32,000 bases of DNA from Gemmata obscuriglobus. Its GTDB lineage: Bacteria > Planctomycetota > Planctomycetia > Gemmatales > Gemmataceae. Made by a program: the position numbers and the translations under genes. Numbering within the stretch: the stretch's first letter is position 1; the number at the start of each line of letters is the position of its first letter. The DNA lies in the NCBI RefSeq assembly GCF_008065095.1, contig NZ_CP042911.1:660001-692000 (forward strand), written 5' to 3'. Below, piece by piece: positions 1 through 32,000 of the stretch. The notes below the pieces were generated by a model that saw only the letters and a list, made by a program, of their open reading frames with translations, was not told the DNA's origin and ran no database searches.

Positions 1-771
1 CTCCTGGCCCTTCGGCGGCTTGGCGCCGAACAGGGTGCGGCCGCAGTTCAGCAGGTCCGGGCGGGCGAACAGGAAGTTCTTGTCGATGAGGAAGTATTCC
101 TGCTCCGGGCCGACGGTGGTGAACACCTTCTTGGCCTCGGCGTTGCCGAACAGCTTCACGATGCGGAGCGCCTGGTGGCTCAGGGCCTCCATGCTGCGGA
201 GCAGCGGGGTCTTCTTGTCGAGCGCCTCACCGGTCCACGACACGAACACGGTCGGGATGACGAGGGTGGCGCCGTTCGGGGTCTCGCGGATGTACGCCGG
301 CGAGGTCGGGTCCCACCCGGTGTACCCGCGGGCCTCGAACGTGGCGCGGATGCCGCCGCTCGGGAAGCTGCTCGCGTCCGGCTCGCCCTTCACCAGCTCC
401 TTGCCGCTGAACTCGGACACCGCGCTGCCGGTGCCGGTCGGGGCCAGGAAGCTGTCGTGCTTCTCGGCGGTCAGCCCGGTCATGGGCTGGAACAGGTGGG
501 TGAAGTGGGTGGCGCCGTGCTCGATGGCCCAGTCCTTCATAGCGCTGGCGACGGCGTCGGCGACGGCCGGGTCGGTGAGCTGCGCGCCCTGCTTGATGGT
601 CTTCTGGAGGGCCTTGAACACCGGCTTCGGGAGCCGCTGCTTCTGCACCTCCTCGCTGAACACCAGCGTGCCGAACAGCTCCTTCAGGTGCGCGGTGCGG
701 AAGTCGATCTGGTTCAGGTCGTATTCGGTCGTCGCGATGGCTTGAATCGCGGCCTGACGGGGGTTCGACAT
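1..771 (-). CDS. glnN: Type III glutamine synthetase (GlnN), N-terminal 257 codons; the gene continues past the left edge of the window
   Basis: Absent from the ORF track because no stop lies in the window. Hand translation of the minus strand from ATG 771..769 gives [10 protein letters not shown]...[22 protein letters not shown]...[31 protein letters not shown]...[37 protein letters not shown]. This matches the conserved GSIII N-terminal blocks ([41 protein letters not shown]). An AGGAG Shine-Dalgarno lies about 8 nt upstream, and the frame stays open to position 1. Confidence 0.85.
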
Positions 772-977
772 CGGGAGGAGACTCCTGTTCCGCGCCGCGC
801 CGCGGCGCAACTCAGTAAAGGTGGTGGACAGCACGCAACGGGCGCCCTGTGGGCCGATTTCGGGCCGCGCGGTTGGGCTGGTCGGGGAGAGGTTACTCAG
901 GTTATAAGCGTGATGAGAGTTGCGGCAAGAAGCAAGTTCCGCGCCGGCGGGCGAATGCGGCGTCAGGAGGACACACC

Positions 978-1928
978 ATGCGGACCATCGCGGTCATCAA
1001 TCAGAAGGGCGGGGTCGGGAAGACGACAACCACCGCGAACCTCGCGGCGGCGCTGGCGCTGGCGGGCAAGCGGGTGTGCGTGATCGACCTGGACCCGCAG
1101 GCGCACGCCAGCACCCACCTCGGGGCCGAGCCGGACGGCACGCTGCCGTCCCTGTACGACGTGCTGGTGTCCAACAAGCCGGTCGCCGAGGTGCGCCGCA
1201 CGGTGGGCGACAACCTGAGCCTGATCCCGTCGGACATCAACCTGGCGGCGGCCGAGGTGGAACTCGCGGGCATCGTGGGCCGCGAGGTGATCCTCCGCGA
1301 GGCCCTGGCGGCGGACGCGACCGCGTTCGATTACGTGCTGATGGACTGCGGCCCGTCGCTGGGGGTGCTGACGCTCAACGCGCTGGCCGCCGCGGACGAG
1401 GTGTTCATCCCGCTCCAGCCGCACTTCCTCGCGCTGCACGGGCTGAGCAAGCTGCTCGAAACGACGGCGCTCGTGGCCCGGCGCATCAACCCCAAGCTCA
1501 CGGTCACCGGGGTCGTGGTGTGCCTCTACGACGCTGCCACCAAACTCGCTCAGGAGGTGGTCACGGACCTGACCACGTTCCTGGCGCAGAGCCGCGGGGC
1601 GAACGTGCCGTGGGCGAACGCCAAGGTGTTCGGCACGAGGATCCGGCGCAACATCAAACTGGCGGAGTGCCCGAGCTTCGGCAAGAGCGTGTTCGCCTAC
1701 GCGCCGAAGAGCAGCGGTGCGACCGACTACGCCGCCCTCGCGAACGAGGTGATGGGCGTGGCGGCTCCGGTGGTGGTGGGGCCGCTGAAGCTGACGGTCG
1801 AAGTGCCGGTGGTCGCGGCTCCGGCGGCTGAATCGGCAGCGGTCGCGGTGCCGGTACTCGAAACGCCGGTGCTCGATGTGCCAGTTCGCCAAACGACCGT
1901 CGAGGTGCCGGAGCCTGCGGTGGCGTGA
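978..1928 (+). CDS. ParA/Soj-family P-loop ATPase (316 aa) with a Pro/Val/Ala-rich C-terminal tail
   Basis: Internal ATG of ORF 849..1928, preceded by GGAGGA. The product starts [27 protein letters not shown] (deviant Walker A KGGVGKT), followed by IDLDPQ and DCGPSLG motifs. The last ~55 aa are VPV/VEVP-like quasi-repeats. Confidence 0.85.
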
Positions 1929-1952
1929 TACCGCGTCTGGAATGGGCATGTA

Positions 1953-2000
1953 AACGAGAGCCGGCCCGGACAGGCAAACCTGTCCGGGCCGGCTCTCGTT
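1953..2000. terminator. Perfect 22-bp stem / 4-nt loop hairpin between convergent genes; candidate bidirectional terminator
   Basis: aacgagagccggcccggacagg-caaa-cctgtccgggccggctctcgtt, starting 25 nt after the ParA stop. There is no clear U-tract. Confidence 0.55.
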
Positions 2001-2224
2001 CACACACGTGTTGCGATCATTTACCGCCCGGTCGCGGCTACCCGTTCTCGTCTTTGTGGCACAGGCATTCCTCAAGGAGTTGCCGCGGCGGTTGAGTGGT
2101 GCGTGAAACAGCGCACCAGTGGTTTGCGCTCGCTGCCGATGGGCGCAGCCTGCCGGTGCCGCGAAATCGGTACAGCACCGCCGATGCCGTCGCGGTTACG
2201 GCCTTTGGTTACCGCTCATCGTCA

Positions 2225-3085
2225 TCACGGGGGCGGGACGTCTTCCCGCCCGCCAACGGTTGCCAACGCCTCCAGTACCTCCGGAGCGGTCGCGCTGGTG
2301 AGCGACCGCACTGACGTGTCGGCAAACGCCACGGTGCAGGTGTGCAACCGCTCGCCGACCAGCACAGGGCCGCCGTTGTGGAACCCGCCGAACGGCCGCC
2401 CGGGGCCGATGTACGGCGCCGTTCCGGGCTCGAACCCGCGCACGGTCGCGCGCCCGCCGAAGGCCCAGTGCCCGGGCTCGTTCGCGGTTTCGATGAGGAG
2501 CAGCGTGTTTGATGTGCCGTCGGGGAAGCCGTCCTTCAGCGAGGTGCGCCGGTCGTAGCCGAACACGCCCGCTCGTGGGTGTTTCAGAGGCAGTTCGGCT
2601 GCATCAGTCCCAATGCCCGCGACGCCAACGTAGTGCGTGATTGGAGTCGGCGATTTCCAACGGGACGTGTTGTGGTCGTACTCGCCAGACGACGGGCACA
2701 CCAAGTTACGGAAGCGGTTGCTGGCGGCCCCTTCGTTGACCGGATCGTCGGCCCCACGCATCAGGTCGAATTTGTTGTACGCCCGACCTTGTTCGGCGTA
2801 AGGCAACACTTCCACCAACCAACTCAATCGCCGCTCTGGCGGGAGAGCCGGGTTCTGCACCGTCCCGGTCAGAAAAACAGTAGTGCGATCATCCCACGGC
2901 GCGTCCGGACCGCGATAGTGTGCATCGGCGTGGGTGTGCAGTATCGTGGCCCACCACTTGAAGTTGCTTTGGCAGGTCATCCGCGCCGCTGCTTCCCGCA
3001 CCTTCTGAACGGCCGGGAACAGCAACCCGACGCACGTCAGTACGCACAGGGCCGCGACAACGACCAGCACCCGATTGCGTGACAC
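2225..3085 (-). CDS. DUF1559-family (planctomycete pseudopilin-like) protein with a degenerate N-terminal prepilin motif
   Basis: 286 aa with a GTG start. It contains [23 protein letters not shown], the core shared with the 7814..8827 paralog, plus FPDGTSNTLLLIE. It lacks the [10 protein letters not shown] cleavage/methylation motif, and the C-terminal motif reads HNGG...AFADTSV rather than H-X9-DG. Confidence 0.75.
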   Translation of the reverse strand: MSRNRVLVVVAALCVLTCVGLLFPAVQKVREAAARMTCQSNFKWWATILHTHADAHYRGPDAPWDDRTTVFLTGTVQNPALPPERRLSWLVEVLPYAEQGRAYNKFDLMRGADDPVNEGAASNRFRNLVCPSSGEYDHNTSRWKSPTPITHYVGVAGIGTDAAELPLKHPRAGVFGYDRRTSLKDGFPDGTSNTLLLIETANEPGHWAFGGRATVRGFEPGTAPYIGPGRPFGGFHNGGPVLVGERLHTCTVAFADTSVRSLTSATAPEVLEALATVGGREDVPPP

Positions 3086-3103
3086 GTCGCGGCCCTCGCG
3101 GGG

Positions 3104-4291
3104 TTACTTGCGGCTCTTCGGGTGGTGGAACGCGATCCACCCGCCGTTCTGCTTGCTGCTCTCCACGCACTTCGTGATGAACAGCATACCCTCCACGCCG
3201 TCGTAGACGTTCGGGTAAACCGTGTTCACGGTCTCGAACGACTCCCCCGCGGCGCGCTTCACCATCGCGTCGTAGGCGGTGCCGTAGACGTTCGCGAACG
3301 CCTCGAAGAACGCCTCGGGGTGGCCGCTCGGCAGGCGCACGCTCGCGCCGTGCGCGGCGCCAAGGTACGGGCCGCCGTTGCGGGTGTACAGCTTGTGCGG
3401 CTCGCCGTTCTTGCGCACGAGCAGCTTGTTCGGCTCCTCCTGGTGCCACTCGATCGCGCCCTTCGTGCCGTCCACCTCGATGAAGAGGTCGTTCTCGCGG
3501 CCGTGCGAGATCTGGCTGGCGGTGACGGTCGCCAGCGCGCCGTTCTCGAACCGGACCAGCGCGACGCCGTAGTCGTCGAGGGCGCGGCCGTCGGCGAAGA
3601 TCTTCAGGCTGCACGAGATCTCGGTCGGCAGCAGCCCGGTGATGAACCGGCCGAGGTTGTAGGCGTGGGTGCCGATGTCGCCGAAGCACCCGGCGATCCC
3701 GCTCTTGCTGGGGTCGGTGCGCCAGGCCGCCTGCTTCTGCCCGCCCGTCTCCAGTCGGTCGCGGAGCCAGCCCTGGATGTAGTTCGAGCGGATCGCGTTG
3801 ATCTCGCCGAGTTCGCCGTTGAGTACCATCTCGCGGGCCTGCCGCACCAGCGGGTAGCCGGTGTAGTTGTGCGTCACCGCGAACACCACGCCGGACTTCT
3901 CAACCACCTTCAGCAGCTCTTCCGCTTGGGCCAGGTCGAACGTGAGGGGCTTGTCGCAGATGACGTTGAACCCGGCTTCGGTGAAGGTCTTGGCGATCTC
4001 GAAGTGGGTGTGGTTCGGCGTCGCGACGGAAACGAAATCGACCTTGTCGGCCCGCTTGGCTTCGGCCTCGGCCATCTCCTTGTAAGAGGTGTAAGCGCGT
4101 TCGGCGGGGATGTCGTAATCGCTCGCGGACGCCTTCGCGCGGGCCGCGTCGCTGGACAGCGCGCCGGCGACGAGCGCCGCGCGGTTGTCGAGCACGGCCG
4201 CGGTGGCGTGGACGCGGCCGATGAAGGAGCCCTGCCCGCCGCCGATGAGGCCCATGCGGAGCTTGCGGTTGAGTGATCCGTTGGTCGGCAC
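3104..4291 (-). CDS. Gfo/Idh/MocA-family NAD(P)-dependent oxidoreductase
   Basis: C-terminal part of the 777-aa ORF: [20 protein letters not shown] (Rossmann GxGxxG), [29 protein letters not shown] and VTHNYTGYP. The chosen start is GTG 4291..4289, which has GGAG 8 nt upstream. An alternative ATG lies at 4255. Confidence 0.85.
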
Positions 4292-4361
4292 GTGAGGAAC
4301 TCCGGAAGAGGGAGGCGGGGTTCGATGCGTGCCGGAGATTGTAAGGACGGCGTGCGCGCCG

Positions 4362-4694
4362 TCAGCCCCCCGATTCGGTCCACATGACAGCGCCCAGCGC
4401 CAGAGCGACGGCGCCAACGCCCCCGACGGCCGCGCCGGTCTGCCCGGCAAGCAGGTACCCGACGGCGCCGCAGGCAAGCACGAACGGAAACACGAACACA
4501 AACGGAATGACTGCCAGCCCCAGCCCGCCGGTATCAGAGACGCCTTCCGAGATCTGCCGCGTGAGCGCACGTTGCGTTTGCGGCGGAGACGGGGCGGTGT
4601 TCGGTTTCGGCGTGTCGCCTTGCGCGGTTCCGCACTGCGGGCAGACCGCGACGCGGTTCTCGATCGGCGCTCGGCACTGGCGGCACGGTCGCAT
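4362..4694 (-). CDS. Zinc-ribbon membrane protein (110 aa), function unknown
   Basis: MRPCRQCRAPIENRVAVCPQCG carries a CxxC-x11-CxxC zinc-ribbon motif. It is followed by a Pro-rich linker and two Gly/Ala/Val-rich TM-like segments. It has an ATG start and third-position GC bias. Its frame differs from that of the 777-aa ORF that overlaps it. Confidence 0.6.
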   Translation of the reverse strand: MRPCRQCRAPIENRVAVCPQCGTAQGDTPKPNTAPSPPQTQRALTRQISEGVSDTGGLGLAVIPFVFVFPFVLACGAVGYLLAGQTGAAVGGVGAVALALGAVMWTESGG

Positions 4695-4702
4695 TGTGCC
4701 CT

Positions 4703-5437
4703 TAACTCCTGTCCCCTGGCTTTCGCCAGCTCTTCACGCAGCCTGGCCAGTTCCGCCTCGGCCGTTTGCCGCACCTGTCGTTCGGCGCTCAGTTGCCGCT
4801 GGGCGTCGTCGCGCTGCTGGAGCGCGGCGTCTCGTTCTTTTAGCAGGTCGCCCGGAAGCGGGAGCAACTCGCCGCGGAACCAGTACCGCACCCACCGCCC
4901 GAGTTGCCCGACTTCGAGTTCCAGTTCCGGGATCGGGCACCGGCCGAGTGCGTTCGGCACCACGGATGTGTAGCCCTTCTCGCCCAGCCGGAACAGCGTA
5001 AACTCGTCCGCGTCCGGGTAGAACAGCAAATAGTACGGAACCTTCAGCTCCTGTTCGTACTTCGCGTAGCTCGTTTCCTCGTCCTTGCGGGCGCTCGCCT
5101 TCGATACGTATTCCAGCACCAGAAACGGTCCCACCGGTTGCAGCGGAGTGTTGTAGCTGTCGCCCGGTGCGAGTGGGTACGGGTGAATGAAGAGTGCGTT
5201 ATCCGGTTTGATTTGACCCGGCTCGTTCGTTCCGCTTTGCGGGAACTGAATCAGCAAGTTCGTGAACGGCTGCACATCGCTCCGGACGCCACGCACAACT
5301 TCCAACGGCCAGCGCGTGATATCGCGTTGCTCAGCGTGGGCCGGTACGACGTCGTCGTGGCACCGGCGTTCCGCGAACCGGTACGCGGCGGCGGCATATC
5401 GGTAAGCGAGTTCGAGTCGCGCGGTACCGATAAGCAT
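4703..5437 (-). CDS. Uma2-family (DUF820) putative endonuclease with a C-terminal coiled coil; no in-frame stop, so possibly frameshifted
   Basis: ATG 5437 with a strong AGGAGGAG SD. The product contains PDNALFIHP...PFLVLEYVSKASARKDEETSYAKYEQELKVPYYLLFYPDADEFTLFRL, matching the Uma2 PD-(D/E)xK-like core. A coiled-coil tail follows (LLKERDAALQQRDDAQRQL...LREELAKARGQ). The frame then continues as Arg-rich off-frame-looking sequence through the next two genes to 3104. Confidence 0.6.
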
Positions 5438-5500
5438 GGGCTCCTCCTGCGTATGCGCAACAGCGTATCTGTTGCTGCACAGCCGCGGAAGGTCGAACGG

Positions 5501-6721
5501 TCACACCACGCCCTTGTCGCGCAACGTGCGAACGGCGTCGGCGCCGAGGCCCAGCAACTCGGCGAGTATCGCGTCCGTTTGGGCGCCGAGGCGCGGCGGC
5601 ATCGTCGGTTCGGGCGCGGCGGCGCCGTGGACGTGCAGCGGTGAGCCGATCAGGTCCACCGGGTTGCCCGCCGGGTCGCGCACCGTGAGCTTCATCCCCC
5701 GGGCCAGCATTTGCGGATCGGCGAACACGTCGGCGTAGGTGCGCACCACCGCGTGCGGGACGTTCGCTTTCGTCAGGCGCGTTTCCCACTCAGCGGTGCC
5801 CAGCCGTTTCATCAGGGCTTCTACCATCGGGACCACCTCGGCGCGGCGCTCCACCCGCTGCCGGTTGGTCGCGAACGCGGGGGCGCTGCCGAGTTCCGGC
5901 GTGCCCGCCGCGGCGCAGAACGCGCGCCACTGCGAATCGTTGCCGACGTTGAGCACCAGCCAGCCGTCGGCTGTGGCGAACAGTTGGTACGGGACGATCT
6001 GAAGGTGCGCGTTCCCCTGCCGGGACGGCACGGTGCCGCCGGTCAGGTACGCCTGCGCTACGTTCACCTGCGCCGCGAGCGCGCAGTCGGCGAGCGCGAG
6101 GTCGATCGCGTACCCGTGACCGCTCCGGGACCGCGCGTGCAGCGCCGCGAGCACCGCGTTCGCGGCGTAGAGGCCGGTCAGGATGTCCACGACCGCCACA
6201 CCCACCTTGTAAGGCGGCCCCTCGGCGGGTCCGGTGATGCTCATCAGGCCCGACAGCGCCTGAACCGCGAAGTCGTACCCCGGGGCGTCTTTGAGCGGTC
6301 CGGTGCGGCCGAAGCCCGAGATCGAGCACGCGATCAGCCGCGGGTGCTTCGCAAGCAGCGCGTCCGGCGTCAGCCCGAGCTTGTCCGCGCTGTCGGTGCG
6401 AAAGTTCTCCAGCAGTACGTCGCTTTTCGCGAGCAGTTGGTGAAACAGTTCGCCGCCTTCGGCGCTCGCAATGTCGAGCGTGAGCGACCGCTTCCCGCGG
6501 TTGCACGACAGGAAGTACGCCGACAGGTCGCCGAACCCGGGCACGTAGGGCGGCCCCCACCCGCGGGTGTCGTCGCCCTGGCCGGGGCGCTCGAGCTTGA
6601 TGACCTCGGCGCCGAGGTCGGCGAGCAGTTGGCCGCAGAACGGCCCCGCCAGCACGCGGGCCGCGTCGAGGACGCGCACACCGTGCAGCGGCGGCACCGG
6701 GTCCGTCGGGAATGGCAGCAT
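5501..6721 (-). CDS. Family III CoA-transferase (CaiB/BaiF-like)
   Basis: 406 aa with the typical family III N-terminus GVRVLDAARVLAGPFCGQLLADLGAEVIKLERPGQGDDTRGWGPP. ATG start with GGAGG 6 nt upstream. Confidence 0.85.
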   Translation of the reverse strand: MLPFPTDPVPPLHGVRVLDAARVLAGPFCGQLLADLGAEVIKLERPGQGDDTRGWGPPYVPGFGDLSAYFLSCNRGKRSLTLDIASAEGGELFHQLLAKSDVLLENFRTDSADKLGLTPDALLAKHPRLIACSISGFGRTGPLKDAPGYDFAVQALSGLMSITGPAEGPPYKVGVAVVDILTGLYAANAVLAALHARSRSGHGYAIDLALADCALAAQVNVAQAYLTGGTVPSRQGNAHLQIVPYQLFATADGWLVLNVGNDSQWRAFCAAAGTPELGSAPAFATNRQRVERRAEVVPMVEALMKRLGTAEWETRLTKANVPHAVVRTYADVFADPQMLARGMKLTVRDPAGNPVDLIGSPLHVHGAAAPEPTMPPRLGAQTDAILAELLGLGADAVRTLRDKGVV

Positions 6722-6824
6722 GGGAACCTCCGTGCCCGAAATTCTATGCCGCGTCGCGACGTGACACGCCCGGGGCGGCGCGTTAAACTGCGCGCGCCCT
6801 CCAACTCTCCCGAGGGGCCACTCG

Positions 6825-7694
6825 ATGAACGCGCGCCGCGCGCCGGTCGCGGTCGTACTTCCCGCACACGGGGTCTACGTGTGGGAGACGCAGCACGACC
6901 ACGGGTTCGTGATGGAGCCCGAGAGCCACCCGTTCGCCGAACTCTTCTACGCCCTCGACGGCCGCGGGACGTTCGTTCTCGCCGGGCGCGGGCACGCGTG
7001 CGGCCCCGGCGACGTGGTCGTCGTGCCGCCGGGCGTGGTCCACCAGATCGCGGACCGCGACGCGCCGCTCACCCTGTACGGCATCGGCGTTTCCGCCGAA
7101 CTGCTGGCGTGCGACCCCGAACTGCAACTCAACGAGCGGGCCGGCGTCGTGCCCGGCTCGCGGGTGCTGGCCGCCCGCGTCCGCGCCGGGCTGCGCCAGA
7201 TGTTCCACGAGCAGACCGACACGCTGCCCGGCGGGCGCGCGAAGATGGTCGGGCTGGCCCTGCAACTGGTGGCGCTGGTCGCCCGGTCCGCGCCCCGGCC
7301 CGCCGCGGGCGCCCCCCGCCGCGAGACCGGGCGCGAGGCGGTCGAGCGGTTCCGCTCCGACCTCGACCGCCGGTTCTACGAGCCGCCGCGGCTCGACCGG
7401 GCCGCCGCCGAGTTGGGGCTGAGCCGGCGCTCGTTCACCCGCCTGTTCCGCGCCGCGGCGGGGTGCCCGTTCGCCGAGTACGTCGAGCGGGTCCGCGTCG
7501 AGTACGCGTGCCGACTGCTCCGGGACACCGCCCGCGGCATCACCTCGATCGCGTTCGAGTGCGGGTACGAGGACCTGTCCGCGTTCTACCGCGCGTTCAA
7601 GCGGCACACCGGGCAGTCCCCGGGCCGGTGGCGCGGGTCCGGTGCGGCCGTGCCGGTGTTGCGCGAAGTTGGCCCGATCCGCCAATCGGATTGA
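6825..7694 (+). CDS. AraC-family transcriptional regulator with an N-terminal cupin domain
   Basis: 289 aa. The cupin-like region is GDVVVVPPGVVHQI. The C-terminal HTH region is RRSFTRLFRAAAGCPFAEYVERVRVEYACRLLRDTARGITSIAFECGYEDLSAFYRAFKRHTGQSPGRWR. It is divergent from the CoA-transferase gene. Confidence 0.85.
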   Translation: MNARRAPVAVVLPAHGVYVWETQHDHGFVMEPESHPFAELFYALDGRGTFVLAGRGHACGPGDVVVVPPGVVHQIADRDAPLTLYGIGVSAELLACDPELQLNERAGVVPGSRVLAARVRAGLRQMFHEQTDTLPGGRAKMVGLALQLVALVARSAPRPAAGAPRRETGREAVERFRSDLDRRFYEPPRLDRAAAELGLSRRSFTRLFRAAAGCPFAEYVERVRVEYACRLLRDTARGITSIAFECGYEDLSAFYRAFKRHTGQSPGRWRGSGAAVPVLREVGPIRQSD

Positions 7695-7813
7695 CCCGAT
7701 CCGCCAAGACCGAATCGTTAGAGATCGATTAACGTACTGCTACTGCTCCAATAGCAGTGTCATCTCGTTCGGATTTGCAAGCACCTCGGTCCGCTCTTAT
7801 TTCGGAGGCTCCG

Positions 7814-8827
7814 ATGTCTCTCCCGGGTCTTCGCCTCGGGCGCCGCACGCGCCCGCGCGGGTTCACGCTCATTGAATTGCTGGTGGTGATCGCAATTATT
7901 GCGATCCTGATCGGGCTGCTGTTGCCCGCAGTGCAGAAGGTCCGTGAGGCGGCCGCCCGCATGAGCTGCCAGAACAACCTCAAGCAGCTCGGGCTGGCCG
8001 CCCACAACTACCACGACTCTGTGGGGACGCTGCCGCCGCTGCGGGTGACCAACAACACGGTCACGTGGTTCGTGCTCATTATGCCGTACATGGAACAGGA
8101 CAACCTGCGGAACCTGTGGACGCCGACCGCGAACTATTCCTCCACGACCAACGCGAACGGGCGCCAGTTCCACGTCAAGAGCTTCTACTGCCCGAGCCGC
8201 CGCAGCCCGGGCACGCTGAGCACGCAGGAGGACGTGATTCCGGCCGACGCGTCGCCGCCCCCGAACTTCCCGGGGCCGGGCACCGACGCCCGGTTCGCCG
8301 GGACCAACAACCCGCCCGGGGCGCTGGGCGACTACGCGGGCAGCGTGGGCACCGTGGACAACTACCCGGGAAACACGACCGACATCGCGTGGGCCAGCGT
8401 CCGGGCTAACGGCGCGCTGATCCAGGGGCAGGCCCCGGTCGGGACCAGCTTCAAGGGGCTGACCCACTTCGGCAGCATCAGCGACGGGCTGAGCAACACG
8501 TTCCTGGCGGGCGAGAAGCACATCCCGCAGGGCATGTTCGGGCGCGCGAAGGTGGGCGACGGGTCGATCTACAACGGCGTGTGGACCACGTACTCCGGGC
8601 GCGTGGCCGGGCCGGACGACCCCCTGGCGAAGGGGCCGACCGACGTGACCCCGAGCACCCGCGGGGACGCGTTCTACGCCCGCCGGTTCGGGAGCTGGCA
8701 CACGGGCGTGTGCAACTTCGTGTTCTGCGACGGCAGCGTCCGTGCCGTGCGGAACAGCATCGACGCCGCGAACCTGCGCCGGTTCGCGGTGCGCAACGAC
8801 GGCGAGGTGATCTCCGGGGCCGAGTGA
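7814..8827 (+). CDS. DUF1559 protein with prepilin-type N-terminal cleavage/methylation motif and H-X9-DG C-terminal motif
   Basis: Internal ATG after GGAGG. The product contains [66 protein letters not shown] and, at the C-terminus, [16 protein letters not shown] (H-X9-DG). Confidence 0.85.
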
Positions 8828-8898
8828 CCGCCCGCGGTAAGGGCTTTGACCGTCGGCGGGCGCACCGGTACACTGGTGCGGTCACCTCGGAGGCGCCC

Positions 8899-10161
8899 AT
8901 GACTCGCATTTTCGCTCTCGCGACCGTTGCGGTGTTGACCGCCGCAGCGGTCGGCCAGGACCAGAACTGGGCCGACAAAACCGTCCGGCTGCGCACGACC
9001 ACCCGGCTCGGCACCAGGCAGGCCGGCGGGATCCTTCGCGACGGTGCCGAGGTGACGCTGGGCCAAACGCTCACCGTCAAGTCGGACGACGGCGTGTACC
9101 TCGAGTTCGTCGACGAGACCGGTGTCCTGTTCAAAACCGAGGTGGAGCTGTTCGCCGGCCGCGAGATGCCCCGGAAGGGCGCCCCGGCCCCCAAGATCGA
9201 TCCCGCGAAGCTGTGGGCCGCCGGGGCGAAGGTGCTGGCGAAAAGGAGCGCCAACCAGGTGCAGTTCGGGGACCGCGACGAGAAGGGCCGGTCCACGTTC
9301 TTCACGCTCACCGGCATCTCTTTTGTTGTGGTGCGGGACAACGGCGACGGCTGGGTGCGGGTCCGCGACCGGTACCGCGAGGGGTGGGTCGTCAAGGACG
9401 ACCTGGTTCCCAAAGAGGCGGCGGTCGCCCACTTCGACGCGCTGCTGAAGGCCGACCCGCAGAACAGTTGGGCGCTGTTCATGCGCGCCGCGAGCAACAA
9501 CGAAAACGGCAAGCACGACGCCGCGATCGCGGATTACACCGAGTACCTCAAGCTGTCCCCGAACAGTTCGGCCGCTCTCAACAACCGTGGCACCGTGTGG
9601 ATCAACAAGAAGGAGTATGATAAGGCCATTGAGGACTTCACCACGGTGCTGAAGGCCGACCCGAAATACGCGGTCGCTTACAGCAACCGGGGGCACGCGC
9701 TGCTGAACAAGAAGGACTACGAGAAGGCGGTGGCCGACTGCGACCGGGCGATCGAACTCGACCCGCAGTTCGCGGCGGCGGTGTGGTACCGGGCACGGGC
9801 ACTGGCGAAGCTGAAGAAGTACGACGCGGCCACCGCCGGGTTCGAGTCCGCGGCCAAACTCGACCCGTCGGCGGCGCGGCTCAACTCGCTCGCGTGGCAC
9901 CTGGCCACCTGCCCGGACGAGAAGCACCGCGACGGCAAGAAGGCGGTGGAGGCGGCGAAGAAGGCGGTCGCGCTGGACGGGGCCTGGGGGTTCCGCGACA
10001 CGCTCGCCGCGGCGCACGCCGCGGCAGGGGACTTTGAGGCGGCGGTAACCGAGCTTCAAAAGGCGCTCGAGGCGAAGGCGATCCCTGCGGGCGATCGCAA
10101 GACGTTGGAGGCGCGGCTGGAACTGTTCAAGGCGAAGAAGGCGTTCCGCGATGACGAGTGA
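8899..10161 (+). CDS. Secreted TPR-repeat protein
   Basis: Internal ATG of ORF 8581..10161. The signal-peptide-like N-terminus is MTRIFALATVAVLTAAAVGQ. At least four TPR units are visible (AIADYTEYLKLSPNSSAALNNRG, YDKAIEDFTTVLKADPKYAVAYSNRG, YEKAVADCDRAIELDPQFAAAVWYRA and others). Confidence 0.8.
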   Translation: MTRIFALATVAVLTAAAVGQDQNWADKTVRLRTTTRLGTRQAGGILRDGAEVTLGQTLTVKSDDGVYLEFVDETGVLFKTEVELFAGREMPRKGAPAPKIDPAKLWAAGAKVLAKRSANQVQFGDRDEKGRSTFFTLTGISFVVVRDNGDGWVRVRDRYREGWVVKDDLVPKEAAVAHFDALLKADPQNSWALFMRAASNNENGKHDAAIADYTEYLKLSPNSSAALNNRGTVWINKKEYDKAIEDFTTVLKADPKYAVAYSNRGHALLNKKDYEKAVADCDRAIELDPQFAAAVWYRARALAKLKKYDAATAGFESAAKLDPSAARLNSLAWHLATCPDEKHRDGKKAVEAAKKAVALDGAWGFRDTLAAAHAAAGDFEAAVTELQKALEAKAIPAGDRKTLEARLELFKAKKAFRDDE

Positions 10162-10207
10162 TGCCACATCCGGTTAAAGAGTAACGGCTCGACAGGGCAT
10201 CGGTTGT

Positions 10208-10229
10208 ACCCGCCGGCCGGCCGGCGGGT
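10208..10229. terminator. GC-only 22-nt perfect palindrome between convergent genes
   Basis: acccgccggcc/ggccggcgggt, located between the TPR gene stop (10161) and the amidohydrolase stop (10279). Confidence 0.35.
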
Positions 10230-10278
10230 GGCCCTGCAAACTACCGACGCCCTTCAATCAGACCTGGCGTCACAGCGT

Positions 10279-11865
10279 TCAACGGTGCCGTAGCACCCGA
10301 CCGCCGAGCACCTCCTGATATTCGCCGTCCTTGATCGCGGGATGACCGTTCACGAGCACCCACTTTAAGCCGGCGGCGTACTGGTGCGGCTTCTCGAAGG
10401 TGGCGGTGTCGCGGAACGCTTTCGGGTCGAACACGACGACGTCCGCGAAGTGCCCCGGCTTCAGATACCCGCGGTCGGTCAGCTTCAGGATGTCGGCCGG
10501 CAGTCCGGTGGAGCTGCGGACCGCGAACTCGACCGGAACGATCTTCTCCTCGACGGCGTAAAGGCCGATCTTCCGCGGGAACGTGCCGTAGCTCCGCGGG
10601 TGCGGGACCGTCGCGCCCGGCGCTTGAACGCCGCCGTCGCTCGCGGTCGCCACCCACGGCTGTTTCATGTAAAGCCGCACGTCCTCTTCGGTCATCCCGA
10701 AGTTGACGACCTGCGCCCCGCCGTTCCGCTCGATCTCCAGAACGATGTCGATCGGCTCCTTCTTTTCGCCCTCGGCGATGGTCGTGAGGTTCTTGCCCTG
10801 CCACTTCGGGTTCCCGGCGTAGCGCGCGATCTGGATGCGCTTACCGCCGTCCCGGCCGCCCAGGTCCTTTTCGATGTCGGCCTTGATCTTGGGGCCGGTC
10901 CGCGGGTCGTCGAGCCGGGCGACGTACTCCTTCTCGGTGCCTTCGCGGTACTTCGCGGGCACCAGCGTCGCACGCAGGGAGGTGGAACTCGCGACGTAGG
11001 GGTACTGGTCGGCGGTCACCTCCGCGCCCTTCGTGCGTGCGGCCTCGATCAGCGCGATGGCGTCACTCGACTTGCCCCACGCCGACTTGCCGCTCGCCTT
11101 GATGTGCGAGACGTGAACGCGGCACCCCGACTCCTTCCCGATGGTCAGCGCCTCTTCGATCGCCCCGAGCAGCCCGCCGCCCTCGTTGCGGATGTGGCTG
11201 GCGTACAGCCCGCCGTGCCTCGCCGCGACCTTCGCCAGTGCGACGATCTCGTCAGTTTTGGAGTAGGTGCCGGGGTTGTAGATCAGTCCCGTCGAGAGCC
11301 CCCACGCGCCGTCCCTCATGGCCCTGTCGGTGAGTTGCTCCATTCTCTTCAGTTCGTCTGCGGTGGGCGGGCGGTTGGCGTTCTTCATCACCTCCGCCCG
11401 GATGCCGTTGTGCGGGGCGAGGTGGATCACGTTCGTGCCCACGCCGCCCTCTTCGAGCTTCTTGAAGAACGCCCCGACGTCGACCGGTCCGGAACCGCAG
11501 TTGCCGGTGACCGCGAGCGTGCAGCCCTGGGCGACGTAGTTCTTGTTGAACTTGCCCGTTTTGCCCGTCAGGCCGGGGTCGCAGTGCGTGTGCAGGTCGA
11601 TGAACCCCGGGCACATCGCCAGCCCGTCGGCGTTCACCTCGCGCGCGCCCTCAACCTTTCCCACCATTCCGACGGCCGCGATCTTGTCGCCCTTGATGTG
11701 AACGTCGCCCTTCGCGGGCTTCGCGCCGGTGCCGTCGTAAATGGTGGCGCCGCGGAACACGAGGTTGGTGTCCGGGGCGTTCGGTTCGGCCCCGCATGTG
11801 GGCGGCGGTGAGCCACACGCGACGAGCGAAACGAGCAGCACACGAGCATTGGCGAAGCGACGCAT
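10279..11865 (-). CDS. N-acyl-D-amino-acid deacylase (D-aminoacylase)-like amidohydrolase, probable lipoprotein
   Basis: Internal ATG 11865 with AGGAGG 6 nt upstream. The N-terminus MRRFANARVLLVSLVAC contains a lipobox-like LVAC. Further family motifs are VFRGATIYDGTG, GDVHIKGDKIAAVG, PGFIDLHTHCD and VHVSHIKA. Confidence 0.8.
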   Translation of the reverse strand: MRRFANARVLLVSLVACGSPPPTCGAEPNAPDTNLVFRGATIYDGTGAKPAKGDVHIKGDKIAAVGMVGKVEGAREVNADGLAMCPGFIDLHTHCDPGLTGKTGKFNKNYVAQGCTLAVTGNCGSGPVDVGAFFKKLEEGGVGTNVIHLAPHNGIRAEVMKNANRPPTADELKRMEQLTDRAMRDGAWGLSTGLIYNPGTYSKTDEIVALAKVAARHGGLYASHIRNEGGGLLGAIEEALTIGKESGCRVHVSHIKASGKSAWGKSSDAIALIEAARTKGAEVTADQYPYVASSTSLRATLVPAKYREGTEKEYVARLDDPRTGPKIKADIEKDLGGRDGGKRIQIARYAGNPKWQGKNLTTIAEGEKKEPIDIVLEIERNGGAQVVNFGMTEEDVRLYMKQPWVATASDGGVQAPGATVPHPRSYGTFPRKIGLYAVEEKIVPVEFAVRSSTGLPADILKLTDRGYLKPGHFADVVVFDPKAFRDTATFEKPHQYAAGLKWVLVNGHPAIKDGEYQEVLGGRVLRHR

Positions 11866-11948
11866 CGCGACCTCCTGGGTGTCGCACCAGTGTACCGAAA
11901 CCGGCGCGCACGGCGCCAACGGGCGTGACGAATTTCGGATCTTAATTT

Positions 11949-12000
11949 GATCCCGGATTTGTCGCCGCGCCTCGGAAGGCGCGGCGACAAATCCGGGATC
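11949..12000. other. Perfect 23-bp stem / 6-nt loop hairpin in the gene-free region upstream of the amidohydrolase
   Basis: gatcccggatttgtcgccgcgcc-tcggaa-ggcgcggcgacaaatccgggatc. It lies 84 nt upstream of the minus-strand start at 11865. Confidence 0.5.
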
Positions 12001-12060
12001 TGAAACGGTTTCCAGCAACGGCCCGCCCCGGGAAGAAGGCTCACGATAAACACGTGCGGC

Positions 12061-12260
12061 ACACATAACTCGGAGCCGATCGCATATTCATGCATAAAAT
12101 GCCGATTGTTAAGCCCTCCGAAATTGTCACAAATTGCCATGCCAATAAAATGTGAGGTTTCTGCTTTCGCGATAATAAACAACAGATAGGCGAGTCGCAC
12201 CATTAGCATAATTCTCCCAAGCGACTGATTCGGACCGTTCACCCAAATTTCGAGCAACTT
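12061..12260. other. AT-rich island (~44% GC by hand count) within a ~900-bp gene-free gap
   Basis: A hand count over twenty 10-mers gives 87 G+C in 200 nt, against a much higher GC in all flanking DNA. Only one minus-strand frame is open here, and that frame has no convincing start or stop of its own. Confidence 0.5.
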
Positions 12261-12778
12261 GTTTTCGGCAGCGGATGAGTAGCCAACCGGTAGTCCGAGC
12301 ACCAGCGGATTGCCACCACGCCCCCCATCGCTCCTACTTCGTGCGCGGCTGTAACCCCCGTTACAGCCGCGCGCCGGCGGGACACTGGGACTTTTCCCGA
12401 CGCGTTGCAGCCGCCCGAGTAAGAGGGCGGCATCTCGCACCGAACCCAGTAGTTTCAAGTTCGTTGGTTGTGCGCCCGGTCCGCGTCACCAAGCGGGTGG
12501 CACCTCGGCACGTTCCGATCAAGCGATTGATCTCGTCCCCGCTGCCGCCAGCTTGAAACGACTCTCAGCATCCGTCCGTCGCGTAATGGCGTAACGCGCC
12601 GGTGCGGCTACCTATTAACCTGATGGCACCGCCCGCCCCGCCGGTCGTTTCGGGCGGCACCGGATGCGGCGTCTTCCGGTTCGATGTGCCGCACCCCTGT
12701 TGCCCCCGGCGATAGTACCGAGAATAGTCCGAGCGCCCTGGGCGTTCTCTCCGGCGCGCGTCTCTCTGGGCTTCGGGC

Positions 12779-13570
12779 ATGCCAATCGACTTCTGGACCT
12801 ACGTGTTCCTGTGCGGTTCGGCGTTCCTGGCCGGAATCATGAACGCCGTGGCCGGCGGCGGGACGCTGCTCACGTTCCCCGCGCTGACAGGCGTTCTCAG
12901 CGCGGCGATGGCGAACGGCACCAGCACCGTGGCACTCCTGCCCGGCTCGTGCGCCGGAGCGCTGGGCTACCGCAAAGAGCTGTGGGAGTGCCGGCGGTTC
13001 GTGCTGCGGATGTGCGCGCCGAGCCTCGCGGGCGGGTTCCTCGGCGCGTGGCTCGTCGGCGAGAACCAGGACGCCTTCGCCACCCTCGTACCGTGGCTGA
13101 TCCTGACGGCCGCGCTGTTGTTCGTGGCGCAGGCCCCGCTCTCGAAGTGGGTGAAGAGCCGGGCCGCACGGGACGGGGCGCAGCCCGAGCACCACGAGCC
13201 GGGCCGGATCACGCAGGCGCTGGTGATCGGGTTCCAGTTCCTGGTTGCAACTTACGGGGGGTACTTCGGCGCCGGGATCGGCATCCTGATGCTCAGCGCC
13301 TTGGGGTTCATGGGGGTGGGCGACATCCACCGCATGAACGCGGTGAAGACGTGCCTCGCGGCGCTCATCAACGCGGCGAGCGTGGTGGTCTTCGTCCGCG
13401 ACGGGCTGGTGGACTGGAACTTCGTGCTGGTCATGGCGGCGGCGGCCACGGCCGGGGGCTACATGGGCGCCCGGGTAGCGCGGCGGCTGCCGGCGAGCTA
13501 CGTGCGGTACGCGGTCATCGCGATCGGGTTCGGGCTGTCGGCGTTCTACTTCGTCAAGAAGTACGTGTAG
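12779..13570 (+). CDS. TauE/SafE (TSUP, DUF81) family anion exporter/permease
   Basis: 263 aa: MPIDFWTYVFLCGSAFLAGIMNAVAGGGTLLTFPAL, then a second half YGGYFGAGIGILMLSALG. It is polytopic and Gly-rich, consistent with the TSUP two-repeat architecture. Confidence 0.8.
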   Translation: MPIDFWTYVFLCGSAFLAGIMNAVAGGGTLLTFPALTGVLSAAMANGTSTVALLPGSCAGALGYRKELWECRRFVLRMCAPSLAGGFLGAWLVGENQDAFATLVPWLILTAALLFVAQAPLSKWVKSRAARDGAQPEHHEPGRITQALVIGFQFLVATYGGYFGAGIGILMLSALGFMGVGDIHRMNAVKTCLAALINAASVVVFVRDGLVDWNFVLVMAAAATAGGYMGARVARRLPASYVRYAVIAIGFGLSAFYFVKKYV

Positions 13571-16475
13571 CCCCGATCCGCCACCCGGTCGGCCAGAACC
13601 CGACGGCCCGAAGGCCGACGAGCAGCCGCTCGACGAGCCACGTCCCGGCGAGCATCCCGGCGAGCATCCCGGCCGTCATGCCCGCGAAGCTGAGCGCCAC
13701 GCCCGCGACCATGTTCGCCAGCGTGGTCTGGGCCGCGAGCCACCCGCCGCCGATCATCCCCAGCGCCATCCCGACGTTACCGCCGGTGTACATCGCGACC
13801 GCGTGCTCGCCCCCCGGCGCCGGCCCCTTCCCGAACCATTTCATCGCGACGTTGGCGAGCGTCAGCATCCCGACCCACATCCACGGCCTCATGACGCCCT
13901 CGCGCATGGCCTCGACGCAGCCGCAGCAGGCGTGATCGGGCAGCGCGGCGCACCCGTTGTCGGCCCACCACCCGAGCACCATCCCGAGGTTGCCGAAGGT
14001 GACCATTCCGAAACACATGTCGAGCCAGTGCGGGACGGTGCACCGGTGCCAAGCCAGTGCGAGCCCCGCGCCCACCGTCGCGAACCCGACAAGGGTGAGC
14101 GCCCCCGCGACCGGGGTGCGAAGCGCGGCGAGGAGGAGCAGGAACGCGGCGCCCTGGAGCGCGAACGCGAGCGCGTGGGCCAGACCTACCCCCCCGGCCC
14201 CCCTCCCTGAAGGGAAGGGGGAGAAAGACCCACCCCCCAGCCCCCTCCCTGAAGGGAGAGGGGAGGAAAACAAAGGACGCGCGGAAACGTTGTCGCTCGG
14301 CAAAGATTCTTTCTCCCCCTTCCCTTCAGGGAGGGGGCTGGGGGGTGGGTCTTTCTCCCCCTTCCCTTCAGGGAGGGGGGCCGGGGGGGTAGGTTCTTCG
14401 TGCCCGCACCCGACGCGCGTGGACGAGAAGATCAGCGTCAGGCTCGACACCACCATCAGCACGGCCGCGACCACCGGGTGCAGCGCCCCGCACGCGGCGA
14501 GCGTCATGCCCACGAGGTTGTACGCCACCGCGCGGGCCAGGTTCGCGCGCACGGCCCGCACCGCGCTGCGGCTCAGTTCCACCGCCCACGGCAGCGCCGA
14601 CAGGTCGCCCCCGTACAGCGTGACCGGGGCCGCGCTGACCGCGAGGTCGGTGCCGCTCGCGAGGGCCACCCCGACGTGGGCGGACGCGAGCGCAGATGCG
14701 TCGTTGATCCCGTCGCCGACGAACAGCGGCTTCGCGCCTTCGGCCCGTGCGCGCGCGACCGCGGCCCGCTTCTCGTCCGGCAGCATTCCCCCTCGCGCGT
14801 CCGGCAGCCCGAGCGCCTCGGCCCGGCCCGGAACGTCGCCGGTGAGCACTTGAACCGGCACCCCAAGCTTCGCGAAGTGTGCCAGCGCCCGAGGGGTCGA
14901 ATCGCGGAGCCGTTCCGTCAGAACCGCCACGCCGGCCCACGCCCCGTCGACGGAAATGTGAACCGTCTTGCTCCCGTCTGGTTCCGGCGCGCCCGCACCC
15001 GCCGCGGCCCATTCCGCGACGCCGGCCTTCACCTCGTGCCGCGTCCCGTCGGTTTCGACCAGTTGCGCGACCACACCGCACCCCGGGACCGCGTGCAGCG
15101 ATTCTACCCGCGGCTCGGCGCCCGGTGCGAACGGCCGGGGGAGTTCGGCGAACGGCTTCGCCACCGGGTGCGAACTCTGAGCCTGCACCAGCGACAGCCA
15201 CCCGAGCAGTTTCGCGCGCTCCGCCCCGACCGCGACCGTCCGGACATCGACCAGAGCGAACGCGTCGTCGGTCAGGGTGCCGGTCTTGTCGAACATCACG
15301 CGATCGACGGCCGCGAGGCGCTCGAGCGCGTCCCCGCTGTTCACGATCACCCCGCGCTCCGCGAGCCGGTTCAGCGCGGACCAGACCACCACCGGCGTCG
15401 CCAGCCCGATCACGCACGGGCACGCGACCAGCAGCACCGACATGGCGTTGAACAGCCCGACCTCCCACCCGGCCCCGGCGCCCAGGGACCAGTACGCGAA
15501 CGTCCCGAGCGCGGTGAACACGACCAGGGGGAAGAGCCACCGCCCGAGCCGGTCGGCGCGGCTCTGGAGCGACAGCGGCTTGTCGCGCGCCTCTTCGACC
15601 ACTTTCAGGAGCCGGTCGATCTCGCGCTCGCGGCCGCTGGCCGTCGCGGTCACACGAAAGGCGGCGTCGAAGCTGGCCGAGCCGGCGAGGACGCGGTCGC
15701 CGGGCCGGCGCACCACCGCGAACGGCTCGCCGCTCACGGCGGACTCGGACACGAAGCCGGTGCCGTCGCGAACGAGCCCGTCCACGGGGACCAGTTCGCC
15801 GGGGTGAACCTCCACCACGTCGCCGGGCCGCACGTCCGCGACCGCCACCGTCCGCGCGGCCCCGTCCGCGCCCAGCAGGCGGCACAGGCTGAGCCGGTCG
15901 CCCCAGGCCCGCGAGCCGGCCAGCGCGGCGGCGCGGGACCGCGCCCCGATCACCTTCCCGAGCGTGTAAACGACCAGCAGAACCGACACGACCTCGAAGT
16001 AGATTTTGCCGCGCCCGGTGAGGTGCGCTTGAAGGGACGCGGCCAGCGCCCCGGTGGCCGTGAGGAGAAAGAGGGCCTCGATGGTGAGCCGACCGCGGCG
16101 CAGCTCGCGCGCGGCGGCGCGGACCAGCGGCCCGCCCAGGAGCGCCGCGACCAGGGCCGTGCCCGCGAGAATGCCCCACTGGGCGAGGTCGCGGGCCGCC
16201 GGGGGCACGTCGTCGTGGACGTTCAGCGCGAGGCCGAAGATCATCGACTGGCCGACGACCAGCACCCCGACCCCGAGGCGCCACCCGAGTTGCGCGAACT
16301 CCGGTTCAGCGCCGGCCCCGCACGCGCCCGCCCCGCACGCGCGCTCGGCGACCGCGAGGCAGCCGAAACAGCAGTAGAGTGGCGCGGGGCGGTCGCCGTC
16401 GGCGCGGCCGGCGTACCCGGCCCCGGTGATCGGCCCGTGACAGTTCGCGCAGGTGGTCATGTTCGCTTTTTGCAT
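13554..16475 (-). CDS. ccoI: CcoI/FixI-type Cu-transporting P1B-ATPase, fused in frame through a repeat-encoded linker to a C-terminal 6-TM Cys/Met-rich domain
   Basis: ORF 13554..16577; the start was chosen at internal ATG 16475 (alternative 16460). The N-terminal Cys-rich region is TTCANCHGP...LYCCFGCLAV. ATPase motifs present are SAVSGEP, the TM CPC motif (LLVACPCVIGLATP), DKTGTLT and GDGINDA. After ...LTLIFSSTRV comes repeat-encoded PLPEGKGEK.../SPFPSGRGAGG, and then about 200 aa of membrane domain. Confidence 0.8.
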   Translation of the reverse strand: MQKANMTTCANCHGPITGAGYAGRADGDRPAPLYCCFGCLAVAERACGAGACGAGAEPEFAQLGWRLGVGVLVVGQSMIFGLALNVHDDVPPAARDLAQWGILAGTALVAALLGGPLVRAAARELRRGRLTIEALFLLTATGALAASLQAHLTGRGKIYFEVVSVLLVVYTLGKVIGARSRAAALAGSRAWGDRLSLCRLLGADGAARTVAVADVRPGDVVEVHPGELVPVDGLVRDGTGFVSESAVSGEPFAVVRRPGDRVLAGSASFDAAFRVTATASGREREIDRLLKVVEEARDKPLSLQSRADRLGRWLFPLVVFTALGTFAYWSLGAGAGWEVGLFNAMSVLLVACPCVIGLATPVVVWSALNRLAERGVIVNSGDALERLAAVDRVMFDKTGTLTDDAFALVDVRTVAVGAERAKLLGWLSLVQAQSSHPVAKPFAELPRPFAPGAEPRVESLHAVPGCGVVAQLVETDGTRHEVKAGVAEWAAAGAGAPEPDGSKTVHISVDGAWAGVAVLTERLRDSTPRALAHFAKLGVPVQVLTGDVPGRAEALGLPDARGGMLPDEKRAAVARARAEGAKPLFVGDGINDASALASAHVGVALASGTDLAVSAAPVTLYGGDLSALPWAVELSRSAVRAVRANLARAVAYNLVGMTLAACGALHPVVAAVLMVVSSLTLIFSSTRVGCGHEEPTPPAPLPEGKGEKDPPPSPLPEGKGEKESLPSDNVSARPLFSSPLPSGRGLGGGSFSPFPSGRGAGGVGLAHALAFALQGAAFLLLLAALRTPVAGALTLVGFATVGAGLALAWHRCTVPHWLDMCFGMVTFGNLGMVLGWWADNGCAALPDHACCGCVEAMREGVMRPWMWVGMLTLANVAMKWFGKGPAPGGEHAVAMYTGGNVGMALGMIGGGWLAAQTTLANMVAGVALSFAGMTAGMLAGMLAGTWLVERLLVGLRAVGFWPTGWRIGATRTS
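14184..14394. repeat. ~210-nt composite palindromic (MITE/REP-like) element lying inside the ccoI reading frame
   Basis: The left arm is acctacccccccggcccccctccctgaagggaagggggagaaagacccaccccccagccccctccctgaaggga. Its reverse complement recurs at about 14310-14394, with roughly 74 nt exact. Each arm holds two tandem copies of a ccctccctgaagggaaggggg(a)gaaag unit. The symmetry centre is aacgtt near 14288/14289. Both strands translate to the same peptides (PLPEGKGEK / SPFPSGRG). Confidence 0.85.
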
Positions 16476-16480
16476 CGGCC

Positions 16481-16546
16481 GCACAGGGCCGGCGGGGGCG
16501 CACCGGGCGGGAGCCCTGTGCGCCCATTCACGCCGCTCTCGCCTGG
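16481..16546. repeat. Intergenic repeat, family A copy 1, between the cytochrome c gene and ccoI
   Basis: The 34-nt string ggagccctgtgcgcccattcacgccgctctcgcc (16510-16543) is identical to 19961-19994. It is preceded by a 9-bp inverted match, gcacagggc...gccctgtgc. Confidence 0.8.
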
Positions 16547-16589
16547 TGCGCGCCCGCCGGCTGTACACCCGGACCAACCGACAGCCGGG

Positions 16590-17465
16590 TCACTTCTTCG
16601 GCGCCGGCGGGTCGGCGTAGTCCTTCGGGAACTTCTCTTGCAGCTCGGCTGCGGTCACCGAGTCGCGCTTGCCGTCCTTCGCCCGGGCGGCGCGCACGGT
16701 GGCGGCGGTGATCGCCGGCTTCTTGTCGTCCGGATCGGCTTTGTTCGACCAACTGTTGCGCACGTAGGTCAGCACGCCCGCGATCTCGTAGTCCTTGAGC
16801 TGGTCCGCGTGCGGCGGCATGGCGGCGGCGCCCCACGCGGTGCGCGGCACCTGCGGTGACTTCACCTCGATGTTCCCCTTCAGCCCGTACAGCACGATGC
16901 GCGACAGCCGCGCCGGCGACGACTGGTCGCCCGTGACCCAGTTCGACCCGTCGAGCGGCGGGATGTTCTCCGCGGGCTTGCCCAGCCCTTCCGGCAGGTG
17001 GCACGCGGCGCAGATGGCGTTGTACTTGCGCCCGCCGATCGCCTTCAGTTCCTCGACCGTTTGCGGGTCCGGGTCGGTGACCGGCCCGGCCACCGGGGTG
17101 GCGACCGGGTTCGGCTCGTCGTACACGTCGGCGCGGAAGTCGGCGGAGTTGGAGCCGACGTAGAACCCGCCCCACATGAGCAGCGCGCCGCACACCACCG
17201 CCACCCAGAACGGCACCGGCTCGAACCCGTCGCGGGGCTCGGCCTGCTCGCGCATCAGCACGTCGTGCATCGACTGCACCGAGTCCGCGCCGCCGGCCCC
17301 GGGCTCGTCCACCGCGGTGTCGTCCACGCCGTCGGCGGTGAGCATCACCGGGTCGTTCATCTGCGCCATGTGGGCGCGGTGCAGGTCCTGGACCGAGTCG
17401 CCGCCGGTGGGGACCACGGGGGCGTCGGTGCGGATCGGGGCGTTGGTCGGGTTGGTGTCGCTCAT
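16590..17465 (-). CDS. Membrane-anchored monoheme c-type cytochrome in the CcoP position of the cbb3 operon
   Basis: Internal ATG 17465 overlaps the ccoO stop (ATGA), with GGAGG upstream. 291 aa: an acidic N-terminal region, one TM segment (FWVAVVCGALLMWGGFYVG), a single CAACH heme motif and a distal AAMPP Met ligand candidate. Confidence 0.75.
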   Translation of the reverse strand: MSDTNPTNAPIRTDAPVVPTGGDSVQDLHRAHMAQMNDPVMLTADGVDDTAVDEPGAGGADSVQSMHDVLMREQAEPRDGFEPVPFWVAVVCGALLMWGGFYVGSNSADFRADVYDEPNPVATPVAGPVTDPDPQTVEELKAIGGRKYNAICAACHLPEGLGKPAENIPPLDGSNWVTGDQSSPARLSRIVLYGLKGNIEVKSPQVPRTAWGAAAMPPHADQLKDYEIAGVLTYVRNSWSNKADPDDKKPAITAATVRAARAKDGKRDSVTAAELQEKFPKDYADPPAPKK

Positions 17466-18280
17466 TCCTTCGCCTCCGGCAGCGGAACTTCGGCCTTCCG
17501 CAGTGCGAGCAAATACGCGACCAGCGCGTCGCCGTCGGCGTTCGGGACCACCTGGTAGTCCTCTTCCGGGGTCGTGAGCCAGAACTCCAGGAGCCGCTTC
17601 TTCCCGTCCGCGGTGGAGATGTCGATGGACTCCGCTCGGCCGGCCGTGTACTGCGCCACCAGCTCCGGCCCGCGCTTCGCCACGATCCCGTCCCACTCGC
17701 CGTCGCTGGGCCGCCACCGGTACCCGGGGTCGACGGTCCACTCGCGGCCCAGCGCCAGGGCTCGGTCGCTGCGCGCCCCGGTGACCTTCTCGCGGGTGTA
17801 GAAGAACGGGAACGACGGCATGACGCTCCACACGTTCGCCGACCGCGGGTTCAGCAGGTGCGTGTGGTGCCACGCGTCGGACGGGTTCCGCACCCCGATG
17901 TTCGCGAGGTCCGGGCCGGTGCGCATGGTCCCGAGCATGGTCGGGTTGTCGTAGATGTAGTCGCGCGAGACGGTGCGCCGCAGCCCGTAGCTGCGCTTGA
18001 TGTCGGCCCCGGTCCGCTCGACGCCGTCGGCGTCGGTCCAGCCGCCGAACCGCGCGCTGCGCACCTGCTGCGTGTGGCAGTACATGCACCCGTTGTGCTG
18101 GTACACCTTCATGCCGGCCAGCTCGGCGCCCGACAGGGGCCGCGGGTACGGGTCCTCGCCCTCGCCCTTCTGGTACGGCTTCTCGTTCCCCAACTGCCAG
18201 TACGGGAACACGATCAGGCCGAGCCAGCTCGACGAGAACGTGAGCAGCGCGCCCAGGAAGATCACCATCCCGCGGTCCAT
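17462..18280 (-). CDS. ccoO: cbb3-type cytochrome c oxidase subunit II (CcoO/FixO), with an insertion before the C-terminus
   Basis: Internal ATG 18280. MDRGMVIFLGALLTFSSSWLGLIVFPYW forms the TM anchor. Family motifs present are GCMYCHTQQVR (heme c), DYIYDNPTMLGTMRTGPDLANIG, WHHTHLLNPR and SVMPSFPFF. The upstream 49 codons of ORF 17462..18427 (MATKTHKGHK...FCALCAFLWP) are translation of the palindromic repeat. Confidence 0.85.
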   Translation of the reverse strand: MDRGMVIFLGALLTFSSSWLGLIVFPYWQLGNEKPYQKGEGEDPYPRPLSGAELAGMKVYQHNGCMYCHTQQVRSARFGGWTDADGVERTGADIKRSYGLRRTVSRDYIYDNPTMLGTMRTGPDLANIGVRNPSDAWHHTHLLNPRSANVWSVMPSFPFFYTREKVTGARSDRALALGREWTVDPGYRWRPSDGEWDGIVAKRGPELVAQYTAGRAESIDISTADGKKRLLEFWLTTPEEDYQVVPNADGDALVAYLLALRKAEVPLPEAKE

Positions 18281-18308
18281 CGTTCCCTCATTCAACGAGA
18301 ACAGGAGC

Positions 18309-18425
18309 GGCCACAAAAATGCACAAAGGGCACAAAAGAAAACCAAATCAAAGAGTTTGAACTGGTCCCAACCTCGCTTCTTCTGCCCCGGTTCTCTTTT
18401 GTGCCCTTTGTGCGTTTTTGTGGCC
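18309..18425. repeat. Intercistronic palindromic element between ccoN and ccoO, with 36-nt arms and a 45-nt loop
   Basis: The left arm ggccacaaaaatgcacaaagggcacaaaagaaaacc (18309-18344) matches the reverse complement of 18390-18425 (ggccacaaaaacgcacaaagggcacaaaagagaacc) at 34 of 36 positions. It is A-rich, unlike the surrounding DNA. Confidence 0.85.
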
Positions 18426-18433
18426 ACTCTGTC

Positions 18434-19888
18434 TTATGCCTTCTGCCCCGCCGGCTGCGCGAACAGCGTGGGGCCGCTGGAGCGCCGCTGCCCCCAGCCG
18501 CCCACGTTCGCCGCGAACGACACCGCGAACGCCAGGTGCCCCACGGTCAGCAGCGCGCCGGCCAGCGACCGGCCCAGCAGGTGCGGCTGGGTGTACAGCA
18601 CGATGCGCGCGAACGGCACGTCCGGGTTGTTCATCATCACCCCCTGCCACCACCCGCCGACCGACAGCCCGACCACGTAAGCGGTGATCCCGATCGACGT
18701 GCACCAGAAGTGGACCCGGATGAGCCGGCTGCTGACCCACTCCCGCCCGGTGAGCCGCGGGACCATGTAGTAGAACAGCCCGAACAGGATCATCGTCACG
18801 AACGCGTACGCCCCGAAGTGGGCGTGCGCGACGATGTAGTGCGTGAAGTGAGCCGTCTCGCTGTACCACTTGAGCGACATCAGCGAGCCCTGGAAGCTCA
18901 CCAGCGTGTACGAGATCGCGCCGAACACCGTGAACCGCAGGGCCGGGCTGTACCGGAGCCGGTGGAAGTGGCCCAGCATGGTCATGTGGTGGTTGATCGC
19001 CACCGCCAGCACCGGGATGATCATCATCATGCTGCCCACGGTGCTGGCGGTGGCCAGCCACGCCGGGATCGGCCCGCCGATCAGGTGGTGCATCCCGGCC
19101 CACGCGTAGAACAGGGCCAGCGACCAGAACCCGATGATGCTCAGGTAGTAGCTGTGGACCGGGCGGCCGATGATCTTGGGGATCAGGTAGTACGCGGTGC
19201 CCACGGCGATCGGGGTGAACCAGAGCCCGAGCACGTTGTGCCCGAACCACCAGTTCACGATCGGCTGCACCACCCCGGTCACCGGCATCCAGAAGATCAC
19301 GAACTGGGCCACGAGGTACAGCCACGGGAACCAGAACACCGCCCCGAAGATGTACCACTGGGTCACGTACACGTGCGCCTCGCGGCGGCGGCGGAACACC
19401 GCCACCACCCACGCCGACACGATCCCCAGGCCGGTCACGAAGAACGGGGCCGCGGCCGGCGGCGCGTCCAGCCACTCGACCGACTGGCCGGCCCCGAGCA
19501 GCACGCCGAACACGGCGATGCACACGCCCACGTTCCAGAGCGCGCCGGCCAGGTACAGGAGCTTCGGGTACGGCAGCTCGGCGCGGGACAGCCGGCACAT
19601 CTGCCACAGGCAGGCGGCCATCGACGCGAGGGTGGCCCAGCCGAGCGCGACCGCCTGGAGGTGCGCCATCCGGGCGCGGCCGAACGTCAGCTCGGCGGTG
19701 CCGGTGAGGAAGTACGGGCTGTGCAGCTTGACCGAGGCCACCAGGGCCAGCAGCGACCCGACCAGCAGCCACAGGACCGCGGCGGACGCGAAGAACAGCA
19801 CCGGGCCGCGGCACGACGCGTCGATCGCGGCGCGCTCCGCGGCCGACTTCGCCCGGTCGTACTGGGATAGCTCAGCGGTCGCGGCCAT
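18434..19888 (-). CDS. ccoN: cbb3-type cytochrome c oxidase subunit I (CcoN/FixN)
   Basis: Internal ATG 19888; 484 aa, polytopic. Conserved heme-copper His-containing blocks are present: WWFGHNVLGLWFTPIAVGTAYYLIPK, GMHHLIGGPIP, AINHHMTM and HFTHYIVAHAHFGAYAF. The first 30 codons of ORF 18434..19978 read into the repeat. Confidence 0.9.
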   Translation of the reverse strand: MAATAELSQYDRAKSAAERAAIDASCRGPVLFFASAAVLWLLVGSLLALVASVKLHSPYFLTGTAELTFGRARMAHLQAVALGWATLASMAACLWQMCRLSRAELPYPKLLYLAGALWNVGVCIAVFGVLLGAGQSVEWLDAPPAAAPFFVTGLGIVSAWVVAVFRRRREAHVYVTQWYIFGAVFWFPWLYLVAQFVIFWMPVTGVVQPIVNWWFGHNVLGLWFTPIAVGTAYYLIPKIIGRPVHSYYLSIIGFWSLALFYAWAGMHHLIGGPIPAWLATASTVGSMMMIIPVLAVAINHHMTMLGHFHRLRYSPALRFTVFGAISYTLVSFQGSLMSLKWYSETAHFTHYIVAHAHFGAYAFVTMILFGLFYYMVPRLTGREWVSSRLIRVHFWCTSIGITAYVVGLSVGGWWQGVMMNNPDVPFARIVLYTQPHLLGRSLAGALLTVGHLAFAVSFAANVGGWGQRRSSGPTLFAQPAGQKA

Positions 19889-19939
19889 GTCGCATCGGTC
19901 TCCCAAAAATCGCGTTCTCGCCCGGATCGCCGGCGCTGG

Positions 19940-20195
19940 GCTACCGCCCTGTGCAGGGCTGGAGCCCTGTGCGCCCATTCACGCCGCTCTCGCCCTGTGC
20001 GCCCACTCGCGGCGCCTCTGGGCACAGGGCTCCCGCCCTGTGCTACGCCCGCCGGCCCCTCCGGGGCGGAAAAGAAGTTAAAAGGCAAAAGCGCTGCATC
20101 CTCTTTGCCTTTTGACTTTGCTCTTGTGCCTTGGTCTGGCACCCCGGAGGGGTCGCCGGGGGTAGCACAGGGCGGGAGCCCTGTGCGCCCCAGCG
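19940..20195. repeat. Composite repeat block between ccoS-like and ccoN: family A copy 2 plus a ~170-nt imperfect palindrome with an AT-rich hairpin core
   Basis: 19961-19994 is identical to 16510-16543. The inverted pair gggcacagggctcccgccctgtgctac (20020-20046) and gtagcacagggcgggagccctgtgcgccc (20162-20190) flanks a core. That core contains the 9-bp hairpin aaaggcaaa...tttgccttt and inverted cccctccgggg / ccccggagggg motifs. Confidence 0.8.
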
Positions 20196-20205
20196 CCCCC
20201 GTCAC

Positions 20206-20529
20206 TCACCGCCGGGCCGGCGGCCCGGTCACGGAAAACGGTTCCGGCTCGCGGTCGGCTTCGGCCGGGCGGGCGCCCGGGAACGCGTCCGTGCCCTCGC
20301 CGATCGGCTCGTCCGGCCCGAAGATCGACCGCGAGCCCTGCTGGAAGTTGTCGAACTGCCCCGCCCGGAACGCCCAGCTCAGCGCCAGCACGGCGGCCCC
20401 GCCGAACAGCAGCATGGAGCCGATCACGGTGGCGAACAGCGCGACATCGGTCGGGCTCATGCCCCGGGCCGACGCGCCCTCGGTGGCCGCGCCGCCGGCG
20501 GCGAACAGTGCGGAGTAGAACGCGCTCAC
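20206..20529 (-). CDS. ccoS: CcoS/FixS-like cbb3 oxidase maturation protein with an extended C-terminal tail
   Basis: A TM segment is followed by LSWAFRAGQFDNFQQGSRSIFGPDEP, which matches the CcoS signature W-x-x-(R/K)-x-GQ(F/Y)(D/E). The GTG start at 20529 overlaps the upstream stop (GTGA). An alternative ATG at 20460 would give 84 aa. Confidence 0.7.
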   Translation of the reverse strand: MSAFYSALFAAGGAATEGASARGMSPTDVALFATVIGSMLLFGGAAVLALSWAFRAGQFDNFQQGSRSIFGPDEPIGEGTDAFPGARPAEADREPEPFSVTGPPARR

Positions 20530-20912
20530 TGTTTCTCCTTCGCGTCCTTCTTGGGCTCGTCCTTCTTCGGCGCCGCCGGCTGCGCCGGCTCGGGCACGGG
20601 GAACGGCATCGTGTCGCCCGGCCCCTTCAGCCGCGCGAGCAGTTTGCCGCGTGCCTCGTCACGCGACATCTTCGCGCCGACCCCGTTGAGGGCGGCCTCG
20701 TTGCGGGCCTTCACCTCGTCGAGCTTGGTCGCGGCGTCGGGCTTCGGCTCGGCCTTCGTGTCGGCGGCGCGCTGGGCGTCCGCCTCCTTTTCGCGGGTGG
20801 TCACGAGCCACATGAGGAACAGGAACGTGAACAGCACGCCCAGCGCCGCCCCCACCGTCACGAACGGGAAGCGCGGCGACCGATCGGCGGCGGGTAGGGT
20901 CGTGTCGGACAT
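20526..20912 (-). CDS. Single-TM membrane protein (128 aa) with a Lys/Pro/Ala-rich tail, unknown function, downstream of actF
   Basis: Internal ATG 20912 of ORF 20526..21710. MSDTTLPAADRSPRFPFVTVGAALGVLFTFLFLMWLVTT, then a charged low-complexity tail ending KKDEPKKDAKEKQ. Its stop is coupled to the ccoS-like start. Confidence 0.6.
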   Translation of the reverse strand: MSDTTLPAADRSPRFPFVTVGAALGVLFTFLFLMWLVTTREKEADAQRAADTKAEPKPDAATKLDEVKARNEAALNGVGAKMSRDEARGKLLARLKGPGDTMPFPVPEPAQPAAPKKDEPKKDAKEKQ

Positions 20913-20947
20913 CGTATGGTCTCGTGTGTCGGGGCCGCGCCGGCTGC

Positions 20948-22225
20948 TCACGGCGTTTCGTTCTCGTACCCGATCGTCTCGCTCAGCCGGGCGTCGCGGA
21001 TGGGGATCAGCGGCACCCGCATGAAGCCCCACACCGCGGACAGCAGCAGCACGCCGAACATGCACACCGGGGCGGCCACGTCCAGCCAGTGGAAGTGGAC
21101 GGTGTCCTGGTGCAGCACCGGCATCACCTGCCAGTAGAGGTCGTAGGCGTGCATGACCAGGATCCACGCGCTGGCGACCGCGAGCCACACCGGCGAGCGC
21201 TTGTGCGCACGCGGCAGCAGCATGAAGAACGGCACCACGAAGTACAGGACCGGCAGCAGCATCGACAGCGTGTACCAGCCCCCGTTGCGCCGCAACAGGT
21301 AGAACTGCGTCTCCTCGGGCACGTTCCCGTACCAGATCAGGAAGTACTGCGAGAACGCGATGTACGTCCAGAACACGGTGAACCCGAACATGATCTTCGC
21401 GACGTCGTGCAGGTGCTCGACGGTGATCGTGTTCCGCAGGAAGCCGGCCGCGCGGAGCGCCAGCACGAGCAGCACGCCGGTCGCGAGCGAGCCGCGGATG
21501 CCGCCGGCCCAGAAGTACACACCGTAGATCGTGCTGAACCACGAGTACTGGAGGCTCATCAGCACGTCGAACGCGAAGAAGCTGCTCGTCAGCCCCAGCA
21601 GCGCCACCCCGGACGGCGCCCACCACTGCATCGTCCGCGTGAGGGCCACGCCGCCGACCGCGTCCTGCTTTGTGGACCAGTGGCGCATCGCCACCGAGTA
21701 CCCGACCCACACGGCGAAGTAGAGCGCGAGCCGCGCCAGGAAGAACGGCGTGGCGAAGTACGTGTGCTTCACGTGCCAGAGGTGCTTCAGGTGCCCCTCC
21801 GGCGGCTCCTGGCCGTGGACGAAATTATACCACGCGTGCAATTCGCCGGTAAATGTCCCAACGAGGACCGGCAGGAACAGCACCGTCAGCGGCAGGATCG
21901 CCCGGCTGATGTTCTCGAACACCCGGCGCAGCCCGACCGACCAGCCGGCGTCCGCGACGTGGTGGATCATCGTCCAGAACAGCGCGCCCAGTGCGATGTC
22001 CAGGGCGAACACGTACCCGAACAGGTACGAGTGGTAGAACTGCGGCCGGTTGGCGACCCACCCGGCCGCGAGTACGGTGCCGGACGCCAGCACGACCGCG
22101 ATGAGGACGCGCACCCCGCTCGCGAACGCGTCGCCGACCGGCGCGACGCGGTCCGGTAGCCCCGCGGGGTACGTGAGCGGGGCCGGCTCGCCGTGCGTTT
22201 CGTTGTTGATGCTCGCGCTACTCAT
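20948..22225 (-). CDS. actF: Alternative complex III subunit ActF (NrfD-like polytopic membrane subunit)
   Basis: 425 aa; ATG with GAGAAGG SD. About 10 TM segments, including FSQYFLIWYGNVPEET, typical of ActC/ActF-type NrfD-like proteins. It occupies the position after actE. Confidence 0.8.
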   Translation of the reverse strand: MSSASINNETHGEPAPLTYPAGLPDRVAPVGDAFASGVRVLIAVVLASGTVLAAGWVANRPQFYHSYLFGYVFALDIALGALFWTMIHHVADAGWSVGLRRVFENISRAILPLTVLFLPVLVGTFTGELHAWYNFVHGQEPPEGHLKHLWHVKHTYFATPFFLARLALYFAVWVGYSVAMRHWSTKQDAVGGVALTRTMQWWAPSGVALLGLTSSFFAFDVLMSLQYSWFSTIYGVYFWAGGIRGSLATGVLLVLALRAAGFLRNTITVEHLHDVAKIMFGFTVFWTYIAFSQYFLIWYGNVPEETQFYLLRRNGGWYTLSMLLPVLYFVVPFFMLLPRAHKRSPVWLAVASAWILVMHAYDLYWQVMPVLHQDTVHFHWLDVAAPVCMFGVLLLSAVWGFMRVPLIPIRDARLSETIGYENETP

Positions 22226-22255
22226 CGACCTTCTCTGTGTGCGGCGCCGCCGACC

Positions 22256-23287
22256 TCACTTCACCGCCGGGGTGCCGTAGGCGAACTGCAGCTCGCGCAC
22301 GTACGCCACGATCGCCCACCGGTCCAACACGTCCCGGACCTTGTGCCCGTAACCGGGCATCGCGCCCTTCCCGTTAGTCACGGTGCCGAACAACTGACCG
22401 TCCGGCTGGGTCTGGATCTCGGGCGCGACCACGTTCGCAGGGGGCACGCTCAGGCCGTACGCGCCGACGATTCCGTATGCGAGTTCGCCGCCGCCGCCGC
22501 GCCCGCTGGCCCCGTGGCACACCGCGCAGTGGCGGTCGAACTGCGTCTGCCCGCGCTTGAGCAGCGCCTCCCACCCGCCGGCCCGCTCGACGGCCGTCGG
22601 CGGCAGGTTGTTGACCCAGTACGTCTCGTTCAGCTTTGTGGACCGCACCGTCACCGCGGCCGACTGCTTCACCGGCCACACCCGGGCGCCGACCCAGCGG
22701 CCCCGGAGCCGCGGCTCAACGCTCTTCTCGGGCGGGATCGTTGGCGGCACGACGCGCACGCCGAACCAGTGGCCGTGCGGCTTGAATCGCAGCGCCACCG
22801 CCGTTTCCGTGGTGACCCAGGCGGGCTTCGCCGGCGCGCCGTCCGGGCCTTTGGCCGCGGCGTTGGCGACCCCGGTGTAGTAGCGCGGGTCGGCCTTCAG
22901 GAAGTCCGGGTTCGGCGCGGCGTGCCGGCCGGCGTCGGCGGCGTAGTCGGTGCCGTCGAACGGGACCGTGCCCTCCACCGGCAGGCGGCTGCTGCGCCCG
23001 TCGGCGAAGTACCGGCTCTGCCCCTGGCTCGTGTACTTCGCCTGGTACTTCATGTCCAGGAACAGGTGCCACGGCCGCGCGTCGCTGCCGCGCCCGCGGA
23101 ACCCGAGGACGCCCACGACGGCCCCGAACGTCACGAACAGGGCGGTGAACATGTAGAGGTACGACATCACCCGCCCGCGGCAGCCGAGCCACGCGGCCAG
23201 CACCGTCGCGACGAGAACCAGCGCGCCGGTGGCGAGGACCGCCGCCAGCACGCCGTTCATGAACAGGTTCGGGTCAACGCCGTACAT
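22256..23287 (-). CDS. actE: Alternative complex III monoheme cytochrome c subunit ActE, extended form with two N-terminal TM segments
   Basis: 343 aa with a single CAVCH heme motif near the C-terminus, followed by NGKGAMPGYG (Met ligand) and DRWAIVAYVRELQ. The N-terminus has two hydrophobic helices. Confidence 0.75.
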   Translation of the reverse strand: MYGVDPNLFMNGVLAAVLATGALVLVATVLAAWLGCRGRVMSYLYMFTALFVTFGAVVGVLGFRGRGSDARPWHLFLDMKYQAKYTSQGQSRYFADGRSSRLPVEGTVPFDGTDYAADAGRHAAPNPDFLKADPRYYTGVANAAAKGPDGAPAKPAWVTTETAVALRFKPHGHWFGVRVVPPTIPPEKSVEPRLRGRWVGARVWPVKQSAAVTVRSTKLNETYWVNNLPPTAVERAGGWEALLKRGQTQFDRHCAVCHGASGRGGGGELAYGIVGAYGLSVPPANVVAPEIQTQPDGQLFGTVTNGKGAMPGYGHKVRDVLDRWAIVAYVRELQFAYGTPAVK

Positions 23288-23347
23288 GCTTCATCGGCCT
23301 CGAAGAACCCAGCCCCTCTCCCCAGAGGCGGCGCGGGCGGGTTGCTG

Positions 23348-25438
23348 TTACGCCTCCACCACCGCCACGTGCTTCCCGCCGAGCGACTCCAGGAAGGCCC
23401 GCGTCTGGTCGGGGGCGAACTTCGCGTCCTTCGCCTCGACCGTCAGGAAGAACCCGCCCTGCGTGCTGCGGCCGAACGTCGGGTGGCTGTCGAGCGGGTG
23501 GAAGAACTTCGGCAGCCCGCACAGCCCGATCAGGCTGAACAGCGTGAAGAACCCGGCGAACAGGATCGTCATCTCGAAGAACACCGGCACGAACGCTTCC
23601 CACGAGCGGTACTCCTTCCCGCCCACGACGGTCGGGTAGTAGTACGCCATCAGGTAGAACTGGAGCACCACCGCCGCGGTGAGGCCGGTGAGCGCCCCGG
23701 CGAGCGTGAACACCGGCAGCCGGCTCCGCGTGCGGCCGATCGCTTCCTTCATCCCGTGGACGTAGAACGGGGTCCACGCATCCAAATGGGTGTACCCCGC
23801 GGCGAGCGCCGCCTTGGCCGCGGCGAGCAACTGCGTGCCGTTAGCGAACTCCGCGACCGCGCCCCACGGGGCGCCCGTGCCGCCCGGCGTCGGGACGAAC
23901 GCGGGCACCGGCTCGGGGTGCGGCTTCACCTCGGTGACGGGCTGCGACGGCGGGCCGAACGCCGCGGCCATCGCGTGGTCCGCGGTGGGGTACGTGCCGT
24001 CCGTTCCCTTGAGGTACGCCCCCGCGGCCGGCACGGCCCCGTGCGGGTTCGCCATCGGCAGCACGCCCTTCACCTCCGCCATCGCCACCATCGGCAGCGC
24101 CCGCAGGAACAGCAGCACCAGCGTGAAGAACAGCCCGAAGTCGCCGATCATCTGGAGCCAGTCCACCCACGTCGGGTGGAACTGCCCCCACGAGCCGGGC
24201 AGGAAGTCGTGGTGCAGCGACTGTACGATGATGACGAACCGCTCGTACCACATGCCCACGTTCACGAACGTGACCACGAGCAGCACGAACCACGGCGTCT
24301 GCCGGCACCACCGCACCCAGAACACCTGCGGGATGAACAGGTTGCAGGTCATCATCACCCAGTAGGCCCAGGTGTAGTCGCCGTCGAACGCGCGGTTCTT
24401 GAACGTCTGCCACTCGTAGGGGCTGCCCGAGAACCACGCGATGAACAGCTCCATGCAGTACGCGTACCCCACGATGGTGCCGGTCGCCATGATGAACTTG
24501 CACATCACGTCGATGTGCTTGACCGTCACCATGTTCTCCAGCTTGTACACCGCGCGGGCCGGGATCATCACCTGGAGCACCATCGCGAACCCGCCGAAGA
24601 TCGCCCCCGCGACGAAGTACGGCGGGAAGATGGTGGTGTGCCACCCCGGGATCAGCGAGGTCGCGAAGTCGAAGCTCACGACCGAGTGGACGCTTAGCAC
24701 CAGCGGGGTGCTGAGGCCGGCGAGCATCAGGTACGCGACCTCGTAGTGCCGCCAGTGCCGGGTGCTGCCGCGCCACCCCAGCGCGAGCACCCCGAACACC
24801 ATCTGCCGGGCGCGGCTCTTCGCGCGGTCGCGGAGCGTGCCGAGGTCCGGGATCAGCCCGATGTACCAGAAGATCAGCGAGATCGTGAAGTACGTCGAGA
24901 TCGCGAAGAAGTCCCACAGCAGCGGCGAGCGGAAGTTCTGCCAGATGTGGTTCGCGTTGGGCAGCGGGATCGAGAACCACACGTACCAGAACCGGCCGAC
25001 GTGGATGCCCGGGTAGATGAACGCGCACATCACGGCGAAGATCGTCATCGCCTCGCTGAACCGGTTGATCGACGTGCGCCACTTCTGCCGGAACAGGAAC
25101 AGGATCGCGCTGATGAGCGTGCCGGCGTGGCCGATGCCGATCCAGAACACGAAGTTGGTGATGTCGAACGCCCACGCGACCGGGACGTTGCTGCCCCACA
25201 CCCCGACGCCCGTCGAGATGAGGTAGGTGGCCGCGAGCACCCCGCCGCACGTGAGCGCGGACGTGAGGAGCAGCGTCGGCCACCACCAGTACGGCTGCGG
25301 CTTCTCGGTGATCTCGCTCACCTGCCGGGAGACGGAGTCGTAGTCCGCCGGCCCCCACACGAGCGGGATGCGCGGCAGCGGGTCCGGGAACGTCGGCCCG
25401 TGCGGCGTGTCGTGCGTCTCGTGTGTAGCGGTAGTCAT
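23348..25438 (-). CDS. actC: Alternative complex III ActC (NrfD-like quinol-interacting subunit) fused to ActD (DUF3341-like)
   Basis: ORF 23348..25465; the GTG at 25465 or the ATG at 25438 could be the start, and 25438 was chosen. ActC-like blocks present are [45 protein letters not shown] and [17 protein letters not shown] ~70-aa Pro/Gly linker follows. The ActD-like region is [44 protein letters not shown] plus two TM segments and a FFLTVEAKD tail. No stop lies between the two parts. Confidence 0.8.
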
Positions 25439-25511
25439 CTCGCGGACCAAATGGGTTCTGTTCACCCGGAACCGATTTCAGCGCTCCGACCCGTTGCCCG
25501 ACAGCGGCCGT

Positions 25512-25892
25512 TCACCGCATCGGGCCGCGAACGGCTTCAGAGATCCAGAACAACCAAATCACCGCCCCCAGCAGCGCGAGCGGGATTCCGATCAGGCGGC
25601 GAAGCGCGCGAACCCTTCGCCGCTCGTTCACCGCCGCCGGCACGGCGGTTAACCCCGCCGACACCTGGCGCGCCCGTTTCGGACGCACGAGAGCACACGC
25701 GAGGAGCCCTCCCGCCGCGCCGATCGCACCCCCGGCACCCGCGTTAACAATCCAGAACAGCGGGCCGGCCGGGTCCTTGGCGAGCGTATCGCCGAAGGTG
25801 CCCAGACAGCAGGTGGGCACCCCGGCCCAAGCGGCGCAGGCGATCACGACCGCCCGGCACTCGCACCACGCCCTGAGCTTTGCGTACGTCAC
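25512..25892 (-). CDS. Hypothetical 3-TM membrane protein (126 aa) inserted between actB and actC
   Basis: This is the 3' part of ORF 25512..26066. A GTG at 25892..25890 overlaps the actB TGA stop (GTGA). Three hydrophobic segments are separated by Arg/Lys-rich loops (RPKRARQ, NERRRVRALRR), and third codon positions are mostly G/C. No homology was recognised. Confidence 0.45.
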   Translation of the reverse strand: MTYAKLRAWCECRAVVIACAAWAGVPTCCLGTFGDTLAKDPAGPLFWIVNAGAGGAIGAAGGLLACALVRPKRARQVSAGLTAVPAAVNERRRVRALRRLIGIPLALLGAVIWLFWISEAVRGPMR

Positions 25893-28800
25893 ACCATGTC
25901 CGGGTTCGGGTTCCGCACCCGCGGCAGGTAGCTCGTGCGCGGCTTCGTGTTCAGCTCGCCGAGCAGCAGGTAGTCCGCGTCCTTCGCCTTCAGCTTGCTC
26001 ACCCGGCTGTGCGGGTCGAGCATGTTGCCGAAGGTGATCGCCCGCGTGGGGCACGCGGCCTCGCACGCGGTCACGATGACGCCGTCGGGCACGATCACGC
26101 GGCCCTGCGCGTCGAGGTCGTAGCCCGCCGCCGCCGGGTACTTCGGCCGGCGGTAGCCCGACGCCGCTGCGCCCGGCTTCAGCGTCTCGCCGAGCTCAAT
26201 CGTGCGCCGGCCCTGCGCCACCTCGGCGGCGGCGATCTTCGCCCCGTACTTGCCGCGCTCGATCCGCTGCTGGCAGTAAGTGCATTTTTCCATCACCCCG
26301 CGCATCCGCACGGTCACGTCGGGGTTCTTCTGCATCTTCAGCGTCTCGGGCACGCCGCTGTCGGTGAAGCTGGCGCCGCCGCTCGCCAGCGGGGTCGGGA
26401 CGCGAAGTTCGTCCAGCCGCCGCTTGTTGAAGTCGAACCAGTTGAACCGCCGGACCTTGTACGGGCACGCGTTCGAGCAGTACCGGGTGCCGATGCACCG
26501 GTTGTAGACCTGGAGGTTCAGGCCCTCGGGGCTGTGGACCGCGGCGTTCACCGGGCACACCTGCTCGCACGGCGCGGCCTCGCAGTGGACGCACGCGAGC
26601 GGCTGCGAGACCACCCGCGGGTCGGCGTCGGCGGTCTCGCCGTCCTGCGCCGAGAAGTACCGGTCGATGCGGATCCAGTGCATCTCACGGTTGCGCTTCA
26701 CCTCGTGCTTGCCCACGACCGGGATGTTGTTCTCCGCCTGGCACGCGATCACGCACGCCGAGCAGCCGGTGCAGGCCGACAGGTCGAACACCATGCCCCA
26801 CTGGAACTGGCTGTCCAGCAGCTCCGGGCGGGCGAGGTCGAGCGGGAACCGCTCCTGCTTCTCCTTGGCGGGCGCCGGCGGTTGCTGCTTGTTCCCGTAG
26901 CCCCCCTGGAACTGCTTCTTGAGCGCCTCTTTGGTCAGGTGCCCGTCCGGCGCGAGGCCGAGCTTCGGCCCGTGCCCGCCGGGGTGCTGGTGTTCGTGCT
27001 TGTGCGCGTTGCCAGTGACGCCATGATCGGCGTGCGCGATCGTCTCGCGGACGATGTCGCGGCCCTCGGGGATGACGCCGTGCTCCTGCGTGACGACGAG
27101 GTCCGCCGTGCGCCCGGTCTTTTTGAGCTTCACCCCGGTGACGGTGTGGAGCGCGTCGGACGTGCGGAACGGGAACACGTTCGTGCCGCCGCCGTCGGGC
27201 ACGTGTGCGATGCGCATCTCGCCGAAGTGCCCGAAGCTCAGCGCGACGGAGCGGTCCGCCTGCCCCGGCGCCACGAACACCGGCACCTCCAGGGCGCGGC
27301 CGTCGCGGTCGAGCCGCACCACGTCGCCGGTGGACAGGCCGAACTCGCGCGCGGTCGCGGGGCTTACAAGCGCCGCGTTGTCCCACACCAGCTTCGTGAT
27401 CGGGTCCGGCAGCTCCTGGAGCCACGGGTTCATCGCGCCGCGGCCGTCGTGCAGCGCGTAGGACGGGTGGAACGTGACTTCCAGTGCGTCCTTGCTCGGC
27501 GCCGCCGGGATCTGGAGTGCGGCGAGCGCGCCGGCGACGTTCGCCTTGTTCGCCGTCACGCTCTTGGGCTTGGGCGCCTTCTCGTCGGCCTTCGCGAACC
27601 CGAGCGCCTTTGCCTTTTCGGCGTCGATCGGGAAGAAGCCGACCTGCTTGTACCGGTTGAACTCGGTGTCGAAGTTCGGCGCGGTCGGCGCGATCCCGCT
27701 CCGGTCGCCGAACGCCTTGCGGACGTAGTGGTAACCGGCCTTCTGGGCCGCGAATAACGATCCAACGGGTTTCCCGTCGGCGCCGGGGGCTTGCGCGAGC
27801 AGGGCCAGCACTTCGAGCACCGTGCGCCCGCCCCGCGCCGGCGGGGCCGCGTCGTCGGCCGAACTCTTACCGCTGTTCAGTGGCGCGATCAGCGGTTGCA
27901 CGCAGCACAGTGAGCCGTCGCCCGCCTCGGCATCGCCCCAGCTCTCCAGCGGGTGCGAAAGCGGCAGGTGCCAGTCGCACAGCTCCGAGGTGTGGTCGTA
28001 GTAGAGCCCCAGCCGGAGCTTCTTCGCGACCTTTGCCAACCCCTCCGCGAACTTCAGGTCGGCGGGGGCGCTGAACGCCGGGTTGCCGCCGACAACGAGT
28101 AGCGTGTTCAACTGCCCCGCGGCCATCGCGGTCGTGAGTTCCGCGAGCGTCTTGTCGGTGTGTTCGGGCGGCGCGGCGCGGAACTCGGCGAGCCCCGCGG
28201 CGTAGTTGCCGAGGGCCTCGTTCACCGCGTGCGCGAGGGCGTGAACCCAGGCCGGCTGGCGCGGGCCGACCACGACGAGCCCGCGCCCCGCGTGCCCGGC
28301 AACGTCCTTCGCGACGGATGTGACCCACTTCTCAGGAAACTCGGGCGTCGCCGGGAAGCTGTCTGGCAACGCGTCCGGCTTCTTGAGCGCCTTTGCGTGT
28401 GCGGTCTTCAACTCCTTTGCGAGGGCAAGAAGGTACGCGCCAATCTGCGACGCCGCGAGGCGCAGCCGGTGATCGGCCATCGTGCCCGTAACCGTGTACG
28501 TCGATTCCACGACGTACAGCCGGTTCATGTGCGCTTCGTCTTGGCGCTTGGCCGCGAACCCGCGTGATTGGTAAACGTGGTCGCCCTCGTTGCCGAGGAA
28601 GTCGCCGTCGAGCGCAAGGACGAGGTCCGCGCGGTCGAAGCGGTACCGCGCGACGAGCTTCGCCCCGAACGCGATCTCCGCGCCCTTCAGCGCCTCGCCG
28701 GTGTCGGCGGCCTCATAGCTGTACCACGCAGCTTGCGGGAGCTTCCCCTTGAGTGCCTCGCGCAAGGCCCGGAGCGAAGGCGAAGGGACCTGCTCCGTCA

Positions 28801-29380
28801 GGATCGCGAACCCCTTACCCTTCTCCGCCAGAAGGCTCTCGGTCGTGGCGCGGGCGAAGCGGTCGAAGTCCTCCCACTTGCGCGGCGCCTTGCCCTCCAT
28901 GACGCCGGGGCACTTCTCCGACATCAGCCGGTCGGGGCTGTAGAGGTCGTACACCGTCGCCTGCGCCTGCGCGTCGGTGCTCCCCAGGCTGCACGGGTGC
29001 TGCGGGTTCCCTTCGACCTTGGTAGGGCGCCCGTCGTGGCTCTCGATCAGGACCGGCAGCGCGCCGGCGGGGCGCGGGAGGCTCGTCGCGTAGAACGTCG
29101 GCTTGCCGGGCACGGCGTGGCCGATCTGGTCGTCCGGAACGGCCGAGAACGGGAGGATCTGGATGTCCGGCCGGCGGCACCCGGCTAGCGTTGCGGCGCT
29201 CAGGGTGGCTGCGGACAACGCGAGGAACTTGCGGCGGTTGAGACCCGCTTCCGCGGGGTTATCGTCGAGCGGCTCCGCCTCGCCCGTGAACTCGAACACG
29301 TTCGCGAAGCCGGGGAACTCCGGGGCCGGCGCGCCGGGCCGGCGTTCGGAGCTGCGGGGGTAGTCGGTTCGCTCGGTCAT
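25889..29380 (-). CDS. actB: Alternative complex III subunit ActB (molybdopterin-oxidoreductase-like domain plus 4Fe-4S ferredoxin domain)
   Basis: 1163 aa. The twin-arginine signal NRRKFLALSAATLSAATLAGC also contains a lipobox-like LAGC. A large MopB-like N-terminal region is followed by Fe-S motifs: CTGCSACVIACQAENN, CVHCEAAPCEQVCPVNA, CIGTRYCSNACPYKVRRFNW, CTYCQQRI and CEAACPTRAITFG. Confidence 0.9.
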   Translation of the reverse strand: MTERTDYPRSSERRPGAPAPEFPGFANVFEFTGEAEPLDDNPAEAGLNRRKFLALSAATLSAATLAGCRRPDIQILPFSAVPDDQIGHAVPGKPTFYATSLPRPAGALPVLIESHDGRPTKVEGNPQHPCSLGSTDAQAQATVYDLYSPDRLMSEKCPGVMEGKAPRKWEDFDRFARATTESLLAEKGKGFAILTEQVPSPSLRALREALKGKLPQAAWYSYEAADTGEALKGAEIAFGAKLVARYRFDRADLVLALDGDFLGNEGDHVYQSRGFAAKRQDEAHMNRLYVVESTYTVTGTMADHRLRLAASQIGAYLLALAKELKTAHAKALKKPDALPDSFPATPEFPEKWVTSVAKDVAGHAGRGLVVVGPRQPAWVHALAHAVNEALGNYAAGLAEFRAAPPEHTDKTLAELTTAMAAGQLNTLLVVGGNPAFSAPADLKFAEGLAKVAKKLRLGLYYDHTSELCDWHLPLSHPLESWGDAEAGDGSLCCVQPLIAPLNSGKSSADDAAPPARGGRTVLEVLALLAQAPGADGKPVGSLFAAQKAGYHYVRKAFGDRSGIAPTAPNFDTEFNRYKQVGFFPIDAEKAKALGFAKADEKAPKPKSVTANKANVAGALAALQIPAAPSKDALEVTFHPSYALHDGRGAMNPWLQELPDPITKLVWDNAALVSPATAREFGLSTGDVVRLDRDGRALEVPVFVAPGQADRSVALSFGHFGEMRIAHVPDGGGTNVFPFRTSDALHTVTGVKLKKTGRTADLVVTQEHGVIPEGRDIVRETIAHADHGVTGNAHKHEHQHPGGHGPKLGLAPDGHLTKEALKKQFQGGYGNKQQPPAPAKEKQERFPLDLARPELLDSQFQWGMVFDLSACTGCSACVIACQAENNIPVVGKHEVKRNREMHWIRIDRYFSAQDGETADADPRVVSQPLACVHCEAAPCEQVCPVNAAVHSPEGLNLQVYNRCIGTRYCSNACPYKVRRFNWFDFNKRRLDELRVPTPLASGGASFTDSGVPETLKMQKNPDVTVRMRGVMEKCTYCQQRIERGKYGAKIAAAEVAQGRRTIELGETLKPGAAASGYRRPKYPAAAGYDLDAQGRVIVPDGVIVTACEAACPTRAITFGNMLDPHSRVSKLKAKDADYLLLGELNTKPRTSYLPRVRNPNPDMV

Positions 29381-29388
29381 GTGCTCGT

Positions 29389-29455
29389 GAGCGGCGCGGC
29401 GTAGAGCCCGCCGGTTTGGGTCCGACGCACCGGCGGGCTCTACGCCGCGCCGCTC
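29389..29455. repeat. Perfect 27-bp stem / 13-nt loop hairpin filling the actA-actB intercistronic gap
   Basis: gagcggcgcggcgtagagcccgccggt-ttgggtccgacgc-accggcgggctctacgccgcgccgctc. It occupies 67 of the 82 nt between the actA stop (29463) and the actB start (29380). Confidence 0.85.
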
Positions 29456-29462
29456 GCCTCAC

Positions 29463-30128
29463 TTACCGGTGACACGCCTGACAGTGCATCGGCGGGGCGA
29501 CCTGAAGTTCCTTCTGGATCGCGGCGCCGATCTCGTTCACCGTCTTACCGGGCGGTGGCTTCCAGCTCAGGTTCGTCACGTCCTTCACGTCGCGCAGGTG
29601 CGCGTGCGGGTCGGCGTGGCACTGGAGGCACCAGCCCATCGTGAGCGGCTTGTCGTGCCGCACCACCGGCATCTCGTTCACCTGCCCGTGGCACGACACA
29701 CACGACACGCCCTTGTTCACGTGAACGGCGTGGTTGAAGTACGAGTACTCCGGCAGCTTGTGGACCCGCTTCCACTCCACCGGGCGGCCGGTGTCGTAGC
29801 TGTTGCGCACCGGGGCCAGCAGCGGGCTGGCGCCCTTCACGTTCGCCTTCTTCGGGTTGTGGCAGTTCATGCACGTCTGTGCCGCGGGCACGCTGGCGTG
29901 CGGCGAGTCCCACACGGACTGGTGGCAGTACGCGCAGTCCATCCCGAGCTTGCCGGCGTGCAGCTCGTGCGAGAACGGCACCGGCTGCTCGGGGGTGTAG
30001 CCGACCCGCGTGTAGCTCGGCAGCGCGTAGTAGTACCACCCGGTCGCGACGAGCGCGGCAGCCACCGCCAGACCAATAGCGCCCTGGCGGACGTAACCGT
30101 CGAGTGATCGCGGGAAGATCGCAGGCAC
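29463..30128 (-). CDS. actA: Alternative complex III pentaheme cytochrome c subunit ActA
   Basis: 221 aa with a GTG start and GGAGG 7 nt upstream. It has an N-terminal TM anchor and five CxxCH motifs: CAYCH, CMNCH, CVSCH, CLQCH and CQACH. Confidence 0.9.
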   Translation of the reverse strand: MPAIFPRSLDGYVRQGAIGLAVAAALVATGWYYYALPSYTRVGYTPEQPVPFSHELHAGKLGMDCAYCHQSVWDSPHASVPAAQTCMNCHNPKKANVKGASPLLAPVRNSYDTGRPVEWKRVHKLPEYSYFNHAVHVNKGVSCVSCHGQVNEMPVVRHDKPLTMGWCLQCHADPHAHLRDVKDVTNLSWKPPPGKTVNEIGAAIQKELQVAPPMHCQACHR

Positions 30129-30174
30129 GCACTCGCCTCCGCCGGGGCGACCGACACGGGCCGCCCTCGCGACT

Positions 30175-30192
30175 TTGTGAAAAGTTTCACAA
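30175..30192. promoter_or_regulatory. CRP/FNR-family operator-like palindrome upstream of actA
   Basis: TTGTGAAAAGTTTCACAA contains a perfect TGTGA-N6-TCACA (30176-30191) with 8-nt perfect arms. Its centre lies about 55 nt upstream of the actA GTG, in the only sizeable gap (133 nt) ahead of the 16.6-kb cluster. A second small palindrome, GTAGC-gttat-GCTAC, follows at 30194-30208. Confidence 0.55.
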
Positions 30193-30261
30193 GTGTAGCG
30201 TTATGCTACGGAACCTGAGTGTACGGCGGCAAGAAACGGGTGCGAGAAAAATTTGCCCGGA

Positions 30262-31248
30262 TCAGTCCGGGCCGCGCACCGCCGGTTTCACCGTCGCAAC
30301 GAAGAACTCGCGGAGCCGCGCCAGCGCTTCGGGCGCGATCGGCGGCAGGCCGCTGGCGGCGGCGTTCGCTTCGGCCTGCGCGCGGTTCCGGGCGCCCGGG
30401 ATGATCGTCGTGACCGCGGGGTGGTCCAGGCACCAGCGCAGCGCGAGCTGCGGCAGCGTGTAACCGGCGGGCACGAGCGGCTTCAGCTTCTCCACCATGT
30501 CCAGCCCGGTCTCGAAGCCGAGCCCGGCGAACGTCTCGCCGACGTTGAACTTCTCGCCGTTGCGGTTGATGGTGCGGTGGTCGTTCGGCCCGAAGGTGGT
30601 TCGCGGCGTGTACTTCCCGGCCAGGAGCCCGGAGGCGAGCGGGAGCCGCACGATGATCGCCACGCCCCGCCGCCGGCACCGGTCGAGCAAGCCGCTGGTC
30701 TCCGGCGTTTGCCGGAAGATGTTGAAGATGATTTGCAGCGACGCGCAGTCCGGCTGCTTCAGGCACTCCTCGGCCTCGGCGACCGACTCCACACTGGCCC
30801 CGAACCGGGCGATCTTCCCCTCTTGTTTGAGCCCGCGCAGGGTGTCCCACACCTCGGCGCGTTTCAGTTGCTCCATCGGCAGGCAGTGGAGCTGCGTGAG
30901 GTCGAGGCGCTCGACCCCGAGCCGCTTGAGCGAGTTCTCGGTGTGCTCGCGGATCGTCTTCGGCTCGAAGTTGGTGGGCCACCCAGGGCGCGGGAACCGG
31001 CCGAACTTCGATGCGACGAAGAACCGGTCGCGCGGGTACCCCGTGAGGAACCGGCCGATGAGTTCCTCGCTGCGCCCGGCCCCGTACACGTCGGCGGTGT
31101 CGAGGAACGTGACGCCCGTGTCGGCCGACGCCCGCAGCACCTCAATCGCGTCGGCCTCGGCCACGTCGCCCCACTGGTCGCCGCCGATCTGCCAGCACCC
31201 GAGCCCCACTTCCGATACGGAGGCCCCGTCGAAATCACGGTGCGTCAT
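30262..31248 (-). CDS. Aldo/keto reductase family oxidoreductase
   Basis: Internal ATG 31248 of ORF 30262..31512; 328 aa. Motifs present are VSEVGLGCWQIGGDQWG, GVTFLDTADVYGAGRSEELIGRFL, LDLTQLH and TTIIPGARN. Confidence 0.85.
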   Translation of the reverse strand: MTHRDFDGASVSEVGLGCWQIGGDQWGDVAEADAIEVLRASADTGVTFLDTADVYGAGRSEELIGRFLTGYPRDRFFVASKFGRFPRPGWPTNFEPKTIREHTENSLKRLGVERLDLTQLHCLPMEQLKRAEVWDTLRGLKQEGKIARFGASVESVAEAEECLKQPDCASLQIIFNIFRQTPETSGLLDRCRRRGVAIIVRLPLASGLLAGKYTPRTTFGPNDHRTINRNGEKFNVGETFAGLGFETGLDMVEKLKPLVPAGYTLPQLALRWCLDHPAVTTIIPGARNRAQAEANAAASGLPPIAPEALARLREFFVATVKPAVRGPD

Positions 31249-31283
31249 GACTGCCTTTCGTCTAAATGAGCGGGCGCCCGCGG

Positions 31284-31391
31284 TCACGGCTTGCCGATGA
31301 ACCCGAACAGCAGGAACGGTGTTACGATGATGAGCGGCACCCCAAAAATGGTGAACAGCACGAGCCCGGCGTGCCTGGCGAGCTTGTTCAT
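31284..31391 (-). CDS. Candidate 35-aa hydrophobic micro-protein
   Basis: Hand-translated: MNKLARHAGLVLFTIFGVPLIIVTPFLLFGFIGKP, then a stop. GGAAGGGG lies about 8 nt upstream of the ATG, and third positions are mostly G/C. It falls below the size cutoff of the ORF track. Confidence 0.35.
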   Translation of the reverse strand: MNKLARHAGLVLFTIFGVPLIIVTPFLLFGFIGKP

Positions 31392-31571
31392 ATCGACCCC
31401 TTCCGCGTAAAGAGCGTGTGTTCAAAACGATACGAAGTCGGTCGCGGCGCGGCCGCGAGCCGCCCTGCCCTTGCGCGCCGGGAGCGAATTGATGCCGGGC
31501 GCCGTCCGTCACGCTTTACAACAGATCAGGACGGACCATAGCATTCGCCAACGTGAACCGGAGAGCGACAC

Positions 31572-32000
31572 ATGACGCACAACGCGGTCTCGGCGGTGCT
31601 GGAACCCGACGACCTGCTCGCAATGCCGGGCGGGGATCGCTACGAACTGATCGACGGTCGTCTCAAGGGGAAGGAGACGGGCGCTGAGTCGGACAAGGTG
31701 GCCCTTCGGATCGGGGGATTGCTGGACCAGTTCTGCGTGCGAACCAAAAGCGGCATCGCGTTCGGCTCACAAACCGGGTTCCGGTGCTTCCCTAAACAGC
31801 CGAAGCTGGCCCGTAAGCCGGACGCCGCTGTCATCGTCGCGGGGCGCCTGCCGGACGACAAATGGCCGAAAGGCGATATCGCGCTGGTGCCCGACTTGGT
31901 CGTCGAAGCGGTGTCCACGCACGACACCTACGAAGAAGTGGCCGTAAAGGTCACCGAGTTCAAATCGGTCGGCGTGAAACTGATCTGGGTCATCAGCCCC
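31572..32000 (+). CDS. Uma2-family (DUF820) putative endonuclease, N-terminal 143 codons; continues past the right edge
   Basis: Hand translation from ATG 31572 (GGAGAG upstream) gives MTHNAVSAVLEPDDLLAMPGGDRYELIDGRLKGKETGAESDKVALRIGGLL...RKPDAAVIVAGRL...LVPDLVVEAVSTHDTYEEVAVKVTEFKSVGVKLIWVISP. This has the canonical Uma2 layout (YELIdG, PD..., E.xS, K...Y...GV). Confidence 0.8.
   Translation, partial: MTHNAVSAVLEPDDLLAMPGGDRYELIDGRLKGKETGAESDKVALRIGGLLDQFCVRTKSGIAFGSQTGFRCFPKQPKLARKPDAAVIVAGRLPDDKWPKGDIALVPDLVVEAVSTHDTYEEVAVKVTEFKSVGVKLIWVISP

Follow-up and report, generated by a model that had tools for sequence, protein, structure and literature searches.

A nested REP/REPIN-like palindrome as the probable in-frame linker of a two-part CcoI-like protein in Gemmata obscuriglobus

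Dispersed palindromes known as RPEs occur in Rickettsia, where a large share of RPE-1 and related copies lies in frame within unrelated genes (Ogata et al. 2000; as summarised in PMC10969869 and PMC3733652). In the account given in those two papers the palindrome is ∼100–150 bp long, adds a peptide to the host protein and leaves the ORF intact, as in the Gemmata family described here, and insertions occupy surface or loop positions, as does the Gemmata copy located in a protein linker. Repeats of a second group, the GTAG-tagged REPs, have been reported from Planctomycetes, Chloroflexi and Verrucomicrobia (Di Nocera et al. 2013, PMC3733652). According to the available text of that survey, some of these are intragenic and in frame, with dimers encoding 20–30 aa and clusters 43–82 aa, and stop codons can come from the TAG contained in the tag; the Gemmataceae family is not named in that text. 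GTAG REPs and REPINs are depicted, much as the Gemmata family appears to be, as multicopy tagged stem-loops, mostly arranged as inverted pairs with spacers of 20–100 bp that form larger hairpins (PMC3733652; Bertels & Rainey 2011, PMC3116915). Bacterial MITEs share with the Gemmata element a size of ∼70–300 bp, terminal inverted repeats, the lack of a gene of their own and in-frame fusions with host ORFs (PMC10969869). No description of palindromic repeats in Gemmata was found in the literature searched.

The element analysed here lies in a 32-kb stretch of G. obscuriglobus DNA (the window), which contains one copy of the repeat family. We consider it probable (∼0.8) that it is a nested pair of copies of a dispersed Gemmataceae REP/REPIN-like family, serving as the in-frame linker of a two-part protein. 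The features of the locus are as follows.

13554–16475, minus strand: ORF of the fused protein, with the G. obscuriglobus annotation giving 973 aa from M35 (ORF list, protein records).
14409–16460, minus strand: P1B-type heavy-metal ATPase core (E1-E2_ATPase, HAD hydrolase, CPC motif; profile matches).
14178–14408, minus strand: linker-coding segment, 231 nt or 77 aa (CGHEE...GVGLA), between the ATPase end (..TRVG) and HALAFALQG.
14184–14394, no strand assigned: palindromic element, a nested inverted doublet of four units (repeat analysis, folding, contig comparison).
14184–14228, plus strand: outer unit on the side of the C-terminal domain, ACCTACCCCCCCGGCCCCCCTCCCTGAAGGGAAGGGGGAGAAAGA, a CTAC tag plus a hairpin of Y-arm, TGAA and R-arm (family consensus).
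14229–14268, plus strand: inner unit with a CCCAC tag variant, three mismatches to its partner.
14269–14309, no strand assigned: 41-nt spacer with the centre aacgtt, inverted in G. algarum JC717.
14310–14349, minus strand: inner unit on the ATPase side; one unit (exactly 42 nt) is lost here in G. algarum JC673.
14350–14394, minus strand: outer unit on the ATPase side.
13554–14177, minus strand: six-helix C-terminal membrane domain, rich in conserved Met, Cys, His and Gly (homologues, predicted fold).

The element is 211 bases long and contains four units of 42 nt each. Its geometry agreed with that proposed in a first-pass annotation (arms of ∼85 nt, exact over ∼74 nt, each a tandem duplication, with aacgtt at the centre of symmetry): the arms (14184–14268 and 14310–14394) measure 85 nt each, are 96% complementary and lie 41 nt apart, the outer 74 nt pair exactly, each arm carries two direct units at a spacing of 42 nt, and the centre falls at 14286–14291. 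The 21-mer CCCTCCCTGAAGGGAAGGGGG occurs four times in the window when up to two mismatches are allowed, all four within the element, while shuffled sequences give an expectation of 0; an independent detector likewise found four hairpins of the form CCCCCTCCC-TGAA-GGGA(A)GGGGG. In each unit, 42–45 nt long, a CTAC (= GTAG) tag and a C-run accompany a short hairpin in which a TGAA loop joins a pyrimidine arm to a purine arm. The tag stands 9–13 nt from the small hairpin instead of abutting it and pairs within the dimer; in the inner units a GTGG variant, CCCAC, takes its place. The usual doublet of the family consists of two inverted units, while the linker element bears two units in each arm. 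The transcript strand was predicted to fold with −225 kcal/mol (z = −20 versus shuffles), in line with the strong mRNA folding that had been anticipated, and so stable a hairpin may have some effect in the mRNA. An Rfam scan of the element gave only generic miRNA-like hairpin matches far below gathering scores, and a promoter and terminator scan over 13400–14800 found nothing, including no terminator-like site.

That the arm unit is a repeat was evident from the exact 21-mer, which is present in at least 120 genomic stretches, with many copies per genome in Gemmataceae and other Planctomycetota. Multiple copies of the family occur in Gemmata, Frigoriglobus, Fimbriiglobus, Singulisphaera and other Planctomycetota; among the matches listed there were at least 14 stretches in G. 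massiliana, at least ∼22 in one Frigoriglobus MAG and at least 11 in one Gemmata MAG. This CTAC/GTAG-tagged hairpin family is also present in Bacteroidales and Chloroflexota, and the Bacteroidales consensus AGCCTACCCCC carries CTAC as well. In G. obscuriglobus itself dispersal is suggested indirectly, by contigs that break within the unit and by a dimer of this family at its DUF559 gene. Conservation of the flanks reaches beyond the 21-mer used as the search pattern: CTAC (= GTAG) lies upstream of it in 74 of 95 Planctomycetota copies, and the inverted ends of the elements read (GAAGA)ACCTAC...GTAGGT(TCTTC). Other copies of the family lie in frame at orthologous sites of DUF2344 and GalT-like proteins. 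Units or half-units are also found in the N-domain loop of the ATPase of relatives, with in-frame read-through where the assembly permits judgement (L002, L123). Of 67 elements, 23 lay in ORFs open throughout and with GC3 support on both sides; the resulting estimate that about one third of family copies are in frame inside ORFs is heuristic, being defined by an open ORF plus GC3 on either side.

The element had been called MITE/REP-like. The REP half of this label is the better description, as a GTAG/CTAC-tagged or REPIN-like doublet: the linker copy contains short palindromic stem-loop units, as REPs (20–40 bp) do, and its inverted REPs, set apart by a spacer, give one long hairpin, as in REPINs. 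The MITE half fits less well: the junctions inspected showed no evident target-site duplication, no parent insertion sequence sharing the ends came to light, and variable spacers and solo units are closer to what is seen in REPs. The Gemmata tag differs from that of GTAG REPs in being set apart from the small hairpin by a C-run that pairs in the dimer. As for RPEs, their tag is CGTC according to PMC3733652, whereas that of the Gemmata family is of the CTAC/GTAG type, and the sequences are unrelated; the RPE host has a reduced intracellular genome and that of the Gemmata repeat is a free-living planctomycete with a 9-Mb genome; and the Gemmata copy is a nested four-unit palindrome with polymorphism in unit number and orientation. 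To judge by these comparisons, the Gemmata element behaves as an RPE does yet falls outside the RPE families. The phenomenon of Rickettsia RPEs and intragenic REPs is already known; here it is seen in a new lineage.

The host gene was examined through its two protein parts. The ATPase matched TIGR01525 with 397.7 bits (cut-off 346.25) over residues 167–721, and this match stops at residue 721, which is position 559/560 of the profile; the copper-subgroup model TIGR01511 scored 343.4, below its cut-off of 397. The gene lies directly downstream of ccoN/O/P in the window and in orthologous loci (COX1/FixO/Cytochrome_CBB3 synteny), and this position, together with the CPC motif seen in ..LLVACPCVIGLATP.., is what the identification of the ATPase as CcoI/FixI-like rests on. 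The C-terminal domain, whose first helix begins with HALAFALQG, matched no Pfam or NCBIfam family, and a Foldseek search against the PDB found no structural relative (best E-value 0.46); its predicted structure reached a pLDDT of 91.7. All 64 homologues recovered were Gemmataceae-like and had the conserved columns, so far as sequence comparison goes confining the domain to that lineage. The element had been placed in an interdomain linker within ccoI. Since the ATPase is complete at residue 721, before the element, and a separate domain of six transmembrane helices follows, the interdomain position is right, while the placement inside ccoI proper is wrong. The element DNA encodes a variable cytoplasmic tether between the two parts of the protein.

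The reading frame passes through the element. The mechanical ORF (13554–16577, minus strand) starts at a TTG at 16577 and specifies 1007 aa; counted from M40 at 16460 the product is 968 aa. The 973-aa form is identical to AWM40849.1/QEG25862.1/VTR99864.1/WP_109571336.1, on three contigs, and is the read-through protein under three GenBank accessions from three G. obscuriglobus genome records. What the first-pass annotation had said of the frames was confirmed: the quoted peptide is present in the uninterrupted 1007-aa translation, the plus-strand ORF 13957–14853 carries the mirrored peptides, and the minus-strand ORF 14368–16284 closes within the element; when a stop or frameshift was looked for, independent assemblies were found to share the open frame. 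The length of the linker is a multiple of three, and only one of its three sense frames is open across it (frame 0; frames 1 and 2 have one and two stops, respectively). Its predicted tryptic peptides are DPPPSPLPEGK, ESLPSDNVSARPLFSSPLPSGR and GLGGGSFSPFPSGR.

Comparison with relatives showed that this frame is kept. In six assemblies the linkers measure 231, 189, 189, 153, 159 and 246 nt; all are open and multiples of three, and their repeat content differs. Out-of-frame linkers were seen only in one 454 draft and in two long-read MAGs in which neighbouring genes are fragmented as well. G. algarum JC673 has lost exactly one 42-nt unit, and G. algarum JC717 has an inverted core plus a 42-nt loss; the frame is open in all the G. 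algarum variants. The PLPEGKGEK/SPFPSGRG segment, for which the first-pass annotation had proposed a check of lineage specificity, proved to be confined to this lineage and varies even between G. obscuriglobus and G. algarum, and palindromic elements of different repeat families occupy the same junction in Gemmata, Frigoriglobus and Fimbriiglobus. The search for 'empty' alleles, also suggested in the first-pass annotation, yielded more distant orthologues that have this ATPase end and this C-terminal domain connected by repeat-free linkers of 20–40 aa; no empty site was found within the genus. In 13 metagenomic homologues, ..SSLTLIFSSTRVG..HC.. is joined to HALAFALQG in one ORF by short non-repeat linkers. 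On the strength of these homologous sequences, we regard the fusion of ATPase and C-terminal domain as genuine. Because the repeat-free linkers come from distant lineages (C-terminal domain roughly 40–60% identical) and are unalignable, the insertion event itself is something we infer and did not observe.

A plausible course of events is that the element is transcribed and translated as ∼70 residues rich in Pro, Gly, Lys, Glu and Ser, presumably a disordered linker, and that it would be tolerated there because the linker is free in length and sequence. In each unit two of the three frames are stop-free on either strand. With a period of 42 nt, or 14 codons, a unit can be added or lost without a change of frame, and as both strands of the linker copy are open in the relevant frame, a flip of the core between the inverted arms preserves it too. 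Variants out of frame would then be removed by selection on the downstream C-terminal domain. The support extends as far as tolerance under open-frame selection; exaptation and the essentiality of the gene, both raised in the first-pass annotation, go beyond it.

Two separate genes, with an intergenic REP between the ATPase gene and that of a small membrane protein and a long ORF produced by chance read-through, would account for the annotation of many C-terminal-part homologues as stand-alone proteins (170–230 aa), for the stop within the element in the G. massiliana draft, and for the nearest MAG, where an ATG directly follows the element just before the C-terminal domain, making separate translation conceivable in some lineages. 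Several of the stand-alone calls, however, start within the repeat or at a contig end, and the split cases come from the 454 assembly or from error-prone long-read assemblies, while the six accurate assemblies, differing in linker content, are all open and in multiples of three. Distant relatives also have both parts in one ORF through non-repeat linkers. In G. obscuriglobus itself the stretch from the element to helix 1 of the C-terminal domain lacks an ATG, GTG or TTG start, the next Met lies inside helix 3, and no usable start codon precedes helix 3. We therefore hold the two-gene explanation to be unlikely; an intergenic repeat with an accidental ORF was dropped as a candidate on account of the one-ORF homologues with non-repeat linkers and the conservation of the frame. 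An error of assembly or sequencing (a fold-back chimera or a homopolymer error) creating a false palindrome or a false open frame is extremely improbable. The short-read and Sanger contigs of G. obscuriglobus do all break within the first unit, and an old draft product is chimeric after ..GCGHEEPTPP, but more than 20 short-read assemblies and the Sanger draft reproduce the end that adjoins the C-terminal domain, with its C7-GG-C6 runs, and these independent contigs match the window up to 14228. The same 973-aa product, moreover, recurs in the three genome records, and seven further assemblies have homologous elements at this junction.

The hairpin might also be kept for a function at the RNA or DNA level, such as a pause or RNase site tuning product ratio or folding, or an invertible switch, with the peptide as a by-product. 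Its extreme predicted stability, the persistence of palindromes at the exact junction in Gemmata, Frigoriglobus and Fimbriiglobus despite their differing families, and the inversion of the core between sister species would suit such a role, as would the report that DUF559 genes are enriched among the targets of predicted programmed inversions (PMC9881135). Close relatives nevertheless differ in sequence, unit number, spacer and even the family of the repeat, so that no specific structure is conserved; the inverted core gives nearly the same peptide, so that nothing obvious is switched; distant relatives function without any hairpin; and no terminator-like tail is present. This explanation thus appears very unlikely.

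Returning to the reading of the element as a REP/REPIN-like linker, the ORF families clustered near the units, in the 8-kb pieces of each genome that were covered, included DUF559 (PF04480) and no obvious transposase. In 80 metagenome loci (35–73% G+C), hairpins within 150 nt of DUF559 genes reached 3.8 per kb, compared with 0.14 per kb at 600–1500 nt from the gene and 0 in shuffles, and at least one hairpin lay within 150 nt of the gene in 52 loci. DUF559 cassettes with 72–90% identity lie in unrelated flanks, and several can share one contig; a DegT aminotransferase gene of a Prevotella MAG contains, in frame, a unit-DUF559-unit cassette. In G. obscuriglobus a dimer of the linker element's family stands immediately before the DUF559 gene, as seen at the protein level in the N-terminal extension. 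Two loci, L139 and L140, had been considered as a clean case of presence versus absence of the dimer, and this was rejected: homology simply stops 35 nt upstream of the DUF559 match, which indicates a change of context and not a proven empty site. The clustering suggests a REPtron-like or homing partnership with these Vsr-like genes. A Vsr-like homing endonuclease of the EDxHD type, I-Bth0305I, is known (Taylor et al. 2011, cited in PMC9403480), and DUF559 has the Vsr-like nuclease fold class in common with that proven family. The small DUF559 cassettes are multicopy, found in varied contexts and flanked by hairpins, much as RAYT genes with their REPs in REPtrons; unlike in REPIN–RAYT systems, the suggested partner would be DUF559 and not a tyrosine transposase. 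The nuclease may mobilise the hairpins or, alternatively, they may be targets of the cassette. The literature searched gave neither a connection of DUF559 with REP-like repeats nor a description of such a REPtron-like or homing system. As the window contains no DUF559 gene, the linker copy would be a solo, non-autonomous element. We propose only tentatively that tagged hairpins with pyrimidine and purine arms form a superfamily extending across phyla, that the linker copy is one of its non-autonomous members, and that the small DUF559 (Vsr-like, PD-(D/E)XK) endonuclease gene is the autonomous partner. If so, a testable function would be gained for DUF559, a very large domain of unknown function, and the stop-poor frames and 42-nt period would look like adaptations to life inside genes.

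Selfish palindromes within coding genes, known from Rickettsia and a few Proteobacteria and Verrucomicrobia, now extend to the large genomes of free-living planctomycetes, and low-complexity segments of the PLPEGKGE/PFPSGRG type in planctomycete proteins should be read with the warning that they are repeat-derived. The repeat at the junction explains why assemblies break there and why the gene is annotated as split or truncated. The C-terminal domain, confidently folded, with conserved Met, Cys and His and a cbb3-linked ATPase as its partner, is a candidate metal-handling module. Finally, the locus offers a natural experiment in which one linker exists in four-unit, three-unit and inverted versions in sister species and is built from other repeat families in sister genera, the frame being kept throughout, barring the 454 draft and the two long-read MAGs.

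The palindrome in the ATPase gene is built from two inverted-repeat arms of 85 nt, 96% complementary and exactly so over their outer 74 nt, which flank a 41-nt spacer. Each arm carries two direct units at a spacing of 42 nt, so that the geometry bears out the first-pass annotation, which had described arms of about 85 nt, exact over about 74 nt, with tandem units and an aacgtt centre. With up to two mismatches allowed, the 21-mer CCCTCCCTGAAGGGAAGGGGG has four occurrences in the 32-kb window, each of them within the element, and none in shuffled sequences; an independent detector of Y/R hairpins (pyrimidine arm, purine arm), run over the whole window, returned four hits, which were exactly the four units of the element. 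In the sense direction the linker is open in one frame out of three, that of the ATPase, and the ORF predicts the linker-encoded peptides DPPPSPLPEGK, ESLPSDNVSARPLFSSPLPSGR and GLGGGSFSPFPSGR. The ORF listing agreed with the annotation in that the element leaves the ATPase ORF uninterrupted, is mirrored in peptides of the opposite strand, and closes a second minus-strand ORF.

Features at the element
14184-14268 and 14310-14394: inverted-repeat arms
14286-14291: centre of symmetry, aacgtt
13554-16577, minus strand: fused ATPase ORF, 1007 aa, reading through the element
13554-14177, minus strand: C-terminal domain of about 200 aa
13957-14853, plus strand: ORF with the mirrored peptides
14368-16284, minus strand: ORF terminating within the element
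12779-13570, plus strand: convergent TauE-family ORF

The sense-strand RNA of the element is predicted to fold at −225 kcal/mol, against −123 ± 5 kcal/mol in shuffles (z = −20), in line with the strong folding that had been expected. Such a hairpin might have consequences in the mRNA; that it was selected for a function at the RNA or DNA level is given little weight.

The suggestion of a MITE/REP-like repeat was upheld as to dispersal by a scan for the exact 21-mer in one genome per species, which returned at least 120 stretches; the architecture is of the REP/REP-dimer type and fits a MITE less well. Among the matches listed, many copies per genome were found in Gemmata, Frigoriglobus, Fimbriiglobus, Singulisphaera and other Planctomycetota, and matches also came from Bacteroidales and Chloroflexota. 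In aligned copies conservation reaches well outside the searched 21-mer, the Planctomycetota unit being (GAAGA)ACCTACCCCCCCGGCCC followed by the 21-mer and AGnAAGA, and the Bacteroidales consensus AGCCTACCCCCnGC followed by the 21-mer. The sharing of a 35-nt motif by several phyla would be explained either by horizontal spread or by a shared recognising enzyme. In gut Bacteroidales MAGs (Sodaliphilus, Prevotella, Paludibacteraceae) and Chloroflexota (loci L003-L122), many copies of the 21-mer bear an upstream CCTACCCCC tag. The commonest form consists of two inverted units with a variable spacer of 20-100 nt and the simplest of one long hairpin (loci L017, L018 and L092). In the window copy each arm consists of two units. 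CTAC, the tag of the unit, is the reverse complement of GTAG, and the architecture matches that of the GTAG-tagged REPs and REP dimers in the survey of Di Nocera et al. (PMC3733652), according to which such REPs occur in Planctomycetes and Chloroflexi and may lie in frame inside genes, dimers then encoding 20-30 aa and clusters 43-82 aa. Other close comparators are REPINs (PMC3116915) and the Rickettsia RPEs (PMC10969869). Rfam returned nothing relevant to the element, and no terminator-like tail was seen at it. Palindromic repeats residing in frame within genes are a known phenomenon of which the element is a further case; in the searchable literature it is not described for this lineage.

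Other, unrelated repeats were observed in the window. A palindrome at 18305-18429 (40-nt arms, 93% complementary, core GGCCACAAAAAYGCACAAAGGGCACAAAAG) fills the gap from a ccoN-like ORF, whose stop is at 18434, to the ATG at 18279 with which ccoO probably starts, and is translated by the mechanical ORF 17462..18427 as a false N-terminus, MATKTHKGHK.... A third family, based on GCACAGGGCGGGAGCCCTGTGC, forms a palindrome at 20011-20197 (and 19933-20186; 56-nt arms, 86% complementary) just upstream of a ccoN-like ORF starting at 19978. Short inverted repeats of other sequence, perfect or nearly so, with arms of 24-27 nt and loops of 4-13 nt, lie at 1949-2004, 11949-12000 and 29389-29455; these three may represent terminator-like hairpins or additional families of repeats.

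The fused ORF matches the Pfam E1-E2_ATPase and HAD hydrolase domains and scores above the cut-off of NCBIfam TIGR01525 (heavy-metal P-type ATPase); its score for the copper-specific NCBIfam model is below the cut-off. The TIGR01525 match runs as far as residue 721, where it has reached position 559 of the 560 in the profile, and the element, at about residues 728-798 of the 1007-aa ORF, therefore follows a complete ATPase. The view of the element as an interdomain linker inside the ccoI frame thus stands as to frame and to its place between two domains, and needs correcting in that the site is beyond the ATPase proper. The ORF thus joins the ATPase to an orphan membrane domain. For the 209 residues after the element no Pfam or NCBIfam family was found; the domain has 64 homologues, all Gemmataceae-like in source, with conserved columns of Met, Cys, His, Gly and Trp and the motifs HWLDMCFGM, CCxCVEAMR, GGNxGM and AGMTxGMLAGM (conserved Met/Cys/His/Trp). 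A confident AlphaFold model from 40 sequences (pLDDT 91.7, pTM 0.87) shows six long helices, predicted to be transmembrane, and a Foldseek comparison of this model with solved structures gave no relative (best E-value 0.46). The domain is a candidate metal-handling module. The ORF shares a 17-nt 3′ overlap (13554-13570) with the convergent TauE-family ORF, an arrangement kept in G. massiliana, G. algarum and F. tundricola.

Annotation makes stand-alone proteins of many homologues of the C-terminal domain, which first suggested that there are two separate genes with the repeat merely intergenic. In every fetched locus the linker was located as the DNA between two anchors, the ATPase end and the domain start. 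Against two genes, 13 metagenomic homologues, orthologues without the repeat, carry in one ORF the ATPase end (..LMVVSSLTLIFSSTRVG..HC..), a non-repeat linker of 20-40 aa and the domain start HALAFALQG.., and six assemblies with differing repeat content are all open across the linker:

Linkers open in frame (assembly; length; content)
G. obscuriglobus (window); 231 nt; four units
G. algarum JC717; 189 nt; three units, inverted core
G. algarum JC673; 189 nt; three units
Fimbriiglobus MAG; 153 nt; single doublet, same family as the window element
Frigoriglobus MAG; 159 nt; composite of two families
F. tundricola; 246 nt; other palindromic family, GGGGGGCGTAAGCCCCCCG (open also in the ORF list)

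Out-of-frame linkers were found in three assemblies only, the G. massiliana draft (454 Titanium, 22x) and two long-read MAGs, in both of which neighbouring genes are fragmented too; runs of C and G, of which these elements consist, are sites of indel error on 454 and long-read platforms. Moreover, G. obscuriglobus has no start codon from the element to helix 3 of the C-terminal domain. The intergenic reading was dropped on the strength of the one-ORF homologues and the kept frame, and carries little weight; comparison of the loci leads us to conclude that the fusion is in all likelihood genuine and old, the repeat filling a variable linker.

That an assembly artefact created the palindrome or its open frame is likewise improbable. 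The G. obscuriglobus draft ABGO01 encodes an identical TauE neighbour, as do more than 20 short-read assemblies, and all of these contigs match the window, C7-GG-C6 runs included, up to a break inside the first unit (14183-14228), the expected assembly effect of a dispersed repeat. Public records of the read-through protein, 973 aa from M35, comprise three GenBank accessions, among them AWM40849.1 and QEG25862.1 from complete genomes, and one of RefSeq; they lie on three contigs and name it a cation-translocating P-type ATPase of G. obscuriglobus. An artefact is excluded because independent contigs agree up to the break and several records hold the same protein. The 777-aa product of the old draft turns chimeric immediately past ..GCGHEEPTPP, and that assembly was therefore misjoined at the repeat.

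On either strand a unit is closed in only one of its three frames, by TGA in CCC-TGA-AGG and by TAG in GGG-TAG-GTT, and its period of 42 nt equals 14 codons, which allows units to be lost or inverted in sister species without loss of frame. In G. algarum JC673 precisely one 42-nt unit is missing; in JC717 the central segment is inverted relative to G. obscuriglobus and 42 nt are gone on the other side. Both G. algarum proteins have 954 aa and are >90% identical outside the linker. Elements of the window family also occupy orthologous sites in DUF2344 proteins (four planctomycete assemblies) and GalT-like proteins (two), and by a GC3-plus-ORF heuristic alone 23 of 67 elements lie in an open ORF that is coding-like on both flanks; judged from these sequences, in-frame residence appears to be a habit of the whole family. 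In F. tundricola the GGGGGGCGTAAGCCCCCCG family is in frame in the same linker (locus L123, 3647-3892; protein P0002), read as SGGRKPP / GGLTPPA, so the junction accepts several repeat families. The F. tundricola ATPase body itself, a complete genome record, is frameshifted past ..VLTGDAIGRAE (L123, ~3290-3390), by sequencing error or as a pseudogene; the junction to the C-terminal domain is in frame. A second hot spot was observed in relatives in the N-domain loop before VxVAVDG, with units or half-units of the window family except in F. tundricola:

Repeats in the ATPase nucleotide-binding domain
L001 (G. massiliana 454 draft), ~4130-4170: ORF broken there
L002 (long-read MAG), 4263-4283: in frame
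L052 (a further locus), 3913-3934: seen in the DNA
L123 (F. tundricola): in frame, GGLTPPA family

No repeat is present at this site in the G. obscuriglobus ATPase.

Small unit-flanked ORFs in a Gemmata MAG, another planctomycete MAG and a Prevotella MAG matched Pfam DUF559 (E = 7e-33 and 1.5e-27); the cassette of the Prevotella MAG, unit-DUF559-unit, lies in frame within a DegT aminotransferase, whose Pfam match is cleanly split in two. DUF559 (PF04480) endonuclease genes closely flanked by hairpins with the architecture of the window unit are at L087 742-1287, L021 1061-1375, L010 224-1801 and L139-L218, and in G. obscuriglobus (P0191); a DUF559 protein of G. obscuriglobus is recorded as WP_197905163.1. 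Y-arm/R-arm hairpins were scanned in 80 metagenomic DUF559 loci of 35-73% G+C:

Hairpin density by distance from the DUF559 gene
≤150 nt: 3.78 per kb
151-300 nt: 1.64 per kb
301-600 nt: 0.29 per kb
601-1500 nt: 0.14 per kb
inside the gene: 0
shuffled sequence: 0

Hairpins are thus 27 times as dense in the nearest 150 nt as at 600-1500 nt (80 loci), and in 52 of the 80 loci one or more lie inside this 150 nt. The flanks share a tag-plus-hairpin design with lineage-specific sequence. Where cassettes are 72-90% identical, the likeness ends within ~50-140 nt of the ORF and the flanks beyond are unrelated; some single contigs hold two or three. The N-terminus of close DUF559 homologues is often a unit-encoded peptide, and the G. 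obscuriglobus protein, in its long annotation, opens with PTPPGPPSLKGRGE...SPFPLGRGAGGVG and passes directly into the domain. This association is solid; it may mean that the DUF559 nuclease mobilises the hairpins or that they are targets of the cassette. DUF559 is related to EDxHD homing endonucleases (PMC9403480) and is one of the gene families enriched as predicted targets of programmed inversion (PMC9881135); the searchable literature on it gave no link to such repeats.

On the most likely account, the DNA that codes for the linker took in a REP/REPIN-type repeat, probably on several occasions and with more than one family as the source. The repeat would be carried, if translated as predicted, as a Pro/Gly-rich and presumably disordered tether of ~70 residues from the last ATPase helix to helix 1 of the C-terminal domain, out-of-frame variants being purged by selection on that domain. 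The interest of the locus lies in a natural series of frame-preserving variants within one linker, in an orphan membrane domain joined to a cbb3-linked metal ATPase, and in the lead to DUF559.
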